This document shows, one piece after another, positions 1 through 40,029 of a DNA stretch of 40,029 nt. Every line of letters starts with the position of its first letter. Within the stretch, counting starts at the first letter, position 1. The stretch is from sequence record NC_019721.1; one strand, given 5' to 3'. The position numbers were made by a program, and so were the translations under genes. Below the pieces are notes generated by a model. That model did no database searches. It was not told where the DNA came from and saw only the letters and a list, made by a program, of their open reading frames with translations. This DNA comes from Enterobacteria phage mEp390.

Positions 1-486
1 ATGGCAGATAAACGAACCCGTTCCGACAGTTCGGCGGCAGCGGTTCAGGCCATGAAAAATGCAGCAGTGGACACCATCGATCCTCCGTCCCATGCAGGTT
101 TGGAAAAAAAAGCCGAACCATTCTGGCATGACAATATCAGATCGAAAGCTCTGGACAGCTGGACGCCAGCCGACCTTCTGGCCGCCGTAGAACTGGCAAA
201 TAACCAGCTCTATATCACCGTTTTACGCAAGGATTTACGCAAAGAAGAACGCCTTCGCGGAGAGGCGCGAGACGAGGGGCTAATCAAAGACCTCCGTAAG
301 CAAATTGTTGAACTGCAGCGAACCATCCTGGCTCAGCGCCGTGACCTGCAGATCCATTCCCACGCAACCAACGGCGAAAGCCGCGACCAGAAGAAACGCA
401 ATCAGAATGATCGTGATGCACGAAACACGAAAAACGAGCATCAGGACCAGGACGACAACCTGATCGCCTTTCCCAAGCATGGATAA
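1..486 (+). CDS. terminase small subunit (P27-like), possibly complete at window edge
   Basis: 161-aa ORF directly upstream of the large terminase; the window end supplies an AGGTG motif 7 nt before this ATG if the sequence is circular. Confidence 0.65.
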   Translation: MADKRTRSDSSAAAVQAMKNAAVDTIDPPSHAGLEKKAEPFWHDNIRSKALDSWTPADLLAAVELANNQLYITVLRKDLRKEERLRGEARDEGLIKDLRKQIVELQRTILAQRRDLQIHSHATNGESRDQKKRNQNDRDARNTKNEHQDQDDNLIAFPKHG

Positions 487-492
487 AAGACT

Positions 493-2007
493 ATGACGCG
501 AGGTGAGCGTGTAATAGCGTTCATCGAGCGCTTTTGCATCGTGCCGGAAGGCAAGCTTATTGGCCAACCCATGAGGCTGGACCCCTTTCAGAAAGATTTC
601 ATCCTGGCGGTTTACGACAATCCGGCCGGAACGGATATGGCGATCCTCAGCATCGCCCGAAAAAATGGTAAGACTGGCCTAATTGCCGGAATTCTGCTGG
701 CTCACCTGGTAGGGCCTGAAGCGGTGCAGAACACGCAGATTGTCAGCGGTGCACTCAGCCGGGAACAGGCGGCCATCGTTTTTAACCTTGCGGTGAAGAT
801 GGTCAACCTGAACCCCAAGCTGCAGGAGATTGTGCACATTACGCCAAGCGGCAAAAAGCTGATCGGCCTGCCGTGTAACGTCGAATACAAGGCTTTATCC
901 GCAGAAGGAAAGACGACGCACGGCCTTTCCCCCATTCTGGCCATTCTCGATGAAACCGGGCAGGTTAGGGGGCCGCAGGATGATTTTATCGATGCAATAA
1001 CTACCGCGCAGGGGGCGCATGAAAACCCGCTGCTGATTGTTATCAGTACGCAGGCAGCAAACGATGCTGACCTGCTGAGCATCTGGATTGATGATGCGGT
1101 CAAATCGAAAGATCCGCACATCGTATGCCACGTTTATGAAGCGCCAAAGGACGCTGATATCAGTAAACGCGAGTCCTGGCTGGCTGCGAACCCGGCGCTG
1201 GGAACATTCAGGTCAGAAAAAGACATGGCGCGCCAGGCCGAGAAAGCAGGCCGAATGCCAAGCTTCGAAAACACCTTCCGAAATCTCAACCTCAATCAGC
1301 GCGTTTCTACCGTATCGCCGTTTATCTCCCGCAGCGTGTGGGAGCTTTGCGGAGAGATGCCGATTAACACGCCGAGGAAGTGGTACGCGGGGCTGGATCT
1401 GTCAGCCAGGAACGACTTAACGGCGCTGGTTATCGCTGGTGAAGCAGATGATGGTGTCTGGGATGTTTTCCCCTTCTTCTGGACACCTCAAAAGACTCTT
1501 GAGGAGCGAACAAAAACGGACCGCGCACCCTATGACGTTTGGGTGAGAGAGGGGCTGCTGCGCACCACGCCAGGCGCTTCGGTGGATTACTCATTCGTCG
1601 TTGCGGATATCGCTGAAATTATCGGTGATTTCGACCTTACCTCGATGGCTTTTGACCGTTGGCGCATTGACCAGTTCAGGAAGGATGCCGATGCCATTGG
1701 CCTGAACCTCCCACTGGTCGAGTTCGGCCAGGGCTTTAAGGATATGGGGCCAGCTGTAGACACGCTGGAGTCTCTAATGCTTAACGGGCGCGTGAGGCAT
1801 GGCATGCACCCCGTATTAACGATGTGTGCTGTGAATGCGGTGGTGGTGAAAGATGCTGCTGGCAACCGCAAGCTCGATAAGTCCAAAGCAACAGGCCGTA
1901 TTGATGGCATGGTCGCAATGACAATGTCCGTTGGTGCTGCTAATGGGGAAGTTACCGAACAGGGTGGTGACTTCGATGACTTCATTTTCCGACCGCTGAG
2001 CATGTGA
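493..2007 (+). CDS. terminase large subunit
   Basis: 504-aa ORF in canonical position before portal; ATPase-like N-terminus and nuclease-like C-terminus by eye. Confidence 0.9.
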   Translation: MTRGERVIAFIERFCIVPEGKLIGQPMRLDPFQKDFILAVYDNPAGTDMAILSIARKNGKTGLIAGILLAHLVGPEAVQNTQIVSGALSREQAAIVFNLAVKMVNLNPKLQEIVHITPSGKKLIGLPCNVEYKALSAEGKTTHGLSPILAILDETGQVRGPQDDFIDAITTAQGAHENPLLIVISTQAANDADLLSIWIDDAVKSKDPHIVCHVYEAPKDADISKRESWLAANPALGTFRSEKDMARQAEKAGRMPSFENTFRNLNLNQRVSTVSPFISRSVWELCGEMPINTPRKWYAGLDLSARNDLTALVIAGEADDGVWDVFPFFWTPQKTLEERTKTDRAPYDVWVREGLLRTTPGASVDYSFVVADIAEIIGDFDLTSMAFDRWRIDQFRKDADAIGLNLPLVEFGQGFKDMGPAVDTLESLMLNGRVRHGMHPVLTMCAVNAVVVKDAAGNRKLDKSKATGRIDGMVAMTMSVGAANGEVTEQGGDFDDFIFRPLSM

Positions 2008-3281
2008 TGGAAGAACCTAAATACACGATTGACCTGCGAACCAATAACGGCTGGTGGGCAAGGCTGCAGTCCTGGTTTGTCGGCGGGCGTTTAGTCACCC
2101 CAAATCAGGGCTCACAGACGGGGCCTGTTTCGGCCCACGGACACCTGGGCGATTCATCCATTAACGATGAACGGATACTGCAAATTTCGACGGTTTGGCG
2201 CTGCGTGAGCCTGATTTCAACGCTCACGGCATGCTTACCGCTTGATGTCTTCGAAACCGACCAGAATGACAACCGAAAAAAAGTGGGTTTGAGCAATCCG
2301 CTGGCGCGACTGCTGCGCTACTCACCGAATCAGTACATGACCGCCCAGGAATTCAGAGAGGCCATGACGATGCAGCTCTGTTTCTACGGCAACGCGTATG
2401 CACTGGTGGACCGCAACAGCGCAGGTGACGTGATCAGCCTTCTCCCGCTTCAGTCTGCCAATATGGATGTGAAACTCGTCGGAAAAAAAGTGGTTTATCG
2501 CTATCAACGCGACAGCGAATACGCCGACTTTTCGCAGAGAGAGATTTTTCACCTTAAATGCTTCGGATTCACCGGGCTGGTCGGCCTGTCCCCCATTGCT
2601 TTTGCCTGTAAATCGGCAGGTGTGGCAGTTGCGATGGAGGACCAGCAGCGAGATTTCTTTGCCAACGGCGCCAAGTCTCCGCAAATCCTCTCAACCGGCG
2701 AAAAAGTGCTAACTGAACAGCAGCGCTCGCAGGTCGAAGAGAACTTCAAAGAGATCGCCGGCGGTCCGGTTAAAAAACGCCTCTGGATTCTGGAAGCGGG
2801 CTTTTCCACATCGGCAATTGGCGTAACGCCGCAGGATGCCGAAATGATGGCGTCCCGAAAATTTCAGGTAAGTGAACTGGCGCGATTCTTTGGCGTACCG
2901 CCTCACCTTGTCGGCGACGTCGAGAAATCAACGAGCTGGGGATCGGGCATCGAGCAGCAGAATCTCGGCTTCCTGCAGTACACCCTGCAGCCCTATATCT
3001 CCCGGTGGGAAAACAGCATTCAGCGGTGGCTTATTCCTGCTAAGGATGTTGGCCGCATTCATGCTGAGCACAATCTCGACGGCCTGCTGAGGGGCGATTC
3101 GGCATCCCGCGCTGCCTTTATGAAGGCAATGGGAGAGGCAGGGCTACGCACCATCAACGAAATGCGACGAACGGACAACCTCCCGCCATTGCCGGGTGGC
3201 GATGTGGCAATGCGCCAGTCGCAATACGTGCCGATCACCGATTTAGGAACCAACAAAGAGCCCCGTAATAACGGGGCTTAA
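2004..3281 (+). CDS. portal protein (HK97 family)
   Basis: 425-aa ORF overlapping terminase stop (ATGA); position between terminase and prohead protease. Confidence 0.88.
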   Translation: MMEEPKYTIDLRTNNGWWARLQSWFVGGRLVTPNQGSQTGPVSAHGHLGDSSINDERILQISTVWRCVSLISTLTACLPLDVFETDQNDNRKKVGLSNPLARLLRYSPNQYMTAQEFREAMTMQLCFYGNAYALVDRNSAGDVISLLPLQSANMDVKLVGKKVVYRYQRDSEYADFSQREIFHLKCFGFTGLVGLSPIAFACKSAGVAVAMEDQQRDFFANGAKSPQILSTGEKVLTEQQRSQVEENFKEIAGGPVKKRLWILEAGFSTSAIGVTPQDAEMMASRKFQVSELARFFGVPPHLVGDVEKSTSWGSGIEQQNLGFLQYTLQPYISRWENSIQRWLIPAKDVGRIHAEHNLDGLLRGDSASRAAFMKAMGEAGLRTINEMRRTDNLPPLPGGDVAMRQSQYVPITDLGTNKEPRNNGA

Positions 3282-3298
3282 TTTTTATGGGGGCCGTA

Positions 3299-3976
3299 AT
3301 GCCTGAGATCGTAAAAACGCTGTCCTTCGACGAGACAGAAATCAAATTCACCGGTGACGGTAAACAGGGGATTTTTGAAGGCTACGCCTCTGTTTTTAAT
3401 AACACCGATTCCGATGGCGACATCATTCTGCCCGGGGCGTTTAAAAACGCACTGGCGAACCAGACCCGCAAAGTGGCGATGTTTTTCAACCACAAGACGT
3501 GGGAGCTGCCGGTTGGTAAATGGGACAGCCTGGCAGAAGACGAAAAAGGCCTGTATGTGCGCGGTCAACTTACCCCAGGGCACAGCGGCGCCGCCGACCT
3601 GAAAGCGGCAATGCAGCACGGTACGGTTGAAGGTATGTCGGTTGGCTTTTCCGTTGCGAAAGACGATTACACCATCATTCCAACAGGCCGCATTTTTAAG
3701 AATATCCAGGCTCTGCGCGAAATCAGCGTCTGCACTTTCCCCGCCAACGAACAGGCTGGCATCGCAGCCATGAAAAGTGTCGATGGCATTGAAACGATCC
3801 GTGATGTTGAGAACTGGCTGAGGGATTCAGTCGGCCTCACCAAATCACAGGCAGTAGGGCTAATAGCCCGGTTTAAGTCAGCGATTCGGAGCGAGTCCGA
3901 GGGCGACGGAAACGAAGCACAAATCAACGCTCTGCTTCAGAGCATCAAATCTTTCCCTTCTAATTTAGGTAATTAA
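3299..3976 (+). CDS. prohead protease (HK97 family)
   Basis: HK97-type prohead protease-like sequence; start placed at the ATG preceded by a GGGGG Shine-Dalgarno-like run, alternative start at 3287. Confidence 0.8.
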   Translation: MPEIVKTLSFDETEIKFTGDGKQGIFEGYASVFNNTDSDGDIILPGAFKNALANQTRKVAMFFNHKTWELPVGKWDSLAEDEKGLYVRGQLTPGHSGAADLKAAMQHGTVEGMSVGFSVAKDDYTIIPTGRIFKNIQALREISVCTFPANEQAGIAAMKSVDGIETIRDVENWLRDSVGLTKSQAVGLIARFKSAIRSESEGDGNEAQINALLQSIKSFPSNLGN

Positions 3977-3978
3977 TT

Positions 3979-5136
3979 ATGTCTGAACTCGCTCTCATTC
4001 AAAAAGCTATCGAAGAATCCCAGCAGAAAATGTCTCAACTTTTCGATGCGCAGAAAGCAGAAATCGAAAGCACTGGCCAGGTTTCCAAACAGCTGCAGTC
4101 CGACCTGGCAAAAGTGCAGGAAGAACTGACCAAATCCGGTGCGCGTCTCTTCGATCTGGAACAGAAACTGGCTTCCGGTGCTGAAAATCCGGGTGAGAAG
4201 AAATCCTTCTCTGAACGTGCTGCGGAAGAGCTCATCAAGTCATGGGACGGTAAACAGGGCACCTTCGACGCGAAGACGTTTAACAAGTCTCTCGGCAGTG
4301 ACGCTGATTCTGCTGGCTCACTGATCCAGCCGATGCAGATCCCCGGCATCATCATGCCAGGACTGCGCCGTCTGACCATTCGTGACCTGCTGGCGCAGGG
4401 CCGCATCTCCAGCAACGCTCTGGAATACGTCCGTGAAGAGGTGTTTACCAATAACGCCGACGTGGTGGCCGAGAAAGCGCTGAAGCCCGAATCGGATATC
4501 ACCTTCAGTAAGCAAACCGCGAACGTGAAGACGATCGCCCACTGGGTGCAGGCATCGCGTCAGGTTATGGACGATGCGCCAATGCTGCAGTCATACGTCA
4601 ACAACCGCCTCATGTACGGCCTGGCGCTGAAGGAGGAAGGTCAACTGCTGAACGGTGACGGTACCGGGGATAACATCGAAGGTTTGAACAAAGTGGCCAC
4701 CGCTTACGACACCTCGCTGAATGCCACTGGCGACACCCGCGCTGACATTATCGCTCACGCTATTTATCAGGTGACAGAGTCTGAGTTTAGCGCTTCCGGT
4801 ATTGTCCTGAACCCGCGGGACTGGCACAACATCGCGCTGCTGAAAGACAATGAAGGCCGCTATATCTTCGGTGGTCCTCAGGCGTTTACCAGCAACATCA
4901 TGTGGGGCCTGCCAGTGGTTCCGACTAAGGCGCAGGCCGCCGGCACCTTTACGGTGGGCGGTTTCGATATGGCCTCTCAGGTCTGGGATCGCATGAATGC
5001 CACCGTGGAAGTCAGCCGTGACGACCGCGACAACTTCGTGAAAAACATGCTGACCATTCTGTGCGAAGAGCGCCTGGCGCTGGCGCACTATCGCCCGGCG
5101 GCCATCATCAAGGGCACTTTCTCTTCTGGCTCATGA
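3979..5136 (+). CDS. major capsid protein (HK97 fold)
   Basis: 385-aa ORF immediately after protease, followed by a strong intrinsic terminator. Confidence 0.88.
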   Translation: MSELALIQKAIEESQQKMSQLFDAQKAEIESTGQVSKQLQSDLAKVQEELTKSGARLFDLEQKLASGAENPGEKKSFSERAAEELIKSWDGKQGTFDAKTFNKSLGSDADSAGSLIQPMQIPGIIMPGLRRLTIRDLLAQGRISSNALEYVREEVFTNNADVVAEKALKPESDITFSKQTANVKTIAHWVQASRQVMDDAPMLQSYVNNRLMYGLALKEEGQLLNGDGTGDNIEGLNKVATAYDTSLNATGDTRADIIAHAIYQVTESEFSASGIVLNPRDWHNIALLKDNEGRYIFGGPQAFTSNIMWGLPVVPTKAQAAGTFTVGGFDMASQVWDRMNATVEVSRDDRDNFVKNMLTILCEERLALAHYRPAAIIKGTFSSGS

Positions 5137-5142
5137 TGGAGG

Positions 5143-5164
5143 GGGCGGGGTAACCCGCCCTTTT
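5143..5164 (+). terminator. intrinsic terminator after major capsid gene
   Basis: GGGCGGG-GTAA-CCCGCCC hairpin followed by TTTT. Confidence 0.7.
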
Positions 5165-5169
5165 AACGT

Positions 5170-5496
5170 ATGGCGATAGATGTTCTCGATGTAATTGGCC
5201 TCCGCCTGTTCAAACAGCAGATTGAGTTTGAGGAAGACGACAGGGACGAGTTGATCACCCTGTACGCGCAGGCGGCTTTTGACTACTGCATACGCTGGTG
5301 CGATGAACCGGCATGGAAAGTTGCAGCTGATATTCCTGCAGCCGTTAAGGGCGCCGTTCTCCTTGTCTTTGCTGACATGTTTGAACACCGCACCGCGCAA
5401 AGCGAAGTACAGCTATATGAGAACGCTGCCGCCGAACGCATGATGTTCATCCATCGCAACTGGCGCGGTAAATCTGAACCTGAGGAGGGCTCCTGA
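5170..5496 (+). CDS. head-tail connector protein (gp6-like)
   Basis: 108-aa ORF in conserved position after capsid gene. Confidence 0.6.
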   Translation: MAIDVLDVIGLRLFKQQIEFEEDDRDELITLYAQAAFDYCIRWCDEPAWKVAADIPAAVKGAVLLVFADMFEHRTAQSEVQLYENAAAERMMFIHRNWRGKSEPEEGS

Positions 5497-5834
5497 TGGA
5501 ACCTGGACGATTCAGGCACAGGGTAAAAATTCTCACCTTCACGACTTCGCGCGATCCATCTGGTCAGCCGGTTGAATCGTGGACTGGTGGCAACCCGGTC
5601 CCGGCTGAGGTAAAGGGGATCAGCGGCAGAGAGCAGCTTTCAGGCGGCGCGGAAACGGCGCAGGCAACCATTCGCGTCTGGATGCGCTTCAGGGCAGAGC
5701 TGAACGCCTCTTCTCGTCTGGAAGTGCTCAGCGGCCCGTATAAAGGTCAGGTGCTAAATATCATCGGTCCTCCTGTAGCAAATGCGACCGGCAATCGCCT
5801 GGAAATTCTTTGCAAAACGGGAGCTGAAAAATGA
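5496..5834 (+). CDS. head closure / head-tail adaptor protein
   Basis: 112-aa ORF, start overlaps upstream stop (TGATG); synteny. Confidence 0.6.
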   Translation: MEPGRFRHRVKILTFTTSRDPSGQPVESWTGGNPVPAEVKGISGREQLSGGAETAQATIRVWMRFRAELNASSRLEVLSGPYKGQVLNIIGPPVANATGNRLEILCKTGAEK

Positions 5835-6280
5835 TTGAGACGAGCCTCGATTTTTCCGGGTTAAATGACATTGCAAAGGATCTTGAAGCGCTTAGCCGCG
5901 CTGAAAACAACAAGGTTCTGCGTGATGCCACGCGCGCCGGTGCCGAAGTGCTTAAGGAAGAAGTGATCGCACGCGCTCCGGTGCGTACCGGGAAACTGAA
6001 AAAAAACGTGGTGGTGGTGACCCAAAAAAGCCGACGCCGCGGGGAAATTTCTTCCGGTGTCCACATTCGTGGTGTTAACCCGCGCACCGGGAACAGCGAT
6101 AACACGATGAAGGCGAATAACCCGAGAAATGCCTTTTACTGGCGATTCGTCGAAATGGGTACCGTTAACATGCCACCGCACCCTTTCATTCGTCCCGCGT
6201 TCGATGTACGCCAGGAGCAGGCGACGGAGGTCGCAATCAGGCGCATGAACCAGGCCATTGACGAGGCATTAAGCAAATGA
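5831..6280 (+). CDS. HK97 gp10-family tail component
   Basis: 149-aa ORF, overlapping start; synteny with HK97-like head-tail joining genes. Confidence 0.6.
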   Translation: MIETSLDFSGLNDIAKDLEALSRAENNKVLRDATRAGAEVLKEEVIARAPVRTGKLKKNVVVVTQKSRRRGEISSGVHIRGVNPRTGNSDNTMKANNPRNAFYWRFVEMGTVNMPPHPFIRPAFDVRQEQATEVAIRRMNQAIDEALSK

Positions 6281-6624
6281 CGGAAGACGATCTCTATCCT
6301 CTGCTGGCGCCGCTGGCCGGAGGGCAGGTTTATCCCTACGTTGCGCCGCTCGGCAGTGACGGGAAGCCTTCAGTCTCTCCGCCATGGGTAATTTTCTCGA
6401 TTATTACCGACGTGGCCGCAGACGTTCTTTGCGGTCAGGCTGAATCTGCCGTTTCTGTGCAGGTTGATGTCTATTCCAGCACCATCGCTGAAGCGCGCAC
6501 GATCAGGAATATGGCGCTTGATGCTCTGCAGGTGCTGAAGCCGGAAGGCATTGTGAAAACGCCGGGCTATGAGCCTGATTTGCACTATCACCGGGCAACG
6601 CTCGAATTTCAGGTAACCGTTTAA
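6277..6624 (+). CDS. tail completion / tail terminator-like protein
   Basis: 115-aa ORF immediately upstream of major tail protein gene; followed by terminator. Confidence 0.5.
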   Translation: MTEDDLYPLLAPLAGGQVYPYVAPLGSDGKPSVSPPWVIFSIITDVAADVLCGQAESAVSVQVDVYSSTIAEARTIRNMALDALQVLKPEGIVKTPGYEPDLHYHRATLEFQVTV

Positions 6625-6641
6625 CCTTACTCACCATAACA

Positions 6642-6667
6642 GACCGCTCCGGCGGTCTTTTTTTTTA
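6642..6667 (+). terminator. intrinsic terminator
   Basis: GACCGC-TCCG-GCGGTC hairpin followed by T9. Confidence 0.7.
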
Positions 6668-6679
6668 ACTGGAGAAACC

Positions 6680-7150
6680 ATGACCAGTAAGTATGAAGTC
6701 ACAAAGGGGATGACCTTTGCCGTCTCCGACGCACCAGTAACCGCTGATGATTTTAATTCACAAACTTTCCCGGGGGCTGGCATTACCTGGCTGGAAGCAG
6801 CCTGTGCAACGAAGGAGATCACCTTCACCGGCGGGCAGAAAGGGGATATCGACGTAACCACGCTGTGCTCAACTGAACAGGAGCAAACCAACGGCCTCGC
6901 CGCGCCTGCTGAAATGAGCATTACCCGTAACTGGGTTGGCGATGAAGCAGCACAGGAGGCACTGCAGACCGCTTACGAAAATGACGAACTGCGCGCGCTG
7001 CGCGTGGTATTCCCGTCTGGCAACGGTTTCTACGTGCTGGTGGAGGTACGCCAGAGCTCATGGTCTGCCGCAACATCTTCCGTTGTTGGCGCTACCTATT
7101 CTCTGCGTGTACGCGGCAAACCTAAACGCATCTACGCGTCTGGTTCCTGA
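6680..7150 (+). CDS. major tail protein
   Basis: 156-aa ORF with GGAGAAA RBS, flanked on both sides by intrinsic terminators. Confidence 0.7.
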   Translation: MTSKYEVTKGMTFAVSDAPVTADDFNSQTFPGAGITWLEAACATKEITFTGGQKGDIDVTTLCSTEQEQTNGLAAPAEMSITRNWVGDEAAQEALQTAYENDELRALRVVFPSGNGFYVLVEVRQSSWSAATSSVVGATYSLRVRGKPKRIYASGS

Positions 7151-7171
7151 GCGGCTTCGGCCGCTTTTTTT
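7151..7171 (+). terminator. intrinsic terminator after major tail gene
   Basis: GCGGC-TTCG-GCCGC hairpin followed by T7. Confidence 0.7.
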
Positions 7172-7204
7172 ATCCCTCCGATCATGTAACAAGAGAAAAA
7201 TGAA

Positions 7205-7606
7205 ATGCCGCAAAAAACATCACAGAATTCATTACGCAACGTGGCGCTTACAGCATCGAAAGCCTATCGCACCAAAGAAGGTATCACGGTTCCTGAATGG
7301 GATGGCGCAAAGGTAACGCTGCGTGAACCCTCTGGCGATGCCTGGGTGAAATTCCGGGAGATCGTTAATCCCCAGCTCGCCGAGGGCGAAGAGGCACCGA
7401 CGCTGACGGAGGCGGAAAAGTTTCTGCGTAACAAAGAGGCTGATGTGGTTCTGTTTATTGACGTTCTGCTGGATGAAAACGGCGAGCGAGTATTCAGCGA
7501 TGAGGATCAGGAGCAGGTATCTAAAATTTATGGTCCTGTGCACTCCCGCCTGCTGGCTCAGGCCCTAAACCTCGGCATGAGCCAGGAAGAAGCGGGAAAG
7601 CCGTAA
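7205..7606 (+). CDS. G: tail assembly chaperone (lambda gpG analogue)
   Basis: 133-aa acidic ORF before tape measure gene; ends just after a G GGA AAG slippery heptamer. Confidence 0.75.
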   Translation: MPQKTSQNSLRNVALTASKAYRTKEGITVPEWDGAKVTLREPSGDAWVKFREIVNPQLAEGEEAPTLTEAEKFLRNKEADVVLFIDVLLDENGERVFSDEDQEQVSKIYGPVHSRLLAQALNLGMSQEEAGKP

Positions 7607-7893
7607 AGCAGCCGCTGACCTTCTTCCTGATGTCGCTGGCGCTCCGGTTGGGGCGTACTCTCCACGAACTGCGCCAGACCATGACCGCCAGCGAGCTCAA
7701 AATGTGGATCGAGTTCGACCGCATCAGTCCGATTGGTGACTGGCGCGCCGATGCACAGGCGGCGCAGATCTCCGTTGCAATGCTGAACTCTCAGGGTGGG
7801 AAATTCACCATTCCTGATGTGATGCTGAAGTGGGGAGAGCAGGAAGAGGTCGCAGAAGTCTCAGAACTCGAAAATTGGATATCCAGTCTTTGA
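7205..7893 (+). CDS. tail assembly chaperone frameshift fusion (gpG-T analogue), programmed -1 frameshift near 7594-7600
   Basis: the -1 frame is open from the slippery site at 7594 through ORF 7630..7893 with no stop. Confidence 0.65.
7594..7600 (+). promoter_or_regulatory. -1 ribosomal frameshift slippery heptamer GGGAAAG
   Basis: heptamer read in zero frame as G GGA AAG, located 2 codons before the G stop. Confidence 0.7.
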
Positions 7894-7894
7894 C

Positions 7895-7916
7895 GCCCGC
7901 GGCTGCGGGCTTTTTT
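7895..7916 (+). terminator. intrinsic terminator before tape measure gene
   Basis: GCCCGC-GGCT-GCGGGC hairpin followed by T6. Confidence 0.65.
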
Positions 7917-7927
7917 ATGGGTGAAAT

Positions 7928-10900
7928 ATGGCAACGCTGCGCGAGCTAATCATCAAAATTTCGGCGAACTCATCTTCTTTCCAGTCTGAGATCGCCAGAG
8001 CGTCCCGCATGGGAACCGATTACTACCGCACTATGGAACAGGGCGGGAAAAAAGCTGCAGCGGCCACGCGTGAAACTCAGCGGTCTTTGGCTGAACTGAA
8101 TTCTCAGCTTGCTAGCGTGCGCTCTTCTGCGACTGAGCTTGCCGGGGCATGGGCTGGGGCATTTGCCACGCATCAGCTCATCGCGTTTGCGGATACCTGG
8201 AACCAGCTGAGTGGCCGTCTGCGCCTGGCTGCCTCCTCAAGCGAGGATTACGTGCAATCCCAGCGCGTGCTGATGGAGATTAGCCAGCGCACCGGAACAT
8301 CCCTCGAGGCAAACAGCAACCTGTACAGCAGAATTGCGCAGTCCCTGCGTGATGCCGGTTACGCTTCTGCTGACGTCGCAAAAGTTACGGAAACCGTAGC
8401 AACCTCACTGAAGCTGTCTGGCGCCAGTACCGAAGAGGCGAGTTCTGTTATCACCCAGCTTAGCCAGGCGCTTGGCTCAGGTGTTTTGCGAGGCGAAGAA
8501 TTTAACTCCATCATGGAGAACGGCGGTCGCCTGGCGAAACTGCTGGCTGATGGGCTGGGTACCACTGTTGGTGGCCTGCGAAATATGGCCAACAACGGAG
8601 AGCTGACGACCAACAAGATCGTCCCGCTGCTGACCAACGTCGAGACCCTCCGTAAAGAATTTGACACCCTTCCTGCATCAATCAGCGGATCTGCACAGAA
8701 AGTGCAAAACGCCTTCCTTGCATGGGTTGGCGGGGCTAACGATGCCGTCGGCGCATCATCCACTCTTTCTGGCGTGTTGGATGGTCTGGCGAACAACATC
8801 GATGATGTGGCAAACACCGCAGGCATTCTGGTTGGTGTTGGCCTCGCTCGTTATTTTGGCAACATGGTCGGCAGCGTTGCTCAGTCAACCCGGGCAGTGC
8901 TCGCTAATACGGCCGCCGAGGTCGCGCTGGCGCAGGCTCAGGTTCGCGGCGCTCAGGTTAGCGTTGCTGCTGGTCGCCAGGCTGTTTACCGCGCTCAACA
9001 GGCGCGTGCAGCGGCGACGAGTATTGAGGCTCAGATTGTCGCTGAGCGTAATCTTGCAGCTGCTCAGGCATCACTGAATACGGCGCTTGCTGGCAGAGCT
9101 TCGTCCGTTAATAACCTCACCAATACAGCCTCGGTGATGTCCCGCCTGGGTAGTGGCGTTCTTGGCATTCTCGGTGGCTGGCCTGGAGTGATTATCGGTG
9201 CCGGCGCTGCGATGTATGGCCTTTATCAGCATACCCAGCAGGTGCACAAAGAGGCGGTCGGGTTTGCCAACAATCTGGATGAAATAAACGGTAAGCTGCA
9301 GCAGATGTCGGTGCTTGGGCTACGCTCTACGGCAGCTGATGCCCGTACATCATTACAGGCACAAAAGCAGGACCTGGCCGATCTTGACTCACAAATTGCG
9401 AAGGTAAAGGAAAGCCAGGCAGGACTGGCATTAATTCAGGAAAAATATAATAAATCCCCACGTTTAACCTACCTGAATACCTTCATGGATCAGGCTGATA
9501 TAACCGAAAAAAATATTTCTTTAACTGATCGGTTGTCTCAACTTGAGTTTGAAAGAGAGAAGGTCGCCGCAAGAATAGCGGCCACTCAAAAGCTCGTAAA
9601 TGAGGCGAGCGATCTCGCCACTCAGAGGGCTATACAGCAGGCTGGTGCAATTTCCATTTTAAATGGTGCATACAGACTCCTGAATCAAACAATGGCAGTG
9701 ATCCCAACGGTTGAGCCTAAGTTTGTCAGCCCCGTCGTGCCTGTTTCTAATGCTACGCCACAACAGCAAACGGCCCTTGAACGAGCACGCCGTGATAACG
9801 AGATGGCCAGCCTCAGCGGCTTAGAGAAACTCCATCAGCAGCACGTCTACGAAGCAGAAGATCTGAAGCTGACGGGGGCTCTTTACACCCAGTACATCTA
9901 CAACAAGGATCAGGCAGCCAAAAAGGATGCAGCAGCTGCAGAGGCAAAAAAAACCTCCACTGCTGCCTCAAATGCGCAGAGTAAAGCCGAGCGCGAAGCG
10001 GCCAGCACCGCCGAACAGTATTCCCGGAAAATGGCCGATCTGAGTGTGGCTATCGACGTGCAACGCGTTCGGGCCACGGAAGGCGAAAAAGCCTCGGAGC
10101 TTTACTCTGCATCGCACCAGGCAGGCACTAAATGGACCGACGAGCAGCGCAAGGCGATCCAGGCATCATCAGCAGAGCTGGCAAAATGGACGCAAAAAGC
10201 CGACGAGAACGTGCGCAAGCAGCGCGAACAAGCTGATGCCCTGAAGGATTTAACTGAAGCGGCCCGAAAGTTCAGGGATGAGGCGACGCTGACAACCGAA
10301 ACCGCAGGCATGAGTGATCGCCAGCGCAGCCGGTTCGACGAGACGCAACAGATCGACCGTGTTTTCACTAAAGCCGGTGGAGACAAAAGCACCCAGGCGG
10401 TGATTGCTCGAAATGAGGCCCTCGATGCTCTGGATAAGAAATACAAAGCTATCGCAGCAGCTGAAGCGGACTGGATGTCCGGAGTATCAAGCGGCTATGC
10501 CAACTGGTTTCATGAAATCAGTAACGTATCCGGCACGGTCTCTGACGGGGTGAAAACCACGTTGGACAGCGCATTCAGTAACGTTACGTCGATGCTGGAA
10601 GGCAATAAAGTTAGCTGGAAATCGTGGGGTATTTCTGTCCTGCAGATTATCGAAAAAGTGGCGCTGCAGATGGCGGTGGTTAGCGCGATGGGCGGGGCCT
10701 CTTCCGGCTCTGGCATCTTTGGCTCACTCATAGGCAGTGTAGGCAGCTTCTTCGGGGGCGGGGCGGGAGCATCAGCCAGCACCGGTACGGCGGTTTCCAG
10801 TTACGGATCGAACTTCCAGTTTAACGCCAAAGGCGGCGTTTATGACTCTCAATCCCTGAGTGCTTTCAGTAACGGGATCGTCAGAAACCCCACCATGTTC

Positions 10901-11212
10901 GCTTTCGCAAAAGGCGGGGCCGGAATCATGGGCGAGGCTGGACCGGAGGCGATCATGCCGCTTACCCGCGCGCCGGATGGTTCTCTCGGCGTTCGTGCGG
11001 TCGGCGGCGGTAGCGGTCAGTCTGTATCGTCTGCGCCACAGGTTTATATCACTATCGATGGCAACGGCAACACCTCAACGCAAACCTCACCAGGCCTTGA
11101 GCAATTTGGTGCCGAAGTCGGGAAATTTGTCGATCAGCGATATAAGCAGAATGTAATGCGTGATATCCGCCCCGGCGGTGATATCTGGAACGCAATGAAA
11201 GGAGCCCGATAA
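7928..11212 (+). CDS. tail tape measure protein
   Basis: 1094-aa ORF, Ala/Gln-rich coiled-coil-like sequence, position after G/G-T. Confidence 0.9.
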   Translation: MATLRELIIKISANSSSFQSEIARASRMGTDYYRTMEQGGKKAAAATRETQRSLAELNSQLASVRSSATELAGAWAGAFATHQLIAFADTWNQLSGRLRLAASSSEDYVQSQRVLMEISQRTGTSLEANSNLYSRIAQSLRDAGYASADVAKVTETVATSLKLSGASTEEASSVITQLSQALGSGVLRGEEFNSIMENGGRLAKLLADGLGTTVGGLRNMANNGELTTNKIVPLLTNVETLRKEFDTLPASISGSAQKVQNAFLAWVGGANDAVGASSTLSGVLDGLANNIDDVANTAGILVGVGLARYFGNMVGSVAQSTRAVLANTAAEVALAQAQVRGAQVSVAAGRQAVYRAQQARAAATSIEAQIVAERNLAAAQASLNTALAGRASSVNNLTNTASVMSRLGSGVLGILGGWPGVIIGAGAAMYGLYQHTQQVHKEAVGFANNLDEINGKLQQMSVLGLRSTAADARTSLQAQKQDLADLDSQIAKVKESQAGLALIQEKYNKSPRLTYLNTFMDQADITEKNISLTDRLSQLEFEREKVAARIAATQKLVNEASDLATQRAIQQAGAISILNGAYRLLNQTMAVIPTVEPKFVSPVVPVSNATPQQQTALERARRDNEMASLSGLEKLHQQHVYEAEDLKLTGALYTQYIYNKDQAAKKDAAAAEAKKTSTAASNAQSKAEREAASTAEQYSRKMADLSVAIDVQRVRATEGEKASELYSASHQAGTKWTDEQRKAIQASSAELAKWTQKADENVRKQREQADALKDLTEAARKFRDEATLTTETAGMSDRQRSRFDETQQIDRVFTKAGGDKSTQAVIARNEALDALDKKYKAIAAAEADWMSGVSSGYANWFHEISNVSGTVSDGVKTTLDSAFSNVTSMLEGNKVSWKSWGISVLQIIEKVALQMAVVSAMGGASSGSGIFGSLIGSVGSFFGGGAGASASTGTAVSSYGSNFQFNAKGGVYDSQSLSAFSNGIVRNPTMFAFAKGGAGIMGEAGPEAIMPLTRAPDGSLGVRAVGGGSGQSVSSAPQVYITIDGNGNTSTQTSPGLEQFGAEVGKFVDQRYKQNVMRDIRPGGDIWNAMKGAR

Positions 11213-11214
11213 TT

Positions 11215-11553
11215 ATGGCCATCGAAACTTTCACATGGTGCCCACGGATTAACGCTGAAGCTGATACAAATTTCCGCGTCAGGAAAGCACAGTTTGGTGA
11301 TGGATATGAGCAGGTTTCAGGGGATGGATTAAACCCTAAAAGCCAGCAATGGACGCTCAATTTTACCGGCGATGAAACCTACATTTCAGCGATTAAATCT
11401 TTTCTCGACAGGCATGAAGGAACGAAAGCCTTTCAGTGGAAGCCACCGCTCGAACCTTTGGGTTTGTATCGTTGCGAAACGTATAAACCCACCGGGCTCG
11501 GCGCGGGGAAATTCAACCTTGAAGCAACATTCATCCAGGCTTTTAAACCATGA
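11215..11553 (+). CDS. M: minor tail protein M
   Basis: 112-aa ORF in lambda gpM position directly after tape measure. Confidence 0.8.
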   Translation: MAIETFTWCPRINAEADTNFRVRKAQFGDGYEQVSGDGLNPKSQQWTLNFTGDETYISAIKSFLDRHEGTKAFQWKPPLEPLGLYRCETYKPTGLGAGKFNLEATFIQAFKP

Positions 11554-12308
11554 GCTTAAACGCAGATTATCAGAAGCTGGAATCCGGAAACGATGTTCGT
11601 CTTATTGAGGTAGACGGTTCTTCCTTTGGGCTAACGGACGTTATCCGCTTTCACAATTACAACATTCCCCACACAGAATCGGAAATCATCGCCGCTGGTG
11701 GGGATGAGTCCAATCTTCCGGCGAAACCAATCTGGTGGCAGGGAAATGAATACGCCGCCTGGCCGTATCAGCTGGAAGGTCTGGAGAAATCAACCAGTGG
11801 GAGCAACGCAACGCCATCCCTGACGGTTGCGAACATCGAAAGCTCCATTTCTGCCCTGTGTCTTGCGTATGACGATCTGCTGCAGGCTAAAGTCACTATT
11901 CACGACACAAAAGAAAAATATCTCGATGCCAGAAATTTCGCAGACGGCAACCCCACAGCAGACCCGGCTCAGGAAAAGCTGCAGGTCTGGTATATCGACG
12001 GGAAAACGGGCGAGCTTGCCGGTGAAACCGTTGAATTTGTTCTGTCCAGCCCGATGGACCTCCAGGGGCAAATGATCCCGACGCGACAGCTTCATTCCCT
12101 GTGTACCTGGTGCATCCGGAATAAATATCGTACCGGCGACGGCTGCGACTATGCCGGCACCAGCTATTTTGACAAAAACAACAACCCGGTAAGCGATCCG
12201 TCGCTGGATGAATGCAACGGCACGCTGACGGCCTGCAAACTTCGGTTCGGTGAAAATAACGAGCTCTCGTTTGGTGGGTTCCCTGGCACGTCTTTGATCA
12301 GGAGCTGA
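11550..12308 (+). CDS. L: minor tail protein L
   Basis: 252-aa ORF, overlapping start, lambda M-L-K-I-J synteny. Confidence 0.8.
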   Translation: MSLNADYQKLESGNDVRLIEVDGSSFGLTDVIRFHNYNIPHTESEIIAAGGDESNLPAKPIWWQGNEYAAWPYQLEGLEKSTSGSNATPSLTVANIESSISALCLAYDDLLQAKVTIHDTKEKYLDARNFADGNPTADPAQEKLQVWYIDGKTGELAGETVEFVLSSPMDLQGQMIPTRQLHSLCTWCIRNKYRTGDGCDYAGTSYFDKNNNPVSDPSLDECNGTLTACKLRFGENNELSFGGFPGTSLIRS

Positions 12309-12309
12309 T

Positions 12310-13020
12310 ATGCGGCAGAAAACCATTGATGCCATTATGGCGCATGCTGCAGCTGAATATCCTCGCGAGTGCTGCGGCGTGGTGGCGCAGAAAAGCCGTG
12401 TTGAACGTTATTTCCCGTGCCGCAATCTTGCCACGGAACCGGAGGACAATTTTGTCCTCTGCCCGGAAGATTACGCAGCTGCTGAGGACTGGGGCACGGT
12501 GATCGCCATCGCTCACAGTCACCCTGATGCCACGACACAGCCGAGCGAACTGGATAAAGCGCAATGCGATGCAACGCTTTTACCCTGGCATATTGTGAGC
12601 TGGCCGGAGGGTGATTTACGCACCATCCAGCCGCGTGGAGAACTGCCGTTGCTGGAGCGTCCGTTTGTGCTTGGACACTTCGACTGCTGGGGGCTGGTAA
12701 TGAGCTATTTTCGGCAAACGCATGGTATCGAGCTCCACGATTACCGGGTGGATTATCCCTGGTGGGAAAACGACTATCCGGACAACTTCTATCATGATTG
12801 CTGGTACGAGTGCGGTTTCCGTGAATTCGACGGGCCACCGAAACCAGGCGATATGGTGATCATGCAGGTCCAGGCTGATAAGTGGAACCACGCGGGGATC
12901 CTGCTGCAGGGTAATATGCTGCTGCACCACCTGTACGGACATTTGAGCCAGCGCGTGCCATATGGTGGCTACTGGCAGGAAAGAACAATGAAGATTTTAC
13001 GTTACAAATCTCTGTGCTAA
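12310..13020 (+). CDS. K: tail assembly protein K (JAB/MPN plus NlpC/P60-like)
   Basis: 236-aa ORF with H-S-H-P-D metalloprotease-like motif (AIAHSHPD) and Cys-containing C-terminal half. Confidence 0.8.
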   Translation: MRQKTIDAIMAHAAAEYPRECCGVVAQKSRVERYFPCRNLATEPEDNFVLCPEDYAAAEDWGTVIAIAHSHPDATTQPSELDKAQCDATLLPWHIVSWPEGDLRTIQPRGELPLLERPFVLGHFDCWGLVMSYFRQTHGIELHDYRVDYPWWENDYPDNFYHDCWYECGFREFDGPPKPGDMVIMQVQADKWNHAGILLQGNMLLHHLYGHLSQRVPYGGYWQERTMKILRYKSLC

Positions 13021-13049
13021 CCTTTTGCAAAACCAAAGGGGATAGGGAT

Positions 13050-13460
13050 ATGAAAAAAACATTATTGGCACTTTCTTTGTTAATTATGGCTGGTTGTTCT
13101 ACAGAGCCAGTTCTCCCGCAATATGCAAAAGAAGTGTCAGCACCAAAAGAATTTCAACAGAAAACAAACACAACTGCCGTAACTATCATTCGCGATAAAG
13201 GTTTTGTCGCTGGTGGATGCGCTATAACAGCCTATATCAATGGTAAATATTTGGCGGAACTTGATACAGGGGAAAAAGTCACTGCTTTCCTTAACCCTGG
13301 CGATGTGTTGATAGGGGCAGGATTTGCCGGGAAAGGCCTATGTAATGGTGCGCCTAAAAAGGAGCGTGAATTTTCAATTAAAGAAAATACTCCACGAGTT
13401 TTACGGATATTTATCGATCAGAGTGGGAACGTTGACATACTCCCGATGTCGATAAACTAG
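13050..13460 (+). CDS. lipoprotein of unknown function (moron between K and I)
   Basis: MKKTLLALSLLIMAGC signal peptide with lipobox; AAAGGGGA RBS; AT-rich; own terminator. Confidence 0.6.
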   Translation: MKKTLLALSLLIMAGCSTEPVLPQYAKEVSAPKEFQQKTNTTAVTIIRDKGFVAGGCAITAYINGKYLAELDTGEKVTAFLNPGDVLIGAGFAGKGLCNGAPKKEREFSIKENTPRVLRIFIDQSGNVDILPMSIN

Positions 13461-13480
13461 AGTTAATTTTAATAGACAAA

Positions 13481-13503
13481 GGCCACCTCCGGGTGGCTTT
13501 TTT
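13481..13503 (+). terminator. intrinsic terminator after lipoprotein moron
   Basis: GCCACC-TCCG-GGTGGC hairpin followed by T6. Confidence 0.7.
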
Positions 13504-13516
13504 ATTGGGGTGATTC

Positions 13517-14107
13517 ATGTCAGATGTAATGACTCGCATTGAGCTCGGCGGCGTGCTTGGGAAGACTTTTGGTAAAACACATCACCGCTCAATAAGCACA
13601 ACTCAAGAAGCTTGCAAAGCCTTAGCTGCTACGATTAATGGTTTCGAAAAATTCATGAATACGAGTAAGCAAAGGGGGCTTTCTTATGCGGTTTTTCGCG
13701 GTAAGAAAAATATTGGCATTGATGAGTTAGGCTTTCCTGTCAAGGGCGAGGTTATCAGAATAATGCCTGTGCCGATCGGAAGTAAAAAAGCAGGTGTATT
13801 ACAAACTATTTTAGGCGCGGTATTGGTGGCTGTCGGGGTGGTTTTGAATTTCACGCCCTTTGCTGGAGCATCACCATTTTTCTATCAAGCTGGTGGAGCT
13901 TTGATCCTTGGAGGGGTTGTCCAAATGCTATCACCTCAACCAACCGGATTAGCCAGCAAACAAAGCGCAGATAACCGTGCATCATATGCATTCGGTGGTG
14001 TAACAAACACCGCGGCGCAAGGCTACCCGGTACCGCTCCTTTATGGCCGTCGGCGGATAGGCGGAGCGATTATTTCTGCCGGAATTTATGTCGAAGATCA
14101 GCAGTAG
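13517..14107 (+). CDS. I: tail assembly protein I
   Basis: 196-aa ORF with hydrophobic central segment, lambda gpI position between K and J. Confidence 0.8.
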   Translation: MSDVMTRIELGGVLGKTFGKTHHRSISTTQEACKALAATINGFEKFMNTSKQRGLSYAVFRGKKNIGIDELGFPVKGEVIRIMPVPIGSKKAGVLQTILGAVLVAVGVVLNFTPFAGASPFFYQAGGALILGGVVQMLSPQPTGLASKQSADNRASYAFGGVTNTAAQGYPVPLLYGRRRIGGAIISAGIYVEDQQ

Positions 14108-14125
14108 ATAAATAACCTTTTTTCT

Positions 14126-14149
14126 GGCCACCTTCGGGTGGCTTTTTTT
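14126..14149 (+). terminator. intrinsic terminator after gene I
   Basis: GCCACC-TTCG-GGTGGC hairpin followed by T7; near-identical to the 13481 hairpin. Confidence 0.7.
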
Positions 14150-14160
14150 ATGGGCGCAAT

Positions 14161-17100
14161 ATGGCTACAGATAAAGTGTTAAAGGGCCGCAAGGGCGGCA
14201 GCTCAAGTTCCCGAACCCCTACCGAACAGCCTGATGATCTGCAATCTGTAGCGAAGGCAAAAATCCTCGTTGCGCTTGGGGAAGGGGAGTTTGCAGGGCA
14301 GCTAACCGGCAAAGATATCTACCTGGACGGAACGGCGCTGGAGAATGCCGACGGTTCCCAAAACTTTAGCGGCGTGACGTGGGAGTTTCGCGCGGGAACG
14401 CAGGCGCAAAAATATATTCAGGGTATTCCCGGTACCGAAAACGAAATCAGCGTAGGAACTGAGGTATCAAGCGCTACAGCATGGACGCGCACCTTTACCA
14501 ATACGCAGCTTTCAGCAGTTCGCCTGCGTCTGAAATGGCCTTCGCTTTTCAAACAGGAGGACGACGGCGATCTGGTGGGTTACTCGGTCAATTATGCGAT
14601 TGACCTGCAGACGGACGGCGGCACATGGCAGACGGTACTTAATACCAGCGTGACCGGCAAAACGACGTCTGGTTATGAGCGCAGCCACCGTATCGATTTA
14701 CCGCAGGCTGGCAGCACCTGGACAATACGTCTGCGTAAGATTACCTCTGATGCCAACAGCGCGAAGATCGGTGACACGATGACGCTGCAGAGCTTCACCG
14801 AGGTGATTGACGCCAAACTACGTTACCCCAACACCGCGCTGCTCTACATCGAATTCGACTCAAGCCAGTTCAACGGCTCTATTCCCCAAATTTCATGCGA
14901 ACCGCGCGGCCGCGTTATCCGCGTTCCAGATACCTACGACCCTGAAACCCGCACTTATAGCGGTACATGGACCGGTGCGTTTAAGTGGGCATGGACGGAT
15001 AATCCTGCGTGGATTTTTTACGACCTGGTTGTTTCTGACCGGTTCGGCCTCGGTCACCGTTTGACTGCTGCGAATATCGATAAATGGACGCTTTATCAGG
15101 TTGCTCAGTATTGTGATCAGATGGTACCAGACGGCAAAGGGGGCAACGGTACCGAACCACGTTATACCTGCAACGTGTACATTCAGGACCGGAACGACGC
15201 CTACACAGTCCTGCGTGATTTTGCCGCTATCTTCCGAGGCATGACCTACTGGGGCGGGGATCAGATTGTGGCCCTGGCTGACATGCCGCGCGATGTTGAT
15301 TACAGCTACACGCGCGCTAACGTTGTTGGCGGTCGCTTCACCTATTCGAGCAGCACCACGAAAAGCCGCTACACCACAGCGCTGGTTTCATGGTCAGACC
15401 CGGGTAACGCTTATGCCGACGCGATGGAGCCGGTTTTTGAGCAGGCGCTGGTGGCGCGATACGGCTTCAATCAGCTGGAAATGACAGCCATCGGCTGCAC
15501 CAGGCAGTCAGAAGCGAACCGAAAGGGGCGCTGGGGTATTCTCACCAACAACAAGGATCGCGTTGTTTCGTTTGATGTCGGGCTGGACGGCAACATTCCG
15601 CAGCCGGGCTACATCATCGCCGTGGCAGACGAGCTGCTATCCGGAAAGGTTATGGGCGGCCGCATCAGCGCCGTTAACGGTCGCGTTATCAAACTTGACC
15701 GCGTGGCAGATGCAGCAGCGGGTGATCGCCTTATTCTCAACTTACCATCCGGAGTGTCGCAGAGCAGGACCATTCAGGCCGTAAACGGGGAATCAGTCAC
15801 GGTCACCACGGCATACAGTGAGACGCCACAGGCCGAAGCTGTTTGGGTGGTTGAATCTGACGAGCTCTATGCGCAGCAGTATCGTGTTATCAGCGTTTCC
15901 GAAAAGGATGATGGCACGTTCTCGATTACTGGCGCATGGCACGACCCGGATAAATATGCCCGTATCGATACCGGAGCCATTATCGACCAGCGGCCGGTGA
16001 GCGTGATCCCGCCTGGTAACCAGTCGCCGCCTGCGAACATCGAGATCAGCTCGTTTTCCGTGGTTCAGCAGAATATCAGCGTCGAAACGATGCGCGTGAG
16101 CTGGGACCAGGCGCAGAACGCTATCGCCTATGAAGCGCAGTGGCGCCGCAACGACGGGAACTGGGTTAACGTGCCGCGCAGCTCCACAACGTCATTCGAC
16201 GTCCCCGGAATTTATGCCGGGCGCTACCTGGTGCGCGTGCGCGCAATCAATGCCGCAGAAATTTCATCCGGATGGGGCTATTCAGAAGAGAAAACGCTGA
16301 CGGGTAAAGTGGGCAATCCACCGAAGCCGGTTGGCTTCATCGCTTCTGAAAACGTGGTTTTCGGTATCGAGCTGAATTGGGGATTCTCGGCGAATACCGA
16401 CGACACGCTGAAGACGGAGATTCAGTACAGCCTGACCGGGACAGGGGACGATGCGATGCTGCTGGCCGATGTGCCATATCCACAACGAAAATATCAGCAG
16501 ATGGGACTGAAGGCGGGACAGATTTTCTGGTACCGCGCGCAGCTGGTCGACAGAACAGGCAACGAGTCCGGGTATACGGATTGGGTGCGAGGACAGGCCA
16601 GCATCGACGTTTCAGACATCACCGATGTGATCCTGGAGGAAATTAAAGACTCCGACACATTCAAAGATCTGATTGAGAACGCGGTGGACAGCAATGAAAA
16701 AATTGCTGGCATGGCTGACGAAATCAAAAACCATGCCGACGAACTTGAGCAGCAGGCGAAAGACATCCAGGAGAACGCTGACGGGTTGGCGCAGGCCGAA
16801 GTGAAGATAGACGAGATTTCTGTGTCGATCGACGGCATGACAGGAGGCGTGAAGAATTCGGCTATTGCCATTATTCAGAATGGGCTGGCGCAGGTTGCCA
16901 CTCGCAAAAGGCTATCCGCAACGGTCGCGGGGAACAGCGCTCAGTTGGATCGTATTGATGAGGTAATCGTTAACGAGAAGGAGGCAACGGCGCGTGCTCT
17001 ACTGAGCCTGCAAACGAACGTCAACGGTAATACGGCATCCATCAACAGCCTGAGCCAGACGGTTTCGAATTATCAGCAGTCTACAGCCACGCAGATAAAT

Positions 17101-17610
17101 GCTATTACGGCGACAGTCAATGGACATACTTCCTCTATAACCACGAACGCCCAAGCCATTGCGAACGTAAACGGCCAGCTCAGCGCGATGTACAACATCA
17201 AAGTTGGGGTAACGAGTAACGGCCAGTATTACGCCGCAGGCATGGGGATCGGGGTGGAGAATACGCCATCAGGGATGCAGTCGCAGGTAATCTTCCTGGC
17301 CGACCGTTTTGCCGTTACATCCCAGGCTGGCAGCACTGTGTCCTTGCCGTTCGTGATCCAGAACGGGCAGACATTTATCAATGATGCTTTCTTCCGTGAT
17401 GCGAGTATTCAGTTCGGTAAAATTACGGATTCTCTCCAGTCTGATAATTATGTTGCCGGAAGTGCTGGCTGGCGTTGGGGTAAAGACGGAACGATGCAGA
17501 ACTACGGGAGCGACAGTTCCGGAGGCATGAAGCAGACTAACGTCACCATCAGCATTCGTGATGCTAACAGGCTCCGTGTTCAGATAGGAAAACTTACAGG
17601 AGTGTTTTAA
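14161..17610 (+). CDS. J: host specificity protein J (central tail fibre)
   Basis: 1149-aa ORF in gpJ position after I. Confidence 0.9.
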   Translation: MATDKVLKGRKGGSSSSRTPTEQPDDLQSVAKAKILVALGEGEFAGQLTGKDIYLDGTALENADGSQNFSGVTWEFRAGTQAQKYIQGIPGTENEISVGTEVSSATAWTRTFTNTQLSAVRLRLKWPSLFKQEDDGDLVGYSVNYAIDLQTDGGTWQTVLNTSVTGKTTSGYERSHRIDLPQAGSTWTIRLRKITSDANSAKIGDTMTLQSFTEVIDAKLRYPNTALLYIEFDSSQFNGSIPQISCEPRGRVIRVPDTYDPETRTYSGTWTGAFKWAWTDNPAWIFYDLVVSDRFGLGHRLTAANIDKWTLYQVAQYCDQMVPDGKGGNGTEPRYTCNVYIQDRNDAYTVLRDFAAIFRGMTYWGGDQIVALADMPRDVDYSYTRANVVGGRFTYSSSTTKSRYTTALVSWSDPGNAYADAMEPVFEQALVARYGFNQLEMTAIGCTRQSEANRKGRWGILTNNKDRVVSFDVGLDGNIPQPGYIIAVADELLSGKVMGGRISAVNGRVIKLDRVADAAAGDRLILNLPSGVSQSRTIQAVNGESVTVTTAYSETPQAEAVWVVESDELYAQQYRVISVSEKDDGTFSITGAWHDPDKYARIDTGAIIDQRPVSVIPPGNQSPPANIEISSFSVVQQNISVETMRVSWDQAQNAIAYEAQWRRNDGNWVNVPRSSTTSFDVPGIYAGRYLVRVRAINAAEISSGWGYSEEKTLTGKVGNPPKPVGFIASENVVFGIELNWGFSANTDDTLKTEIQYSLTGTGDDAMLLADVPYPQRKYQQMGLKAGQIFWYRAQLVDRTGNESGYTDWVRGQASIDVSDITDVILEEIKDSDTFKDLIENAVDSNEKIAGMADEIKNHADELEQQAKDIQENADGLAQAEVKIDEISVSIDGMTGGVKNSAIAIIQNGLAQVATRKRLSATVAGNSAQLDRIDEVIVNEKEATARALLSLQTNVNGNTASINSLSQTVSNYQQSTATQINAITATVNGHTSSITTNAQAIANVNGQLSAMYNIKVGVTSNGQYYAAGMGIGVENTPSGMQSQVIFLADRFAVTSQAGSTVSLPFVIQNGQTFINDAFFRDASIQFGKITDSLQSDNYVAGSAGWRWGKDGTMQNYGSDSSGGMKQTNVTISIRDANRLRVQIGKLTGVF

Positions 17611-17912
17611 TGGCTTGGGGAATTCAGACTTGGGACGCCAACGGCATCCCGAACAACTACGGTATCAAACCCGTATCAGTGGTAGGACGTATTCAGCTTT
17701 CCGAGGGGCAAACCTCGGGCAACTGGTCCTTTACCATTCCGGCAGGGATGAAGGTCGGATTTGCGGTGTCCCTTGATAAAGGCGCGGTCTCGGTGGGCCG
17801 ACGCATTATCGCTAACGGGAACACCATCACACTCAGCACTGCCAGCGAAGTTGGTATAGGTAATTATCCGGCCTCGGAATGTGAACTGGTGGTCTTCGTG
17901 GAGAATGCATGA
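17610..17912 (+). CDS. hypothetical protein downstream of J
   Basis: 100-aa ORF, start overlaps J stop (TAATG). Confidence 0.45.
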   Translation: MAWGIQTWDANGIPNNYGIKPVSVVGRIQLSEGQTSGNWSFTIPAGMKVGFAVSLDKGAVSVGRRIIANGNTITLSTASEVGIGNYPASECELVVFVENA

Positions 17913-18589
17913 TGGCAGATTATGGCGCACTGATTGCGCTGGAAAGCGGAAATCCGTTCATAACTCCTCAGTCAACGCCGTTTTGTCTGTACAGAAAGGT
18001 AGTGGTTAATTCTTCAGCAAACGGGGCATATCACGGAGCCTCTGCAACGGTCGCGCTGGATGCCTCTTATCCGGCAATGGTTTTTTGCAAAACGAGTGAT
18101 ACCGCTCAACCAACTACGGTTGGAGCATCCAGGTCAGGAGGAAATATTCTCGTTGGCTCCAGCAATGCTTATGGTCAGTCACATACTCTGACGGCGTACA
18201 TCTTTGCCATCTTTCCACAAACGTTGCCCGACTGGGGATTTGCTGTCTGGGATAAAGACGGAAAGCTGGTACTGACAAACGAAAGCCGCGTGCTTACTGA
18301 CCTCGTTACTGTCGGAACACCAGGAGCCTCAACGGGAGGGATAAACATTGATGTTACGTTGCAGGGTAGTTATGCGGTAGCGCCTGCAATTCTGGGCTCT
18401 CAAATCATACAGAACAACAATACCAGGCCTCCAACAATCGTGAATATAACAGCCTATGCAGGGTGCCGTTTTAACGGTTCGTCGACCAGAATAACTGCCG
18501 CGCCTTCGACAACAGCTACTGGTTCTGCAGCAGGAGGGACAACCACCGGGATAGCATTGACGGCCATCAACACCGCAGCCTATGACTGA
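17909..18589 (+). CDS. hypothetical protein (possible fibre-associated, Thr/Ala/Gly-rich C-terminus)
   Basis: 226-aa ORF, translationally coupled to upstream ORF. Confidence 0.45.
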   Translation: MMADYGALIALESGNPFITPQSTPFCLYRKVVVNSSANGAYHGASATVALDASYPAMVFCKTSDTAQPTTVGASRSGGNILVGSSNAYGQSHTLTAYIFAIFPQTLPDWGFAVWDKDGKLVLTNESRVLTDLVTVGTPGASTGGINIDVTLQGSYAVAPAILGSQIIQNNNTRPPTIVNITAYAGCRFNGSSTRITAAPSTTATGSAAGGTTTGIALTAINTAAYD

Positions 18590-18650
18590 TTGATCGTTTT
18601 GAGCGATCAATAAAAAATAATTGATCTACATAATCAATTATACCCGTCGA
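18586..18650. promoter_or_regulatory. AT-rich region with two inverted repeats of ATTGATC half-sites and three GATC sites
   Basis: ATTGATCG-N7-CGATCAAT and AATTGAT-N7-ATCAATT; GATC at 18592, 18605, 18623. Confidence 0.4.
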
Positions 18651-18700
18651 TTTTGTATTGATATCTTCGAAGCTACTGAATTCCTCTGGATACTATCAAA

Positions 18701-18934
18701 ATGAAAAGGCTAATTATCAGCATGGCGAGCGCTTTAATGCTGTCTGGTTGTGCTGGTGTACTTGAGAAACAGGAACCTATTTGCAGCGGCACGGCCATTG
18801 TAGGCGGTCAGGAAAATACCGTTATGATTTACGGCGTTCGAAAACAAAACAACCAGACGCAATACCGCGCCGGTTATCCCTTTAACTGGCGTTGGGTAGG
18901 CGCAAATACATTCACTGGCACTACCTGTAAATAA
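18701..18934 (+). CDS. small lipoprotein (possible Cor-like superinfection exclusion protein)
   Basis: 77-aa ORF with signal peptide and LSGC lipobox; located after tail genes; followed by terminator. Confidence 0.5.
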   Translation: MKRLIISMASALMLSGCAGVLEKQEPICSGTAIVGGQENTVMIYGVRKQNNQTQYRAGYPFNWRWVGANTFTGTTCK

Positions 18935-18953
18935 CCAACCCATTCGAATACAA

Positions 18954-18976
18954 CCTCGCTCCGGCGGGGTTTTTTA
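18954..18976 (+). terminator. intrinsic terminator
   Basis: CCTCGC-TCCG-GCGGGG hairpin followed by T7. Confidence 0.6.
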
Positions 18977-18991
18977 TTGCCTGGAGAAAGT

Positions 18992-20326
18992 ATGCTTTAT
19001 AACACTGGCACCATCGCCATTAACGGAAATACCGCCACTGGAACGGGTACGAACTGGACTGCGCCAGCCAGCCAGGTCCGCGCTGGCCAGACGATTATCG
19101 TCATGTCGAGCCCGGTTCAAATTTTCCAGATCTCAAGCGTGGACAGCTCCACCTCGATGACGGTTACGCCATCTGCATCACCGGCGTTAAGCGGCCAGAA
19201 GTATGGAATTCTTGTGTCGGACATTATCTCGGTTGATGGACTGGCACAGGCTATGTCTCAGCTCATCAAAGAATATGACGAGAACATTGGCGCGTGGGAG
19301 ACGTTCGCCACTACCTCAGCAAACCAGACCATCACCGTTACCATCAACGGAACCTCCGTTAATATTCCAAGTATTGGCGCGCTTGCCAGAAAGGGGGCCA
19401 ACAGCGATATCACCGAGCTTAAAGGGCTCACTACTGCGCTTTCTGTTGCACAGGGCGGGACTGGGGCAAAGACCGAAGCTGACGCTCGCACAAACCTCGG
19501 TTTAGGAAGTGCGGCAACTAAAAATACTGGTGAAGGCGATAATAACGTGCTGGCACCAGGATCATTTGGCGTAGGTTCGAAAAACTTGCCAGTAATTGGC
19601 GACATCTGGGATAAAAGCCAGGGAACTCGCTTCTGCAACGTATCTCCTGCCACGTCAGGAGGACCGGGTATGTATGGTTCAGGTATCAGGTTCTCGGACC
19701 GAAATATTGGGAGTGGGGGCACCCCAGCTGCGCAACAATCCTTTGCCGCCCTGATTCTTAGCGGCAAGGTCATTCAATTTATGGGAATGGCTGATGGTAT
19801 CGATACTGGCTGGATGAAGATTTACCACACAGGCAATACGACTCGGACATCTGATGGCACGTTGAAGGCCGCCTCGCCTATAGTTCAATTGTTCGGGGAT
19901 GGGACATGCCAGTTTAACGATGAATCCGAGGGGTGCGCCGTAACCCGCCTGGATATCGGGGAATACCTGATTGAAGGTTGTACCGGCTTGAATGCAGATG
20001 CAGCATGGGGCGGTATAGATGGCGGTTTTGACATTCCTACTGACCGTAACAAACAGCCACTCATCTGGCTTGATTATATGGTTAATTCTGACGGTTCTGT
20101 GCTGGTTAAAACCTATCACCGCACCCACCCGTCGGCCCCTGAATTTGCCAGAAATGAGCGGGCGGGGTTAGCTGATGGAGACCCGGTTGATATCCCGTCA
20201 GATCAGTTCGTCAGCGTTCGAGTAGAAATGCCTGCTAACAGCATATGGAATCAAAAACAGCTGGCTGCTAAAAAAGCTCTCTATGACGCTCATGAATTAG
20301 ATGCCAACGAAGATAGTGGCTCTTGA
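18992..20326 (+). CDS. tail fibre protein
   Basis: about 444 aa from ATG with GGAGAAAG RBS (track ORF starts at upstream TTG 18977); Gly/Thr/Ala-rich N-terminus typical of fibre proteins. Confidence 0.65.
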   Translation: MLYNTGTIAINGNTATGTGTNWTAPASQVRAGQTIIVMSSPVQIFQISSVDSSTSMTVTPSASPALSGQKYGILVSDIISVDGLAQAMSQLIKEYDENIGAWETFATTSANQTITVTINGTSVNIPSIGALARKGANSDITELKGLTTALSVAQGGTGAKTEADARTNLGLGSAATKNTGEGDNNVLAPGSFGVGSKNLPVIGDIWDKSQGTRFCNVSPATSGGPGMYGSGIRFSDRNIGSGGTPAAQQSFAALILSGKVIQFMGMADGIDTGWMKIYHTGNTTRTSDGTLKAASPIVQLFGDGTCQFNDESEGCAVTRLDIGEYLIEGCTGLNADAAWGGIDGGFDIPTDRNKQPLIWLDYMVNSDGSVLVKTYHRTHPSAPEFARNERAGLADGDPVDIPSDQFVSVRVEMPANSIWNQKQLAAKKALYDAHELDANEDSGS

Positions 20327-20360
20327 TAGAGTTGCCGCCCATCGCATGAAAAATGGGCGG
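20324..20360. terminator. 12-bp perfect inverted repeat hairpin between convergent genes
   Basis: GTTGCCGCCCAT-N10-ATGGGCGGCAAC; no clear U-tract. Confidence 0.4.
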
Positions 20361-20395
20361 CAACTGGTTGCTCTGTATTCATGCCCGAGTAAAAT

Positions 20396-20662
20396 TCACA
20401 GGCCAACCTGGCGAACGGTCGGGGACTCAGAAACCAGCCATATGTCGGACTCTTCAAACATTTCTTCCAGCATGCGGTTTAGCTTTTCCCGATCGCTTTT
20501 ACTTGCATCGCTATTCAAGCCGTTCGCCTGCATCGGCTTCACCTTCACTTCGGCATCAGGGAAAATCTGATGAACCCGCTTCGTCAGCTCGGCCAGAATG
20601 ATCTCTCTGGCCCCTTCGAGCCCCGCAACATTACGCTTGTCATATACCAGTTCAACAAACAT
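20396..20662 (-). CDS. dinI: DinI-like DNA damage-inducible protein
   Basis: 88-aa ORF with FPD and ESxDxWLVSE motifs matching DinI as recalled; AGAGGG RBS; LexA box about 45 bp upstream. Confidence 0.8.
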   Translation of the reverse strand: MFVELVYDKRNVAGLEGAREIILAELTKRVHQIFPDAEVKVKPMQANGLNSDASKSDREKLNRMLEEMFEESDIWLVSESPTVRQVGL

Positions 20663-20706
20663 TGCTAACCCTCTTGCCTAACTTGATCTGTAATCACAAA
20701 AATACT

Positions 20707-20724
20707 ACTGTATATGCATACAGT
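20707..20724. promoter_or_regulatory. LexA binding site (SOS box)
   Basis: ACTGTATATGCATACAGT, a perfect 18-bp palindrome of CTGT-N8-ACAG type, between divergent dinI-like gene and ORF 20749. Confidence 0.8.
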
Positions 20725-20748
20725 CAATAGTCCAGAGAGGGCGCTCTT

Positions 20749-20988
20749 ATGCCTCGTCAACTTGATATACGTGCAGCCTTTTTAGCGGCCATACAACAGA
20801 ATCCTAAGGGATATCTTTGTTTGAACACTGACAAATTCATCACTGAATTGCGCTTTAGGAATTGGCATTTCAGCCAGGCAGATGCCAATGCCTGGATTAA
20901 GAGATACCAACCAGACTTTGCTGATAAGACGACGGATGGAAGCGATAACCGTTACTGGATCTTGCGTAATATGGGGAGGGTTTTCTGA
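20749..20988 (+). CDS. hypothetical protein, first gene of putative SOS-controlled operon
   Basis: 79-aa ORF with GAGAGGG RBS, 25 bp downstream of LexA box; stop overlaps next start (ATGA). Confidence 0.5.
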   Translation: MPRQLDIRAAFLAAIQQNPKGYLCLNTDKFITELRFRNWHFSQADANAWIKRYQPDFADKTTDGSDNRYWILRNMGRVF

Positions 20989-21308
20989 TGGGCTTTCCTT
21001 CACCTGCTATGGATTACCAGGAACAGCGGTTAACCATAGATCTGTTATGCGGAATTGATGGGAACTGCAGGGTAATAGAAACATCCTGTGGTTGGGCAGT
21101 GATTAACATTGCTCTAAGGCCAGAGCAGGGAGATACGCTACTGGTAAGAATGGATAACAGGAACGAGTTTGCAAAGCTATACGGGGCGGCATTGATAACT
21201 GAAGATGGTGAAGCGATAGAAGGCGACGCGCTGGATGATGTGGAAGTGTTTGGTGTGCTAACGCATAGTCTTAACCGCGTTTGTAATGATGATTGCCCAG
21301 CCATTTAA
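20988..21308 (+). CDS. UmuD'-like S24-fold protein lacking N-terminal tail and probably the catalytic dyad
   Basis: begins M-GFPSPAMDYQEQR, matching the UmuD segment just after its Cys-Gly cleavage site as recalled; C-terminal VEVFGVLTH resembles UmuD DVFGVVIHV; no SGDSM motif seen. Confidence 0.5.
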   Translation: MGFPSPAMDYQEQRLTIDLLCGIDGNCRVIETSCGWAVINIALRPEQGDTLLVRMDNRNEFAKLYGAALITEDGEAIEGDALDDVEVFGVLTHSLNRVCNDDCPAI

Positions 21309-21367
21309 GGTATGGGTTTAACCACCATTTTCACTTCACCCAAAGTCGATTTACGGTACTAAAAACT

Positions 21368-21651
21368 TTCGCCATTGTGACATTTTGATAACGGTAAGCT
21401 ATTGATTACTTAGATCATAAAATTATGAATTAATGGCGAAAAATAATCGTATATGTTTGATTTTATTAGATAACACGCGTGATTTAAAATCCCTCGGCGT
21501 TCGCGCTGTGTGGGTTCAAGTCCCACTCCGGGTACCATGGGAAAACTAGAATAAAATCAATGATAAGCAGTGTCGTATAAACCACCGAAAGGTGGTTTTT
21601 TATTGTGTTTTTTTCGCCATTCGCCATTGTTTCGCCATTCGACTTCGCCAT
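21368..21651. other. attP region: tRNA-Leu 3' core (21481-21537) flanked by TTCGCCATT arm-type repeats
   Basis: 57 bp matching the anticodon-loop-to-CCA portion of an enterobacterial tRNA-Leu(UAA) as recalled, with no 5' half; TTCGCCATT at 21368, inverted at 21432, four direct copies 21613-21651; integrase adjacent. Confidence 0.65.
21580..21602 (+). terminator. intrinsic terminator downstream of tRNA-like core
   Basis: AACCACC-GAAA-GGTGGTT hairpin followed by T6. Confidence 0.6.
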
Positions 21652-21663
21652 AGAAAGAGGGCA

Positions 21664-22674
21664 TTACTGCCCCCCAACCACCGGTACTACAGATATTTTG
21701 CGGTTGTATCTTGCAGTCTGCGAAGCATTTTTGTGGCCTGATATTTCTTGTTTCTCATGCAGCGTACCTTCCAAATCAGATATCCCTTTGGCTTTCAGGT
21801 CATGGAAAGTAAAGTCAAATTCGATCTCAGGGAATTTCTCAGCGGCTAACTTTTTCGCCTTCATCCACTGCGCATTAAAAGCATCTCGTGTATATCTCGA
21901 TCCTGATGGCTGGTGAATAACATACATGCTAACCATTCCTTCTTTGAGAGGTAAGGAATCAGCCAAGGAGATTGCACGCCTTAAGCGATCGGTCCATTTT
22001 TTGATTTGACTCACTGCTGTCTTACTTTGCTGAATCATGATTCCTTCATGAAGAAGCTGCGTTTTTTTTAGATCAAGAATATCCCCCTGTCTAGCGCAGC
22101 ATAGATAGGCAACCTCCATAGCGATTTTTACAGGAATAGTTGCAATACTGTACAGAGCATCATATTCGTTATCAAAAACGTAACGAGTCCTGGCCTTTTC
22201 TTTAAACTGCTTTACCCCTTGGCAAGGGTTCATCTTCACTTTTCCACGCTCATATGCCCACCTGAATACCCTCGACATAAACGCTTTTTCTCGGTTCGCC
22301 TGAACTCTGCTCTTAACCCCCCTCTTATCCATATACTTTCTGATGTGCTCCGGCTTAATGTTTTCTGGTTTCATTTTGCCGAAAACGACATTTACCTTTG
22401 AACCATATTTCCGGTAATCCTTTCTGGTTTCTGTTGCCAGATCATGAAAGTCACCAGAGTTAAAAAACTCTTCGCAAAGAGCATGAAAGTTGGAACCAAC
22501 CTTTATATCGTTGATGAAGTTTTCATACGCTGCCCAGACCTGAGACTTTGTGAGATCGAGGTTGCACAATCTCACAGTTCTCCCGTCTGGCGTTCTGAAC
22601 TCATAAGCAGATTTGCCTCGACGCACGCGGGGCGGCATCCAGTTATCTTCTGGGTTTTTGCGGATTCTGGGCAT
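21664..22674 (-). CDS. int: tyrosine-type site-specific integrase
   Basis: 336-aa ORF with C-terminal HxxR and RY catalytic-region motifs (HDLKAKG, ARYNRK); adjacent to att core. Confidence 0.88.
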   Translation of the reverse strand: MPRIRKNPEDNWMPPRVRRGKSAYEFRTPDGRTVRLCNLDLTKSQVWAAYENFINDIKVGSNFHALCEEFFNSGDFHDLATETRKDYRKYGSKVNVVFGKMKPENIKPEHIRKYMDKRGVKSRVQANREKAFMSRVFRWAYERGKVKMNPCQGVKQFKEKARTRYVFDNEYDALYSIATIPVKIAMEVAYLCCARQGDILDLKKTQLLHEGIMIQQSKTAVSQIKKWTDRLRRAISLADSLPLKEGMVSMYVIHQPSGSRYTRDAFNAQWMKAKKLAAEKFPEIEFDFTFHDLKAKGISDLEGTLHEKQEISGHKNASQTARYNRKISVVPVVGGQ

Positions 22675-22916
22675 TACATGTCCTTAAAGTTTGGTTCTTC
22701 TTCCTCTGGATTGTTCACTACCAGCTTGAGGCCTGCAGGGTTAGTTACATGATCCCATGTAGTTCCTGGCCTGCCGTCTTTTCGTGGCACGAAAAACACA
22801 CCGCTTTCTTTCAGTGCTCGGCACTGAAGGGAAGGGCGACGATAACCAGTAAGCTGATATAGGTCATCAGGGGTAAGAAAACGTTGGCTTTGTCCGCTCA
22901 TCGTATAGCTCTCCAC
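22674..22916 (-). CDS. xis: excisionase-like protein
   Basis: 80-aa ORF immediately upstream of and overlapping int; Xis-like sequence by eye. Confidence 0.55.
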   Translation of the reverse strand: MESYTMSGQSQRFLTPDDLYQLTGYRRPSLQCRALKESGVFFVPRKDGRPGTTWDHVTNPAGLKLVVNNPEEEEPNFKDM

Positions 22917-22934
22917 TCAACCGGCTGCACCCGG

Positions 22935-23213
22935 CTATCTCTTATAGAAAATGCATGATGAACAACCACCACGGAGCCCATCATTGCAGGTACGACATCT
23001 TTTTGTTTCGGTGTAATAGAGCTGGTGGACCATTTCCTTTGGCATGAGAACCGGCATCGGCACTCGGATAACCAGCTTTTTGAGTCTGTCTATCTCAGCT
23101 GCGTGCTCCAGCGCGATATCCTTCCAGTCCTGCGCTTCGGCCATCCACCAGGCTACATCTGCTTTAAGGCGGCGCAAGCGCCGCTGTTTGAGTTTGCTCA
23201 CCATGGCAGCCAC
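22935..23213 (-). CDS. hypothetical early protein
   Basis: 92-aa ORF, co-oriented with early-left operon. Confidence 0.4.
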   Translation of the reverse strand: MAAMVSKLKQRRLRRLKADVAWWMAEAQDWKDIALEHAAEIDRLKKLVIRVPMPVLMPKEMVHQLYYTETKRCRTCNDGLRGGCSSCIFYKR

Positions 23214-23270
23214 CCAAGTTGCTGCAGGGCACCGATTGCCAGCAGCACGAACATAATCGCGTCGAATGGG

Positions 23271-23579
23271 TTAGGCATGGCGTTTTCTCTCTGCCGGTAA
23301 TGGAGGGATATCCATCCACATGATAACCCTCACAATAACACCTTCATTCCCACGCCACTCGTCAGATTCGCAATCGTAGCAGGATGTAATCGCAACGCCG
23401 TAATCTGTCTGGACCAGGTAAATCCCGTTACTTTCAGGTTTAATTTCTGATGCATCATTCCAGATAGGAATCGGGCCATTGCGGTATATCTCCTGAAGCT
23501 CCCGTGCCATGTGGTAGGCGATGTGCCTGCGCCCAAAATCACGAACAACCTCTTTGAGCCTTTCATGGGAAATTGTCAC
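23271..23579 (-). CDS. hypothetical early protein (DUF551-like)
   Basis: 102-aa ORF, overlaps next gene stop; lambdoid early-region family by recollection. Confidence 0.45.
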   Translation of the reverse strand: MTISHERLKEVVRDFGRRHIAYHMARELQEIYRNGPIPIWNDASEIKPESNGIYLVQTDYGVAITSCYDCESDEWRGNEGVIVRVIMWMDIPPLPAERKRHA

Positions 23580-24505
23580 GGCTTCACCTCCTGCTGCGGT
23601 GCTGCTGCAATCATTGCCTTGTGCATGGCGTCGTATCCGTCTTCCTCTACGCGTGCGGCGGCGTCGATCATTGCTCGTGTCGCATCAACCGGCACCAAAA
23701 CCCAACCATCCGGAATCACCGGAGAGTTGCCACCGGCTTTGATGTGCATACGCGGTTCGCCGTCTTTCGGCTCCGGCCACTGGCGCGCCATGTTCTCTTT
23801 CAGCTTTTCTTCCATCGCTGCTGTGATTTCACCGTCACTGATACCGGCGCGGCGCTGGGCATCCCATAGCAGGAACTGCATATCAGCCCACTCGCTGAGG
23901 TCGTCAGGTTCGGCGGCTGCCTCCAGCGCCTCTTTCGAGAGGTGTTTTAGTGGACCTATGGGGCCAACATCACCGAACGTAGCCTGTGACCACTCAGCAT
24001 GGCGCTGACGGATGAGATTGCGTAACTGCAGCGATGATCCAATTTCTTCGGGCAACTTGTAAGCCGTCGTTACAGGTTCGGCACCCTGAAGCATGGCGGA
24101 TCGGCGTGACAGCAGTCTTTTAGCCTCAATGCTGCCTTCTGCCTCAAGCTCTCCTTCAGCCTCTAAGCCACCCTCAAGGTATTCAACCACATCAGCAATC
24201 CACTGCTCCCACGCACCTGGCACTGCCGGCGCTGGCGGGGCGGTGTACAAGGGGCCGCACTTCCAGCCAGCATCTAGTGCTTTTTTTGCCCCAATGCGAT
24301 TGATTCCTTCGTCTGGATTATCCATATCAACATCTCGCTTACCGTCACGCTCCCACATCCACGCCACAGGCTCCGCTGCGAGCGATGCCAGCGCGATACG
24401 CGCCAGTTCGTGAACCTCCCACTCTTCTGCATTTGCCTGACAGTCGCTTCCCTCAGAATTGAACTGAAGGAGGTTTGCTACGCGTTCTCTGGTAATAGTG
24501 CTCAT
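23576..24505 (-). CDS. early protein with C-terminal DUF550 / MazG-like nucleotide pyrophosphohydrolase-like domain
   Basis: 309-aa ORF; segment HAEWSQATFG...EWADMQFLLWDAQRRAG resembles the dATP/dGTP pyrophosphohydrolase domain family. Confidence 0.45.
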   Translation of the reverse strand: MSTITRERVANLLQFNSEGSDCQANAEEWEVHELARIALASLAAEPVAWMWERDGKRDVDMDNPDEGINRIGAKKALDAGWKCGPLYTAPPAPAVPGAWEQWIADVVEYLEGGLEAEGELEAEGSIEAKRLLSRRSAMLQGAEPVTTAYKLPEEIGSSLQLRNLIRQRHAEWSQATFGDVGPIGPLKHLSKEALEAAAEPDDLSEWADMQFLLWDAQRRAGISDGEITAAMEEKLKENMARQWPEPKDGEPRMHIKAGGNSPVIPDGWVLVPVDATRAMIDAAARVEEDGYDAMHKAMIAAAPQQEVKP

Positions 24506-25011
24506 GATGCCTCTCCTTTACCGGCTGCGGCGGCGATACGAAAAAGTTTAATGTCGCCACTGTCTGAGTTCTGCTTACTCCAGATAAGTGACGTTTCTCG
24601 CCCACGCTCGTTGATATGCATGAGATTTCTTTCGTCTGTAAAGCATGCAGGAATGAAAGCTACAGGGAGTGGATAGAGGGCAACTGCATCATCACCCCAT
24701 TGCTCAACTGCATATTTCTCATCGGTTGTGAACCTCGACATGAATGATGTGACGTTAGCGCTCCTCATCCATGCCACTGGCTTAACCTCCCGCGCCTCCA
24801 GCTCAGCAATCCGCTTCTCTGCGGCTTCCAGCTCATCCAGCAGCGCCAGCACGGTTGCGGGGTTGGCTGCGGCAATAAATTTGGCGTCCGTCCGGTGAAG
24901 TGCAAGACCATAGTCGCTAGCCAGTTGATCTTCATTCCACCAGGTCTCTCCTTCTTCTGAGATGGCCTTCTCTGCCGCTTCCCGTAATGCGCGTTTGTCG
25001 ATGTTGCTCAT
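24502..25011 (-). CDS. Ea22-like early protein
   Basis: 169-aa ORF with N-terminus MSNIDKRALREAAEKA typical of ead/Ea22-like proteins as recalled. Confidence 0.5.
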   Translation of the reverse strand: MSNIDKRALREAAEKAISEEGETWWNEDQLASDYGLALHRTDAKFIAAANPATVLALLDELEAAEKRIAELEAREVKPVAWMRSANVTSFMSRFTTDEKYAVEQWGDDAVALYPLPVAFIPACFTDERNLMHINERGRETSLIWSKQNSDSGDIKLFRIAAAAGKGEAS

Positions 25012-25664
25012 TGGGCGGCCTCCTGGCGGTCTATGCGTTCAATTTCAGCCAGAATAAGTGCGCCCGCTTTCACCAGGTCACGGCGTGGATTTGTAGGTTT
25101 CCACCATTCTGGTGCCCACGGCCAGTCCAATGGAATTCGGTTAAAGGAATGGATGGTATTCAGTACGTAGCATGAGGATGCCCACAATAACTGGGATTCT
25201 CCGTACTGGTCGTCATGCTCAGGCGTCCAGCCCTCAACAGATTGCTGGCGTTGACGCTCTGAAATCACTGACTGAACTGCATTGGATAGCGATTTCACAC
25301 CGCTGGCCCGCACTTCAGCCAGAAAAGCGGATGTCGCCGGGGTGCTTTCGAGAAATTGCCTTGTCTTTTCAAGAACGCACCAATCCGGTACAGCTGCACC
25401 TGAAAGCGATCCATTGCCACGGCGTTCTCCTGTATCGCATGAATTGAATATCTCAAGAAGCTGAGTCTTCAGCCCCGCATTCTCCGCAGCCAGCGCCTCA
25501 GCATCATTGCGAACCTTACGCAGTTCCAGTACAGCAACCTGAACTGCATAAGCGAACATAGCGCAAGGGCGGTTACAGTCTGTCTCAGCATCGCGCTGCA
25601 TGTTCACTGCAACAGTCATCAGCTCATCCAGCTGTTCGGCGGTCATTGGTTTATTGGCTGTCAT
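25008..25664 (-). CDS. hypothetical early protein
   Basis: ORF on the minus strand; start chosen at ATG with AGGA RBS 9 nt upstream (track ORF extends to 25805). Confidence 0.45.
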   Translation of the reverse strand: MTANKPMTAEQLDELMTVAVNMQRDAETDCNRPCAMFAYAVQVAVLELRKVRNDAEALAAENAGLKTQLLEIFNSCDTGERRGNGSLSGAAVPDWCVLEKTRQFLESTPATSAFLAEVRASGVKSLSNAVQSVISERQRQQSVEGWTPEHDDQYGESQLLWASSCYVLNTIHSFNRIPLDWPWAPEWWKPTNPRRDLVKAGALILAEIERIDRQEAAQ

Positions 25665-26685
25665 GATCATTTTCCTGCTGCAGTTTGTATTTCTTAACGA
25701 AGTGGGCCACAGCCTTTGACTGGCTAGCGGCAATGGTTTTGTCACCCATGTCCAGCCAAACGGTTTTTCCGCGATACAGTGAGGCCCGACCAATGTCTTT
25801 ACCATCGAGCATCACATACAGAGTTCGTCCGCGAATTTCTGTGGTCGGGACTGGCTGTGACAAGCGATACGTTTCACGCGCTTCCGCAATCGCTTTGTGC
25901 TCATCCATAATTGCCAGCGCTTCAGCAAGGGCAGTTCCTTCAAGAGTGAAAACACCTTCATCACTGATCGTCGCCTGAGCCATCAGCTCAACAAAACGGC
26001 GCGCGTTCTTTACGCTAAGTTCCGGCGCGATAGAACTGCGGGTAACTTTCTTTTTGCCCTGGGCAGCCGCTACAGCCTTATCATGCTGGAGAACTTTTCC
26101 GGCCTGTTCGCCATACTCCATAACGCGATCAACTGCGACGTCTACTGACACCGCACCGGATTTAACTTCCTGCTGAACGTCATGGTTCGCAGTGCTCAGG
26201 AGAAGCAATTTCTCTACCGTGGCCACTGACTTATTGACCAGTTTTGCTATTTCGCTGGTGGTCTGGTTGAACGCGTTATGTAGCTCCTGAATAACTGCGG
26301 CCTGTTCCATATCGGAAAGCGGTAGTTGGTTGTTACTGGTCATGATTCGCGCCAGCCGCTGAACATCGTTACCGTTGAACGGCATGATGTGGATGCGGTC
26401 TACTGGCTTGCCAGCTTCAGCACAGCGCGCATAGCAGCGACGGCGGCGGTGACCTTCGACAACCCATACACCACCTTCATCACGGGCGATAACTTCCAGC
26501 GGTGGAACTGATCCGCCGTTCATCAGGTAGTTAAATAGGTCCTCATCAGCCTGGCGGGTGCGTTCATCATCTTCACGTTTGTTGAAACCTTCACGAACAT
26601 GGATATCGGAAAGGGCGATAAACATCCCGGTATCGGTGCGCTTAATTACACCGGCCTTGGTCATTTGCTTGAATGAGTTAGCCAT
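25651..26685 (-). CDS. ParB-like nuclease domain protein
   Basis: ParB N-terminal signature VVEGHRRRR; start chosen at internal ATG (MANSFKQ) with GAGG RBS (track ORF extends to 26820). Confidence 0.6.
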   Translation of the reverse strand: MANSFKQMTKAGVIKRTDTGMFIALSDIHVREGFNKREDDERTRQADEDLFNYLMNGGSVPPLEVIARDEGGVWVVEGHRRRRCYARCAEAGKPVDRIHIMPFNGNDVQRLARIMTSNNQLPLSDMEQAAVIQELHNAFNQTTSEIAKLVNKSVATVEKLLLLSTANHDVQQEVKSGAVSVDVAVDRVMEYGEQAGKVLQHDKAVAAAQGKKKVTRSSIAPELSVKNARRFVELMAQATISDEGVFTLEGTALAEALAIMDEHKAIAEARETYRLSQPVPTTEIRGRTLYVMLDGKDIGRASLYRGKTVWLDMGDKTIAASQSKAVAHFVKKYKLQQENDHDSQ

Positions 26686-27044
26686 CAGAGAGCAACCTCG
26701 TTCTTCATGGAAATCACCACAGGAGGCAGTTCGCGCAGTTCTCGCTGAGCTTCCAGCAAGTGCATGTTGGTAGGCGTTTTGGTGTGGCGCTCTTCGATGC
26801 GGTCGCACTCTTTGGCCCAACTGGCAACATCCTCACGTAGGGTGGCGTTCTGCTCAGCCAGTTCCTTCCGCTGCGCCATCGCTTCACAGAGCGCGACGCT
26901 GGTAACATCAAGGCGTGTAGCCAGTTCATTAACCATCCAGCCGTAAGCGGCAGGAAGGAGAGAGGCGGCCTTACGAGCTGAGTCGATAAGTTGCTCCCGT
27001 GTCATGCGTGGTTGTAACTCGGTGACGTTCTGTGTGTTCGTCAT
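26685..27044 (-). CDS. hypothetical coiled-coil early protein
   Basis: start chosen at ATG with GGAG RBS (MTNTQNV); stop overlaps next start. Confidence 0.45.
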   Translation of the reverse strand: MTNTQNVTELQPRMTREQLIDSARKAASLLPAAYGWMVNELATRLDVTSVALCEAMAQRKELAEQNATLREDVASWAKECDRIEERHTKTPTNMHLLEAQRELRELPPVVISMKNEVAL

Positions 27045-27870
27045 GGATAGTTTCTCCGTGTTATAAGCGCTCTGCACAGCGCTGATTTTTGGTTGCACGA
27101 ATCCCTCGCCGTTTGGCGACAAAAAATAAAGGGGTTTCGTTTTAGTAAGCACCCAACCAGGGCACTTAGTGAAACGGGCGGCTGCCACCACCAATTAGCT
27201 TCTCCACAATTGGGAGCGCGTTCCCCTGAGTTGATTTAACGACTGAGGCCTCTCAAGGAACTGGCCGAACGCGCTTTCAGTTGTGAAAAGGGGCGGTCGA
27301 CATTAAGGACATTCACAACTGCCGACCGCCAAGACTACACACAGCATCTGGTACAGCTACTACGGTTTACACAACTGGAAGCGCACTCCGTTCGTTTACT
27401 TACCTGTCATCCACAACCGATAGTTGATGGAATGCGCTTTCATGTTGTGTGCCGGTCTTTCCCGGCTGTCAGTTCTTTATTGCCATTTGAACTCATCGGC
27501 CTAACGTGTTTTAACGACCTTTCCCGTTTGCATAATCTTGTCGCGGCGGTTATCGCTGCCGAAGCGCCACTGTCCAGGACATTTATCAGGACCGTCTCCA
27601 AGTGGTAACTCTTCCAGTCCCGCTAAGCACCTGCAGAGATGCTTAGCGTGATTGGCTGATATCCTCGTCTCTTCCGAGGTGTCACACCGTATCGCCACGC
27701 TGGTGAAGCGTCTCTGGCTGTCGTACACAACTGTCTTGCACATTCCGGCTACCCGCTGGATCTGGATACTGAAAGGAATCCACGGACCGCTGCGGCACAT
27801 GTGCCATATACCGTACTGCTTACTACCACACCGGCGCAGGTAAATGTCAGTACCTGTGGCGTGATTTAAA

Positions 27871-27921
27871 TGTAGGATATCTTACTTCATTGTGTCAACA
27901 CTTAAAGTAGGAAAACTTACA
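27871..27921. promoter_or_regulatory. oL operator sites / pL region
   Basis: GTAGGATATCTTAC and GTAGGAAAACTTAC, same family as the three sites upstream of cro. Confidence 0.6.
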
Positions 27922-27930
27922 TTGATAGTG

Positions 27931-27954
27931 AAAAAAAACCGACAAGAATGTCGG
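27931..27954 (-). terminator. intrinsic terminator downstream of cI (minus strand)
   Basis: on minus strand CCGACA-TTCT-TGTCGG followed by T8. Confidence 0.65.
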
Positions 27955-27972
27955 TCTTTAGAAGAGGGGATT

Positions 27973-28629
27973 TTACAGGTCAGTAACTACTTGTTTTACT
28001 ACACCAACAATTTTGCAGTTACCATTTACTTCCATAACACGATAGTTAGGGTTCAGCGGAACAAGATATTTTAATGGCCCATCAATAACAAACTTTTTGA
28101 GAGTTGCCTCAGCAGAACCGACAATTTGAGCGACAACAATTTTTCCATTTACTTCTTGTGGGCTGCCGTAATCGGGGTCCACCACGACGAATGAGCCTTC
28201 CGGGATACTTGGTGCTCCGTTTGGATTTGTCATCGAGTCACCGCGAACACGTAGTGCAAAACCTTCATCTGATAAGCTGGCCGTAGTGAATATCCATTCG
28301 GAAATATCACCTTCAGTTATTGGAGCTCCACTCTCTGTCCATTCCCCAGCCTGTACCCAAGATAGGATAGGGATTTTCTTTACACCAAACTTCTCAGTCG
28401 GCTTATAAAGAATCTCGTCACAGTCTGGATCACCGTGTCCCGTAATTATCCACTGAGGGTTAGTTTTTAAGGCAGCCGCCAGCCCCTGTAGGTTAGAGCC
28501 ACCAGGTTCATAATCACCAGACTCCCATCCTGTAACCGTTACTCGGTTTACGCCTACCAGCTTGGCGAGAACAGCCTGGGTGAGCTTCAGCTCTTTGCGT
28601 CTTGCGCGGATGCGTTCATTCATTTTCAT
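27973..28629 (-). CDS. cI: CI-like repressor (HTH plus S24 autopeptidase domain)
   Basis: 218-aa ORF with XRE-type HTH (LTQAVLAKLVGVNRVTVTGWE) and S24 motifs (GDSM, later Lys); start codon abuts first operator. Confidence 0.88.
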   Translation of the reverse strand: MKMNERIRARRKELKLTQAVLAKLVGVNRVTVTGWESGDYEPGGSNLQGLAAALKTNPQWIITGHGDPDCDEILYKPTEKFGVKKIPILSWVQAGEWTESGAPITEGDISEWIFTTASLSDEGFALRVRGDSMTNPNGAPSIPEGSFVVVDPDYGSPQEVNGKIVVAQIVGSAEATLKKFVIDGPLKYLVPLNPNYRVMEVNGNCKIVGVVKQVVTDL

Positions 28630-28691
28630 GTAGGCAATCCTACCATTTTATGATGTAGGAATCCTTGACCTCTTAATGTAAGATATCCTAC
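28630..28691. promoter_or_regulatory. oR operator sites with pRM/pR
   Basis: three 14-bp sites GTAGGCAATCCTAC, GTAGGAATCCTTGA, GTAAGATATCCTAC spaced about 23-25 bp between divergent cI and cro. Confidence 0.65.
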
Positions 28692-28728
28692 TATCATGAT
28701 GTGTGTTTCCCTTACATTTGAGGCAAAA

Positions 28729-28926
28729 ATGAAAAAAGATGATGTGGTTTCTTACTTCGGCAGCGTGGGGAACGTAGCGAAGGCATTAGGAATTTCCCAT
28801 GCATCGGTTTCTGGGTGGGGTGAAGTAATCCCAAAAGGTAGGGCATTTGAGATTCAGGCACTGACTTCTGAAAAGCTGAAAGTCGATCCATCCCTTTACG
28901 CAAAGCCTAATCAAAACGCTGCTTAA
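28729..28926 (+). CDS. cro: Cro-like HTH regulator
   Basis: 65-aa product from ATG after GAGG RBS (MKKDDVV...), HTH-like VAKALGISHASVSGW; divergent from cI. Confidence 0.65.
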   Translation: MKKDDVVSYFGSVGNVAKALGISHASVSGWGEVIPKGRAFEIQALTSEKLKVDPSLYAKPNQNAA

Positions 28927-28962
28927 TTTTAACTACCAAAGGAAATACAAAGGGGTAGGTGA

Positions 28963-29418
28963 ATGGATTACGAATTTTTTGAGCGACTTGGTAAATCAAT
29001 GCCAGGGTCCGTAGAAATTGACCGAGAAAACTCAACGGTAACGCTTACGGGTTGGAAGTTAGAAAAGTTTGACTATGCCAACAACCAAAAGCAGTGCGCC
29101 GATAGTATCGAAGATCAGCCCAGCGGGTTTAGGACTTCTCCACTTAAAAGTGAAGACACGTTCCCGAAAACAATTCTCTTGGTAAATGGCGGTTTTAAGC
29201 GGGTGGTTAATCCACTCACCAATACCGATTCCCACGCATCCAAGAGCGATAAGACCTGTAGCACCTGCTGGAAATGCGGGGAACATACCAGCGCCAGCAA
29301 GCAAGAAAACGAAAGCTCCGAGAGCAATCAGTACCTTGTACCAGGCATCAAGGGCCAACTTAGAAAGTGGATTTTGCAAGTTCGTAGATTCCTTTTTACG
29401 CCGATAGGCAAATTCTAA
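28963..29418 (+). CDS. hypothetical protein in cII position (low confidence)
   Basis: 151-aa ORF with strong GGGGTAGGTGA RBS and purine-rich first codon positions; C-terminal half low complexity; fully overlapped by an antisense ORF. Confidence 0.35.
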   Translation: MDYEFFERLGKSMPGSVEIDRENSTVTLTGWKLEKFDYANNQKQCADSIEDQPSGFRTSPLKSEDTFPKTILLVNGGFKRVVNPLTNTDSHASKSDKTCSTCWKCGEHTSASKQENESSESNQYLVPGIKGQLRKWILQVRRFLFTPIGKF

Positions 29419-29434
29419 GCGAAGGAAAAACAAC

Positions 29435-29905
29435 ATGGTAGAGCCAAGCCTGAAAGAAGTAGTGAAAACGATGTGCAAAGCGTACCCGGGTGGCCGTGAG
29501 GCTATGGCCGGTGCTCTCGGCATGTCAGTGACGCAGTTCAATAACAACCTGTACGAGAAGAACGGCTGCCGCTTCTTTGAAGTGAACGAGCTGGAAGCGA
29601 TGGAAGACATTTCAAACACGTCTCTCCTGGCTGATTACTTCGCGCAACGTCGCGGCGCTCTGCTGGTGGACGTTCCGCAGTTGGAAGACCTCGATCGCGT
29701 AGACCTGTTTACCCGCGCAATGAGAACTGCAGCAGCACGCGGTCAGGTTGATCAGATTATCCAGAAAGCCCTGGAAGACGGAGTGATTGAGCCGCATGAA
29801 GCCGAAGAGATTAACGAGCATCACCGCCGTCATCTGGCAGCGCGTGAAGAAGAAATACGCGCGATTGTTGCGCTGTTTAGCCGTAAGAAAAGCCCAAAAA
29901 AGTGA
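29435..29905 (+). CDS. phage regulatory protein CII-like (CP76 family)
   Basis: 156-aa ORF, AAGGA RBS; sequence MSVTQFNNNL... resembles CP76-type CII regulators as recalled. Confidence 0.5.
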   Translation: MVEPSLKEVVKTMCKAYPGGREAMAGALGMSVTQFNNNLYEKNGCRFFEVNELEAMEDISNTSLLADYFAQRRGALLVDVPQLEDLDRVDLFTRAMRTAAARGQVDQIIQKALEDGVIEPHEAEEINEHHRRHLAAREEEIRAIVALFSRKKSPKK

Positions 29906-29967
29906 CGCCAGCGGGCGTGCAGGCCCCTGGCGTCTTGGCGTGTCGTATTCAGTGGAGAAACTAACGC

Positions 29968-30306
29968 ATGAACAGTTTAAACCGATTGAGACCAGCGAAG
30001 CAATTCAGATGCCTTCCACTGGTGGGAAAAGACTCCCCGTTCGGCTATGTGGAGAGATTAAACGACCAGCCTGGTGTGAACAACTACCAGCCTGAGAACG
30101 CGATGGTAGAGGCTTTTGCTCTGATGAACGAGAAGGGGCGTGAGGAATGGCTGAAGTTAACCGGCGGTTCAAAGACCACTACGGCGTCCCGGTCCATGTC
30201 ATCAGATGGGAGCCACAGACTCGACGCGTTATATACCTTCGCGAAGGTTACGATCATGAGTGCTTCAGCCCTCTTGAACAATTCCAGCGTAAATTTACAG
30301 AGTTAA
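29968..30306 (+). CDS. hypothetical protein (uncertain; only N-terminal part looks protein-like)
   Basis: 112-aa ORF with GGAGAAA RBS; C-terminal portion Ser/Thr-rich and overlapped by ORF 30147..30332 in another frame. Confidence 0.3.
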   Translation: MNSLNRLRPAKQFRCLPLVGKDSPFGYVERLNDQPGVNNYQPENAMVEAFALMNEKGREEWLKLTGGSKTTTASRSMSSDGSHRLDALYTFAKVTIMSASALLNNSSVNLQS

Positions 30307-30332
30307 AGGACGACCATGAGCAGAATCTTTGA
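30147..30332 (+). CDS. hypothetical small protein
   Basis: 61-aa ORF with GAGG RBS, end overlaps replication gene start. Confidence 0.35.
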   Translation: MAEVNRRFKDHYGVPVHVIRWEPQTRRVIYLREGYDHECFSPLEQFQRKFTELKDDHEQNL

Positions 30333-31269
30333 CATCGTCCAGTCAATGTCAGGCCAGAAGAACGTCATTGTTCTTCCCAGGCCGTACCTGCTGTTCTTTA
30401 AAGAAGACCAGCAGGCTCATGCGCTGGCGGCAGTTCTTAACAACCTCGTTTTCTGGTCAGCTTTTGGGGGAGAAGACGGCTGGTTCTATAAAACTCACAA
30501 GGAGCTTGGAGCTGAGGCTGGCGAATTAACCGAAGACCAGACAGAGCGGCTGGTTAAAAAGCTGGTAAACAAGTATCTGCCTGGCGTGATCGAGACCTGT
30601 TCTCGAAAGGTCAATGGCACGCCAACCAAGCATTATCGTATCGACGGCGATGCTCTAATTTCATTAATCTTTCCAGAAAATAACGATTACGCAAAAGTAC
30701 GGAATGGAAAACGTGAAGATGCGGAATCAAAACCGCGAAACTGCGTTTCTCAATCCGCGAATAACAGTAATCTTGGGAGCCGCGAAAGTACGGAATCCTA
30801 TCTCTATACAGACTTTAATACAGAGTTAAACAAGCAGACTATTAAACCTATTTGTCCGGTTGCGCCGCAACCAGACGGTGATGTGTTGATCACCGATCAG
30901 GCTAAACAGGTTTTGACCCATCTGAACCAGGTGACCAGTTCGCGTTATCAGGTCTCAACCACTTCGCTGCAAAACATTCGTGCCCGAATTGGGGAAGGTT
31001 ACACCGTTGAAGAGTTATCACTGGTGGTGGACTACTGCAACGCCAAGTGGAGCGAAGACCTGACGATGGCGGCCTACCTTCGACCACAGACGCTTTTCCA
31101 ACCTTCCAAATTCCCTGGCTACCTGAAGTCAGCCAACAGCTGGGCCAAAGCTGGGCGTCCTCGTCGCGTCAACGGAGAGTGGGCCCGAGAAGATGGCGTA
31201 TTCCGTTCCAGCTTCCAGAACACTGACTACAGCAGAATACCGGCAGGTTTCAGAGGAGCGAACTCATGA
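30316..31269 (+). CDS. replication protein (conserved phage C-terminal domain)
   Basis: 317-aa ORF in the O position after cro/cII-like genes; C-terminal segment resembles the conserved phage replication-protein C-terminus. Confidence 0.6.
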   Translation: MSRIFDIVQSMSGQKNVIVLPRPYLLFFKEDQQAHALAAVLNNLVFWSAFGGEDGWFYKTHKELGAEAGELTEDQTERLVKKLVNKYLPGVIETCSRKVNGTPTKHYRIDGDALISLIFPENNDYAKVRNGKREDAESKPRNCVSQSANNSNLGSRESTESYLYTDFNTELNKQTIKPICPVAPQPDGDVLITDQAKQVLTHLNQVTSSRYQVSTTSLQNIRARIGEGYTVEELSLVVDYCNAKWSEDLTMAAYLRPQTLFQPSKFPGYLKSANSWAKAGRPRRVNGEWAREDGVFRSSFQNTDYSRIPAGFRGANS

Positions 31270-31586
31270 TGGAATTAACGCCGCGTCAGAGTGAAGTGCT
31301 GGATGCCATAGTGCTCTACAAGGACAGAACCGGATTCCCGCCCACGATGCTTGAGCTTGCCGGGTTAATCGGCTGTGCATCACCGAACGCTGCTGCTGAG
31401 CACGTGAAGGCGCTCAAGAAAAAGGGTTACATCTCCATTGCTCCTGGCGCTGCCAGGGGCATTACCATCGTCAAAAGTGAATGGGATACAGATCCTGTAT
31501 CGATCGTTAGAGACCTGTTAACCGGTGGAGACAAGGCCAGAGATAACGCTGTTGAATGGCTGAAAAAACAGGGAGTCACTTTATGA
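31266..31586 (+). CDS. LexA N-terminal DNA-binding domain homologue lacking peptidase domain
   Basis: LTPRQSEVLDAI...GFPPT...SPNAAAEHVKALKKKGYI...GAARGI aligns closely by eye with E. coli LexA residues about 4-70 as recalled; only 106 aa. Confidence 0.55.
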   Translation: MMELTPRQSEVLDAIVLYKDRTGFPPTMLELAGLIGCASPNAAAEHVKALKKKGYISIAPGAARGITIVKSEWDTDPVSIVRDLLTGGDKARDNAVEWLKKQGVTL

Positions 31587-31972
31587 AACTGGTGCTCCCA
31601 TTCCCGCCGAGCGTAAACACCTATTGGCGAGCTCCTAACAAGGGGCCGTTAAAAGGCCGCCATCTTATCAGTGAGAAAGGCAGGGCATATCAGAGTGCGG
31701 CCTGCGCAGCGATTATTGAGCAGCTGCGTTGCCTTCCTAAACCATCATCTTCACCAGCTGCGGTGGAGATCCTTCTCTTTCCGCCAGATGCACGCCGCCG
31801 CGACATCGACAACTACAACAAGGCTCTGTTTGACGCGCTTACTCACGCTGGCATCTGGGAGGATGACAGTCAGGTTCAGCGAATGCTGGTGGAGTGGGGC
31901 CCTAAAGTTCCGGGTGGCAGAGTTGAAATAGCGATCACTAAACATCAACCATCTGTAGGGGGAATAGGGTGA
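31583..31972 (+). CDS. rusA: RusA-family Holliday junction resolvase
   Basis: start at ATG after GGGAG RBS (MKLVLPFPPSVNTYW...); RRRDIDN and AGIWEDDSQV motifs match RusA. Confidence 0.8.
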   Translation: MKLVLPFPPSVNTYWRAPNKGPLKGRHLISEKGRAYQSAACAAIIEQLRCLPKPSSSPAAVEILLFPPDARRRDIDNYNKALFDALTHAGIWEDDSQVQRMLVEWGPKVPGGRVEIAITKHQPSVGGIG

Positions 31973-32958
31973 GAGCCATACTGACACCTGAAGTTGCGCC
32001 AATGTCCGGGGTGGTGCTGTTCCGGCCAGGAAATGAGTTGCTGTGGTTGTTTCGTCGCGGCCGGGTGGTTATTGAAACGCCATCTGAAGCTATTCAGCAT
32101 CTGCCATCTGGGCTGATTCCTGAAGCTCACCAGCCACTGACAGATGATGACAGCATGCAGGAACTTTTACTGAACGATCGGGTTATTCTGCGTGCTGGTG
32201 GGCTTAGCAGTCTTGATGCCTGGCTGGAAAGAAAATTCGAATGTCAGTGGCCCCACAATGAATGGCACTCAAAGGACTTTACGGTGATGCGTCACGCACC
32301 CGGAAGCATTCGTCTTTGTTGGGGATGTGATAACCAATTACGTGAACAAACCACTGAAAGACTGGCAGGAATTGCCATGCAGAACCTGTTAAAATGGCTG
32401 CTCGAACGGGTGAATATTATGCTGGGCTTTAGTGCAGACCACACCCTGACGTTACCGGAGTTCTGCTGGTGGATGGTACGTAACGATCTGGCCGACCTTA
32501 TTCCTGAATCAGTGGCCAGTAAAGCCCTCAGGATTAAGCCTGAATCGCACAGCCCAGTAATGCGAGAAAGCGACATTGTTCCGTCATTACCGGCAACTGA
32601 AATCCTCCAGGAGAAAGTTAAGAAGATAGTCTCGGTGAAGGTCGATCCTGAATCACAGGAATCTTTCATGCTGAGGCCAAAGCGTCGCCGCTGGGAGAAC
32701 GATAAGTACACCCGCTGGGTTAAGTCGCAGAAGTGCAGTTGCTGCAATAACCCGGCAGACGATCCCCACCACCTGATAGGCCACGGGCAGGGTGGAATGG
32801 GTACCAAAGCGCACGACCTGTTTGTGATACCGCTGTGCAGAGCGCATCACGATGAGTTGCACGCTGATCCTGTGGCATTTGAAGCGAAGCACGGCGACCA
32901 GTTAACGCTGTTGTTTCGGTTTTTAGATCGTGCGCTGGCAATTGGCGTATTAGCATGA
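31969..32958 (+). CDS. DUF968-like protein with C-terminal Cys/His HNH-like motif
   Basis: 329-aa ORF; C-terminus CSCCNNPADDPHHLIGHGQGG...CRAHHDELH. Confidence 0.55.
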   Translation: MRAILTPEVAPMSGVVLFRPGNELLWLFRRGRVVIETPSEAIQHLPSGLIPEAHQPLTDDDSMQELLLNDRVILRAGGLSSLDAWLERKFECQWPHNEWHSKDFTVMRHAPGSIRLCWGCDNQLREQTTERLAGIAMQNLLKWLLERVNIMLGFSADHTLTLPEFCWWMVRNDLADLIPESVASKALRIKPESHSPVMRESDIVPSLPATEILQEKVKKIVSVKVDPESQESFMLRPKRRRWENDKYTRWVKSQKCSCCNNPADDPHHLIGHGQGGMGTKAHDLFVIPLCRAHHDELHADPVAFEAKHGDQLTLLFRFLDRALAIGVLA

Positions 32959-33338
32959 AAAGTGGAGAAAACATGCGTGATATTCAGATGGTTTTAGAGC
33001 GCTGGGGTGGATGGGCCGCGAGTGATAGTTCCGGAGTCGATTACTCATCAATAGCCGCTGGTTTCAAAGGACTTCTTCCCCCGACAAGCAAATCCCGCCC
33101 GTCATGTACTGATGACGATGCCCTAATTATCGAGGGGTGTTTAGCTCGACTTCAAAAACGCAAGCCCTATGAACATTCGCTTTTGGTTGCACACTATCTC
33201 TATGGCATATCGAAGAGGAAAATAGCGAAAGCACGTAAGAAGGATGAGAAGATAATTAGAATAGAGATACAGATGGCCGAAGGCTTTATCGATGGATGTC
33301 TTTCCATGCTTGACGTTTGTTTAGAAATGGATTGTTAA
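32955..33338 (+). CDS. late-gene antiterminator Q-like protein
   Basis: 127-aa ORF in Q position before the lysis cassette; N-terminus MRDIQMVLERWGGWAA resembles Q-family antiterminators as recalled. Confidence 0.6.
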   Translation: MKSGENMRDIQMVLERWGGWAASDSSGVDYSSIAAGFKGLLPPTSKSRPSCTDDDALIIEGCLARLQKRKPYEHSLLVAHYLYGISKRKIAKARKKDEKIIRIEIQMAEGFIDGCLSMLDVCLEMDC

Positions 33339-33348
33339 ATTAAAGAAG

Positions 33349-33381
33349 CCCCGTAAATTATTGTATGAAATTACGGGGTTT
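33349..33381. terminator. convergent terminator hairpin shared by Q and the TIR-like gene
   Basis: CCCCGTAA-N14-TTACGGGG stem with T-rich flanks on both strands. Confidence 0.5.
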
Positions 33382-33399
33382 ATCAGTTGTCAAATTTCT

Positions 33400-34218
33400 T
33401 TATTCAGGGCTTGGGAAAGCGTTTGGTGGCATAAATTGTTGGAGGGCATATCTTATTTGAAGTCTAATGTAGTCCTCTGGAAAATCAGATCGATCTAAAG
33501 ATGATATAATTTCTTCTTCGTTAAATATGCCTGCCTTAATCATTTCATTTATCTTTGTCTTCATGCGCATTAAAATGTCTGTTCTGTTTATCTGGCGCGG
33601 GTATCGGATATTCGCGGAAATTTCACGAGAGTTGCTTTCTAACTCTCTAACTTGATGGGCTAAAATGCGTGTGTTGTTTAAAATTTCAGCCAACATGTCT
33701 TTATCAGTGCGAGCTGGAACGACCTCGTTAGGTTGATTATTGCTGAGGGCTCTACTAAATCCTTCTTCAAATTGAGGCCAGTAAGTTTCAAAAGCCTTTG
33801 CCAGGATATCATCAGGTAATTTACTTTCATCAAGTAATGAATTAATTGTTTTGAGGAGTTTAAAAACGCTATCTTTATTTTGAGTTGTATGGTTGAACTG
33901 AGAAAGTGGTGCTTCTAGGTCTTCAGGTTTTAAATCAATCAAAAATGTACACACTCTATTATCAGGAAGCCCTTTTGTTAGTGCTCCCGTTTCGAAAAGA
34001 ATCCACGGTTTATTTTTGTTTTCTTGAGTCAAGAAAACTACGCCTATTGAGACGTCCTTTAAAATTTCATTAATTTCGGAGAACCAGATTGCACCACGGT
34101 CAATATCTTTAGTTGAAATCCAAGGTTGTGCTGCTTGAATTACGCACTTCAACCATCCATTAAATTCTTCAGCAACAGCTTGGCTACGGTTTCCAGACCA
34201 ACTTAAGAATATTTTCAC
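33400..34218 (-). CDS. TIR-like domain protein with C-terminal helical domain of unknown function
   Basis: 272-aa ORF, GTG start with AAAGAGGT RBS; N-terminus KIFLSWSG...DIDRG..W....I.E.L....VVFLT...W.LFETGAL fits TIR beta-alpha pattern; markedly AT-rich. Confidence 0.55.
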   Translation of the reverse strand: MKIFLSWSGNRSQAVAEEFNGWLKCVIQAAQPWISTKDIDRGAIWFSEINEILKDVSIGVVFLTQENKNKPWILFETGALTKGLPDNRVCTFLIDLKPEDLEAPLSQFNHTTQNKDSVFKLLKTINSLLDESKLPDDILAKAFETYWPQFEEGFSRALSNNQPNEVVPARTDKDMLAEILNNTRILAHQVRELESNSREISANIRYPRQINRTDILMRMKTKINEMIKAGIFNEEEIISSLDRSDFPEDYIRLQIRYALQQFMPPNAFPSPE

Positions 34219-34362
34219 AAAGACCTCTTTATTTGGATCATTCAGGATAGGAGGTTAACTGTACAATGGAAAAAACAAAAAATCATTAACGCGGTCCGCA
34301 ATTTTTAGTTTACTCTGTTAAGAGTGGTTTCTTCGCCACGGACTTAAAACGAATCCTAAACC

Positions 34363-34415
34363 TCGCTACGGCGGGGTTTTGTCATTTTTGAGGCTACCTG
34401 CGGGTGGCCTTTTTT
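34363..34415 (+). terminator. tandem hairpins upstream of holin, probable tR'-type late terminator
   Basis: CCTCGC-TACG-GCGGGG-TTTT and GGCTACC-TGCG-GGTGGCC-T6, 45 nt before holin start. Confidence 0.55.
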
Positions 34416-34461
34416 GTTTCCCCTCAATCTGAGAGGACTCACGGCAATAAGAGGGGGCTAA

Positions 34462-34857
34462 ATGTCCGATCCTGTTTCTGGCACTACGGTAGCTGCTGGT
34501 GGTCTGATGGGGGCCAGCATGTTCGGCCTGGCAACCGGCATAGATTACGGTGTGGTGTTTGGCGCATTCGCTGGCGCGGTGTTCTACGTCGCTACGGCGG
34601 TTAATATCAGCCGCCTTAAGCTGGTGGGTTACTTCATCACCTCATTCATCTTCGGCGTTATCGGCGCGCCACTGCTTGGCTCTTATTTCTCCAAATGGAC
34701 GGGGTATAGCGACAGGCCACTTGATGCGCTGGGCGCGGTAATAGTTGCCGCAGTGGCTATTAAGCTGCTGACGTTCGTCAACAGTCAGGATTTGGGTAGC
34801 CTGTTTGGAATTCTCTCTCGCTTACGTGGAGGAGGGGCCAGCAATGGTAACAAGTGA
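34462..34857 (+). CDS. holin
   Basis: 131-aa ORF with several hydrophobic helices, first gene after late terminator. Confidence 0.65.
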   Translation: MSDPVSGTTVAAGGLMGASMFGLATGIDYGVVFGAFAGAVFYVATAVNISRLKLVGYFITSFIFGVIGAPLLGSYFSKWTGYSDRPLDALGAVIVAAVAIKLLTFVNSQDLGSLFGILSRLRGGGASNGNK

Positions 34858-35125
34858 TCCGAGTGCGATGGTGAACGCCGTTATTTGCGGCGTAATCGTC
34901 CTTGTCCTGATGTTCTACCAGCGAGGTGGGGCGAGACATCGCCCACTGATCTCGCTGATGGCTTATTTCACGGTTCTGGTATACGCCAGCGTTCCTTTCC
35001 GTTATCTGTTCGGCCTGTACCATGAATCGCACTGGTTTGTGGTGCTGGTGAACGTCCTGATATGCGCTGCCGTTCTCTGGGCTCGGGGAAACGTGGCGCG
35101 TCTGGTTGATGCACTGAGGCACTAA
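34844..35125 (+). CDS. holin-like membrane protein
   Basis: 93-aa product from ATG after GGAGGAGG RBS; two to three hydrophobic segments. Confidence 0.5.
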
Positions 35126-35751
35126 TGAACCAATCACAATTTCAAAAGGCGGCTGGGCTAAGCGCCGAGTTAGCTGCGCGCTGGTTTCAGCCAGTCACCG
35201 ATGCGATGAAAGAATTCGGCATTACCAAGCCGGTAGACCAGGCCATGTTCATTGCGCAGGTTGGGCATGAATCAGCTGGCTTCACTCTCCTGGTGGAGAG
35301 CTTCAATTACCGGATTGCCGCACTAGTTAACTTCATTCGTGCAGGACGCCTTACCGCAGAACAGGCAAACGCGTTAGGCCGCCGCCCTGAAGAACGGACA
35401 TTACCGATTGAGCGCCAGCGAGCCATTGCGAACCTGGTATACAGCAAACGCATGGGTAACAACGCACCCGGCGACGGCTGGTTATACCGTGGGCGTGGGC
35501 TTATCCAGATTACCGGCCTCAACAACTACCGTGATTGTGGAAACGGCCTGAAAGTTGATCTGGTTAAGCAACCTCAGTTGCTCGCTGAAGACGTATACGC
35601 GGCAAGAAGTGCGGCATGGTTCTTTGTCACTAAGGGCTGCCTTAATCATTCTGGCGACCTGATGCGCGTGACGAAGATTATCAACGGCGGAACGAACGGA
35701 CTGGAAGATCGTCGCGCTCGCTTCGGTCAGGCCAAAACAGTACTGGTATGA
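35125..35751 (+). CDS. endolysin, GH19 chitinase-like lysozyme
   Basis: 208-aa ORF with GH19-like motifs ([20 protein letters not shown]) following holin genes. Confidence 0.8.
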
Positions 35752-35758
35752 GGTTGAT

Positions 35759-36034
35759 ATGGGTTTAGAAACGATAATCGGTATTGCTGCACTTGTTATG
35801 GCTGCTATCGCTGGTGCCTTTGGCATTGGCCATTCACGCGGCACCAGCAAAGCGGAAGCCAAAGCAGACCAGCAGCGCACCGAAGAAAAGGCCGCAGCCA
35901 CTGAAGCAGTAGCCGAACGCCGGGTAGAAGCAACGAAAGAGGCCAGCAATGTACAGCAGACTGTTAACCACATGCCTGATGACGATGTTGATCGCGAGCT
36001 GCGTGACACGTGGAAGCGTCCCGGTGGTGGTTGA
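35759..36034 (+). CDS. i-spanin (Rz-like)
   Basis: 91-aa ORF with N-terminal TM segment and charged helical remainder. Confidence 0.55.
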   Translation: MGLETIIGIAALVMAAIAGAFGIGHSRGTSKAEAKADQQRTEEKAAATEAVAERRVEATKEASNVQQTVNHMPDDDVDRELRDTWKRPGGG

Positions 36035-36176
36035 TACCGCCTGTGACTGGGTAAAGCCAATCTACCTGACCGATCATGATATTGACGTTATGGACCGCCA
36101 GACGAAGAAAGACATCCTGGCGCATAACAAAGCGTGGCAGGCGAACTGCCAGAAAGAAACCAGAGCCCCGCAATAG
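35949..36176 (+). CDS. o-spanin (Rz1-like lipoprotein), overlapping i-spanin in another frame
   Basis: 75-aa ORF with LIASC lipobox and Pro/Cys content; overlapped arrangement typical of Rz/Rz1. Confidence 0.55.
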   Translation: MYSRLLTTCLMTMLIASCVTRGSVPVVVDTACDWVKPIYLTDHDIDVMDRQTKKDILAHNKAWQANCQKETRAPQ

Positions 36177-36204
36177 CGGGGCCTTTAATTACTGAGGAAA
36201 GAGC

Positions 36205-36402
36205 ATGACTGTAGTTCTCACAGCTAAGCAAATCGAAGACCTGGCTAATTTCGCGAAAGAAGACGGCGCACCTCAATACACTATCACCACTGGCACCATC
36301 CCGGAGTTCGAAGCCGATGATGGCGAGATTATCCCTGAATACACAGGGTTGATCGCGTACTCAGATTCGCTGGAGCATGGTGTGTTGCAACTCGACGACT
36401 AG
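36205..36402 (+). CDS. hypothetical small acidic protein
   Basis: 65-aa ORF with GAGGAAAGAG RBS. Confidence 0.4.
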   Translation: MTVVLTAKQIEDLANFAKEDGAPQYTITTGTIPEFEADDGEIIPEYTGLIAYSDSLEHGVLQLDD

Positions 36403-36584
36403 CCATTACAGCAGGCATTCACTGAGTGCCTGTGATAATGTCGAAACACATTAATCAGGTGCGCGAGATGTCGGGTAATACCGATCCGGACGAAGCGTGA
36501 CGCTGCTATAAGCTGGAGGATGGTGCAGACGGCCAATATCTTCTGGCTCAAGGGTTCGAATCCCTTCCTGATTACCACATTAAG

Positions 36585-36611
36585 CCACTGGCATCCGCTG
36601 GTGGTTTTTTT
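36585..36611 (+). terminator. intrinsic terminator
   Basis: 7-bp stem (two G-U pairs) CCACTGG/CTGGTGG followed by T7. Confidence 0.45.
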
Positions 36612-36723
36612 ATGCGCATCGCACGCGCACAACTAAGAAAGTCTTTCAGCTGTGAGCCTGGGCAAACCGTTAACTTTCGGCGGCTTTGCCGTGCGACAGG
36701 CTCACGCCTAAAAGGAAAATTAA

Positions 36724-38181
36724 ATGCAGGTCACTATTGATGGTGTCCCATACGCACCTGCCTGCGAAATTTCATCGCGGATTGGCATTGCAATAACGAC
36801 ACACCAGCGCGCCGACGTTCTGAAAAGAGCGCTCGAACAGCACATGAAGCACCTGCCAGCTGGTGCGCTGGTGGTGGTTGTGGATGATGGTTCAAAACCT
36901 GCAGCGGTAGTTCCCCACGGCGTGCAGCTGCTTCGCCATGAAACATCACTCGGCATTGTTGCTTCGAAGAACGCCAGCCTGTCAGCCCTGATGGATGCCG
37001 GGTGCGAGCATCTTTTTCTGTGGGATGATGATGCCTGGCCTATCGCCGATAACTGGCATCTTCCCTACATCGAATCACCCGAGCCACACCTGGCTTACCA
37101 GTTTCTCGATCTTGCTGGCCGCAATAAGCTGAATGACCTTTCGGTGCTTTACCGTGACGATCAGCATGTGGCGTATACCGGGCAGCGCGGCGTTATGCTG
37201 TATTACCACCGTAGTGCCATCGAGAAGGTGGGCGGATTTGATCCGGTATACGGTCGCGGCATGTACGAACACAGCGACCTTGCCCTGCGCATCCATAACG
37301 CCGGAATGACTACGTGGGCTTACGCTGATGCGGCCGGTTCAGAAAAGCTGATTCATTCTCTTGATGAGCATGAGGCTGTAGAGCGTTCCGTACCGAAACC
37401 AGACCGGCAGGCGCTGGTGGAACGTAACGTTAAAATCCACAACGAACGGCGTGATGCCGGGTTTACCGGTTACGTGGAGTATCGACGGCAGCGCGACGTG
37501 GTTATTACTACTCTGCTGACCAGCCAGCCTGACCCGCAGCGCGGTACGAAAATGACCGCCTCTCCTGACATGCTGGCTAAATGGGCGTCCTCGCTTCGGA
37601 ATTGTGGACGTATTGCGCTGGTGGATGAACTACAGACGGCACCGGCAGACGTTGAGCTGTATCGCGTTCCTGACGTGAAGATGAATGTCTACTTCAGGCG
37701 CTGGCTGCATATCTGGCAGCACCTGCGAGATCACCCTGAATACCGGTTCGTCTGGTGTACTGATGGTACCGATGTCGAAATGCTTCGCGCGCCGTGGGAA
37801 GAAATGGAACCCGGTAAGGTGTATGTCGGTTCTGAACCGAAGACCTACGCCGACTCCTGGGCGAAACAGAATCATCCTGAGCGTATCTATAAGGAATTCA
37901 TTGAAGCGCACCGCGGCGATGTGATGCTGAACGCTGGTCTGCTGGGTGGCACCCGCGCTGATGTAATGGCGTTCGCTCACGGCATCATCCGTCTTTACTA
38001 CCGGATAGAGAGTTATCGTTTCTGGAAGAAAGAACAGGCTGGCGCTGCGGTGGGCGATATGATCGCTTTTGGCATTGTTGCTAAATCGTTTGGCGATCGA
38101 ATTGTCACCGGCCCCCGCATCCACACTATTTTTAAGTCCGATGGTGTCGGTAAAGAGTACGCTTTCTGGCGCCATAAATAA
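36724..38181 (+). CDS. glycosyltransferase family 2-like protein with additional C-terminal domain
   Basis: 485-aa ORF; GT-A signatures IAITTHQRADVLKRALEQ, VVVVDDGS, DDD, and VGGFD...YEHSDLALRIHNAG. Confidence 0.6.
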   Translation: MQVTIDGVPYAPACEISSRIGIAITTHQRADVLKRALEQHMKHLPAGALVVVVDDGSKPAAVVPHGVQLLRHETSLGIVASKNASLSALMDAGCEHLFLWDDDAWPIADNWHLPYIESPEPHLAYQFLDLAGRNKLNDLSVLYRDDQHVAYTGQRGVMLYYHRSAIEKVGGFDPVYGRGMYEHSDLALRIHNAGMTTWAYADAAGSEKLIHSLDEHEAVERSVPKPDRQALVERNVKIHNERRDAGFTGYVEYRRQRDVVITTLLTSQPDPQRGTKMTASPDMLAKWASSLRNCGRIALVDELQTAPADVELYRVPDVKMNVYFRRWLHIWQHLRDHPEYRFVWCTDGTDVEMLRAPWEEMEPGKVYVGSEPKTYADSWAKQNHPERIYKEFIEAHRGDVMLNAGLLGGTRADVMAFAHGIIRLYYRIESYRFWKKEQAGAAVGDMIAFGIVAKSFGDRIVTGPRIHTIFKSDGVGKEYAFWRHK

Positions 38182-38221
38182 TTTCATTATCCTGAAAATC
38201 CTTTAACCGGGAGGCATTGTC

Positions 38222-38734
38222 ATGGCCGCAAGAAAGACGATTGAAGAGAGATTTTGGATAAAGGTTGATAAAAAAGGTGAAGATGATTGTTGGTGCTGGT
38301 GTGCCGCAACAGTGAAGGGCGGTAGCGGAGAAAGAAAGTTAACTTATGGGGTTATTGGTACAGATCGAAATGCCTCTGGTAACCCAAAGGTTCTTTTAGC
38401 CCACCGGGTTTCTTGGGAAATGCATAATGGGCCAATACCGGAAGGTAAGTATATAGACCATATCTGTCACAACACCTTATGTGTGAACCCACATCACCTC
38501 CGACTTGTATCACCAAAGCAAAACGCAGAGAACCAATGTGTTGTTGATTCCCGCTCAACATCTGGATATCGAGGCGTATCGTGGAATAAACAAAAAAATA
38601 AATGGCTTGCTTACTGCAATCATGAAGGAAAGCGTTATCACGCTGGGTTCCATGAAACAGCAGAGTTGGCAGCTGAAGCTGCACGTCGAGCCCGAAACAA
38701 GGTGTTTACCCATAATGATGCAGACAGATTTTAA
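38222..38734 (+). CDS. HNH homing endonuclease with AP2-type DNA-binding domain
   Basis: 170-aa ORF; HNH-like Cys/His region (HICHNTLCVNPHHL) and AP2-like GYRGVSWNKQKNKWLAY...GFHETAELAAEA. Confidence 0.75.
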   Translation: MAARKTIEERFWIKVDKKGEDDCWCWCAATVKGGSGERKLTYGVIGTDRNASGNPKVLLAHRVSWEMHNGPIPEGKYIDHICHNTLCVNPHHLRLVSPKQNAENQCVVDSRSTSGYRGVSWNKQKNKWLAYCNHEGKRYHAGFHETAELAAEAARRARNKVFTHNDADRF

Positions 38735-39305
38735 GTTTGTTGTGGTTGGCCATCACTCTCGCTTAAGCCATGCGCAACGTCTTGCCGCGTTGCTGGATGC
38801 TCATCTGCTTATTGATGACGGTGACCACGGCGCGAACTGGAATCATCGGCGCGCTATCGAGTGGGCAGTTGAGCAGCCTTGCCGTGTAGTGGTATTGGAG
38901 GACGACGCGCTGCCAGTACATGGATTCACCGAAAAGGTAACTGACTGGCTGGCTCGTTTCCCTGACGACATGCTGAGCTTTTATCTCGGCACCGGCCGAC
39001 CACCGCAGTATCAGAAAGAGATAGCCGACTGGCTGATTGTTGCAGATAAGTCACGAGCAGACTTCATCACACTTCAGAGGCTGATACACGGGGTCTGCTA
39101 CAGCATCCCACCTCAGCACCTGAACCGTGTTCTGTCTCGATGGCACAGCAGCAAGCCTGCTGATTATGCCGTTGGTGATGCCTATGGCGGCGCTGTGGTT
39201 TATCCGTGTTACTCGCTGGTGGATCACGCCGACATGCAGACGGTTGAGCGTCATCCTGACAACGAGCCGAGGACAGAACGCCGCCGCGCATGGAGACTGG
39301 CATGA
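38715..39305 (+). CDS. putative GT-A fold glycosyltransferase-like protein (GT25-like)
   Basis: start at ATG (MMQTDFK); pattern FVVVGHHSR...DDGDHG...RVVVLEDDALPVHGF resembles GT25/GT-A cores; weak assignment. Confidence 0.4.
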   Translation: MMQTDFKFVVVGHHSRLSHAQRLAALLDAHLLIDDGDHGANWNHRRAIEWAVEQPCRVVVLEDDALPVHGFTEKVTDWLARFPDDMLSFYLGTGRPPQYQKEIADWLIVADKSRADFITLQRLIHGVCYSIPPQHLNRVLSRWHSSKPADYAVGDAYGGAVVYPCYSLVDHADMQTVERHPDNEPRTERRRAWRLA

Positions 39306-39643
39306 ACAAAGAGCCACGCGTATATGGCAGCCGATGGGATAAGGCCCGTCTGCGTTTCCTGCAGCAGCACCCACTATGTGTGATGTGCGAGCAGCAGGGG
39401 CGCATTACCCCGGCAACGGTGGTTGACCATATCGAGCCCCACAAACTCAAAGATGCGCTTAAGTCAGGTAACCCGCTGGCCATATCTAAAGCACAGCTCC
39501 TGTTCTGGAGTAAAGATAACTGGCAGCCACTGTGCAAAGCACATCATGACTCAACGAAACAGAGAATGGAGAAGAGCGGCGCGGTAATAGGCTGTGATGC
39601 CAACGGCTACCCGCTCGATCCTGCGTCTCACTGGAGCACGTAA
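39302..39643 (+). CDS. HNH endonuclease (packaging-associated, HK97 gp74-like position)
   Basis: start MNKEPRV after GGAGA RBS; Cys/His pairs CVMCEQ...HIEPH...CKAHHD; sits just upstream of terminase if the genome is circularised. Confidence 0.75.
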   Translation: MNKEPRVYGSRWDKARLRFLQQHPLCVMCEQQGRITPATVVDHIEPHKLKDALKSGNPLAISKAQLLFWSKDNWQPLCKAHHDSTKQRMEKSGAVIGCDANGYPLDPASHWST

Positions 39644-39879
39644 TGAAAGACCTCATCATTGAATACCGCGACGGTAAGTTTGTTCAGTTGGCAATTGATG
39701 GCGTAGCGATGAAGACTGTTACCTCTATCCAGTTTTCCCACACAGTAGGAGAAAACGTGCCGACGCTGACCTTTTCAGGGCATGTGTGGCCCGAGCACGG
39801 GAAAGGCGCTCAGAAACTCGAACAGGTTGATAAACAGACGTCCTGGAATGATGAAGTGAAGCGGATAATGAATGAGTGA
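39643..39879 (+). CDS. hypothetical small protein
   Basis: 78-aa ORF translationally coupled to HNH gene (ATGA overlap). Confidence 0.4.
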   Translation: MKDLIIEYRDGKFVQLAIDGVAMKTVTSIQFSHTVGENVPTLTFSGHVWPEHGKGAQKLEQVDKQTSWNDEVKRIMNE

Positions 39880-40029
39880 AATCATTTCAAATGCAATGAA
39901 ATCAAATGAGAACGAATCGCATCAGGGCAGGGGGGGGGATCAAATCTTCAAAACCTTTGCCCCAAATGACCGCCGCCAAAGTTTGATTTTAACGCTAACC
40001 CGATTTTTTTAGTTTTAAGGTGTTGACAT

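Follow-up and report, generated by a model that had tools for sequence, protein, structure and literature searches.

Results

A Lipoprotein Gene between Tail Genes K and I

The window (the whole 40,029-nucleotide stretch of record NC_019721.1) comprises the complete genome of mEp390, a temperate lambdoid phage of the HK97/HK022-like kind. The terminase and head genes lie at its left end, followed by the tail genes in the order H-M-L-K-I-J. Gene K occupies positions 12310–13020 on the plus strand and encodes a phrog_30 protein with JAB/MPN (PF14464, 7.7e-21) and NlpC/P60 (PF00877, 9.1e-22) domains. The tail-tip gene I, at 13517–14107 on the same strand, encodes a 196-residue allele that matches Lambda_tail_I (PF06805, 1.8e-5) and phrog_32, and J starts at 14161. 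Further to the right are the genes for Cor (18701–18934; NF047972, 4e-41), which has its own terminator on the 3' side, and the integrase (21664–22674), and then a lysis cassette of endolysin, Rz and Rz1 (35125–36176).

Between K (left) and I (right), an open reading frame on the plus strand runs from an ATG at 13050 to a TAG stop ending at 13460 and encodes a protein of 136 residues, with a mature part of about 121 residues. An earlier, sequence-only reading of this DNA had given 13021–13510 for a lipoprotein gene at this junction, an interval that takes in the intergenic region and the terminator along with the gene. A Shine-Dalgarno-like AAGGGGA (13036–13042, plus strand) lies 7 nt 5' of the ATG; it is the same in mEpX2, HK140 and CharmingMan, and near-identical in LMessi and Fraca. 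The same reading had called this ribosome binding site (RBS) strong. The element is indeed purine-rich, but it is an imperfect Shine-Dalgarno sequence.

Positions 13050–13097 (plus strand) encode a signal peptide and lipobox (MKKTLLALSLLIMAG directly before the cysteine), with Cys16 as the predicted lipidation site. The N-terminus is MKKTLLALSLLIMAGC followed by STEP. Two lysines precede a hydrophobic core of ten residues, after which the lipobox leads to Cys16, and this layout of basic n-region, h-region and lipobox (MKK-TLLALSLLIM-AG-C16), with the cysteine falling among residues 15–35, is that of a bacterial lipoprotein signal of the Lgt/LspA/Lol pathway. The lipobox fits a regular expression of the PROSITE PS51257 type, and Pfam LPAM_1 gave a weak match (E = 0.28). 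G15-C16-S17 is invariant across 40 close homologs, and C16 is invariant in 69 distant homologs as well, which makes the lipobox call stronger than one obtained via a predictor. The 136-residue lipoprotein gene proposed from the sequence was thus upheld by the reading frame, the lipobox match and the invariant Gly-Cys-Ser. The residue at +2 is serine and not aspartate, which by the +2 rule predicts sorting to the outer membrane, and we infer that the protein sits in the inner leaflet.

Composition and Transcription Signals

The lipoprotein gene has a GC content of 41.1% and a GC3 of 32.8%, compared to 54.6% and 61.6% for K and 54.6% and 62.8% for J; the mean GC content of the whole window is 51.7%, and a sliding profile agrees with the gene-by-gene values. 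The gene is compositionally foreign, as expected from its earlier description as AT-rich. The first 420 nt of gene I have a GC content of 44.8% and a GC3 of 39.3%, and the low-GC tract therefore runs on into gene I.

A consensus scan found no sigma-70 promoter 5' of the lipoprotein gene that reached threshold. By eye, a candidate weak promoter with an extended −10 element (TTTACG-16-TGcTAACCT) could be placed at 12996–13023 on the plus strand, below the scan threshold and overlapping the K stop codon. On the 3' side, an intrinsic terminator is predicted at 13481–13509 (plus strand), consisting of GGCCACC-TCCG-GGTGGC followed by TTTTTTATT, with the stem at 13482–13497, the loop TCCG and a T-run. 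With its flanking A/T pairs, the hairpin has a predicted folding energy of −16.2 kcal/mol. The terminator scan reported the hairpin at 13482–13497 on the minus strand only, and the T-run on the plus strand is plain in the sequence.

A 29-nt copy of this terminator is found 645 nt away in the I–J intergenic region (14126–14154, plus strand; −12.7 kcal/mol), where it matches the first at 26 of 29 positions and is kept in relatives that lack this lipoprotein gene. Both the gene's own terminator and the near-identical hairpin after gene I were therefore where the sequence-only reading had put them, and what had to be given up was its proposal that the repeat marks acquisition of a cassette: the second copy is the I–J terminator, it occurs in relatives without the gene, and the two copies flank gene I. 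We accordingly rejected the repeated terminators as cassette ends. The consensus scan for terminator-like sites gave 11 observed against 9.6 expected, i.e., no enrichment, although these two hairpins are individually strong. An Rfam search of positions 12500–14500 produced nothing above threshold and only sub-threshold terminator-like matches.

The Lipoprotein Family

A profile search confirmed the lipoprotein assignment through an essentially full-length match to phrog_890, annotated "lipoprotein" (E = 7.5e-46; residues 1–134 on profile positions 1–135 of 136). Nothing significant was returned by the Pfam, NCBIfam or PADLOC scans, and PADLOC gave no family at E ≤ 1 for either the mEp390 lipoprotein or the four alternative K–I cargo proteins described below. 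A word-indexed search yielded 53 close relatives at 56–95% identity; those named come from Citrobacter, Klebsiella, Enterobacter, Atlantibacter, Cedecea, Rahnella and Siccibacter, and all carry the annotation "hypothetical". In a profile search against 1.84 billion representatives, 1,110 family clusters were found at E ≤ 1e-3, typically lipoproteins of 135–146 residues, so that the family amounts to about 1,100 clusters at 50% identity.

DUF2846 (PF11008) was matched by 19 of 69 distant family members at E ≤ 0.01 (best E = 2.1e-5), which identifies the family as a divergent relative of DUF2846. The mEp390 lipoprotein and its close relatives gave no match to the DUF2846 model even at E ≤ 1, short of the gathering threshold. 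The two share their size, the lipobox and a β-rich pattern, V-x-V-x-R-D-x-G ... G-x-x-x-A-x-L. On these profile comparisons, the mEp390 protein appears to belong to a related sister group rather than to be a curated member of DUF2846. DUF2846, which is not known to have a function, is mentioned in passing in PMC10792529. Our literature search found no experimental work on the phrog_890-type family, nor any on the phages CharmingMan, Fostie and LMessi.

In the 26 loci where K, the lipoprotein gene and I could all be compared without gaps, the lipoprotein gene had a dN/dS of 0.105 (Nei-Gojobori) and a dN of 0.20, against a dN of 0.07 for K (about a threefold difference) and 0.13 for I (1.5-fold), a sign of fast protein evolution; these figures are rough, because synonymous sites are saturated in many pairs. 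A ratio of this size indicates purifying selection on the lipoprotein gene, and together with the full-length phrog_890 match it establishes that this is a real gene.

The AlphaFold2 model of the lipoprotein is confident (pLDDT 87.7, pTM 0.80) and shows an all-β sandwich. C57 and C98 are near-invariant across homologs, which suggests a periplasmic disulfide, and there is a conserved C-terminal motif, LRIFIDQSGNVDILP. Searches of the PDB with sequence profiles gave signal-peptide-level noise only, and fold searches of the PDB gave no significant match, the model being a generic β-sandwich without a functional homolog there.

Cargo at the K–I Junction in Related Phages

The K–I and I–J morons of HK022 and HK97 were reportedly described by Juhala et al. 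in 2000. A moron in the Hendrix/Juhala definition is an extra gene of differing base composition, placed where related genomes of the same gene order have nothing or something else, that has its own terminator and its own sigma-70 promoter and is expressed from the prophage. At the mEp390 locus, the junction is variable among relatives, the composition differs from that of the neighboring genes, and a factor-independent terminator is predicted. In lambda, K and I overlap and there is no insert, as implied by the earlier statement that the two genes are normally adjacent; in the HK97/HK022 lineage, however, the junction is usually occupied by cargo, and to that extent the statement did not hold. 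HK022 has gp20 between K and I, annotated as "moron gene product", while HK97 leaves 320 nt between K and I, in which a putative terminator lies, and has additional "moron products" in its I–J interval.

The mEp390 lipoprotein gene shares with these HK022 and HK97 morons (GenBank AF069308 and NC_002167) the K–I slot, the character of a small extra gene absent from lambda, and a GC hairpin with T-run about 10 nt 5' of the I start codon. HK022 gp20 differs in being an unrelated 74-residue transmembrane protein (phrog_5031) and no lipoprotein, and the 3' end of K differs as well. The same type of 74-residue membrane protein is found in HK446, while mEpX2 and HK140 carry a 113-residue lipoprotein (phrog_914) at K–I, and LMessi and Fraca carry two lipoproteins (phrog_2320 and phrog_914). 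Across these relatives (mEpX2/HK140, LMessi/Fraca and HK446), four unrelated cargo families occupy the junction. In other prophages, the slot contains SocA_Panacea, DUF3800, Imm_superinfect and HNH-endonuclease genes; Imm_superinfect and Panacea are neighbors of a defense type.

The gene itself is sparsely distributed. It was present in two of the 38 phage records that matched the region, CharmingMan (98.5%) and Fostie (91.7%), where it is annotated "lipoprotein"; in none of 5,426 complete E. coli genomes; and in three of 185,579 species-representative genomes (Kluyvera, Enterobacter and Superficieibacter). Phages in which K and the N-terminus of J are 85–97% identical to those of mEp390 are viable without the gene or with unrelated cargo. 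The comparison of K–I junctions, in which relatives have other cargo or none, bears out the view of the gene as a moron-like insertion, and its rarity in phage records and E. coli genomes refutes the opposing possibility of a conserved structural component in close relatives. It is thus very probably an accessory cassette that encodes a lipoprotein and occupies a recognized moron slot. The family is an already annotated one, and its occupation of the classical K–I slot is a fairly ordinary example of its kind; on present evidence, it is a well-behaved instance of the phenomenon described in 2000.

Boundaries of the Cassette

Alignment of the K–I junctions showed that mEp390, CharmingMan, mEpX2 and HK140 are near-identical from the 3' end of K through the spacer and RBS into the signal peptide, apart from scattered single-base differences, about four of which fall in the first 48 nt of the lipoprotein gene. 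The last ~20 codons of K and the spacer are common to phages with other lipoprotein cargo. The phrog_914 lipoproteins (gp19 of mEpX2 and HK140, and LMessi CDS0039) share with the mEp390 gene the slot 5' of I, the K 3' end, the spacer, the RBS and a near-identical signal peptide (MKKTLLTLSLIIMAGC), but have an unrelated mature domain and belong to a different PHROG. The sequences of mEp390 and mEpX2/HK140 part directly after the Cys codon, and the BLAST alignment of the mEp390 lipoprotein with gp19 spans residues 1–44 only, the mature domains being unrelated. The left recombination joint can therefore lie within the region coding for the signal peptide, and, judging from these alignments, it is either at the 3' end of K or at the lipobox codon.

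On the right, a GC hairpin with a T-run closes each of the K–I cargo types, about 10 nt short of the start of I. The right joint is inside gene I, as seen from the alignment of I alleles and from the base composition: the 5' two-thirds of I is low in GC and co-travels with the lipoprotein gene, whereas the C-terminal third is near-invariant in all alleles compared. The lipoprotein comes with the 196-residue allele, whose central segment reads VVLNF..TPFAGASPFFYQ, in mEp390, CharmingMan and two prophages, one of Citrobacter and one of Rahnella. This allele is the usual partner, although lipoproteins at 65–79% identity also pair with I proteins of 202 or 211 residues.

Position of the Family in Other Genomes

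The genomic position of the gene was surveyed in 54 IMG/VR loci containing relatives at 49–100% identity; these represent related lineages and not independent events. K was upstream and I downstream in 50 of the 54. The lipoprotein gene started 32–39 nt after K in 45 loci and ended 41–74 nt before I in 47, and the extra genes (0.3–2.6 kb) present in six loci were always on the K side of the lipoprotein gene and never on the I side. The genes upstream in two loci (L136 and L075) were considered as I homologs and rejected, as was a tandem gene of 140 residues in another (L134) as a paralog of the lipoprotein.

Homologs at ~30–39% identity likewise occupy the K–I junction of the Pseudomonas phages vB_Pae_CF127a and phiAH14a and of two further prophages. 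The "lipoprotein" genes p83 of phiAH14a and p21 of phiAH14b are homologous to that of mEp390 (~32% identity), and p83 lies between K and I, directly 5' of I. They differ in coming from another host genus and, in phiAH14b, in the order of the genes: this satellite has no other tail genes, and its gpI homolog (PF06805) is directly followed by the lipoprotein homolog. The phiAH14b gpI homolog, p20, is 74% identical to the I protein of phiAH14a, and the idea that p20 is a cargo partner and not gpI was rejected on that basis. The lipoprotein family has a long-standing residence beside gene I.

The close association with I raises the possibility that the lipoprotein is tied to gpI as a partner or antagonist, for example by blocking membrane insertion of gpI from incoming phages that share the tail type, regardless of the receptor they use. 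gpI is the plug of the virion tail tip, and a published proposal has its hydrophobic helices entering the outer membrane (PMC11101478, PMC12617516). The near-constant distance to I and the confinement of extra genes to the K side would fit such a link, as would the retention of the position in distant homologs of Pseudomonas phages and other prophages, the pairing in phiAH14b, the co-travel of the I allele and the uncoupling from the receptor-binding end of J (see below). However, the adjacency may simply reflect an inherited old insertion together with linkage, the IMG/VR loci being related; lipoprotein types pair with both 196- and 202-residue I alleles, and some family members are far from any I gene. 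On balance, we regard the link to gpI as improbable. Slightly less probable again is a specific form of it, in which the lipoprotein would be a receptor-independent exclusion factor acting after adsorption by intercepting the H1/H2 helices of gpI or the C-terminus of the tape-measure protein, so that a lipoprotein in the inner leaflet would prevent formation of the trans-envelope channel. If true, interception of this kind would explain why the position by I is kept in both enterobacterial and Pseudomonas phages, with a satellite included, as well as the co-travel of the variable hydrophobic part of I and the absence of coupling to J.

Family members do occur elsewhere. HK639 has one after the tape-measure gene, and early, replication or immunity regions contain others: that of SSU5 lies in the replication region, and of those in the loci of P0057 and P0098, one lies beside a KilA-N gene and one within a repressor and early-gene region. 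Another is found near the amidase/lysis and tail-fiber genes of a different phage type (P0183), and one is beside arsenic-resistance and ankyrin genes in an apparently chromosomal setting (P0128). These scattered locations indicate that the family moves between positions, as morons do.

This last member bears on the question of whether the lipoprotein could be a lysogenic-conversion factor, an outer-membrane lipoprotein expressed from the prophage that helps the host for reasons unrelated to phage, like lambda Bor and Lom; serum or stress resistance, adhesion and envelope homeostasis would be among the options. The anatomy of the lipoprotein fits such a role equally well, cellular, non-phage members such as P0128 show that the fold has a use on the host side, and morons with functions of this sort are documented (PMC3594210). 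Yet phages account for most of the members sampled, which come from an Antarctic Pseudomonas phage and from soil and plant Enterobacterales among others, and this argues against a virulence-specific role. Cargo in the same slot of other prophages resembles phage defense (Imm_superinfect, Panacea), and the promoter scan gave no site 5' of the gene. We consider a conversion factor unlikely.

Comparison with Cor, Llp and Spanins

Cor of phi80, N15 and HK022 and Llp of T5 are, like the mEp390 lipoprotein, phage outer-membrane lipoproteins encoded in or near tail modules, each gene being followed by a terminator. Both act at the outer membrane from its inner leaflet (Cor, PMC3594210; Llp, bioRxiv 10.64898/2026.03.26.714494). 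The mEp390 lipoprotein is about twice their size and has no sequence similarity to Cor. BLASTP against the Cor protein of mEp390 itself gave no alignment, and NCBIfam (NF047972) did not match the K–I lipoprotein; homology to Cor was rejected for lack of a BLASTP alignment. Llp was compared through PDB searches only, in which its entry (8a60) was matched in the signal peptide alone at E = 0.51, so that these searches lend no support to homology with Llp.

The genomic arrangement also differs. Cor and Llp are encoded beside the receptor-binding protein, whereas the mEp390 lipoprotein gene adjoins I instead, about 4 kb upstream of the region encoding the J C-terminus. In ten loci with lipoproteins at least 90% identical and 8-kb flanks that reached the end of J, the J C-termini were 34–87% identical to that of mEp390, with the same spread among phages whose lipoproteins are 95–100% identical, and cor was found in eight of the ~34 loci long enough to tell. 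Since the J C-termini vary and cor is sporadic, the lipoprotein is not a receptor-matched blocker like Cor or Llp. If it excludes other phages, the absence of coupling to the receptor-binding domain of J implies that it acts on a target other than the phage's own primary receptor, or at a stage later than adsorption. mEp390 already has Cor, an observation that counts against the lipoprotein as an exclusion factor.

A role in assembly or lysis of the phage's own virions, whether structural, chaperone or spanin-like, might be suspected from the embedding of the gene in the tail operon, from the position kept across distant phages and from weak PHROG matches to Rz-like spanins. These matches have E = 0.07 and extend no further than residue ~50, so that they take in the signal peptide and only the beginning of the mature part, and mEp390 has its own, separate endolysin, Rz and Rz1 genes; an o-spanin (Rz1-like) identity was rejected for these reasons. 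Furthermore, close relatives are viable without the gene, and an exported lipoprotein cannot work in cytoplasmic tail assembly. A requirement for assembly or lysis is consequently most improbable.

Discussion

The best overall explanation of the locus, to which we assign a probability of roughly 45%, is an accessory moron lipoprotein of the K–I slot that acts by exclusion at the level of the cell envelope. Taken as a function in itself, superinfection exclusion at the envelope seems the most likely one, but we propose it tentatively. Tail-cluster lipoproteins of other coliphages have been shown experimentally to exclude phages (PMC11893012), and the authors of the phiAH14a study proposed a Cor-like exclusion role for the p83/p21 homolog (PMC4936722).

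According to this exclusion model, the lipoprotein would be an accessory, non-structural product of the cargo slot, displaying a disulfide-stabilized β-sandwich domain in the periplasm. From its location inside the late tail operon, we infer that the gene is expressed together with the tail genes in the lytic cycle, antiterminated polymerase then running past the terminator of the lipoprotein gene. In a lysogen, the gene might be weakly transcribed on its own, and its terminator, backed by the I–J terminator, would then stop read-through into I and J. The altered cell envelope would block infection by other phages and thereby protect the progeny, possibly through binding, on the periplasmic side, of an outer-membrane component or of an incoming tail-tip or ejection protein.

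If exclusion by the lipoprotein is correct, it would provide a function for a large DUF2846-related family that is found repeatedly in the tail modules of temperate Enterobacterales and Pseudomonas phages. A single phage would then carry, beside Cor, a second envelope layer of exclusion that is not matched to the receptor. The boundaries of the cassette, for their part, point to an exchange of cargo in which unrelated mature domains are swapped behind a common RBS and signal peptide and before a terminator. This arrangement of RBS and signal peptide on one side and terminator on the other offers a practical guide for recognizing other cargo genes in phages.

Probable cargo exchange at the K–I junction

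The lipoprotein gene between tail genes K and I (13050–13460, +) belongs to phrog_890, and the lipoprotein genes at the same junction in mEpX2 and HK140 belong to the unrelated family phrog_914. The RBS and the signal-peptide DNA are nevertheless nearly identical between the two, with about 4 substitutions in 48 nt when 13050–13097 of the window is compared with 1650–1697 of the mEpX2 locus (L002) and with HK140 (L003). Divergence starts directly 3′ of the lipobox Cys codon. This pattern of shared signal-peptide DNA followed by divergence points to recombination within the signal-peptide coding region, by which one cargo would have been swapped for another.

Composition and allele comparison covered the first two-thirds of tail-tip gene I, at its 5′ end (13517–13936, +). 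Like the lipoprotein gene, this part is low in GC (its GC3 is 39%), and it codes for a distinct allele of a glycine-rich hydrophobic segment, VVLNF..TPFAGASPFFYQ, which is the counterpart of helices H1/H2 of lambda gpI. A very similar segment, LSFTPFAAASPFLYQ, is found in gpI of phiAH14b, a 16.8 kb P4-like satellite phage of Pseudomonas that lacks tail genes apart from this true gpI homolog. In phiAH14b (L077, 2338–3402), a lipoprotein homolog lies directly 3′ of the gpI homolog, reversing the order found in helper-type phages. A 16-nt inverted repeat (13351–13366 and 14034–14049), of which one arm lies in the lipoprotein gene and the other, 667 nt away, in gene I, is 81% complementary and probably due to chance.

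Other prophages carry different inserts at the tail-tip junctions (2297–3504 in L071, 2912–3882 in L012 and 4580–5461 in L070). Occupants of the K–I slot include a DUF3800 gene with an Imm_superinfect (PF14373) gene, and a SocA_Panacea gene with a 133-aa ORF; one insert between I and J gave a faint putAbiC match. The K–I and I–J junctions have the look of small islands that carry defence genes or other cargo. At a further locus (L057/L117, IMGVR_UViG_2791355283_000004, 3501–5340), the lipoprotein gene matches at 100%, but only over residues 1–83, and I starts about 1.4 kb further on; the gene may have been interrupted by an insertion, perhaps an IS.

Cor and other genes outside the junction

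Downstream of J lies cor (18701–18934, +; NF047972, E = 4e-41; phrog_1119), which encodes the Cor superinfection-exclusion lipoprotein, has a low GC of 47% and is followed by its own terminator (18952–18971). With the K–I gene counted in, the tail region of the phage therefore holds two distinct cargo genes for lipoproteins. The interval between J and cor (17610–18589, +) holds a 100-aa ORF matching phrog_557 (“outer membrane protein”) and a 226-aa ORF that falls in the moron category and matches phrog_425 (“membrane associated protein”); in the set of related loci, both are restricted, or nearly so, to those bearing cor.

A 485-aa glycosyltransferase gene (36724–38181, +; phrog_1579, moron/host-takeover category) is likely another lysogenic-conversion gene, possibly acting in surface polysaccharide modification. 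It is located downstream of the lysis cassette. One of two HNH-endonuclease-like ORFs (38222–38734 and 39290–39643, both +; phrog_3593 and phrog_2323) may encode the HNH partner of the terminase. Both ORFs lie close to the right-hand genome end, adjoining the packaging genes of the left end.

Follow-up and report, generated by a model that had tools for sequence, protein, structure and literature searches.

In the window analysed here, a 40,029-nt stretch of DNA from Enterobacteria phage mEp390 (NC_019721.1), the phage exclusion gene cor appears to be driven by a Dam/OxyR epigenetic switch, in which the unmethylated, OxyR-bound state would be the ON state; we give this reading a probability of about two in three. 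Two inverted repeats upstream of cor are predicted to be two half-sites for the host LysR-type regulator OxyR, carrying three Dam sites. The lipoprotein Cor is known to inactivate the FhuA receptor, thereby enabling lysogens to exclude phages that depend on FhuA; since the work on phi80 and N15 its gene has been a textbook example of lysogenic conversion and superinfection exclusion, regarded as constitutively expressed. A literature search for a cor promoter, or for OxyR/Dam control of cor, found nothing. Regulation of cor is mentioned neither in a 2024 review of superinfection exclusion nor in a 2026 review of bacterial epigenetics, and the latter lists only agn43 and gtr as OxyR/Dam switches, opvAB being described in other work.

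The sequence-only reading had proposed a 77-aa lipoprotein gene of the Cor type, situated after the tail genes, and both the gene and its kinship were confirmed. The locus and its surroundings are composed of the following features.

14161-17610: J-like gene (central tail fibre), from gene order
17610-17912: PHROG 557 gene in the region of the gp22/gp23-like tail genes, from a PHROG match
17909-18589: PHROG 425 gene in the same gp22/gp23-like region, from a PHROG match
18688-18691, + strand: weak Shine-Dalgarno-like GGAT, 9-10 nt 5' of the ATG, read from the sequence
18701-18934, + strand: cor, 77-aa outer-membrane lipoprotein precursor with lipobox LSGC (Cys17), from NCBIfam, PHROG and tblastn
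18952-18975, + strand: rho-independent terminator of the cor unit, with a stem of 8 bp and then TTTTTTAT
18977/18993-20326: side tail fibre gene stf, with ATG 18993 as the probable start

The ORF at 18701-18934 matched the NCBIfam equivalog NF047972 ("phage exclusion lipoprotein Cor") with 138.8 bits and 4e-41 (cutoff, 31 bits; residues 1-76 covered by a model of 78 positions), as well as PHROG 1119 (2.4e-35). Comparison with known Cor proteins by tblastn, which the earlier reading had suggested, gave identities of 87% to HK022 Cor and 64.5% to N15 Cor, and T1 Cor was also matched. The N-terminus of the protein is MKRLIISMASALMLSGC, with the lipobox L-S-G-C and Cys17; the Pfam LPAM_1 motif is matched there weakly, under its cutoff. 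Judged from its sequence, the ORF is a true phage Cor exclusion gene, and by family membership its product is expected to act on FhuA as a superinfection-exclusion protein. The Cor genes of phi80, N15, HK022, mEp167 and T1 share with it the family, size, lipobox, position after J-gp22-gp23 and terminator, and their proteins revealed no difference from the window Cor. In the window, cor sits between the gp22/gp23-like tail genes and stf, and the order J-gp22-gp23-cor-stf is common to the window, N15, phi80 and HK022, and is also found in HK633 and mEp213. An equivalent cor terminator is annotated in mEp213, HK633 and phi80, and GGRA is kept at the Shine-Dalgarno position across cor loci. The stretch 18589-18975 would form a self-contained accessory unit (a "moron") placed between the tail genes and stf and made up of a regulatory module, a promoter, cor and a terminator.

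The AT-rich segment with two inverted repeats and three GATC motifs that had been described upstream of cor is present in every detail of position, the A+T content being 69% in 18586-18650 versus 48% window-wide. Repeat 1 has its arms at 18589-18596 (ATTGATCG) and 18604-18611 (CGATCAAT), and repeat 2 at 18617-18625 (ATAATTGAT) and 18633-18641 (ATCAATTAT); in both, the arms are 100% complementary with 7 nt between them, and the final base of the gp23-like stop codon falls within repeat 1. GATC1 (18592-18595) and GATC2 (18605-18608) are 13 nt apart and GATC2 and GATC3 (18623-18626) 18 nt, a 13+18 pattern with a whole span of 35 bp. Three GATCs in 35 nt are unremarkable alone, since such a cluster arises in 62% of trials in which the window's 147 GATCs are placed at random; the spaced pattern GATC-N9-GATC-N14-GATC occurs once in the window. 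Two OxyR half-sites are predicted here.

18589-18611, + strand: predicted distal OxyR half-site (repeat 1), ATTGATCG-TTTTGAG-CGATCAAT
18620-18641, + strand: predicted proximal OxyR half-site (inside repeat 2), ATTGATCT-ACATAAT-CAATTAT

Scored against the OxyR half-site consensus ATAGnTnnnAnCTAT, the distal core at 18593-18607 (ATCGTTTTGAGCGAT) agrees at 8 of 10 positions and is flanked by GATC1 and GATC2 exactly as in sites A and C of the P22 gtr operon. The proximal core at 18624-18638 (ATCTACATAATCAAT, that is, ATCT-N7-CAAT) lies 31 nt downstream, centre to centre, with its start overlapped by GATC3, and agrees at 6 of 10 positions in the window and at 7 of 10 in most cor loci. By consensus alone, 9 site pairs in the window have the summed score of these two cores. 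The second inverted repeat is thus present as a dyad, but the dyad is not predicted to be the functional register, which would instead be the half-site at 18624-18638.

Because the repeats lie directly 3' of the stop codon of an upstream late gene, and because both fold as hairpins in the minimum-free-energy structure, they might alternatively act as hairpins in the late RNA where gp23 meets cor, serving processing, stability, attenuation or translational insulation. We consider this very improbable: the fold energy is like that of shuffled sequences (z = −1.7; 14 of 200 shuffles were as good), neither hairpin has a T-run on its 3' side, and no Rfam family was matched, the search yielding only a sub-threshold istR match at the cor terminator. 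In addition, the arms are invariant without compensatory change, an arm change from ATCAAT to ACCAAT in Rahnella abolishes pairing on one side only, and the same module stands at a fixed distance from a −10-like hexamer before unrelated genes.

The strongest argument that the two predicted OxyR half-sites are not a product of chance is that their arms are near-invariant across diverged cor loci while the intervening sequence drifts. Conservation was computed, with weighting, over 58 distinct cor loci identified by way of their protein, and loci picked by the repeat-1 pattern itself (L107-L225) were left out of these statistics. The arms reached 0.94-1.0 in the distal and 0.99-1.0 in the proximal half-site; the linkers reached 0.63-0.68, and within cor the value was 0.58 for third codon positions and 0.87 for first and second positions. 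The 13+18 GATC pattern was found in 50 of 67 distinct protein-ascertained cor loci, and the module is kept even where Cor identity falls to 58-75%, in prophages of Enterobacter, Trabulsiella and Rahnella. E. coli strain KL53 (NZ_CP030919) is another carrier of cor. Upstream of cor it is intact in phi80, degenerate in N15, and absent in virulent T1-like and Dhillonvirus phages, SSU5 and Stx phages. These data bear on the view that the repeats are non-functional AT-rich palindromes left by mosaic recombination. The region is indeed a mosaic junction, and ECP1 carries a deletion between repeated ATCAAT motifs; however, the arms are conserved above the first and second codon positions of cor while drift in the linkers is close to the synonymous rate, and the module precedes at least eight cargo types with fixed geometry, which makes this view hardly credible.

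The regulator can be named by comparison with P22. The gtrABC operon of P22/Salmonella is controlled by a Dam and OxyR phase-variation switch (Broadbent et al. 2010, PMC2909390), in which OxyR(A) and OxyR(C) are bound by OxyR only when unmethylated, and OxyR in turn shields their GATCs from Dam (PMC2909390). Read in the sense direction of gtrA, the control region of P22 includes ATTGATCGgtaacaaCGATCAAT and ATTGATCGcttgtatCGATCAA, and the GATCs derived from this sequence (−110, −97, −46, −33) are at the published OxyR(A)/OxyR(C) positions. The 8+8 arms of repeat 1 are identical to those of the validated half-site OxyR(A) and, without the last base only, to those of OxyR(C), and the GATC pair is spaced 13 nt in both repeat 1 and the gtr half-sites. 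This identity favours the suggestion, made earlier from the sequence, of a Dam-sensitive promoter; that suggestion largely holds, with OxyR as the predicted regulator. The other half of the same suggestion, a repressor-controlled promoter, fared less well, a phage-encoded repressor being judged unlikely: ATTGATC is found in 3 copies in the 40-kb window (both strands), all within the 38-bp repeat stretch and none elsewhere, the immunity region included.

More generally, the repeats could be operators of another protein, such as a phage repressor, a LysR-type regulator (for example HdfR), Fur or FNR, with the GATCs being incidental. A dyad with invariant arms and variable spacers is a generic signature of a dimeric binder, TTGAT/ATCAA resembles FNR half-sites, and FhuA, the target of Cor, is Fur-regulated. 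A search by the distal dyad alone revealed 54 sites not adjoining cor, and the analysis took in 42 distinct complete modules followed by other sequence; in their proximal half-site, the positions that the search did not fix agree with the OxyR consensus (T6 in 36/42, A10 in 42/42, C12 in 41/42, A14 in 32/42 and T15 in 42/42), and the arms are those of proven OxyR-binding sites. The module is moreover common to the hetero-immune phages HK633, mEp213, phi80 and PHB10 and to P2-like prophages. The N4 spacing of FNR is missing, the spacings here being N7 and N11, and the best Fur box match is 11/19, with about 140 places in the window scoring as high or higher. Inspection by eye gave no consistent match to DnaA box, IHF, LexA or H-NS sites. 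In view of all this, binding by another protein is quite improbable.

If OxyR is the regulator, its effect on cor would depend on where the half-sites stand relative to the promoter, which is predicted as follows.

18639-18644, + strand: predicted weak −35 TATACC, immediately adjacent to the proximal OxyR core and 17 nt from the predicted −10
18659-18667, + strand: predicted extended −10 TG-A-TATCTT (hexamer 18662-18667), conserved across cor loci

Transcription is predicted to start near 18674 (about 18672-18676). A strict sigma-70 scan of 18300-19200 gave no promoter; the one predicted here is deduced from a weak but conserved extended −10, as TGnTAnnnT is found within −50 to −30 before the ATG, mostly at −42, in 62 of 67 distinct protein-ascertained cor loci. 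Because the −10-like hexamer lies 23 nt past the proximal core, the half-sites would be centred at about −74 and −43. The same offset recurs outside cor: the hexamer nAnnnT stands exactly 23 nt past the proximal core (module offset 73-78) in 17 of 20 families of downstream sequence, and at any other module offset in 0-4 of the 20. Several cargo families have TTGAAN or TTGATN at the −35 module offset, and several have weak core promoters, for example with −35 TATCAA, −10 TATCGT and no TG, which fits dependence on an activator.

Other promoter candidates were rejected. Pairs of −35 and −10 elements built from the TTGATC arms were discarded by hand because their spacers measure 12 or 20 nt. The "−10" annotated in GenBank for mEp213 (GATACT just 5' of the ATG) would mean a leaderless mRNA, and it is not kept as a −10 in Enterobacter and Rahnella loci, where the position reads as a Shine-Dalgarno sequence. 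A perfect minus-strand TATAAT, from the conserved ATTATA, has no usable −35 or gene on its side, and ATTATA is accounted for by the OxyR half-site together with the −35.

In the proposed switch, methylated GATCs would keep OxyR off, and bound OxyR would keep Dam off the GATCs; such mutual exclusion would make two self-perpetuating states possible, and the locus would change state after replication, as at gtr, opvAB and agn43. No phage-encoded Dam was found among the 10 early-region ORFs. For cor itself, we infer OxyR binding, methylation dependence, transcription start, polarity and bistability from homology and geometry, and polarity is the least certain step. We lean towards the unmethylated, OxyR-bound locus being ON and the methylated locus OFF, because the half-sites near −74 and −43 abut a weak −35, a geometry at which OxyR activates opvAB. 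In Salmonella opvAB, transcription is activated by OxyR at −43, the centre of OBSD, with OBSC centred at −75 (Cota et al. 2016, PMC4856963).

The same OxyR/Dam switch might also act with opposite polarity, bound OxyR repressing cor and methylation of the three GATCs expelling OxyR and turning the gene ON. The conserved extended −10 (TGn) of the cor family could work without an activator, and the 13+18 GATCs mirror those of Mu mom and are near those of agn43. At agn43 bound OxyR represses, and it reportedly does so at mom too. Lysogens of phi80, in which the module is intact in a dam+ host, are classically Cor-positive, a phenotype described at the population level. OxyR bound to the promoter-proximal BC pair of gtr (−70/−38) likewise represses (PMC2909390), and a 5-nt error in the predicted start of cor would turn the activating geometry of opvAB into this repressing one. 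Against this, the proximal core abuts the predicted −35 without overlapping it, the 23-nt gap being that of opvAB OBSD and not the 18 nt of gtr C, and several cargo families carry very weak core promoters on the same module. In HK022-type phages (about a dozen), GATC1 is lost by a 4-bp deletion and GATC3 by a G to T change, while the OxyR cores still agree at 8/10 and 7/10 positions; with opposite polarity these losses would lock cor OFF, yet cor is intact. We therefore regard repression by bound OxyR as unlikely, though with an appreciable share of the probability.

Under the proposed switch, Cor-based phage resistance would probably be confined to some of the cells in a lysogen population. 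The price, a disabled FhuA ferrichrome transporter, would then be borne by these cells alone, and the gain would be resistance to phages, colicin M and albomycin. The intact module of phi80, together with its classical phenotype, implies that any OFF fraction is small or condition-dependent. N15 is reported to be Cor-positive despite its degenerate module, which implies that some phages can express cor without OxyR. If a Dam/OxyR switch does govern cor, single lysogenic cells would differ, heritably, in their resistance to colicin M, albomycin and T1-like or phi80-like phages, and a concrete trade-off between FhuA-dependent iron uptake and phage resistance would be defined. The few loci known to be controlled by Dam and OxyR would also be joined by an entire class of accessory genes of prophages with a common promoter cassette.

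The module precedes at least eight unrelated types of small prophage cargo; apart from Cor, these would comprise a number of tiny membrane peptides, a regulator resembling Ner and possibly a small RNA, and a 40-aa peptide beginning MTILLW is also among the cargoes. A wider reading is that the pair of OxyR half-sites forms, with the three GATCs and a promoter at the 23-nt offset, a mobile epigenetic promoter cassette carried along with many unrelated accessory genes by Enterobacterales prophages of the lambdoid and P2-like kinds, with Cor switching as bistable bet-hedging and with the cassette as a general prophage strategy for costly genes; we hold this to be a tentative proposal, somewhat short of even odds. 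Were it true, every lysogen population would split into phage-resistant, ferrichrome-poor cells and phage-sensitive, ferrichrome-proficient ones, Dam/OxyR phase variation would be a general means to express costly conversion genes in some cells, and variants that have lost GATCs in nature, HK022 among them, would count as locked alleles.

Among the known systems, agn43 (flu) and Mu mom resemble cor in having three GATCs inside one OxyR tetramer site, and mom is likewise a phage gene. The 13+18 GATC spacing of cor is the mirror of that in the Mu mom region upstream of com/mom (18+13), and agn43 (19+13) is close. The orientation of the module relative to the promoter is, however, opposite to that at cor in both; the agn43 site is placed by the literature downstream of the transcription start with a half-site spacing of 22 nt, whereas that of cor is predicted to lie upstream with 31 nt, and mom, for which no phase variation is known, additionally depends on C, an activator encoded by the phage. 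The opvAB locus has a GATC in the proximal half-site, as does cor, and half-sites directly upstream of the −35, as predicted for cor, with centres of −75/−43 versus about −74/−43 (from the predicted start), and it trades phage resistance against another fitness trait, as supposed for cor. It is, however, a chromosomal island, whereas cor is a prophage accessory gene, and its four half-sites, occupied alternately (A+C versus B+D), stretch with four GATCs across about 130 bp.

At gtr, OxyR alternates between an AB pair (ON) and a BC pair (OFF), drawn from three half-sites (A, B, C) with four GATCs; only two half-sites and three GATCs are present in the cor module. Half-sites are spaced 31 nt in cor versus 32 nt in gtr and opvAB, the cor proximal site is predicted to lie 5 nt farther from the −10 than in gtr (23 versus 18 nt), and the distance from the proximal half-site to the start codon is 81 nt in cor versus 74 nt in gtr. 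The cargo differs as well, being a receptor-blocking lipoprotein in one case and a glucosyltransferase operon in the other. The natural GATC losses of HK022-type phages resemble the engineered CATC/GATG mutants of gtr (PMC2909390). In both gtr and cor, the half-site spacing is near that reported for reduced OxyR, and both are prophage lysogenic-conversion genes that change the cell surface and affect phage adsorption.

The window looks like an entire lambdoid phage genome of the HK022/HK97 type, and phage PHB10 is the nearest relative of the locus 18400-19100 (92% identity).

Features of the window, with strand where noted
1-20.3 kb, terminase to tail genes
14161-17610, central tail fibre gene
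17610-17912, small conserved gene, PHROG 557
17909-18589, small conserved gene, PHROG 425
18589-18596 and 18604-18611, arms of repeat 1
18592, 18605 and 18623, GATC motifs (GATC1, GATC2 and GATC3)
18617-18625 and 18633-18641, arms of repeat 2
18659-18667, predicted extended −10, TG-A-TATCTT
18701-18934, cor ORF, 77 residues, N-terminus MKRLIISMASALMLSGC
18952-18975, rho-independent terminator 3' of cor
after this terminator, side tail fibre gene, Pfam Phage_tail_C_2, PHROG 1591
20396-20662 (−) and 20988-21308 (+), small ORFs between tail fibre gene and integrase
21664-22674, integrase
27973-28629, cI-like repressor
33400-34218 (−), 272-aa ORF within the late-regulation and lysis region, on the opposite strand

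The lipoprotein that the sequence-only reading had called Cor-like is, judged by its sequence, Cor: it scores 138.8 bits against the NCBIfam equivalog 'phage exclusion lipoprotein Cor' (cutoff 31), matches PHROG 1119, and lies in a gene order that agrees with N15, phi80, HK633 and mEp213. Aligned by tblastn with known Cor proteins, as that reading had suggested, it shares 87% identity with the HK022 protein, 64.5% with that of N15 and 33% with that of T1. Together with its own terminator, cor is laid out as is typical of phage accessory genes ('morons'). Elsewhere in the genome, the 272-aa product carries an N-terminal TIR domain (Pfam TIR_2, 28.7 bits; cutoff 28), and its ORF may be a prophage-borne defence gene.

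The two inverted repeats, three GATC motifs and A+T richness (69% in the repeat-bearing segment) reported earlier upstream of cor are correct in every detail. A GATC triple is not unusual by itself, because 62% of random placements of the window's GATCs yield one; all three copies of the heptamer ATTGATC in the whole window fall within the repeat region. For repeat 2, the dyad at 18617-18641 is present as described, but the functional register differs, being ATCT-N7-CAAT at 18624-18638, 31 nt past the distal core at 18593-18607. Cor loci were gathered via the Cor protein from 80 viral contigs, 16 bacterial genomes and several reference phages, and weighted identity to the window was calculated over 58 distinct alignable loci. 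It reached 0.94 and 1.00 in the repeat 1 arms, and 0.99 and 1.00 in ATTGATCT and CAATTAT of repeat 2; values were 0.63 in the N8 linker, 0.68 in the repeat 2 spacer, 0.87 at cor codon positions 1+2 and 0.58 at position 3. This conservation of the arms argues against a chance origin, which was rejected. The module is kept in Enterobacter, Trabulsiella, Pseudocitrobacter and Rahnella prophages, where the upstream gene differs, despite Cor identity of only 58-75%. A hairpin or terminator acting as RNA was rejected: the region folds no better than shuffles (z = −1.7) and matches no Rfam family. Compensatory variation in the arms was absent among the cor loci compared, and the Rahnella arm change ATCAAT to ACCAAT simply breaks pairing. 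On this alignment evidence, conservation of the repeats reflects protein binding rather than RNA structure. Also rejected were a Fur or FNR site and an operator for a phage repressor; against the latter, the rest of the window lacks the motif, and hetero-immune and P2-like phages share the module.

The module is intact in the prototype phi80, degenerate in N15, and missing beside the cor genes of virulent T1-like and Dhillonvirus phages, SSU5 and Stx phages. Phage ECP1 (L071, KY979108) retains a single dyad, ATTGATCGCTTTGAGCGATCAATTATCCC, its half-site moved 4 nt away from the −10, as if repeated ATCAAT motifs in the two half-sites had been the endpoints of a deletion. In a Serratia prophage (L090) and Aeromonas phage pAEv1818 (L101), the double-GATC dyad before cor is promoter-proximal, as in Mu mom.

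The candidate binding protein was identified through a pattern scan of IMG/VR for ATTGATCG-N7-CGATCAAT, which returned at least 119 loci; among the matches listed, at least 54 sites do not adjoin cor. One of these bears a P22-type gtrA, the clue to the P22 gtr control region, which reads ...aaaaATTGATCGgtaacaaCGATCAATtaacatgcattatATAGATAAAAACTATcaaattatacattATTGATCGcttgtatCGATCAAaac...TACACT...ATG on the gtrA sense strand. Counted from the reported transcription start, which precedes the ATG by 25 nt (PMC2909390), its GATCs were computed to lie at −110, −97, −46 and −33, exactly where that paper places GATC1-4 of half-sites OxyR(A) and OxyR(C). Methylation of these sites prevents OxyR binding, bound OxyR shields them from Dam, and gtr phase variation is lost in dam or oxyR mutants (PMC2909390). 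Repeat 1 of the window is identical to P22 gtr in its 8+8 arms and 13-nt GATC spacing. Half-sites of the same type, ATCGATCG-N7-CGATCGAT, occur in the agn43 operator and upstream of Mu com/mom, with GATC spacings of 19+13 and 18+13, so that the 13+18 of cor is their arrangement read from the opposite side. The register was examined in 42 distinct modules with non-cor-like downstream sequence among the matches listed, counting only positions that the search pattern left free. These fit the OxyR consensus ATAGnTnnnAnCTAT in the distal half-site (T6 34/42, A10 33/42) and in the proximal one (T6 36/42, A10 42/42, C12 41/42, A14 32/42, T15 42/42). The window pair scores 8+6 of 10, and consensus alone finds nine such pairs in 40 kb; because this score is not unique, the case for OxyR rests on identity to a validated site, conservation and positional regularities.

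Between the post-stf accessory genes and the integrase gene, an AT-rich stretch holds a further consensus-like pair of 15-mers (21388-21433; 8+6 of 10, 31 nt apart, one GATC), a score expected by chance. Of the small ORFs nearby, 20396-20662 (−) encodes an 88-aa product that is DinI-like by eye, phi80 having a DinI-family gene at the same place; the 106-aa product of 20988-21308 (+) begins MGFPSPAMDYQE, like an ORF beside the gtr control region in locus L195.

A strict scan of the cor region found no promoter. Of 67 distinct cor loci, 62 carry TGnTAnnnT at 38-42 nt ahead of the ATG. When all module copies listed were sorted by downstream sequence into 20 families, an nAnnnT hexamer stood at module offset 73-78 in 17 (TAnnnT in 12), against 0-4 families at any other offset from 55 to 94. 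The predicted −10 thus keeps a constant distance of 23 nt from the end of the proximal core. A −35 hexamer and a 17-nt spacer fill this gap exactly, which sets the OxyR core directly against the predicted −35 (TATACC in the window; in several other families TTGAAN or TTGATN). With the predicted start at ~18674, half-site centres fall at −74 and −43 and GATCs at −82, −69 and −51. We infer, with support from these comparisons, that OxyR and Dam would compete for 18589-18641 and that this competition would give the cor promoter two self-perpetuating states.

A natural allele bears on which state is ON. In HK022, HK633, mEp235, HK75, HK106, HK542, mEpX1/X2 and related phages (L002, L029-L034, L037-L039, L046; ~110-60 nt upstream of cor), GATC1 is lost by a 4-bp deletion and GATC3 by a G-to-T change, with OxyR cores kept at 8/10 (ATTGTTTTGAGCGAT) and 7/10. 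These losses resemble engineered CATC/GATG mutations of gtr, which abolish methylation and leave the OxyR consensus untouched (PMC2909390). The allele should be permanently OxyR-bound, probably as a 'locked' form of the switch; locked-ON fits better than locked-OFF, because all of these phages retain an intact cor and HK022 has been cited as Cor-positive (PMC3594210). Two singletons (L053, L056) have one GATC mutated to GATA.

The weak point is polarity. We favour the OxyR-bound, unmethylated state as ON, because the geometry agrees with opvAB, whose half-sites lie at −75 and −43 and whose −43 occupancy activates transcription (PMC4856963), because the −35 is weak and several sister cassettes have very weak core promoters, and because the HK022-type allele points the same way. 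Site C of gtr lies across the −35, with its centre at −38, and represses (PMC2909390), whereas the proximal core of cor abuts its predicted −35. Repressor precedents among OxyR/Dam loci, and a plausible error of ±5 nt in the predicted start site, leave about one chance in four that bound OxyR represses cor instead.

The two-half-site, three-GATC module also precedes unrelated prophage cargoes, mostly 103-112 nt before start codons of small genes.

Cargoes of the module outside cor (IMG/VR)
small genes: L108, L113, L115, L120, L127, L130, L136, L137, L140, L145, L147, L154, L155, L159, L169, L172-L175, L179, L181, L207, L209, L215, L218
products: 39-40-aa membrane peptides with C-terminal ECPYD; a 47-aa protein with N-terminus MELNQEEAE; a 95-aa membrane protein; 61-67-aa Cys-rich proteins; a Ner-like repressor (PHROG 769) ~175 nt downstream of the module
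non-coding unit of P2-like prophages: L150 (4253-4405), L112, L116, L122, L125, L133, L162, L177, L190, L225

Most of the small cargoes had no match in a PHROG search. In the P2-like prophages, the module stands between the tail fibre and tail sheath genes, before a ~65-90-nt unit closed by a strong rho-independent terminator (GGGGAAAGCGAAGCCCACCG...CGGTGGGCTTTT); an Rfam search of this unit gave no family at threshold, and it may be a phase-variable small RNA. In L128, L131 and L163, the module is inverted and directly abuts a side tail fibre gene at its MLYNTGTIAINGN start.

A link between cor and OxyR/Dam was not found in the literature searched, which covered subscription journals thinly, so that prior mention is possible; GenBank annotations of phi80, N15, HK022 and the mEp phages leave OxyR-like sites unmarked. 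Cor itself and the Dam/OxyR switches of agn43, gtr and opvAB were already known, and Mu mom is another such switch. The architecture of gtr and opvAB is more complex than the two half-sites and three GATCs of the cor module, which is distinctive in its fixed promoter offset and its portability between cargoes, and it has a fair chance of exemplifying an 'epigenetic promoter cassette' in general use among prophages.

Follow-up and report, generated by a model that had tools for sequence, protein, structure and literature searches.

A predicted LexA-controlled module encoding a shortened UmuD′-like protein in Enterobacteria phage mEp390

Why would a temperate phage carry three small genes around a single predicted LexA operator, one of them encoding a protein that resembles UmuD after its cleavage? 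The question is raised by a locus of Enterobacteria phage mEp390 (NC_019721.1), a temperate lambdoid phage of Enterobacter type. The whole 40,029-bp stretch that was analysed is referred to here as the window. The SOS module is placed between the tail-fibre gene and attP/int, and its closest genomic locus is found in Enterobacter sp. ECC-219. The features concerned are:

20330–20365, no strand assigned: GC-rich hairpin of 13–14 bp, between the tail-fibre gene (ends at 20326) and the 3′-end of the dinI-like gene
20396–20662, minus strand: dinI-like gene; its 88-aa product is a paralogue within the DinI family and has an acidic helix at the C-terminus
20683–20711, plus strand: operon promoter-like site, −35 TTGATC (20683–20688), 17-nt spacer, −10 TACTGT (20706–20711)
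20699–20727, minus strand: dinI promoter-like site, −35 TTGACT (20727–20722), 17-nt spacer, −10 TATTTT (20704–20699)
20706–20725, no strand assigned: predicted LexA (SOS) box, TACTGTATATGCATACAGTC, common to the two divergent, overlapping promoters
20749–20988, plus strand: gene of a 79-aa protein, first in the operon; basic (pI 9.65), stand-alone winged helix, PHROG 3893
20988–21308, plus strand: gene of a 106-aa protein, acidic (pI 4.09), short HumD/UmuD′-like, starting at the post-cleavage Gly and without the Ser60 loop
27973–28629, minus strand: CI repressor, HTH and Peptidase_S24, with a VQAG-EW cleavage-site motif, GDSM Ser and LKKF Lys

The preliminary description of this DNA had placed a LexA-type operator between the dinI-like gene and the operon, and this is borne out by a box that is conserved and overlaps both divergent promoters. 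The motif CTGT-N8-ACAG occurs once in the window, at 20706–20725, and the same site is the sole match in the window to the 20-nt E. coli consensus at up to three mismatches (0/100 shuffles matched). The box, TACTGTATATGCATACAGTC, agrees with the LexA consensus TACTGTATATATATACAGTA at 17 of 20 positions, with mismatches in the centre and at the final base. It had also been called a perfect palindrome (20707–20724), which holds for its 7-nt arms, ACTGTAT and ATACAGT, as these are fully complementary, but not for the central ATGC, which is not self-complementary. The short distances to the flanking genes stand, with 23 nt between the end of the box and the ATG at 20749 and 43 nt to the dinI ATG at 20662.

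The left arm of the box coincides with the −10 hexamer TACTGT of the candidate operon promoter. This promoter scores under the threshold of a consensus promoter scan. In an alignment of 42 upstream regions, which represents at least 12 genera and takes in stand-alone short umuD′-like genes and N15, about 35 have TTGAYC exactly 17 nt 5′ of TACTGT. Because the conserved TTGATC sits 17 nt upstream, the left arm probably acts as a −10 element, and 20683–20711 would have plus-strand promoter activity. The dinI promoter-like site has 9/12 consensus matches in the promoter scan, and its −35 overlaps the right arm of the box; conservation of its CAGTC-AAT and AAAATA elements is restricted to dinI-carrying loci. 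Across about 40 related loci the position of the box is unchanged and its CTGT/ACAG arms are kept, while its centre is variable. A box 33–44 nt 5′ of the 79-aa gene is present in all seven phage or prophage loci examined (7/7) and in about 30 of the 37 genomic loci; dinI adjoins the operon in about 9/37 genomic loci. Since the box is retained at loci without dinI, it is, judged by this distribution, a property mainly of the plus-strand operon, with dinI as an optional neighbour. LexA would be expected to bind the box, and DNA damage to induce the module.

That the minus-strand gene is DinI-like, as had been proposed, is supported by matches to Pfam PF06183 (DinI; E 1e-21, 77.4 bits vs a gathering score of 24.2, profile positions 2–63 of 63) and to PHROG 189, “RecA filament binding protein DinI” (E 4.5e-21). 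The 88-aa protein falls below the cutoff of the NCBIfam PRK10597 equivalog for chromosomal DinI (40.4 bits vs 111) and is thus not an orthologue of chromosomal dinI; it is a paralogue of the phage type, as are phiKO2 gp22 and HK140 gp26. The hairpin beyond its 3′-end has a minimum free energy of −28.9 kcal/mol on the plus strand and −26.8 kcal/mol on the minus strand (z about −4 on both), and, lacking a T-run, it was missed by a pattern scan. It resembles a bidirectional terminator or an insulator placed between the late operon and the SOS module. Pattern scanning and folding found no terminator directly 3′ of the 106-aa gene. ARAGORN predicted no tRNA in the window, where a tRNA-like stretch is a 3′ fragment only, and Rfam at a relaxed threshold gave nothing credible in 20200–21800.

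The two plus-strand ORFs overlap by ATGA at 20988, and a GGGAGGG ribosome-binding site lies 7–13 nt 5′ of the second ATG, that of the 106-aa ORF. A programmed frameshift fusing the two ORFs was considered and rejected, as sequence inspection found no canonical slippery heptamer; with a ribosome-binding site before the second ATG and no such heptamer, translational coupling is the simpler reading. The 79-aa gene is coupled to a UmuD′-like gene in about 30 of 37 loci. Both small ORFs are under purifying selection (dN/dS 0.04–0.24 vs homologues, with dS saturated), and more than 30 loci, representing at least 12 genera, keep their length, start, ATGA overlap and ribosome-binding site.

For the 79-aa ORF, which had first been listed without a family, the HMM search gave a match to PHROG 3893, a family whose annotation carries no function, and none in Pfam or NCBIfam; PADLOC scans likewise gave no match, and no PDB sequence relative was found. 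A winged-helix fold is predicted with confidence, and its fold matches are generic winged helices. The family comprises 155 clusters at 90% identity, and no domain fusions were found among 156 remote representatives, the few long matches being low-complexity artefacts. P1 Lxr was ruled out as a homologue, as lxr is divergent and encodes 190 aa; P1 is also absent from the 40 records listed of 45 tblastn matches to the 79-aa protein, in whose organism tally no P1/Punavirus record appears. Gene content at this position varies. HK225 has the 79-aa gene but has lost the UmuD′-like gene, while E. coli ECONIH4 and ABWA45 have an intact downstream gene behind a pseudogene of the 79-aa gene. Stand-alone short umuD′-like genes occur in BUCT554, ST11-OXA245phi3.2 and Kp4871-1, with a TTGAC-17-TACTGT SOS promoter upstream. 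In some E. coli prophages and in HK140, the 79-aa gene is followed not by the short form but by a genuine 129-aa HumD, which shares 71% identity with P1 HumD and matches UmuD′ (1UMU) at E 3e-22. The short and 129-aa forms thus fill the same slot after the 79-aa gene and are probably interchangeable; the 79-aa gene partners them equally and without co-divergence.

The 106-aa protein had been recognised by its N-terminus, which was said to begin just after the UmuD cleavage site. The alignment agrees, since residues 2–14 (GFPSPAMDYQEQR) align with UmuD 25–37, the start of UmuD′; M-GFPSPAMDYQEQR also aligns with HumD residues 1–14. Over its full length the protein matches PHROG 3469, “UmuD-like protein” (E 1e-47). 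The match to the NCBIfam HumD model NF051876 covers residues 1–21 only (35.2 bits vs a cutoff of 120), that to PHROG 811 is confined to the same residues, and a single-sequence PDB search matched the N-terminal arm alone. Pfam S24 (PF00717) gave no match even at E <= 1, and PADLOC likewise none. Because the HMM scans and the single-sequence search reached the N-terminus only, homology of the body of the protein was taken from profile–profile and fold comparison. In hhalign, the family matches HumD/UmuD′ with a probability of 98.95% (E 1e-17, 101 columns, 1–106 / 1–129). The AF2 model is of moderate confidence (mean pLDDT 67; core 70–83), and its top 20 Foldseek matches are all UmuD′, UmuD, LexA-CTD or lambda CI-CTD (best TM 0.49–0.56; probability 1.00 for the top 11 and 0.82–0.99 lower down), with 1ay9, 8gmt and 1umu leading. 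The best structural match is thus E. coli UmuD/UmuD′, a pol V subunit (PDB 1UMU, 1AY9, 8GMT; Foldseek E 4.6e-3, TM 0.55). The full-length hhalign match and these C-terminal domains uphold the UmuD′-like identity first suggested, and the protein is, according to alignment and model, a shortened homologue of HumD/UmuD′ over its full length.

The suspected lack of a conserved catalytic dyad is also supported. In hhalign, the Ser60-bearing segment of HumD/UmuD falls opposite a gap in the 106-aa family, where a 2-residue turn (S/D-C) between the strands RVIET and GWAVIN replaces the Ser loop of about 12 residues and contains no conserved Ser. The position nearest to UmuD K97 is K63, where 92 of the 110 family members carry K, 15 carry R and 3 carry V/I; its register against K97 shifts by one residue between alignments. 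Residues 1–12 are near-invariant in the same 110 members, and the family as a whole comprises more than 400 clusters at 90% identity. The UmuD residues F26, P29 and F94 contact RecA (Gao et al., 2023), and their counterparts in the family, F3, P6 and F61, are conserved. A motif invariant in the family, N26, E31-T32 and G35-W36-A-V-I (N-C-R-V-I-E-T-x-x-G-W-A-V-I), is missing from UmuD′ and hints at a different partner surface.

Modules of this kind are already known from P1, N15 and phiKO2, and the short UmuD′ form found here is an uncharacterised variant. P1 HumD is said to have been studied by McLenigan et al. in 1999. The P1 record annotates a LexA site between divergent lxr and humD genes, and notes that the 129-aa HumD “functionally complements E. 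coli UmuD′”; among pre-processed proteins of this type, such replacement of UmuD′ is documented for P1 HumD alone. Like P1 HumD, N15 gp26, phiKO2 gp23 and HK140 gp28, the 106-aa protein is made without the N-terminal 24 residues of UmuD. It has in common with the HumD proteins of these four phages the arm MGFPSPAxDYVE, the C-terminal tail DDCPxI and an SOS box immediately upstream, and in lambdoid and N15-like phages the UmuD′-like gene is positioned after the tail-fibre gene, as it is here. It differs from HumD in being 23 residues shorter, without the Ser60 strand-loop and the segment before the last strand, in belonging to a separate PHROG (3469 vs 811), and in its coupled winged-helix gene, which is absent from P1, N15 and phiKO2. 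Phage phiKO2 (AY374448) shows the same divergent layout, with gp22 (DinI-like) and gp23 (UmuD-like) reading away from a lexA site, downstream of the tail genes and behind an annotated “putative bidirectional terminator” in the same position as the hairpin at 20330–20365; in phiKO2, however, a 127-aa HumD form directly follows the box and the 79-aa gene is absent. The E. coli UmuD gene is LexA-controlled, and the 106-aa gene is likewise preceded by a predicted LexA box. Compared with E. coli UmuD, the 106-aa protein lacks the 24-residue pro-segment, the cleavage site and Ser60, and the Lys97 position is not invariant; its gene has no umuC behind it, and in length it falls about 9 residues short of UmuD′.

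The reading that we favour, with a probability of about one half, is that of a LexA-repressed SOS module supplying a ready-made HumD-type UmuD′ surrogate to host UmuC. In a lysogen, one LexA dimer on the single box would occlude both overlapping divergent promoters, and the hairpin would shield the module from late transcription. Following DNA damage, LexA would be cleaved under stimulation by RecA*, and three small proteins would be derepressed. The DinI-like protein would sit in the RecA filament groove and tune its co-protease activity, the basic 79-aa winged-helix protein would be co-produced, and the 106-aa protein, translationally coupled to it, would be made already “processed” and would itself have no protease function. 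It would most likely act as P1 HumD does, dimerising via its retained N-terminal helix and C-terminal strand, while its almost invariant arm, GFPSPAxDYxE, would partner host UmuC and RecA. The RecA*-dependent conversion of UmuD to UmuD′ is slow and is inhibited by DinI; the outcome here would be pol V-like translesion synthesis without this step. Dimerisation, the partnership with UmuC and any interaction between the 106-aa and 79-aa proteins are predictions from sequence, as is the proposal, made at the outset, that the DinI-like and UmuD′-like pair may modulate RecA filaments or pol V. Binding to UmuC may not be retained, because the protein is about 23 residues short of the HumD fold and fails the cutoffs of NF051876 and Pfam S24. 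The coupling to the winged-helix gene, which has no counterpart in umuDC, P1, N15 or phiKO2, is unexplained by the pol V model.

The phage's own repressor bears on the alternatives. CI matches the lambda CI C-terminal domain (E 3e-21) and has the sequence features of a canonical repressor of the self-cleaving type. With a cleavable CI, the phage would need no antirepressor, and RecA* activity would directly decide prophage induction. It is conceivable, though we would not expect it, that the short dyad-less protein damps RecA* or pol V as a decoy or dominant negative, whether by occupying the RecA groove (the LexA/UmuD/CI/DinI site), by forming dead heterodimers with host UmuD/UmuD′ or by sequestering UmuC; acting with DinI, it would slow the cleavage of CI or restrict mutagenesis, and thereby fix the threshold at which the prophage is induced. 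UmuD, LexA, CI and DinI bind the same RecA groove elements (literature including Gao et al., 2023), and a decoy would suit the conserved F3, P6 and F61, the government of induction by RecA* through a canonical CI (AG site, GDSM Ser, KK Lys), the truncated 106-aa fold, and the shared location and regulation with DinI, seen in the window and at about 9 of the 37 loci. Most loci, however, are without DinI, the remodelled or deleted region adjoins or includes UmuD Y52 and the residue at 54, which belong to the RecA L2 pocket, and the slot is interchangeable with a genuine HumD resembling the mutagenesis-promoting P1 protein. That both small ORFs are functionless, as decaying remnants or chance ORFs, is scarcely credible: the lack of Pfam matches and the truncation of a known fold in the 106-aa protein would fit, but dN/dS values of 0.04–0.24 (with dS saturated) and more than 30 loci with kept length, start, overlap and ribosome-binding site effectively refute it, and the more than 400 (106-aa) and 155 (79-aa) clusters at 90% identity and the confident 79-aa fold also speak against it.

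Other explanations centre on the 79-aa protein. It could be the key effector, a LexA-controlled antirepressor or transcription factor comparable to Gifsy GfoA/GftA, 186 Tum and N15 AntC, and connect SOS with the expression of prophage or host genes, the UmuD′-like gene being an accessory passenger; this we consider unlikely. Gifsy-1/2/3 carry LexA-controlled dinI-antirepressor-irsA operons, so that small LexA-controlled proteins near dinI homologues are antirepressors there, and 186 Tum is an antirepressor-DinI fusion (PMC3121763). Like the module described here, those of Gifsy and 186 are SOS modules that prophages carry outside the immunity region, with a DinI homologue alongside small proteins under LexA control (PMC3121763), and the basic, strongly conserved 79-aa protein, with its confident winged-helix fold and its retention in HK225, would fit such a role. 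In Gifsy and 186, however, dinI is co-transcribed with the antirepressor and the repressor is non-cleavable, whereas here dinI is divergent and CI is cleavable, which would make an antirepressor superfluous. A tblastn search of 50,697 phage records with the 79-aa protein gave no Salmonella/Gifsy or 186-like match among the matches listed, and there is no similarity to Pfam or PDB families; the cleavable CI and the lack of Gifsy similarity weaken the antirepressor idea. Coupling in about 30 of 37 loci argues for joint function, and the pseudogenes of ECONIH4 and ABWA45, with their intact downstream genes, are also at odds with a leading role for the 79-aa protein. It is more doubtful still that the two proteins form a two-piece LexA-like regulator, with the winged helix as DNA-binding module and the S24-like 106-aa protein as dimerisation module, a non-covalent, uncleavable LexA/UmuDAb-like repressor that would be induced late in SOS and re-repress selected promoters. 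The gene order mirrors the domain order of LexA, translation of the second gene is coupled to that of the first, the two proteins have complementary charges (pI 9.65 vs 4.09), and a precedent exists in Acinetobacter, where DdrR, a small neighbour-encoded partner, binds and works with the UmuD-family S24 protein UmuDAb (PMC11332147). UmuDAb, however, is full-length and self-cleaving with a DNA-binding N-terminal domain of its own, while DdrR does not bind DNA and is Acinetobacter-restricted (PMC11332147); the 106-aa protein is without the Ser loop. In hhalign, the 79-aa family shows no detectable homology to the N-terminal domain of LexA (probability 0.06%); it also lacks a sequence relative in the PDB, and its fold matches are generic winged helices, which weakens the idea of a split LexA. 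Short UmuD′-like genes also occur alone, the HumD proteins of P1, N15 and phiKO2 are partnerless, and the 79-aa gene pairs with short and 129-aa forms alike without co-divergence. In a wider formulation, to which we likewise give a small chance, the winged-helix and short UmuD′-like proteins form a complex with a role other than pol V activation, either as an uncleavable two-piece regulator of the LexA/UmuDAb-DdrR kind or as a decoy, targeting the RecA* groove or DNA, which with DinI reprogrammes host SOS timing and the phage's own CI cleavage. The motif N26, E31-T32, G35-W36-AVI and the coupling would be signatures of such a new partnership.

The short form is very widespread, being found in many clinical Enterobacter and Klebsiella prophages. 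If the module supplies UmuD′ surrogates, their SOS induction from prophages could alter the speed or mutagenicity of the response that lysogens of Enterobacter, Klebsiella and E. coli mount to antibiotics that damage DNA, as surrogates would get round the RecA*-dependent checkpoint by which pol V is normally delayed. Were the short form an inhibitor and not an activator, it would count as an anti-SOS or anti-mutagenesis factor of natural origin. With three genes under 90–110 codons each and one operator, the module is experimentally tractable. The coupling to a winged-helix gene, together with the phage DinI that is often found alongside, suggests that this is a small module for the manipulation of RecA* or pol V.

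The window appears to be the complete genome of a temperate lambdoid phage, in which a dinI-like gene, an SOS box and a two-gene operon follow the tail genes. Its features, in order, are:

18977–20326, tail-fibre gene (Pfam Phage_tail_C_2), closing the head and tail genes directly before the module
20330–20365, strong hairpin (z about −4 on both strands) between the tail operon and the module
20396–20662, minus strand, dinI-like gene
20706–20725, SOS box
20727 to 20699, minus strand, dinI promoter-like site TTGACT-17-TATTTT (consensus scan)
20749–20988, plus strand, 79-aa gene
20988–21308, plus strand, 106-aa gene
21017–21028, similarity junction inside the 106-aa gene (DNA comparison with HumD-bearing E. 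coli prophages)
about 21481–21537, plus strand, attP-like stretch after the module with the 3′ part of a tRNA-Leu(UAA)-like sequence, anticodon loop to CCA (sequence reading)
21579–21598, plus strand, terminator-like hairpin and T-run (AAACCACCGAAAGGTGGTTT TTTATTGTGT), just past the attP core and upstream of the 3′-end of int
21664–22674, minus strand, tyrosine integrase (int)
after the integrase, excisionase-like DUF4224 gene
27973–28629, minus strand, CI-type repressor
last in this order, together with CI, the CII-like, replication and lysis genes

In phiKO2, a “putative bidirectional terminator” is annotated at the same place as the hairpin that precedes the module. ARAGORN predicts no full tRNA at the attP-like stretch, which has matches in 5416 of 5426 E. 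coli genomes. The tRNA-like sequence probably corresponds to leuZ, the neighbour of yecA; E. coli TST3 has a prophage carrying this 79-aa/106-aa pair directly beside yecA. Elsewhere in the genome, a 272-aa ORF (33400–34218, minus strand) lies on the strand opposite to its neighbours. It carries a TIR domain at its N-terminus (Pfam TIR_2, E = 2e-6), strongly matches the PADLOC “TIR-TM” candidate defence protein PDLC03016 along its full length (E = 1.6e-57) and is a defence-like moron borne by the phage. The module proteins have their closest relatives in Enterobacter cloacae-complex genomes; E. coli phages and prophages show about 80% DNA identity.

The SOS box, TACTGTATATGCATACAGTC, agrees with the E. 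coli SOS consensus at 17 positions out of 20; the three mismatches are at the last base and in the centre, where constraint is weak. The box holds the sole CTGT-N8-ACAG in the 40 kb and is the only site in the window within three mismatches of the consensus; none of 100 shuffled sequences produced one. The preliminary description had called it a perfect 18-bp palindrome: the 7 + 7 inverted repeat is present, but the central ATGC is non-palindromic. Upstream regions of homologous genes were aligned for about 42 loci, comprising E. coli, Enterobacter, Klebsiella and Erwinia phages, 37 genomes (species representatives from at least 12 genera of Enterobacterales), P1, N15 and phiKO2. The design is constant: TTGAYC, exactly 17 nt, TACTGT-N8-ACAG, a GAGG ribosome-binding site and ATG, so that the left arm of the box would serve as the −10 element of the operon promoter. 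The box arms are conserved and the centre is variable, the pattern expected of a functional LexA site. The −35 of the minus-strand promoter-like site overlaps the right arm, and the bases that create this promoter (CAGTC-AAT and AAAATA) are conserved only in dinI-containing loci. Since the divergent promoters overlap at the predicted LexA site, one LexA dimer should shut both. From sequence, we infer that LexA would bind the box and that the module would be damage-inducible. Escherichia phage Flotzy (locus L001, 3729–3748) has a second good SOS box (GACTGTATATGCAAACAGTG), situated between the UmuD-like gene and the integrase and adjoining a very small annotated ORF; no equivalent is present in the window.

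The minus-strand gene belongs to the DinI family, as proposed (Pfam E = 1e-21; PHROG 189), and is not an orthologue of chromosomal DinI according to NCBIfam; a dinI neighbour is present in only about 9 of the 37 genomic loci. In the phiKO2 record (AY374448), gp22 is annotated as “similar to DinI” and gp23 as “similar to UmuD”, and a lexA binding site is marked together with two divergent promoters. In the P1 record, lxr and humD have a LexA site annotated in their regulatory region, and HumD is said to complement UmuD′ functionally. N15 also has a UmuD-like protein, gp26, encoded after the tail-fibre gene. Other phage dinI homologues occur in LexA-controlled modules, in the Gifsy phages together with small antirepressors, and as 186 Tum (PMC3121763). 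Given these precedents, this kind of module is already known: the preliminary description read it correctly, yet it is a variant of the module annotated in phiKO2, P1 and N15. Within the literature searched, two features appear to be undescribed: the short subfamily that lacks the dyad, and the coupling of its genes to one for a winged-helix protein.

The 106-aa protein does begin as UmuD′, residues 2–14 aligning with UmuD 25–37 from the first UmuD′ residue onward. The NCBIfam HumD model and PHROG 811 match residues 1–21 only, and Pfam S24 has no match anywhere in the protein. The body is nevertheless homologous to HumD/UmuD′ as well, as indicated by profile–profile comparison, a shared tail and a fold search. 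A profile of 40 members of the short-form family was compared with one of P1 HumD, N15 gp26, phiKO2 gp23, HK140 gp28, two E. coli HumD proteins and UmuD′, giving a probability of 98.95% (E = 1e-17) over positions 1–106 and 1–129, and both groups share a C-terminal DDCPxI tail. When the AF2 model (pLDDT 67 overall, 70–83 in the core) is searched against the PDB, the first 20 hits are all UmuD′, UmuD, LexA-CTD or lambda CI-CTD (TM about 0.55). Two segments of HumD are missing from the short form: one bears the catalytic Ser loop, and the other precedes the last strand. The suspected absence of a Ser/Lys dyad is borne out: no Ser is conserved at the nucleophile position, and at the position of the nearest Lys (K63), 92 of 110 sequences have K, 15 have R and 3 have V/I. 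A protein born processed needs no catalysis, and within the 129-aa HumD group the Ser60 column is Thr, Ser or His, depending on the member. Nearly invariant in the short form are the N-terminal arm (M1-G-F-P-S-P-A-x-D-Y-x-E12) and the short helix after it, the last strand (V-x-G-V-x-T) and F61, the equivalent of UmuD F94, a RecA L2-pocket residue; N26, E31-T32 and G35-W36-A-V-I form an invariant, family-specific motif. The family corresponds to PHROG 3469, “UmuD-like protein” (E = 1e-47), a label also used in GenBank records, and exceeds 400 clusters at 90% identity.

The 79-aa protein (PHROG 3893, function unknown) has no relatives in Pfam, NCBIfam, PADLOC or the PDB. With a pI of 9.65 it is basic (the 106-aa protein has a pI of 4.09), and its high-confidence model (pLDDT 89.9, pTM 0.80) is an H-b-H-H-b-b winged helix. 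The C-terminal half is almost invariant (WHF..DAN.WI.R.Q..FADKT...S.NRYWILRNMGR). The family is small and confined to Enterobacterales-type prophages; a search of 1.84 billion proteins yields 156 representatives at 50% identity, none with a domain fusion.

The two ORFs overlap at ATGA, and a GGGAGGG ribosome-binding site precedes the second ATG. About 30 of the 37 genomic loci have the 79-aa gene, the ATGA overlap and then a gene starting MGFPSPA, of 104–107 aa in about 25 loci and 123–129 aa (true HumD) in two; other partners are truncated, cut by a contig end or without the conserved N-terminus. In HK140 and in two prophages of E. coli, too, the partner of the 79-aa gene is a 129-aa HumD. 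When the window is compared with the E. coli prophages that have 129-aa HumD, DNA similarity extends from dinI through the box and the 79-aa gene into the next gene, where it ends after 10–13 codons; the N-terminal-arm coding sequence therefore appears to be a mosaic recombination junction at which short and long cassettes are swapped. In Klebsiella and Enterobacter phages, P22-like ones among them, the short form also stands alone, preceded by a TTGAC-17-TACTGT SOS promoter. HK225 (locus L005, 1501–1800) keeps a 79-aa homologue, extended to 99 aa, with a DNA invertase in place of the UmuD′-like gene. In E. coli ABWA45 and ECONIH4 (loci L003/L004, 2855–3094), the 79-aa gene is a pseudogene with an internal stop and the downstream gene is intact (129-aa S24/HumD-type and 106-aa short UmuD′-like, respectively). 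The pair can thus decay on either side. Public annotation of the pair is inconsistent across GenBank records: Erwinia phage Midgardsormr38 (L007) labels the 79-aa homologue “DNA polymerase V” and the short form “repressor protein CI”, and the latter is elsewhere a “LexA family transcriptional regulator”, “S24/S26 family peptidase” or “hypothetical protein”.

By analogy with P1 HumD, we favour, at a probability of about 0.5, an SOS-derepressed module that supplies host UmuC and RecA with a ready-made, non-catalytic UmuD′ surrogate. DNA damage would derepress the module, the 106-aa protein would act as the surrogate, and the DinI paralogue would simultaneously tune activated RecA filaments (RecA*). 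In this logic, DinI would restrain the RecA*-dependent processing of UmuD, and the phage would meanwhile provide a product needing none. The main alternative, possible though on balance unlikely, is that the truncated protein is a RecA*-groove decoy or a UmuD/UmuC poison that, with DinI, sets the threshold of phage CI cleavage; it gains from the CI of this phage being a canonical self-cleaving repressor (AG site, GDSM Ser, KK Lys).

Two lesser alternatives centre on the 79-aa protein. It seems improbable that this winged-helix protein, acting as an antirepressor or regulator, is the true effector. It is highly improbable that the pair forms a two-piece LexA-like regulator, as the 79-aa family shows no detectable relation to the LexA N-terminal domain and the short form also occurs alone. 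Non-functional ORFs are excluded by conservation and by dN/dS values of 0.04–0.24 for the two ORFs, which indicate purifying selection. The short-form family is common in clinically relevant prophages, and its winged-helix partner and family-specific motif leave room for a function besides pol V activation.

Follow-up and report, generated by a model that had tools for sequence, protein, structure and literature searches.

A probable lambda-type attP with a leuZ tRNA core beside the integrase gene of an HK97/HK022-like phage

Phage lambda integrates through a complex attP of about 300 bp that lies beside int, in which repeated arm words flank the core on both sides and an IHF-consensus site is found in the P arm; its integrase has three domains and a small gene in the xis position overlaps the start of int. 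All of these features recur at the locus described here. The lambda core matches an intergenic attB between gal and bio, unlike the core considered here, which is the anticodon region of a tRNA gene. An anticodon-loop class of tRNA-gene-integrating elements was reportedly defined by Williams in 2002, and Haemophilus phage HP1, which integrates at a tRNA-Leu gene, belongs to this class. HP1 is said to use an integrase of another family, whereas the target of the present locus is leuZ of Enterobacterales. Elements of this kind form class A of the Islander collection, where attP holds the anticodon stem-loop through to the 3′ end and beyond, the tRNA is rebuilt next to int and a displaced 3′ fragment is left at the far end (PMC4383910), an arrangement shared by our locus. 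The tRNA-dependent lysogeny of mycobacteriophages is comparable in that a tyrosine integrase targets an essential host tRNA and the lysogen depends on a phage contribution; there, attP and attB share about 10 bp, the tRNA is not rebuilt and a separate phage tRNA gene compensates (PMC10865867), whereas the attP described here rebuilds the tRNA gene itself and the phage DNA has no tRNA gene. The leuZ gene is already known as an insertion site of integrative elements in Escherichia coli (PMC7067040).

The closest systems are those of Escherichia phage Fostie, Pectobacterium phage ZF40 and the enterobacterial leuZ prophages; their integrases are 61–97% identical to the one described here, and they share the leuZ core and the attP layout with the present locus. 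The 125-bp core of Fostie has one base different from ours, while the arm words of Fostie (TTCATAATA) and ZF40 (TTCCTAATAT) are different and the N-terminal domains of the integrases have diverged; one paper on the ZF40 genome mentions neither attP nor a tRNA target. Both a lambda-type complex attP and a tRNA core of the anticodon region are textbook matters. What is new here is limited to this particular integrase/attP pair, to the description of its family, in which a single architecture occurs with at least four arm words, and to the points made below on 3′ETS, on base 71 and on Lys294.

The DNA analysed, which we refer to as the window, is a stretch of 40,029 nucleotides. Its leftmost 19 kb are 92–94% identical to mEp506, LMessi and HK542, and the alignment with HK542 starts at base 1 and ends at the final base of HK542. 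The window is a complete cos-to-cos lambdoid genome of the HK97/HK022 type. At 21360–21655 it very probably carries a complete lambda-type attP, through which this temperate phage would integrate into leuZ, the last gene of the glyW-cysT-leuZ operon; such a site is an ordinary and well-understood kind of element. A preliminary description had seen an attP architecture beside int, and this was confirmed, with int (21664–22674) adjoining. The same description took the window for an excised or circularised form rather than a prophage, which agrees with the cos-to-cos alignment and with the contiguity of P arm, core and P′ arm that identifies an excised or virion form. If the window were instead an integrated prophage, the piece of tRNA would be host flank or an attL or attR junction. 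Host-like sequence is present, as this would require, and nothing further speaks for it; against it, the site has no flanking host genes, its two arms and core form one contiguous stretch, alignment with HK97-like phage genomes that have cos ends extends from the first to the last base of the window and an intact tRNA is absent, and we consider a prophage to be almost certainly the wrong reading.

The int region had no DNA-level match among the records of a phage collection by megablast, which needs about 85% identity, and a search with int and attP together returned no close relative, its matches being the 125-bp core of Fostie and short stretches of core. An integrated copy of exactly this phage was found neither among 5426 complete E. 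coli genomes nor in IMG/VR, where the closest integrases are 97% identical. Directly to the left of attP lie two plus-strand ORFs (20749–20988, 79 aa, and 20988–21308, 106 aa) for which a Pfam search gave no match; ORFs of the same size occupy the same position beside attR in the prophage of E. coli 2017C-4173W12.

The core of the proposed attP is a piece of tRNA gene. Positions 21481–21537 on the plus strand (GATTTAAAATCCC...GGGTACCA) hold the 3′ part of leuZ tRNA-Leu(UAA), from the anticodon stem to the CCA, with no 5′ half; they align to the annotated tRNA-Leu of glyW-cysT-leuZ in 5416 of the 5426 complete E. coli genomes and are identical to K-12 leuZ at 55 of 57 positions. Identity to leuZ begins at 21481, two bases ahead of the anticodon loop, and reaches the CCA and beyond, so that the host-like block measures 125 bp (21481–21605) and runs on past the CCA for 68 bp to about 21605. 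The preliminary description had reported a 57-bp match to the 3′ part of tRNA-Leu(UAA), in which the identity was correct and the extent too short, the match continuing through the 3′ trailer and the operon terminator. It had also seen no 5′ half and expected no intact tRNA, and ARAGORN indeed finds no tRNA gene at this locus or anywhere else in the window; a search of 20500–23500 against Rfam (E≤1) gave no tRNA match either. Two other Rfam matches in this search were rejected as chance, these being a weak one to Bacilli-1 (E 0.26) and one to sroH (E 0.86, 15.8 bits against a gathering score of 80 bits) that consists of the terminator and scattered identities.

The two differences from K-12, T at 21511 and A at 21525, are the two sides of a single T-stem pair (C-G to U-A). 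A reading of this pair as a phage-specific compensatory change was considered and dropped, as it is a native allele in the host-derived attR halves of other enterobacteria; an allele identical at 57 of 57 positions is present in such host-derived halves (IMG/VR loci L115 and L126). When the left half of K-12 leuZ was joined in silico to the right half from the window, the attL product contained a fully paired, intact tRNA-Leu(taa) of 87 nt, and neither the reciprocal product (attR) nor attP contained a tRNA. Across the E. coli collection, the leuZ 3′ block has 7091 matches in 5416 genomes and therefore many strains carry an extra leuZ 3′ fragment; leuZ appears to be an often-used insertion site in this collection.

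The preliminary description had predicted the host integration site from the tRNA core and had proposed that the junctions of integrated relatives be inspected. All of the integrated relatives examined sit at leuZ, with the rebuilt tRNA at attL and the displaced 3′ fragment at attR. An attL of the TTCGCCAT type at leuZ is found in only five of the 5426 complete E. coli genomes, four of which match the int region of the window at about 79% nucleotide identity. In one of these strains, E. coli 2017C-4173W12, the integrase protein is 87% identical to that of the window. Its attL reads uvrC-pgsA-tRNAGly-tRNACys and then the host leuZ 5′ half, followed by a T stem, trailer and terminator loop that are not of the E. 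coli type, the TTC[G/A]CCAT repeats and int. Its attR has on the phage side tail genes, the two small ORFs also seen in the window and a P arm with direct and inverted TTCGCCATT, and on the host side a T stem, trailer and terminator of the E. coli type followed by yecA. E. coli GDSC2BY4G has an attL built in the same way. When one genome was scanned for each species, 12 loci were returned, 11 of them with flanking DNA, and in all 11 the int match lies about 110–140 bp from the tRNA-Leu(taa) of a Gly-Cys-Leu cluster; these loci come from seven genera (Citrobacter, Kluyvera, Pseudescherichia, Enterobacter, Mangrovibacter, Rouxiella and Erwinia) and from two Enterobacteriaceae without a genus name. 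IMG/VR added 16 further attL junctions at leuZ and three attP forms, with integrases 84–97% identical, and a search there for the P-arm/core pattern found 30 loci, mostly attR junctions with the same P arm. The junction foreseen in the preliminary description is the one found in integrated relatives, and leuZ is very probably the integration site of this phage.

The observed junctions also bound the crossover. On the left the limit is the first mismatch with leuZ, at 21480, and on the right it is position 21511 in the T stem, where the E. coli lysogens have the phage base in attL and the host base in attR; exchange therefore falls within 21481–21510 (plus strand), a stretch identical to E. coli attB. 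This interval begins with the final two bases of the anticodon stem's 5′ strand and continues through the loop TTTAAAA (21483–21489) and the 3′ side of the stem into the variable arm. In ZF40, uninterrupted identity with attB begins one base further to the right, nearer to the loop. Strand exchange would most likely take place across the 7-nt anticodon loop, the crossover being bounded to 30 bp. Among the islands catalogued by Islander, 2083 of 3919 are centred on the anticodon, the commonest sublocation within tRNA genes (PMC4383910). The 1836 others of the 3919 belong to the class with a crossover at the T loop or at the junction of T stem and acceptor (PMC4383910), and the attP homology described here spans that part of the tRNA too. 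Against a crossover there, attL has the phage version of the T-stem pair, trailer and terminator loop and attR has the host version, so that exchange occurred to the left of 21511 in these lysogens, which are relatives of the phage with an integrase compared at 87% identity; identity to attB moreover starts exactly in the anticodon stem. A crossover in the T-loop region is thus very improbable, and the anticodon loop is preferred.

Two IMG/VR sequences have a mixed composition. One (L038, 4.1 kb) joins a P arm of the Fostie type to a P′ arm and integrase of the window type. The other (L117, 11.2 kb) is a tandem array at leuZ that starts with attL and a truncated int, continues with a P-arm/core/P′ junction and a second int and then has a Fostie-like P arm on a host-type trailer. 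Together they suggest exchange between elements via the shared 125-bp core, or small satellite-like elements.

The core is flanked on both sides by short repeats. Exact copies of TTCGCCATT occur five times, at 21368 (+), 21432 (−), 21613 (+), 21620 (+) and 21631 (+); all five fall inside 272 bp within attP and there are none elsewhere in the 40 kb, where 0.62 would be expected per window and none of 100 shuffles reached five. A further copy at 21644, TTCGCCATA, has one mismatch to TTCGCCATT. The preliminary description had counted six repeats, one direct and one inverted to the left of the core and four to the right, and this layout stands with the qualification that the fourth right-hand copy is the mismatched one and that the first two (21613 and 21620) overlap by 2 nt. 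To the left of the core is the P arm (21360–21480), in which the direct site P1 (21368–21376, plus strand) lies 113 bp and the inverted site P2 (21432–21440, minus strand) 48 bp left of the core start. Between them, at 21395–21407 on the minus strand, is an IHF-consensus site (AATCAATAGCTTA = WATCARNNNNTTR), one of only three matches to this pattern in the 40-kb window, at which we infer binding of IHF. To the right is the P′ arm (21613–21652, plus strand) with its four sites, the last of which ends 11 nt before the int stop codon (21664–21666). Relative to the core start the six sites are thus found at −113 (direct), −48 (inverted), +132, +139, +150 and +163. In lambda the P′ sites are not so placed: here a tRNA 3′ half, a spacer and a terminator intervene and put them about 130 bp away from the crossover, and they number four, two of them overlapping. 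The overlap leaves no room for full occupancy of both these sites in the usual manner. The arm word itself also differs from that of lambda. No clean IHF consensus was found in the interval between the core and the P′ arm.

These positions are conserved. In a comparison of P arms from IMG/VR and E. coli, 27 of them distinct, column conservation begins near 21360, and to the left of about 21360 the relatives share no sequence. The P1 pattern TTC[G/A]CCATT is found at the same offset in 27 of 27 of these arms, P2 is present in all 27 when one variable base is allowed, and 26 of 27 have the IHF-consensus match at an unchanged position, whereas the P-arm sequence around P1 and P2 varies in large part between relatives. 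Nineteen close relatives retain the P′ sites at +132, +139, +150 and +163; a subgroup of E. coli prophages, which is more distant, has three P′ sites. The copy at 21613 is absent from that subgroup and was for this reason considered as a 7-bp duplication specific to the window, a reading that was dropped as the 19 closest relatives have it.

In relatives with integrases 61–64% identical the layout is kept, with a direct copy near −113, an inverted copy near −48 and tandem copies just past the terminator, and the arm words differ from that of the window (TTCATAAT, TTCCTAATAT and TCCGAAGATG). Fostie has TTCATAATA twice past the terminator and inverted at −47 (L003, 3141–3162), ZF40 has TTCCTAATAT twice past the terminator, inverted at about −50 and direct at about −113 (L130, 517–538), and the prophage of E. 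coli 23GD11002 has TCCGAAGATG twice past the terminator (L132, about 1742–1770). The conserved positions, the co-variation of the word with the integrase lineage and the lambda-like Int fold (see below) together support the repeats as arm-type sites of the integrase. They might instead bind an excisionase, a repressor or a host protein, or be functionless products of slippage, and the two overlapping copies are what a 7-bp tandem duplication would give. Such origins are at odds with the fixed offsets on both sides of the core in dozens of relatives, with a word that shifts with the integrase lineage while positions stay constant, and with the lambda-type N-terminal domain predicted in the integrase. 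The lambda excisionase sites are found in the P arm only, unlike the TTCGCCAT repeats, most copies of which are in the P′ arm. A role of the repeats apart from Int is accordingly judged improbable.

The integrase that would read these sites is a tyrosine integrase of 336 aa encoded at 21664–22674 on the minus strand (Pfam PF00589 and PF22022). Lambda Int is its best PDB match by sequence and also by profile comparison (hhalign probability 97%), and the two are 16–19% identical by structural alignment. An AF2 model built on an alignment of 55 homologues had a pLDDT of 84.9 and replaced a single-sequence model that was unusable (pLDDT 41). Its top Foldseek match was lambda Int in full length (1z1b_A, E 5e-14), with 344 columns aligned; the 75–356 construct, which is without the arm-binding domain, had 282, about 60 fewer. 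The N-terminal domain, which returned nothing meaningful in Pfam (E≤10) or PDB (E≤10) sequence searches, is modelled with strands at 17–19, 23–27 and 33–38 and a helix at 43–58 (pLDDT 85–89), so that a separate domain of β-β-β-helix form, the putative arm-binding domain, is confidently predicted. In the catalytic part, R195, K218, H291, H314 and Y323 align with lambda R212, K235, H308, H333 and Y342. Five of the six residues of the Arg-Lys-His-Arg-His-Tyr signature and the PF00589 fold are therefore present, and in place of the second catalytic arginine (Arg311 of lambda, in the HxLR motif) there is Lys294 (FHDLKAKG), which is invariant in 55 members of the family. The catalytic signature thus appears to be not fully canonical, which is a further difference from lambda.

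The start of int is overlapped by a gene of 80 aa (22674–22916, minus strand) with a DUF4224 domain (Pfam PF13986, E 2.7e-15). By Pfam it is no homologue of lambda Xis; genes in the same position beside int carry an excisionase annotation in Fostie and ZF40, and the DUF4224 protein is a putative excisionase by its gene position. Around the int stop codon (about 21653–21675), AGAAAGAGGGCATTACTGCCCCCC is conserved in relatives, and on the minus strand it could form a GGGCA-GTAA-TGCCC hairpin followed by a T-rich run. It is a possible candidate for an int terminator or processing site, and the hairpin was not listed by the terminator scan.

From this anatomy a working of the site can be proposed, which none of the observations contradicts. 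Int is predicted to contact the region of the anticodon stem-loop with its core domains and the TTCGCCAT repeats with its small N-terminal domain, and thereby to bridge arm and core sites in a bent attP, probably with the help of IHF in the P arm, where two opposed repeats flank the IHF-like bend site; the P′ arm would contribute four repeats. Strands would be exchanged within 21481–21510, most likely over the 7-nt anticodon loop of leuZ, the exact positions of cleavage being a matter of conjecture. In the integrated state, host DNA would provide the operon promoter and the 5′ half of the tRNA, and phage DNA the tRNA 3′ half, the 3′ETS-leuZ spacer and the operon terminator; the displaced host copies would end up at attR on the far side of the prophage, at a distance of about 40 kb.

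The 68 bp past the tRNA deserve separate treatment. Work by Lalaouna in 2015 is said to have found that 3′ETS-leuZ sponges RybB as well as RyhB. In E. coli, the spacer between leuZ and the terminator is 3′ETS-leuZ, an RNA that RNase E cuts out and that base-pairs with RyhB (PMC6191717, citing Lalaouna 2015). The stretch at 21538–21605 (plus strand) corresponds to it by alignment with the DNA downstream of E. coli leuZ, lying directly 3′ of the leuZ part and ending at the intrinsic terminator of the operon, as 3′ETS-leuZ does. It contains a block complementary to RyhB and RybB (AAGCAGTGTCGT, 21565–21576) and the terminator hairpin found by the terminator scan (21579–21598). With verified sRNA sequences, the duplex predicted between the window copy and the RyhB seed has −21.8 kcal/mol, a value that none of 1000 shuffles reached, and that of the E. 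coli copy −27.2 kcal/mol, the window duplex being the weaker because a second RyhB block (AAGCAAT), present in the E. coli copy, is missing; for the RybB seed the window copy has −20.3 kcal/mol (reached by 4 of 1000 shuffles) and the E. coli copy −19.9 kcal/mol. The hairpin is kept in 12 diverse phage-borne copies with one compensatory change of an A-U to a G-C pair, and in ZF40, whose trailer is otherwise different, the RyhB-complementary block GCAATGTCGT is kept. A literature search gave nothing that ties leuZ prophages to the 3′ETS sponge.

This pattern suggests that the block is maintained for restoring tRNA 3′ processing, the sponge and termination, the expression and function of the phage-borne spacer being presumed here. 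Frequent resampling from hosts could give the same picture. Alternatively, 21538–21605 may be a passive leftover from an imprecise excision long ago and serve neither phage nor lysogen, given that homology past the tRNA end is common in tRNA-gene elements and that the sequence resembles alleles in host-derived copies. A mere remnant fits less well with the presence of trailer, hairpin and T run before the P′ sites in all members examined, down to an integrase identity of 61% (ZF40), with the compensatory change in the stem or with the RyhB-complementary block retained even in ZF40; in a lysogen, moreover, this is by construction the sole copy joined to the operon promoter. We regard the remnant as unlikely. 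The stronger proposal, that the attP block is a host-matched functional cassette by which phage alleles replace the leuZ 3′ half, the 3′ETS-leuZ sponge and the terminator in the lysogen, is itself put forward tentatively and is doubtful at present.

A single base bears on the matching of phage and host. When the 125-bp core is compared with the 20 most similar cores, 21532 (plus strand), which is tRNA position 71 in the acceptor stem, always differs and is the sole difference in eight; it is G in the window and C in all 20. Base 71 pairs with position 2, which the host supplies, and the 2:71 pairing is perfect in 29 of 29 attL junctions read, with 16 G2 hosts carrying a phage C71 and 13 C2 hosts (E. 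coli included) a phage G71; these junctions are related, and their count is no independent statistical test. Because of this pairing, the window appears to be fitted to C2 hosts such as E. coli, with its nearest relatives in G2 hosts. Fostie, which is recorded as an E. coli phage, has C71, and its lysogeny in E. coli at leuZ would be predicted to create a C2-C71 mismatch.

For the phage itself, these results fix the leuZ integration site and the likely host range of lysogeny of an otherwise unannotated lambdoid phage, and they define the ends that prophage copies will have. For the family, the use of at least four different arm words on a single architecture amounts to a natural series in which to study the reading of arm DNA by the N-terminal domain, and provides pairs of integrase and attP with a common attB. 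Prophages at leuZ necessarily exchange the host 3′ETS-leuZ and terminator for phage alleles, which is relevant to work on this regulatory RNA in lysogenic strains. Should the proposal of a host-matched cassette be true, base 21532 alone would help to decide which hosts tolerate lysogeny, a sponge allele without the second RyhB block could shift the buffering of RyhB and RybB, and this would be lysogenic conversion through a non-coding RNA.

Follow-up and report, generated by a model that had tools for sequence, protein, structure and literature searches.

A mosaic early-left protein of Enterobacteria phage mEp390 with a DUF550/MazZ-like core, a predicted purine (d)NTP pyrophosphohydrolase

The window, that is the whole stretch of DNA analysed, comprised 40 029 nt of Enterobacteria phage mEp390 (NC_019721.1). 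The ORF of an EaA-type early protein was present in the ORF list at 23576..24505 on the minus strand, as originally predicted, with an ATG start and 309 aa followed by a stop codon. Unless otherwise indicated, coordinates given below refer to features on this strand. A Shine-Dalgarno-like AAGGAGAGG was read from the sequence at 24510..24518, 4 nt 5′ of the ATG. The ATG shares bases with the stop codon of the Ea22-like gene upstream (ATGA). At the other end, the stop codon likewise runs into the GTG start of the following ORF (GTGA), and AGGAGG stands in front of that ORF. The overlaps at both ends indicate that the gene is a link in a chain of translationally coupled genes.

PHROG and Pfam scans revealed a lambda-like gene layout around the ORF, with a CI-like repressor at 27973–28629, a Cro-like gene at 28696–28926 (plus strand) and, to the right of the latter, CII-like, O-like, RusA and Q-like genes. 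A consensus scan located a pL-like promoter (TTGACA-18-TACATT) at 27869..27898, with the CI-like repressor gene immediately upstream. To the left of this promoter, a small ORF, a 150–169-aa ORF, a ParB-like gene, a 218-aa ORF, the Ea22-like gene and the ORF under study follow in that order, and further left are 102-aa and 92-aa ORFs, an excisionase (DUF4224) and a tyrosine integrase. The operon to which the ORF belongs is probably driven by the pL-like promoter. From this promoter down to 22973, the same scan detected no further promoter-like or terminator-like site on the minus strand, so the gene does not have the look of an independently expressed moron. Its designation as an early protein was borne out by its position downstream of the pL-like promoter beside the CI-like repressor gene and upstream of xis and int; it is a nonstructural protein encoded in the early-left (pL) operon of a temperate phage of the lambdoid/P22-like type. 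When the neighbouring genes of the window were compared by tblastn with 33 genomic loci, almost no synteny was conserved and gene context therefore yielded no functional clue. Searches of NCBIfam and PADLOC, the latter with a library that does not cover anti-defence proteins, gave no matches for the protein or its neighbours.

The protein is a mosaic of an N-module, a helical linker, a DUF550 core and a 50-aa tail. The N-module (residues 1–95, 24221..24505; phrog_5117, phrog_660 and phrog_3323) consists of two helices followed by a small beta-beta-alpha-beta unit. It was modelled by AF2 with a pLDDT of about 75–85, dipping to 58 for residues 61–70. A tblastn search located it in 146 phage records, with Stx phages and EaA or Ea22 genes among them. 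The helical linker (residues 96–137, 24095..24220), which contains EAEGELEAEG, was modelled with low confidence as helices 97–114 and 122–139; it is common to E. coli P0004 and was detected in only 5 of 261 relatives. A junction (residues 138–156, MLQGAEPVTTAYKLPEEIG, 24038..24094), which relatives retain where their core block begins, leads into the core (residues 157–258, 23732..24037), a four-helix bundle. The C-terminal tail (residues 259–309, PVIPDGWVLVP...AAAPQQEVKP, 23579..23731; phrog_12449, phrog_5913 and phrog_17860) had a pLDDT above 90 for residues 271–300 and was found in 38 phage records. Tails without DUF550 were present in Phytobacter and Eoetvoesiella genomes and in phages KKP 3828, phi80, HK639 and phiV10.

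In an alignment with eleven relatives, the block M138–K256 was nearly invariant, with N- and C-terminal flanks that were unrelated or absent. The protein WLW41038.1 of Salmonella phage KKP 3828 (183 aa) matched residues 1–153 (44% identity, E=9e-33) and then aligned directly to residues 259–308 (48%, E=2e-10). By this alignment it is the same scaffold minus the DUF550 core, joined at the AAMLQGAEPV and PDGW junctions. The proposal of modular shuffling was thus upheld by the comparison of module boundaries with homologues, in which flanks were swapped around the core block and the KKP 3828 protein joined at the same junctions. A module-by-module phmmer search of the 261 relatives recovered every two- and three-way combination of modules, and none of them combined all four. 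The exact protein was not on record in the collection searched, the best relative being 67% identical over 83% of the query and the best full-length matches about 55% identical. At the DNA level, the core matched P22-like and Citrobacter phages at 78–89%, the 5′ part matched phage KKP 3828, and the linker and core together matched one E. coli prophage; the closest DNA patches came from Citrobacter, Salmonella, Enterobacter and E. coli phages or prophages.

The N-module contains the motif PVAWM (residues 46–50, 24356..24370), which the original prediction had reported as shared with the adjacent Ea22-like gene. The motif was indeed present in both proteins: the Ea22-like neighbour (24502–25011), which matched PF13935 (Ead/Ea22) at E=1.6e-17, reads KPVAWM with PVAWM at residues 78–82 (24766..24780), followed after 30 residues by ALYPLP. 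As a lone pairwise motif it was not significant, with a BLASTP E value of 0.33 between the two proteins, and it was rejected as stand-alone evidence because 8% of composition-preserving shuffles of both proteins shared some 5-mer. The ORF product had no match to PF13935 at E up to 0.1. Both proteins matched phrog_660 over the same part of the profile, and in relatives the N-module reads ALASLEAEPVA[W/Y], 22–39 variable residues and (P)LY[T/A]AP, with PVA[W/Y] at the same position. The sharing of PVAWM is therefore credible through this family context only. In the ORF product, PVAWM forms the left bracket and PLYTAPP (residues 85–91, 24233..24253) the right bracket of a variable cassette (residues 50–84, MWERDGKRDVDMDNPDEGINRIGAKKALDAGWKCG, 24254..24358). 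The relatives had 34 unique cassettes, which formed 25 clusters when grouped at 40% identity or more. Pairwise identity had a median of 17% among cassettes, compared to 43% in the left flank and 67% in the right, and the best match of the mEp390 cassette was 29%. In the AF2 model, PVAW opens a beta hairpin (48–53, 56–60), followed by a helix (68–78) and a strand (82–86) ending in PLY. PVAWM is thus the conserved left edge of a swappable mini-domain, which supports modular shuffling. Mosaicism of the ea22 gene has already been described (PMC10834534): Ea22 of lambda and Stx phages is an early mosaic of the exo-xis region that joins a short N-terminal segment and a coiled coil to a C-terminal domain that can be swapped. 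The Ea22-like neighbour is a member of this Ead/Ea22 family that carries the PVAW...LYxxP bracket. Lambda Ea22, in contrast to the protein under study, lacks a nucleotide-hydrolase domain and is reported to favour lysogeny.

The closest named counterpart is EaA of phage P22 (DAA01002.1, 317 aa), which occupies the same early-left position upstream of xis and int (gene order erf, abc, eaE, eaF, eaD, eaI, eaA, eaG, eaC, xis, int) and is both a positional and a sequence homologue. By BLASTP, its N-module is related to that of the mEp390 protein (MSTITKER...ALASL...PLYxAPP; 34% identity, E=4e-7) and its core is 63% identical (E=1e-49), while the cassettes between the brackets are unrelated. P22 EaA lacks the helical linker between N-module and core, where the mEp390 protein has a linker and junction of ~60 residues, and it ends in DUF551 (PF04448), of which the mEp390 protein had no match, having a different 50-residue tail instead. 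DUF551 is optional in the family, being absent from many relatives. The downstream 102-aa ORF showed a weak likeness to the DUF551 end (E=0.025), which was rejected as there was no Pfam match even at E up to 10. In the literature, nothing relevant was found on the function of EaA in P22.

The core was assigned with Pfam. PF04447 (dATP/dGTP pyrophosphohydrolase, formerly DUF550) matched residues 165–258 at E=2.5e-42 with 143.5 bits (cut-off 23), spanning model positions 1–94 of 97, and was the sole Pfam match of the protein; the Pfam MazG models gave no significant sequence match. The resemblance to DUF550 had been predicted for the C-terminal half of the protein. This HMM check placed the resemblance far beyond chance, but not in that half: the domain occupies roughly the third quarter and is followed by the separate 50-residue tail. 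All family-invariant residues of PF04447 were present (G178, H188, E192, E205, D208, R219, K234, R241 and P244), and these nine were also invariant in an alignment of 77 sequences. This alignment combined the window core and its relatives with a distant clade obtained through a Gordonia-phage DUF550 query and three roseophage sequences, giving enterobacterial, actinobacterial and roseophage clades. The non-enterobacterial rows were 28–41% identical to the window core. The roseophage query (Loktanella phage DUF550) returned only three proteins and added little diversity.

No matches in the PDB were found by sequence, using phmmer with the single protein or a profile of close homologues. In the full-length AF2 model, built with 82 close relatives, the core had a pLDDT of 40–55 and the pTM was 0.33; the poor core can be explained by its near invariance in that alignment. 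Foldseek with this full-length model returned noise only (probability 0.21 or less) and gave neither the N-module nor the tail a structural assignment. With the 77-sequence alignment, the core model reached a pLDDT of 86.6 and a pTM of 0.74, with helices at residues 159–177, 183–198, 203–219 and 224–240. In a Foldseek search of the PDB with the core model, the four chains of 7ODY, the MazZ of cyanophage S-2L, ranked first (probability 1.00, TM 0.6–0.7, 27–29% identity), and the remaining matches, among those listed, were all MazG, YpjD, HisE, RS21-C6 or DR2231 structures. The profile from the 77-sequence alignment was the only one to reach 7ODY (E=2.8e-6). S-2L MazZ itself scored 44.4 bits on PF04447 (cut-off 23), which places this best structural match in the same Pfam family as the mEp390 core; the identity between the two was about 19–29% and pairwise BLASTP was not significant. 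The core belongs to the DUF550/MazZ branch of the all-alpha (MazG/HisE) NTP pyrophosphohydrolase superfamily. To E. coli MazG, HisE, RS21-C6/DCTPP1, YpjD and the dimeric dUTPases, the similarity was at the superfamily level only. The two acidic pairs are 9 residues apart in the mEp390 protein and farther apart in the classical MazG motif.

S-2L MazZ, of which a crystal structure exists, provided a template for the predicted active site. It is a stand-alone, 105-aa, (d)GTP-specific MazG-like pyrophosphohydrolase encoded in the purZ-datZ cluster of a Z-genome phage, and has two extra C-terminal beta strands (PMC8342488). Of its Mn2+ ions, A is bound by E34/E35/E38, B by E50/D53 and C by E38/E50; R83 touches the beta-phosphate and D60 recognizes guanine N2, and the pocket is completed by K76, N80 and W85 of the second chain (PMC8342488). 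Based on the MAFFT and HMM alignments, E35, E38, E50 and D53 correspond to E192, E195, E205 and D208, which form a putative metal-binding motif E192-x2-E195-x9-E205-x2-D208 (23882..23932). This acidic ExxE...ExxD motif sits on helices 2 and 3, as in the superfamily. D60, K76, N80, R83 and W85 map to D215, K234, N238, R241 and W243. The mEp390 protein thus retains these five residues as well as all four metal ligands that are strictly conserved in MazZ, and the mapped positions were conserved in 74–77 of the 77 sequences across the three clades. Other positions were replaced relative to MazZ (E34 by K191, K31 by H188, I56 by F211 and I12 by H169), and since several of these contact the base, the substrate specificity may differ from that of MazZ. 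E34 is the only MazZ ligand not conserved among MazZ-1 homologues (PMC8342488). The conservation of K234, N238 and W243 is consistent with, though no proof of, a dimer with the active site at its interface.

A codon comparison of residues 162–256 with 26 related loci gave a median dN/dS of 0.08 at a dS of 0.7–3, where synonymous sites are near saturation. The core is under strong purifying selection. Together with the conserved active site, this gives it the look of a working enzyme under strong constraint. These data bear on the idea that the four-helix bundle is catalytically dead and serves as an oligomerization or binding module only. The same N-module, linker and tail do work without the domain in phage KKP 3828; however, metal ligands, transition-state arginine and pocket residues that are invariant or nearly so, and a dN/dS this low, are expected of an active enzyme and not of a structural spacer. 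A dead scaffold is accordingly considered highly improbable.

The core is, in our judgement, quite probably a metal-dependent purine (d)NTP pyrophosphohydrolase of the MazZ type that is produced at an early stage of lytic growth. This confidence applies to the enzyme class; the substrate and the physiological purpose are far less certain. On the model of S-2L MazZ, from which the oligomeric state is taken, two chains would pack their four-helix bundles together and form the active site where they meet. E192, E195, E205 and D208 would hold two to three Mg2+ or Mn2+ ions at the phosphates, R241 would stabilize the transition state, and K234, N238 and W243 of the partner chain would close the pocket. 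The products would be a (d)NMP and pyrophosphate, or two phosphates might be removed stepwise. (d)GTP would be the likeliest substrate, with dATP possible, because D215, the equivalent of the guanine-reading aspartate of MazZ, is conserved; from this residue we infer that guanine nucleotides are most likely preferred. The enzyme would be a cassette inserted in a scaffold that also exists alone, made up of the N-module with its hypervariable mini-domain, the helical linker and the C-terminal tail, and this scaffold probably supplies oligomerization or partner binding. The putative role is to trim or sanitize the pool of purine (d)NTPs soon after infection or induction. The adjustment of dNTP pools and the countering of nucleotide-based signalling, both suggested originally, are speculative roles; the closest characterized relatives act on dGTP and dATP. 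Since the DNA of P22 and lambda-type phages is ordinary, it is not evident why these phages would have to destroy dGTP or dATP.

The relevance of MazZ is that it shows a stand-alone PF04447 domain to be a (d)GTP-specific pyrophosphohydrolase, the other characterized member being a tandem. This is the DUF5664-DUF550 protein of Acinetobacter phage SH-Ab 15497. As cited in PMC12884076, it converts dGTP and dATP to dGMP and dAMP; the DUF5664 half is itself an active dNTPase, and the protein serves Z-DNA synthesis. It holds the domain behind the current Pfam name. The mEp390 protein lacks DUF5664. As both characterized relatives come from Z-genome phages, the core could be imagined to supply dGMP to PurZ in a 2-aminoadenine pathway, as MazZ does. 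Such a pathway would require its partner genes, and when S-2L PurZ and DatZ were searched by tblastn in the 40-kb window, neither was found (best E values 0.64 and 0.94). P22, which bears EaA, is not among the PurZ-pathway phages described in the cited papers, and the PF04447 family (3604 clusters, 522 phage records) far exceeds the Z-genome phages described there. The Z-genome reading was rejected on the grounds that the window holds no PurZ or DatZ, and its probability is regarded as negligible.

For a purine (d)NTP pyrophosphohydrolase, a nucleotide signal is another conceivable target. The core might cleave (p)ppGpp or some other nucleotide second messenger, thereby blunting abortive infection. 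This is reported for Atd1 of Pectobacterium phage PcCB7V, a MazG-like protein said to hydrolyse ppGpp and to protect against TIR-STING and retron-TIR toxicity (preprint 10.1101/2022.06.09.495361). The gene is early and lies among hypervariable accessory genes, where anti-defence genes often lie. However, the characterized PF04447 members act on dGTP, GTP and dATP. A cyanophage MazG was reportedly unable to hydrolyse magic-spot nucleotides (PMC6850273). The absence of a PADLOC match also speaks against a defence-related role, albeit from a library without anti-defence proteins. An anti-defence alarmone hydrolase is thus thought unlikely, while retaining a real chance of being correct.

The distribution of the family bears on whether the protein acts instead in the lysogen. 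The core alone matched 3604 clusters (50% identity) at E up to 1e-3 and 513 at E up to 1e-30. In the best 150 representatives it was 67–94% identical to the query, and was located anywhere from residue 4 to 310 in proteins of 140–457 aa. By tblastn it was present in 522 phage records, including P22-like EaA and Eaa1 genes and Mycobacterium and Gordonia phages. Klebsiella phages contributed 365 of these records; many of those among the matches listed have genomes of about 47–52 kb and genes annotated EaA-like. Related sequences were also found in the 33 genomic loci, almost all of Enterobacterales. The wide occurrence in enterobacterial prophages would suit a prophage exclusion effector, a pyrophosphohydrolase that depletes the dNTPs of the lysogen and blocks superinfecting phages, and MazG-like domains do replace the calcineurin-type dNTP-depleting effector in some PUA-HAD defence systems (10.64898/2026.01.15.699771). 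Yet the mEp390 gene has no promoter- or terminator-like site of its own and, being translationally coupled within the repressor-controlled pL operon, should be silent in a lysogen. The family is also found in virulent Klebsiella siphoviruses, and PADLOC gave no match. There is accordingly only a slim chance that exclusion is the role of the protein, and early lytic action on the purine (d)NTP pool is preferred.

In itself, the protein is an ordinary addition to the large and already catalogued DUF550/P22-EaA family, a new shuffle of known modules, and as DUF550/EaA proteins receive routine PGAP annotation it adds little as it stands. What S-2L MazZ contributes is a residue-level guide with which the EaA enzymes of temperate phages with ordinary DNA can be put directly to the test. 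A more speculative idea, which we hold to be rather improbable, is that EaA-type proteins are modular ‘adaptor plus cargo’ weapons, in which the cassette would be a fast-evolving recognition surface for a partner from the host or a rival phage and the MazZ-like enzyme the cargo. If so, the cargo could destroy a nucleotide immune signal or the local (d)GTP pool at the partner, the diversity of cassettes would record an arms race, and the bracket in the Ea22-like neighbour would point to a set of early-left genes with one targeting system. The bracketed hypervariable cassette and the core-less scaffold provide defined boundaries for domain swaps.

Salmonella phage KKP 3828 encodes a protein of 183 aa (WLW41038.1; locus L039:4001-4552) in which an N-module, linker and tail of the same type as those of the 309-aa EaA-type protein (the target) are fused directly, without the DUF550 core. 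On the evidence of this core-less scaffold, the enzyme domain behaves as a cassette that can be inserted between the AAMLQGAEPV and PDGW junctions.

Variation was also found within the N-module itself. In the EaA-type N-modules, a hypervariable cassette of 22-39 aa lies between two conserved brackets, ALASLEAEPVA[W/Y] and (P)LY[T/A]AP. The 34 unique inserts fell into 25 clusters, and their median identity was 17%, versus 43% and 67% for the flanks. In the target, the bracketed cassette corresponds to residues 46-91 (window 24233-24370, minus strand), and the same bracket is present in the Ea22-like neighbour (window 24766-24780).

In P22 EaA, the closest homologue, DUF551 is fused to DUF550. 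In mEp390, an ORF of 102 aa lies directly downstream of the target (window 23271-23579, minus strand), ending in ...VIVRVIMWMDIPPLP. This end only weakly resembles that of the DUF551 domain (BLASTP E=0.025). The ORF had no match in Pfam, even with E values up to 10, and none in PHROG at the E limit of 0.01. Possibly, it represents a DUF551 domain that was split or has diverged.

With respect to DUF550 relatives elsewhere, the roseophage Loktanella phage pCB2051-A (locus L001:368-3360) carries deoxycytidylate deaminase and thymidylate synthase genes, with the DUF550 gene two genes downstream. This nucleotide-metabolism context fits a role in the dNTP pool for at least some members of the DUF550 family. 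P0137, P0149, P0156 and other cluster representatives each exhibited two stretches matching the core query, possibly corresponding to tandem or split DUF550 domains.

Among the other genes of the early-left operon, a 218-aa protein (window 25008-25664, minus strand; a longer reading reaches 25805) matched phrog_9763 (E=2.4e-81) and no Pfam family. Over its last ~95 residues (WTPEHDDQY...WPWAPEWWKP...AGALILAEIERIDR), it also matches the terminal parts of six or more further PHROG families without a known function. The protein thus has the look of one more module that is widely shuffled among early regions. A ParB-like gene (window 25651-26820, minus strand; phrog_1033, E=6.5e-88; HTH_ParB) is also located within this operon. 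No recombination genes (exo/bet or erf, for example) were seen among the proteins scanned from the ParB-like gene to int. Just past int, where the plus-strand gene block joins, is a gene for a UmuD-like protein (window 20988-21308, plus strand; phrog_3469, E=1e-47), which looks like an accessory gene next to the attachment-site region.

What the first reader, a model, noticed from the sequence alone, without database searches (positions are those of the whole stretch)
25651..26685. ParB-like nuclease domain protein in the early-left operon
The protein has the ParB N-terminal GxRR signature (VVEGHRRRR) followed by a helical region, with no partition partner (parA) nearby. Early-operon ParB-like proteins with no partition context may act on nucleic acid or interfere with host processes rather than in plasmid-type partitioning.
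Basis: partly seen in the sequence, partly recalled or inferred. Interest (0 to 1): 0.4.

Follow-up and report, generated by a model that had tools for sequence, protein, structure and literature searches.

The report
Orphan ParB-like early phage protein

Summary
Window 25651-26685 (-) is a real 344-aa gene under strong purifying selection (dN/dS 0.066). Residues 1-225 are a ParB N-terminal nucleotide-binding fold plus a ParB-type helix-turn-helix. The supporting matches are PHROG 1033, Pfam HTH_ParB, a profile hit to Spo0J at E 1.7e-15, and Foldseek hits to ParB-CTPγS, KorB and Noc.

Box II is kept as G78-H79-R80-R81. The Box III hydrolysis residues (ENLQR) are replaced by T116-S117, and the Box I glutamine is absent. 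The C-terminal 120 residues are a lineage-restricted domain with no structural relative.

The window is a complete HK97-like lambdoid phage. The gene lies in the pL operon, behind a terminator-like hairpin. The whole phage contains no ParA, no ParA-binding peptide, no parS or OB site and no repeat array. Among 80 close relatives none has a ParA; among 70 Pseudomonas-type relatives one does, 10 kb away.

The "nuclease" label is not supported.

Most likely this is an orphan, nucleotide-gated DNA-binding protein acting early in lytic growth, like KorB, BisD or HerB, with an unknown target. Such distant ParB relatives in lambdoid early-left regions were already noted in Genome Res 2025. I rate it a new member of a known kind, of moderate interest.

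The parts
25651..26685 (-). ParB-like gene, 344 aa plus stop
   Evidence: ORF and translation. PHROG 1033 at E 1e-86. dN/dS 0.066 against 30 relatives.
26326..26685 (-). N-terminal ParB nucleotide-binding (CTPase-fold) domain, residues 1-120. Includes the conserved N-terminal peptide NSFKQM and the GFNKR motif (res 33-37, 26575-26589).
   Evidence: AF2 model at pLDDT 87. Foldseek hit to M. xanthus ParB-CTPγS 7bnr at E 4.5e-9. N35 is invariant in 58 diverse family members.
26443..26454 (-). Box II (P-motif) G78-H79-R80-R81
   Evidence: Aligns with GERR of Spo0J and ParB. G78 and R81 are invariant and H79 is at least 90% conserved across the family.
26314..26349 (-). Degenerate Box III equivalent, RIMTSNNQLPLS (res 113-124)
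   Evidence: The profile alignment places T116-S117 opposite the E-N of ENLQR. S117 is nearly invariant in the family.
26140..26319 (-). ParB-type helix-turn-helix DNA-binding domain (res 123-182)
   Evidence: Pfam PF17762 above its gathering score. Lowest dN/dS of the protein, 0.019. Matches the KorB and ParB DNA-binding domains.
25654..26010 (-). C-terminal region (res 226-344): two helices, a five-stranded sheet and a terminal helix. The last ~70 residues (25654-25860) are a swappable add-on, absent from the 275-aa variants.
26685..27044 (-). Upstream coupled gene, 119 aa (PHROG 14171, unknown function). The N-terminal 66 aa are conserved and the C-terminus is mosaic.
   Evidence: Present directly upstream of the ParB-like gene in 77 of 80 close relatives; the other 3 are cut by a contig end. 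Not found next to distant family members.
27045..27345 (-). Conserved structured non-coding leader that travels with the two genes
   Evidence: About 86% identity across prophages with different immunity regions. RNAalifold gives 59 pairs, 7 with compensatory changes. No Rfam match.
27284..27330 (-). Terminator-like hairpin (11-bp stem, then CCUUUU) between pL and the module
   Evidence: -20.6 kcal/mol, z -3.75. Relatives have different stem sequences in the same stem register, each followed by a U-run.
27066..27083 (-). Hairpin AGCGCU-GUGCAG-AGCGCU, 20 nt before the upstream gene's ATG
   Evidence: Compensatory CT/AG, TC/GA and CC/GG variants. One of four GUGCAG-loop hairpins in the window.
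27869..27898 (-). pL-like promoter (TTGACA, 18 nt spacer, TACATT), next to operator-like repeats shared with the cI/cro intergenic region
   Evidence: inverted repeats I1 and I4.
25008..25670 (-). Downstream coupled gene, 220 aa (PHROG 9763, unknown function). Only its first ~55 codons belong to the conserved block.

Best explanation
The gene encodes an orphan member of the ParB/KorB/Noc family. It has a nucleotide-binding ParB N-terminal domain, a ParB-type helix-turn-helix, and its own C-terminal domain, which is probably used for dimerisation. It is made as a delayed-early product of the pL operon, that is, during infection or induction and not in the lysogen. The most likely mechanism is that a dimer recognises a DNA site through the HTH. 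Binding of a nucleoside triphosphate at the GHRR pocket then closes or stabilises the complex on DNA. This would resemble KorB, BisD, VirB and HerB, which regulate genes or reorganise DNA rather than segregate replicons. Because the residues that catalyse CTP hydrolysis in canonical ParB are missing, the nucleotide probably acts as a binding ligand with slow or no turnover. Shown here: family and fold, motif status, operon position, absence of ParA and parS, and purifying selection. Inferred: nucleotide binding, clamp behaviour, dimerisation through the C-terminus, and whether the target lies on phage or host DNA.
For: Fold and family. Motifs: Box II G78/H79/R81 are conserved in 58 diverse relatives, whereas Box III is TS rather than EN. 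[quoted passage not shown] Real functional gene: dN/dS is 0.066, and lowest in the HTH at 0.019. There are 565 close homologues, and 1781 clusters at 50% identity. Orphan status: no ParA Walker A in the window or in 1.06 Mb around 80 relatives. One of 70 Pseudomonas-type loci has one, 10 kb away. No [LFI]G[KR]G[LFI] ParA-binding peptide (sequence). No parS, OB site or tandem array. Early expression: the gene sits behind pL and a terminator-like hairpin. Relatives always lie in early operons beside regulation, replication or recombination genes. Examples are MD8 in pL, Gungnir39 between RecE-like and RecT, Mulock between cII and O, and Eta next to a clamp and a helicase. Precedents on mobile elements are HerB and BisD.
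Against: No binding site was found. Palindromes in the conserved block are better explained as RNA hairpins because they show compensatory changes. Inverted repeats inside the gene are chance. The Pfam ParBc model PF02195 does not hit, and TIGR00180 scores 41.6 against a cut-off of 58.45. In the PNAS survey, 17 of 28 purified ParB-fold proteins bound no nucleotide in vitro, so nucleotide binding is not assured. Dimerisation was not modelled. No experiment on any member of this family was found in the literature searches.
Confidence: 0.6

Rival explanations
1. It is an accessory to phage DNA replication or recombination. It would bind or coat phage DNA, or recruit or block host factors such as RecBCD, MukBEF or the replisome. 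On this reading it compensates for the missing Rec module and helicase loader of this phage type.
For: The gene occupies the slot where lambda has exo-bet-gam. This phage has no recognisable Rec genes and only an O-like replication gene. It carries 19 Chi sites, all on one strand, against 1.4 expected. The 80 close relatives are equally Chi-rich. This matches the 'no Rec module, high Chi' class of PMC12315714. Relatives sit between RecE-like and RecT, directly before O, or beside a clamp and a helicase.
Against: ParB-like genes also occur in phages that have full Rec functions. PMC12315714 states that no gene of unknown function is universally present in the early-left regions of Rec-less phages. 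Nothing in the protein resembles a recombinase, a nuclease or a Gam-like inhibitor.
Confidence: 0.15
2. It is a host-directed take-over or anti-defence protein. It would bind host chromosomal sites to reprogram transcription, as HerB does, or neutralise a host defence.
For: HerB is an orphan ParB-like protein made immediately after plasmid entry. It binds chromosomal sites and rewires host transcription. PMC12704722 suggests anti-defence or phage-host roles for prophage ParB-fold proteins. The variable, faster-evolving C-terminal add-on (dN/dS 0.26; swapped in relatives) would fit a host-interaction surface.
Against: There is no PADLOC match. HerB's D3 and D4 domains are absent, and the HerB family search found only three cyanophage members. 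No host target was identified. The family spans hosts from Enterobacteriaceae to Pseudomonas, Xanthomonas and Ralstonia with a conserved core, which argues against a narrow host-specific target.
Confidence: 0.15
3. It is a genuine partition protein that helps an extrachromosomal form of the phage to be inherited (plasmid-prophage or pseudolysogen).
For: Databases name it 'chromosome partitioning protein ParB'. Serratia phage Eta and MD8 authors raised a plasmid-like lifestyle. One P. piscis prophage has a ParA-like ATPase 1.6 kb upstream.
Against: There is no ParA, no ParA-binding peptide, and no parS or repeat array. That ParA-like gene is found in no other locus. The phage has an integrase. 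The gene is in the repressor-controlled pL operon, so it is off in a lysogen (lambda paradigm). Box III catalytic residues are absent.
Confidence: 0.04
4. It is a nuclease, as the old domain name 'ParB-like nuclease' suggests.
For: Only the historical name of PF02195, plus the annotation of some phage relatives.
Against: PF02195 itself does not hit. The best structural matches are the non-nuclease DNA-clamp proteins ParB, KorB and Noc. The full NTD+HTH architecture is present. No HNH or other nuclease domain is fused to it.
Confidence: 0.04

Closest known systems
Distant ParB relatives of lambdoid early-left (sometimes early-right) operons, noted by Zheng, Casjens, Davidson, Amundsen & Smith, Genome Res 2025 (PMC12315714)
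   Same: The same kind of gene in the same place. The host phage type is also the same: no Rec module, many one-strand Chi sites, an O-only replication module and no N.
   Different: The paper only mentions them and suggests their function has changed. It gives no motif, structure, synteny or selection analysis.
Orphan ParB-CTPase-fold proteins of mobile elements (Kaljevic et al., PNAS 2025, PMC12704722)
   Same: No parA partner, prophage-borne, Box III divergent and Box II retained.
   Different: Whether this family was among the 50 proteins tested was not checked, so its nucleotide preference is unknown. It fails the TIGR00180 and PF02195 thresholds used in that survey, so it may have been under-counted there.
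KorB of plasmid RK2 (with KorA)
   Same: NTD plus HTH, with the best TM-score among solved structures (8qa9, TMt 0.70). KorB is a ParB-family protein used for transcription control (PDB title; mechanism from my own knowledge of McLean et al. 2025).
   Different: No OB operator is present. No KorA-like partner was recognised. The C-terminal domain shows no significant match to any solved structure, so none to KorB's. The profile E-value is weaker than to chromosomal ParB (9e-8 against 1.7e-15).
BisD of ICEclc (PMC12409273)
   Same: A ParB-like, CTP-dependent DNA clamp encoded by an integrated mobile element. It is used for long-distance gene activation during the element's activation (abstract).
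   Different: Sequence relationship was not tested here. BisD works inside a defined regulatory cascade of the ICE. No loading site is known for the phage protein.
HerB (YfjB) of F-like plasmids (PMC13370423)
   Same: An orphan ParB-like NTD+HTH protein expressed immediately on entry of the element into a cell. It acts on DNA rather than in partition.
   Different: HerB is 652 aa with extra D3 and D4 domains and keeps a Box III glutamate that contacts Mg2+. The phage protein is 344 aa with an unrelated C-terminus and no Box III acid.
Canonical chromosomal ParB/Spo0J and Noc
   Same: The closest sequence-profile relatives (Spo0J 1vz0 at E 1.7e-15; Noc at 1e-10). Same NTD+HTH topology.
   Different: No ParA, parS, ParA-binding peptide, ENLQR or Box I glutamine, and no PF23552 C-terminal domain.

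Membership tests
ParB/Srx (ParB-CTPase fold) superfamily | ParB N-terminal domain fold | tested here: met
   AF2 model at pLDDT 87. Foldseek probability 1.0 to ParB-CTPγS, KorB and Noc. Family profile versus Spo0J at E 1.7e-15. Some Pseudomonas homologues carry PF02195.
ParB/Srx (ParB-CTPase fold) superfamily | Box II / P-motif GxxR (GERRxRA) | tested here: met
   G78-H79-R80-R81-R82-R83. G78 and R81 are invariant in 58 diverse members.
ParB/Srx (ParB-CTPase fold) superfamily | Nucleotide (CTP/ATP/GTP) binding | not testable with these tools
   Needs DRaCALA or ITC. PMC12704722 shows that sequence and AF3 cannot predict binding or specificity.
Canonical partition ParB (ParABS) | Curated model score (TIGR00180 / PF02195) | tested here: not met
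   TIGR00180 scores 41.6 bits against a cut-off of 58.45. PF02195 does not hit at E <= 1.
Canonical partition ParB (ParABS) | ParB-type HTH (PF17762) | tested here: met
   24.9 bits against a cut-off of 22.6, residues 123-182.
Canonical partition ParB (ParABS) | Box III ENLQRxDL and the Box I glutamine needed for CTP hydrolysis | tested here: not met
   T116-S117 lie opposite E-N. E38, in a variable column, lies opposite the glutamine of NPRQPR.
Canonical partition ParB (ParABS) | Adjacent parA (deviant Walker A ATPase) | tested here: not met
   No KGGxGK[ST] in six frames of the 40-kb phage. 0 of 80 close relatives have one. 1 of 70 Pseudomonas-type loci has one, 10 kb away.
Canonical partition ParB (ParABS) | N-terminal ParA-binding peptide (L/F/I)G(K/R)G(L/F/I) | tested here: not met
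   Absent from the sequence. The N-terminus carries the family-specific peptide NSFKQM instead.
Canonical partition ParB (ParABS) | Cognate parS or a centromere repeat array | tested here: not met
   No parS within 3 mismatches. No tandem array. No palindrome shared with relatives other than RNA-type hairpins and an O-gene site. A single divergent site cannot be excluded.
Canonical partition ParB (ParABS) | C-terminal dimerisation domain (PF23552) | tested here: not met
KorB-type transcriptional ParB | OB operator TTTAGCSGCTAAA and a KorA partner | tested here: not met
   One 2-mismatch hit against 0.97 expected by chance. The upstream partner has no PDB or Pfam relative.
HerB family | Four-domain architecture, at least 80% coverage of D1-D4 | tested here: not met
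   The protein is 344 aa with no D3 or D4 equivalent. The family definition is from PMC13370423.
Stand-alone ParB-like nuclease / sulfiredoxin type | Single ParB/Srx domain without an HTH, with a catalytic function | tested here: not met
   An HTH domain is present. Sulfiredoxin and SbnI matches are weak only (E >= 0.05).

The most novel reading that the evidence does not exclude
In N-less, Rec-less, Chi-rich lambdoid phages, the conserved block made of the structured leader, the 119-aa partner and the ParB-like protein is a functional unit. The unit would load a hydrolysis-deficient nucleotide-bound clamp onto phage DNA. The clamp would steer host RecBCD/Chi recombination or O-only replication, or act on early transcription through the recurrent GUGCAG hairpin junctions. 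This would be a new job for the ParB fold in virus DNA metabolism.
Probability: 0.08. Interest if true: 0.75.

Novelty: new member of a known kind. Interest (0 to 1): 0.35.

Why it matters
ParB-fold proteins are the founding example of CTP-dependent molecular switches. Recent work shows that mobile elements reuse them for gene control: KorB, BisD and HerB. This phage family is large (1781 clusters at 50% identity), strongly conserved, found from enterobacteria to pseudomonads and xanthomonads, and always encoded among early genes. No member has been studied. A defined function would annotate hundreds of prophage genes that are now mislabelled 'chromosome partitioning protein ParB'. It could also explain part of how Rec-less, N-less lambdoid phages run their early programme. 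As it stands, the finding is a correct identification of an already noticed class, not a new kind of system.

Tried and rejected
1. parS-like site search. Canonical parS and the KorB OB gave nothing above chance, and there are no tandem arrays. Of the palindromes with arms of at least 7 nt in the window, only one is shared with four related prophage loci (L003, L004, L006, L007), and it lies in the O gene.

2. Inverted repeats inside the gene. Pair 26160-26179 / 26517-26536 is 20 nt and 90% complementary; pair 26116-26133 / 26266-26283 was also checked. Neither shows compensatory change in 76 relatives, so both are chance.

3. The palindrome ACCGTTGAACGGT inside the gene (about 26371-26383). 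It encodes the conserved PFNG, and the middle codon varies in the 76-78% identical clade, so it was rejected as a site.

4. Entropy scan of the conserved block for an over-conserved patch. It gave no clear outlier.

5. The upstream 119-aa gene as a universal partner. It is rejected as universal because it accompanies only the enterobacterial clade.

7. Defence or anti-defence assignment. PADLOC gave no hit.

8. Rfam assignment for the leader. No hit at either the gathering or the E <= 1 threshold.

9. Similarity of the leader to the HK022 early region (put sites). Only chance-level matches.

10. The Walker-like string ASLYRGKT in the C-terminal sheet. The T is not conserved, so it is chance.

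11. A first attempt to scan viral contigs with the diverse alignment A1 failed for lack of a conserved stretch. Alignment A2 was used instead.
Full report
**What is there**

Window 25651-26685 on the minus strand is an ORF of 344 codons plus TAA. Its ATG shares one base with the TGA of the upstream gene (cTGATGg). Its stop overlaps the start region of the downstream gene. It is therefore a translationally coupled member of an operon.

The window as a whole is a complete lambdoid phage genome.
- The head and tail genes are 92-94% identical to HK97-like phages mEp506, HK542 and mEpX1.
- Integrase is at 21664-22674 (-) and the CI-type repressor at 27973-28629 (-).
- Cro is at 28696-28926 (+) and CII at 29435-29905.
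- An O-like replication gene, RusA, an HNH/DUF968 gene, Q, holin and endolysin follow.
- A pL-like promoter (TTGACA, 18 nt, TACATT) lies at 27898-27869, just after the cI terminator. It is flanked by operator-like repeats shared with the cI/cro intergenic region.

**Identity**

- PHROG 1033 'ParB-like partition protein' matches residues 1-296 at E 1e-86.
- Pfam HTH_ParB (PF17762) passes its gathering score at residues 123-182.
- TIGR00180 matches residues 41-194 but below its cut-off (41.6 against 58.45 bits). The ParBc model PF02195 does not hit.
- A single-sequence search of the PDB gives H. pylori Spo0J at E 6e-4.
- A profile built from 58 diverse family members gives Thermus Spo0J at 1.7e-15, Myxococcus ParB at 7e-15, Noc at 1e-10 and KorB at 9e-8.
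- An AlphaFold2 model (pLDDT 87.4) matches ParB-CTPγS, the KorB-KorA complex, Caulobacter ParB and Noc with probability 1.0 over about 200-220 residues.
- It also matches many phage 'ParB/Spo0J HTH' proteins in BFVD.

Residues 1 to about 225 are thus a ParB N-terminal domain plus a ParB HTH domain.

**Motifs**

It aligns with Box II GERRxRA. Across 58 representatives of 50%-identity clusters, G78 and R81 are invariant and H79 is at least 90% conserved. N35 (GFNxR), G105 (FxGND) and S117 are invariant or nearly so.

The profile alignment puts T116-S117 opposite the E-N of Box III ENLQR. It puts a variable position (E38 here) opposite the glutamine of NPRQPR. The residues that catalyse CTP hydrolysis in canonical ParB are therefore missing, while the phosphate-binding arginines are kept.

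[quoted passage not shown] They also report that nucleotide binding, where present, depends on the Box II arginine, and that specificity cannot be predicted from sequence or AF3. I therefore infer nucleotide binding with little turnover. This is not shown.

**The C-terminus**

Conservation across the family stops near residue 225. Residues 226-344 fold as helix, hairpin, long helix, five-stranded sheet and helix.
- This region is found only in 19 database entries from Enterobacteriaceae.
- It is replaced or absent in 275-aa variants and other mosaics.

By analogy with all ParB-family proteins it is the likely dimerisation end. That is inference.

**Is it a working gene?**

Against 30 gap-free relatives, dN/dS is 0.066. 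By region it is 0.08 for the NTD, 0.019 for the HTH region, 0.045 for residues 223-275, and 0.26 for the terminal sheet domain.

There are 565 homologues with E <= 1e-5 in the 90%-clustered database, mostly in Enterobacter, Citrobacter, Kluyvera and E. coli prophages. There are 1781 clusters at 50% identity with E <= 1e-3 and 488 relatives in IMG/VR. Only 3 of 5426 complete E. coli genomes carry a close copy.

**Partition context**

- No deviant Walker A (KGGxGK[ST]) occurs in any frame of the window or in 1.06 Mb around 80 close relatives.
- Among 70 Pseudomonas-type loci, one has such an ORF, 10 kb away on the other strand.
- One P. piscis prophage has an AAA_31 ParA-like gene 1.6 kb upstream, but it recurs in no other locus.
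- The N-terminal ParA-binding peptide is absent.
- Canonical parS and the KorB operator are absent beyond chance, and there is no repeat array.
- The phage has an integrase, and pL genes are silent in a lysogen.

Partitioning is therefore very unlikely.

**Neighbourhood**

In 77 of 80 close relatives the ParB-like gene is directly preceded by a homologue of the 119-aa ORF at 26685-27044. The other three loci are cut by contig ends. This ORF belongs to PHROG 14171. Its N-terminal 66 residues are conserved and its C-terminus is mosaic.

The conserved block runs from about 25500 to 27400, whereas the immunity regions and the distal ea genes differ. It includes a roughly 300-nt non-coding leader, described under 'Things noticed' below.

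The partner is not found beside distant family members, so the linkage may be recent common descent rather than function.

Distant members sit in other early positions:
- MD8, in pL.
- Erwinia Gungnir39, between a RecE-like nuclease and RecT.
- Edwardsiella EPP-1, at the end of the left operon.
- Serratia Eta, beside a clamp and a helicase.
- Klebsiella Mulock, in the right operon between cII and O.
- Xanthomonas FoX3, between a helicase and a primase.

The constant theme is early genes for regulation, replication or recombination.

**Search for a DNA site**

- Of the palindromes with arms of at least 7 nt, only one is shared with four related prophage loci, and it lies in the O gene.
- Palindromes common to the 80 loci are either RNA-type hairpins or are forced by conserved codons.
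- Two long inverted repeats inside the gene show no compensatory change and are chance.
- An entropy scan of the block shows no outlier.

No site was identified. A single site, or host sites, cannot be excluded.

**What is known**

[quoted passage not shown] Kaljevic et al. count about 1% of parB homologues as prophage-borne and describe orphan, long-branch ParB-like proteins on mobile elements.

Characterised analogues are KorB (structures 8qa8 and 8qa9), BisD of ICEclc and HerB of F-like plasmids. No experimental paper on this phage family was found.

**Verdict**

The interpretation 'not partition' is supported, and 'nuclease' is not. The best reading is an orphan, probably nucleotide-gated, DNA-binding ParB-family protein acting early in lytic development on a target not yet known (confidence 0.6).

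Rivals are a replication or recombination accessory (0.15), host reprogramming or anti-defence (0.15), true partition (0.04) and nuclease (0.04).

It is a new member of a known kind.

**Things noticed**

1. Chi sites. The phage has 19 Chi sites, all on the plus strand, against 1.4 expected. It has no Rec module, an O-only replication module and no N. This matches the 'LLS functional type'. The 80 relatives carry 559 Chi sites on the equivalent strand against 46 on the other. One Chi site lies inside the ParB-like gene.

2. The pL leader. It carries a terminator-like hairpin at 27292-27330 followed by CCUUUU. Relatives have different stem sequences in the same register. The leader has several further covarying hairpins and no Rfam match.

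3. GUGCAG hairpins. Four hairpins with the invariant loop GUGCAG lie at gene junctions on the transcribed strands of both early operons, against 0.44 expected. The relatives carry 234 against 10 in shuffled DNA, with at least seven different stems. They are absent from HK022 and from distant ParB-bearing phages.

4. TIR moron. A TIR-domain gene lies between Q and the holin gene.

Noticed in passing
whole window; e.g. 2050, 7036, 11694 ... 39215 (+); one copy at 26254-26261 inside the ParB-like gene: There are 19 Chi sites (GCTGGTGG), all on the + strand and none on the - strand, against 1.4 expected. The phage also has no Rec module, an O-only replication module and no N. This matches the 'no Rec module, high Chi' LLS-type lambdoid phages of PMC12315714. 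The 80 close relatives carry 559 Chi sites on the equivalent strand against 46 on the other, and the Chi inside the gene is kept in 71 of 76.
   Followed up: partly
window 27045-27345 (-), with hairpin 27292-27330 plus U-tract 27284-27291: A conserved, highly structured non-coding leader lies between pL and the partner/ParB genes. RNAalifold on 12 copies gives 59 pairs, 7 of them compensatory. The first hairpin looks like an intrinsic terminator. Relatives have different stem sequences in the same register. There is no Rfam match and no similarity to the HK022 early region.
   Followed up: partly
window 27066-27083 (-), 22918-22937 (-), 29913-29926 (+), 32831-32844 (+): Four hairpins have variable GC-rich stems and the invariant hexaloop GUGCAG. 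Each is on the transcribed strand of an early operon, at or near a gene junction, against 0.44 expected. There are 234 copies in 1.06 Mb of relatives against 10 in shuffled DNA, with at least 7 stem variants. Extra gene cassettes are inserted right beside one of them in some loci. They are absent from HK022 and from distant ParB-bearing phages. They may be a nut/boxB-like or RNA-processing element. I do not know of a published description.
   Followed up: partly
window 27794-27805: The perfect palindrome GGCACATGTGCC lies about 60 nt downstream of the predicted pL start. It sits inside a 100-nt patch (27700-27800) that is conserved in 54 of 80 relatives with different immunity regions. It is exact in 43 of 80 relatives, at variable distance from the ParB-like gene.
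   Followed up: no
window 26685-27044 (-): The 119-aa gene is translationally coupled to the ParB-like gene. Its N-terminal 66 residues are conserved (MTNTQNVTELQPRMTREQL...) and its C-terminus is mosaic. It belongs to PHROG 14171 and has no Pfam or PDB relative. It always accompanies the ParB-like gene in the enterobacterial clade.
   Followed up: partly
window 33400-34218 (-): A 272-aa gene on the opposite strand between Q and the holin gene carries a TIR domain (PF13676, 28.7 bits against a cut-off of 28; PHROG 13899). It is a likely moron, possibly defence-related.
   Followed up: no
L006 and L007, 8828-9907 (Citrobacter prophages): The 275-aa variant of the ParB-like protein is followed directly by a 359-aa DndB-family protein (PF14072). 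DndB is itself a ParB/Srx-fold protein, so two ParB-fold genes sit in tandem.
   Followed up: no
L094 4352-5395 (Pseudomonas piscis prophage): A ParA-like ATPase (AAA_31, Walker A RGGVGKS) lies in the early-left operon 1.6 kb upstream of the ParB-like gene. It was found in none of the other ~160 loci held.
   Followed up: yes
window 23576-24505 (-), 24502-25011 (-), 20988-21308 (+): Other accessory genes are present: a dATP/dGTP pyrophosphohydrolase domain (PF04447) in a 309-aa ea-type protein, an Ead/Ea22-like protein, and a UmuD-like gene next to the attachment region.
   Followed up: no
NZ_CP074176.1 (Enterobacter asburiae, 39.6-kb 'plasmid' in PLSDB): A record filed as a plasmid carries an 89% identical copy of the ParB-like gene and is phage-sized. 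It is probably a circularly assembled phage genome rather than a plasmid.
   Followed up: no

Follow-up and report, generated by a model that had tools for sequence, protein, structure and literature searches.

The window analysed here is the whole 40,029-nt stretch of Enterobacteria phage mEp390 (NC_019721.1), which looks like the complete genome of a temperate siphophage of about 40 kb. On the plus strand are found the terminase and head-tail genes, with the integrase gene at 21664-22674. The immunity region was assigned by Pfam and comprises a LexA-type repressor gene, cI, on the minus strand (27973-28629; Peptidase_S24 and HTH domains), a P22-type Cro gene (28696-28926) and a gene for a CII/CP76 protein (29435-29905). 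As read from the sequence, the cI transcript ends at a hairpin followed by eight U residues (27933-27960). Just beyond this terminator hairpin, a sigma-70-like promoter on the minus strand (27869-27898) matched 10 of 12 positions in a promoter scan. Its -35 box, TTGACA (27898-27893), is separated by an 18-nt spacer from the -10 box, TACATT, which ends at 27869, and transcription was estimated to start near 27862. The -10 box is overlapped by an operator, GTAGGATATCTTAC (27872-27885, read from the sequence, strand not assigned), of which an inverted copy, GTAAGATATCCTAC, lies between cI and cro (28678-28691). The minus-strand promoter at 27898-27869 is pL and is controlled by the repressor. From pL down to position 22175, no other minus-strand promoter-like site was found by the promoter scan. 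The leftward operon begins with genes for a coiled-coil protein, a ParB-like protein and an Ea22-like protein. The first of these genes (26685-27044, minus strand), which is context and not part of the RNA described below, encodes 119 aa without a Pfam family, and its homologs stand behind the same kind of leader in four other loci (L013, L053, L063 and L082).

Between pL and this first gene lies a gap of about 0.8 kb (27045-27870). An earlier note on this DNA had placed it immediately downstream of pL and had seen no convincing ORF in it, and both observations hold with the promoter, the operator and the immunity genes assigned as above. Only short ORFs are present, of 35-99 aa and on both strands, and these could in principle encode one or more small proteins conserved at the protein level, such as a Cys-rich one of 99 aa or one of 53 aa. 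However, none of the ORFs matches Pfam. The longest, the Cys-rich ORF (27501-27800, minus strand), coincides with a conserved DNA block, but its frame is interrupted in homologous loci by gaps of 1, 2 and 4 nt, most homologs of the region have stops in all three frames, and the reading frame is not conserved among them. Moreover, the substitutions are explained by compensatory base-pair changes, and PGAP annotates nothing in the same gap of NZ_CP074176. Since the indels shift the frame, the homologs carry stops and Pfam gives no match, coding is ruled out, and we regard a small protein as having a negligible chance of being the product of the gap.

The same comparison of homologs, together with Pfam, gave no conserved ORF between pL and the terminator described below. 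No arginine-rich N-like ORF was found in the leader by the ORF list and Pfam, as the earlier note had also reported, and the first leftward genes are of other kinds. Neither was any match to boxA (CGCUCUUA / GCUCUUUAACAA) detected anywhere in 27045-27870 with up to 3 mismatches, and ARAGORN found no tRNA or tmRNA in the window, and thus none near the core RNA of mEp390. The best explanation of the gap is an untranslated leader of about 820 nt, belonging to the cI-repressed pL transcript and composed of portable structured-RNA modules.

Structure and strand of the core RNA

An RNA-based element had been thought plausible for this place, and a conserved structured RNA does dominate the region on the pL-sense strand. 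This core RNA of 164 nt (27654-27817, minus strand) scores 161 bits (E 1e-49) with R1, the covariance model of its family, and is the only full copy in the window. The R1 search gave exactly one core copy in each of 98 loci. The core appears to belong to an undescribed family of pseudoknotted RNAs of about 165 nt; no description of the family was met in the open literature found by sequence fragment or by topic, so that a prior description elsewhere is possible. Alignments of the core show near-invariant blocks split by variable segments, with indels that are not multiples of three. About 50 positions, mostly unpaired, are invariant, and this invariance spans phages of Escherichia, Salmonella, Klebsiella and Enterobacter and one phage recorded on Stenotrophomonas.

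Four helices and one pseudoknot carry compensatory changes. Among 77 distinct sequences, standard pairs fill 97.5% of the cells of the proposed structure, against 87.6% in shuffles, and 12 pairs have changes on both sides, while in controls with slid partners pairing reaches only 27-44%. The P1 hairpin (27793-27813) is made of the helix CGGUA/UGCCG (27809-27813 with 27793-27797) and a near-invariant 11-nt loop, UAUGGCACAUG; its pair 9:21 is GC in 55 sequences and AU in 22, and its pair 7:23 is GU in 45 and GC in 27. The P2 hairpin (27753-27785) has a variable tip and a helix (27782-27785 with 27753-27756) that is longer in individual sequences, pair 35:90 being UA in 38, CG in 34 and UG in 5; some relatives have an additional hairpin inserted at P2. 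A conserved joining strand, GUAGCCGGAAUGUGCAAG (27735-27752), follows, of which the CCGGAAUGUGCAAG portion is invariant. Its AUGUGC could pair with GCACAU of the P1 loop (27799-27804), and these six candidate pairs almost never vary. The P4 hairpin (27697-27711; helix 27708-27711 with 27697-27700) forms, together with the pseudoknot, a unit at 27685-27711 in which the loop sequence CACC (27702-27705) pairs with GGUG (27685-27688) in an H-type pseudoknot. In P4, pair 142:154 is CG in 56 sequences and GC in 20, and pair 144:152 is AU in 41, CG in 27 and UG in 8; the first pair of the pseudoknot, 147:167, is CG in 58 and AU in 19. Finally, the P5 hairpin, CCUCG-GAAGAGA-CGAGG (27663-27679; helix 27675-27679 with 27663-27667), has a near-invariant purine loop and covaries at pairs 177:187 (CG in 42, GC in 35), 176:188 (UA in 59, CG in 15) and 174:190 (CG in 68, GC in 9).

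The core is assigned to the minus strand because of the G.U pairs in P1, which would be A.C on the plus strand, and because promoters abut the minus-sense 5' end; in two loci (L013 and L041) a promoter with an operator directly adjoins this end. The plus strand, whose fold gave a z of -3.07 against -1.54 for the minus strand, was rejected as the functional strand on these two grounds. Other candidates were also set aside. Inspection by eye showed that neither a helix closing the core through its 5' and 3' flanks nor kissing contacts joining the P2 and P5 loops are kept consistently from one subfamily to the next. A sigma-54 promoter (TGGCAC-N5-..GC, in the P1 loop) was rejected since the covariation of the flanks is that of an RNA helix and relatives do not keep the -12 element, and an ops/RfaH site at GGGTAGCC was rejected since AACAA takes its place in Kp4865-type members.

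Distribution of the core family and its genomic contexts

By BLAST, the block at 27500-27821 is conserved, and mostly unannotated, in 84 phage records. Its carriers are Salmonella Uetakevirus phages (PAT1 and SPN1S), Klebsiella and Enterobacter phages, Stenotrophomonas phage BUCT708, mEp460, cdtI, and Stx2a and Stx2c phages. Related copies of the core occur in more than 120 viral contigs, a scan of viral contigs by exact pattern giving at least 120 loci. The commonest core variant is present in 1631 of 5426 complete E. coli genomes (about 30%); among the matches listed none is annotated, and the only feature under a match is an adjacent tRNA-Arg. When one genome per species was scanned, 23 matches came out, nearly all in Enterobacteriaceae, and the family is essentially confined to Enterobacterales. 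A 39.5-kb circular replicon of Enterobacter asburiae carries a copy 97% identical to that of mEp390 in the same unannotated gap.

The core is found in several kinds of neighborhood. As in mEp390, the block of mEp460, Stx2a_1447 and BUCT708 has the repressor gene on one side and the first leftward gene on the other, and there, as in many contigs, the core comes directly after the repressor gene and on the same strand. Epsilon15-like phages carry it between the genes for portal and terminase, transcribed away from the former. A tRNA-Arg(UCU) follows 65-125 nt downstream, on the same strand, in at least 15 of these loci, and the unit is made of RNA only: the core, the tRNA-Arg and two terminators. 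The gene that comes after this unit seems to have its own promoter and operator, as TATAAT and a second operator copy, TTACC-N5-GGTAA, stand between the terminators and that gene; the idea that no room was left there for a promoter was dropped for the same reason. In loci of the L010 type, the core begins 12 nt after a tRNA-Met(CAU), the last of a tRNA cluster, and lies 84 nt ahead of a DnaB helicase gene. No core copy was found on the pR side by the R1 search.

The cargo is always downstream of the core and in the same sense, and it varies: early-left genes, Gp49-family and membrane morons, tRNA-Arg or the DnaB helicase gene, the distance from core to cargo ranging from 22 to more than 600 nt. 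In three loci the core and the protein genes after it are 22-134 nt apart, and no strong terminator separates them (L063, where an ORF begins 22 nt after the core, L024, where there is only a weak terminator candidate of -9.7 kcal/mol, and L010). In most relatives the core is followed, after 220-330 nt, by terminators of up to about -20 kcal/mol. In L082 and L030, a hairpin whose tail is rich in U and a boxA of the rrn type come directly after the core, the boxA being a perfect UGCUCUUUAACAA in L082, where the hairpin also has the appearance of a terminator belonging to an antisense moron. A boxA after the core is present in L041 as well.

RNA modules around the core in the mEp390 leader

RNA folding, which the earlier note had proposed as a check, gave several hairpins in the leader that fold better than shuffled sequence (z -2.6 to -4.8). 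All the modules described here are on the minus strand. At its 5' end, the pL transcript carries a stem-loop (27824-27864) that has an MFE of -16.5 kcal/mol and makes up 79% of the ensemble; L015 and L034 have related 5' flanks (GGUGUGGUAG). Directly downstream of the core, a spacer hairpin, CGCUAAGCAUCU/AGGUGCUUAGCG (27621-27648; MFE -18.8 kcal/mol, z -3.9), shows a change from C-G to U-A in Kp4865. It is followed by a second conserved non-coding module (27500-27620), with about 60 nearly invariant nucleotides (GGGACUGGAAGAGUUACCACUUGGAGACGGUCC..UAAAUGUCCUGGACAGUGGCG), which is kept in PAT1, Kp4865-1, L033, L059, L068, L091, L233 and L236. Over the distal part of this module (27451-27533), identity to phages DIBBI and PSKM reaches 94%. 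A second hairpin resembling P5, UGACAGCCGG-GAAAGA-CCGGC (27451-27471; MFE -11 kcal/mol, z -4.8), gave a partial R1 match (E 0.077), and the purine-loop motif is confined to the sense strand in 12 of the 13 loci checked. Next, two inverted copies of GGAGUGCGCUUCCAGUUGUG make up a long spacer hairpin (27369-27450; MFE -30.7 kcal/mol, z -3.3). In other phages, spacer hairpins of this type precede tRNAs, tRNA-like modules or the core, the degenerate tRNA-like modules being closed by GUUGUGG...CCACAAC.

The module at 27286-27345 consists of the block GCUGUGUGUAGUCUU (27331-27345), an 11-bp terminator hairpin (27292-27330 and flanks) and CCUUUU; its hairpin region folds at -23.7 kcal/mol. The 15-mer GCUGUGUGUAGUCUU is unique in the window, with 0 copies expected by chance, and is identical to the invariant block of the Rfam consensus of the sRNA RprA (RF00034). 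In mEp390 only this terminal module is present, that is, the block and then the terminator; the 5' half of RprA is missing, and the module lies in a phage pL leader and not in a chromosomal gene. Rfam gave no RprA match for the mEp390 copy. The best relative, from BUCT708 (L008), aligns over the whole RprA model with 50.2 bits (E 1.8e-5 in a 501-nt search), which is below the Rfam gathering score of 70 for RF00034. The remaining untranslated leader (27045-27285) contains further hairpins, ends at the start codon of the first gene and has no minus-strand promoter-like site in the promoter scan.

Two hairpins had been singled out as notable in the earlier note, and both exist, each a few nucleotides away from where it had been placed. 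The first, GGCGGTCG-N23-CGACCGCC, lies at 27292-27330 instead of 27283-27321 and is the terminator of the RprA-like module. The second, AGCGCT-N6-AGCGCT, lies at 27066-27083 instead of 27068-27085, just upstream of the first leftward gene. Neither of them is the conserved core. Of the element types proposed for this place (N/nut, put-type or small regulatory RNA), the last has a counterpart in the sRNA-like module at 27286-27345; the core is not of the put type, as set out below.

Possible functions of the core

With Rfam 15, no gathering-level match was obtained in the window, nothing was detected in 27654-27817 at E up to 10, and the cores of eight related loci drew no match at E up to 0.01. 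Thus, the core matches no ROOL, GOLLD, C4, IsrK, riboswitch or ribozyme model of Rfam 15.

The put RNAs suppress terminators in cis without phage proteins, in dependence on the beta' zinc-binding domain of RNA polymerase. We compared them with the core by a second covariance model, R2, which was made from 11 put sequences; for this, the sequences of HK022 putL and of the RNA annotated as putL-like in HK639 were inspected and more members were collected. R2 recovers HK022 putL with 96 bits and the divergent putR with 40 bits (E 5e-8). Contrarily, it gave no match at the core in the window or in four related loci (L005, L001, L008 and L009) with filters off and E up to 10, and R1 gave no match in HK022 or HK639. 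As the two models fail reciprocally, the core is not a member of put. The put consensus does not fit the core either, be it the pseudoknot region of stem I (GAACGGCGCG..AAACCAUGCGUCGG) or stem II, whose internal loop GGCGGG / CGGCAAU is missing from it. Furthermore, the core is larger (about 165 against about 72 nt), its P1 is without the 5' strand that forms the put triplex, and, unlike put, it is present in one copy only and is also found outside immunity regions and beside tRNAs.

The likeness between the two lies in their placement and in some of their architecture. Like the core, which begins about 45 nt after the predicted transcription start, put is found shortly after pL in a lambdoid phage without N, ahead of terminators and of leader modules that the two have in common. 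Indeed, a put-headed leader (L145) and a core-headed one (L054) are 92% identical over 130 nt in a tRNA-like module, and the RprA-like terminator occurs about 280 nt after put in L178 and L182. These shared downstream modules make the core and put look like alternative heads of one kind of leader. The commonest variant of core P1, ACGGCG-N7-CAUGCGUCG, recalls ACGGCG-N11-CAUGCGUCG of put, which is a short likeness only, and in both RNAs a hairpin comes after an H-type pseudoknot (put structure, PMC9378689).

We tentatively put first, while thinking it somewhat more likely wrong than right, the reading in which the core is a cis-acting leader RNA that keeps RNA polymerase elongating, by antitermination or anti-polarity, an analog of put and not a relative. 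Transcription from pL would yield the core first, and the core would act on the very transcription complex that had just made it. RNA polymerase would then be kept elongating through the long untranslated leader and its terminator, and the leftward early genes would be expressed without an N protein. An effect of the core on termination and a contact with RNA polymerase are what we infer here; antitermination at this place, which had been suggested before, is plausible from the context. The need for read-through is indicated by the terminator of 11 bp and U4 between the core and the first gene, with no later promoter-like site down to 22175. The core is promoter-proximal ahead of varied cargo, and its constant position upstream of unrelated cargo, in the same sense, fits a function independent of the cargo. 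The lack of an N-like ORF and of boxA in mEp390, the put-like P1 and order of pseudoknot and hairpin, the downstream modules shared with put-headed leaders, and the hairpin and boxA directly after the core in L082 and L030 also belong to this side. Against the cis-acting role count the lack of covariance-model homology to put in either direction, and the single copy per locus with none on the pR side. The core is also optional: among 100 further leaders with the RprA-like terminator, 16 have the core and 2 have put, and L326, L293 and L314 carry nearly the terminator module of mEp390 without a core. In addition, the epsilon15-like unit consists of RNA only and the next gene apparently has its own promoter, and the core that follows a tRNA cluster in loci of the L010 type looks like a stable RNA gene.

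These last contexts would suit another function, that of a stable, processed, trans-acting non-coding RNA, one cistron of a phage RNA operon that also holds tRNAs and the RprA-like sRNA. We regard this as possible but rather doubtful. Such an RNA would be released by tRNA-processing nucleases, would have a cellular partner of its own and would be comparable to ROOL and GOLLD by its context. The company of tRNAs and of the sRNA mimic suggests that the core may be another stable RNA product, same-strand tRNAs being found 12-125 nt away in the epsilon15-like loci (tRNA-Arg(UCU), at least 15 loci) and the L010-type loci (tRNA-Met(CAU)). The spacer hairpins found ahead of tRNAs and tRNA-like modules also border the core, the unit closes with terminators, the core is optional in similar leaders as cargo would be, and a conserved partner is suggested by the roughly 50 positions, mostly unpaired, that stay invariant from phage to phage. 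Processed leader RNAs that control their own operon are known as CI RNA in P4 and c4 RNA in P1. Like these, the core is a structured RNA that an early operon carries in its leader, ahead of terminators, and for which tRNA-type processing is plausible; the Rfam C4 model has no match on the core, although it matches elsewhere in mEp460, on the pR side, and no complementary target sites covarying with the core were found. ROOL and GOLLD are phage RNAs of unknown function near tRNA islands (PMC12286853, PMC5737381), and a GOLLD representative, env-38, is downstream of a tRNA-Met, as is the core in the L010 type (PMC12286853). They share with the core a phage or prophage origin, frequent neighborhood to tRNAs, pseudoknots and many conserved unpaired positions. 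However, ROOL and GOLLD measure about 580 nt and more than 800 nt against 165 nt for the core, which has no Rfam match to them or to others and, unlike them, is essentially restricted to Enterobacterales and usually promoter-proximal. A free stable RNA also agrees poorly with a core that is the first large module in promoter-headed units, with no terminator directly after it, and with the protein genes that follow within 22-134 nt in L063, L024 and L010 with no strong terminator between.

It is improbable that the core, or the P5-type hairpins with GGAAGAG/GGAAAGA loops, serve as a nut-like loading site for a phage or host RNA-binding protein, in which case this protein, and not the RNA alone, would modify elongation or the fate of the RNA. 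The core does occupy the position of nutL in lambda. The boxB loops of lambda are GAAGA/GAAAA, and the 5-bp stems with purine-rich loops, of which there are three in mEp390 and at least four in BUCT708, recall boxB and are on the sense strand in 12 of 13 loci; boxA follows the core in L030, L041 and L082. But most family members have a single such hairpin, the core is far larger than a nut site, the mEp390 leader has neither boxA nor an N-like protein, no conserved ORF lies between pL and the terminator, and there is no second site on the pR side. Slightly more improbable is a ligand-sensing riboswitch, or a self-cleaving or processing ribozyme, that controls or trims the leader: the size, the pseudoknot and the many invariant unpaired nucleotides are typical of such RNAs, and the core can lie between RNA cistrons that need processing, but no expression platform is visible, no U tract comes after P5, the cargo is 22 to more than 600 nt away, no known model matches, and a metabolite sensor is at odds with cargo that is functionally unrelated.

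To our knowledge, put is the single family of RNAs that act as antiterminators by RNA only, and its structure was reportedly solved only in 2022. The core might be a second, unrelated class of RNA that reprograms RNA polymerase independently of protein, or else a free-standing phage RNA with a new, conserved target in the cell, in both cases heading portable non-coding operons that deliver tRNAs and an RprA mimic upon induction; we hold this broader proposal with slightly less confidence than the cis-acting role itself. If a second, unrelated RNA fills the role of put, it shows how generally RNA can reprogram RNA polymerase. Even if the core is no antiterminator, it is a widespread and strongly conserved pseudoknotted RNA without an Rfam family, carried by Shiga-toxin phages, by prophages of Salmonella and Klebsiella and by about 30% of the complete E. 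coli genomes. The seemingly empty space after pL is to be reread as a modular RNA operon made of the core, tRNA or tRNA-like units and an RprA-like sRNA. This RNA operon is the very first product of prophage induction and could tie induction to the sRNA networks of the host.

Folding scores and shared pieces of the leader

When the part of the pL leader at 27440-27870 was folded and compared with shuffled sequences, the plus strand gave a z-score of -3.07 versus -1.54 for the functional minus strand, so that thermodynamic z-scores alone would indicate the wrong strand. Within this part, 83 nt of the leader (27451-27533), including a second hairpin resembling P5, the purine-looped hairpin of the core, share 94% identity with intergenic sequence in two phages, Xanthomonas phage DIBBI (L003, 2504-2587) and Pantoea phage PSKM. 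Both belong to the genus Dibbivirus, are unrelated to mEp390 and carry the names vB_XveM and vB_PagM, which denote myovirus morphology. Such identity between unrelated phages is a sign that a small RNA module has been exchanged recently.

Repeats were also found around the core in related viral loci. In leaders of the BUCT708 type (L008 and L070), at least six sense-strand copies of GGRAAAGACC lie 0-560 nt 3' of the core, some of them within hairpin loops, and these repeats look like a putative binding motif for some factor. In epsilon15-like units, the inverted repeat TTACC-N5-GGTAA covers the promoter -10 and recurs 3' of the second terminator; in L009, L023, L078 and L130 one copy lies in the promoter region that precedes the core and another immediately 5' of the first moron gene. 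The repeat probably serves as an operator for both the RNA unit and the moron next to it.

Known regulatory RNAs and the cro-cII interval

Known leader-type regulatory RNAs are also carried by mEp460 (L005), since Rfam matches to IsrK (67 bits) and to the C4 antisense RNA (84 bits) adjoin each other at 4775-4963 on its pR side, inside the annotated Rha antirepressor gene region. In the window, a weak and non-significant match to RF02891, labelled AgrB by the tool (22 bits, E 0.44), was detected at 27866-27963 on the plus strand. It spans pL in antisense and runs into the cI terminator hairpin, its 5' part aligning as well as the terminator. The 0.5-kb cro-cII interval (28927-29434) contains a plus-strand ORF of 151 aa with a good ribosome-binding site, overlapped by a minus-strand ORF of 186 aa that looks membrane-spanning. 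Neither ORF matched a Pfam family, and neither the core nor put, the HK022-type antiterminator RNA, was found in this interval.

tRNA-like modules

Downstream of the core, mEp460 has a module that resembles a tRNA and is closed by the pairing GUUGUGGUGA...UCACCACAAC; such modules, about 60-135 nt long, are also present in L054, L145 and L178. The upstream neighbour of the module is either the core or put. The closing pair covaries in L145, where GAUUGGAUGA...CAUCCAAUC replaces it, and the version in L070 has a canonical T-arm (CCCGGUUCGAUUCCGGG). These modules may have arisen by decay of tRNAs, or they may constitute an RNA family of their own.

An RprA-like module at the leader end

The 3' end of many lambdoid pL leaders is formed by an invariant RprA block, UGCUGUGUGUAGUCUU, followed by a terminator. 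In mEp390 this RprA-like module occupies 27286-27345 on the minus strand; it was also located at 2343-2462 in BUCT708 and at 3279-3325 in L182, and a scan of viral contigs counted at least 120 loci. Most leaders with the RprA block carry, immediately 3' of the promoter, an element of about 35 nt, ACCACCGAGCCUGAUGUGGUGAAAAGACAGGC (L082, about 3100-3140; also L293, L326, L258, L267 and L315), which is absent from the window. Its loop GCCUG can pair with a downstream CAGGC, and in L267 this pairing covaries to CCCGG/CCGGG; the element looks like a small pseudoknot. To our knowledge, the RprA-like module of phage pL leaders has not been described. That it closes so many of these leaders suggests that the first pL product made by the phages is an RprA mimic.
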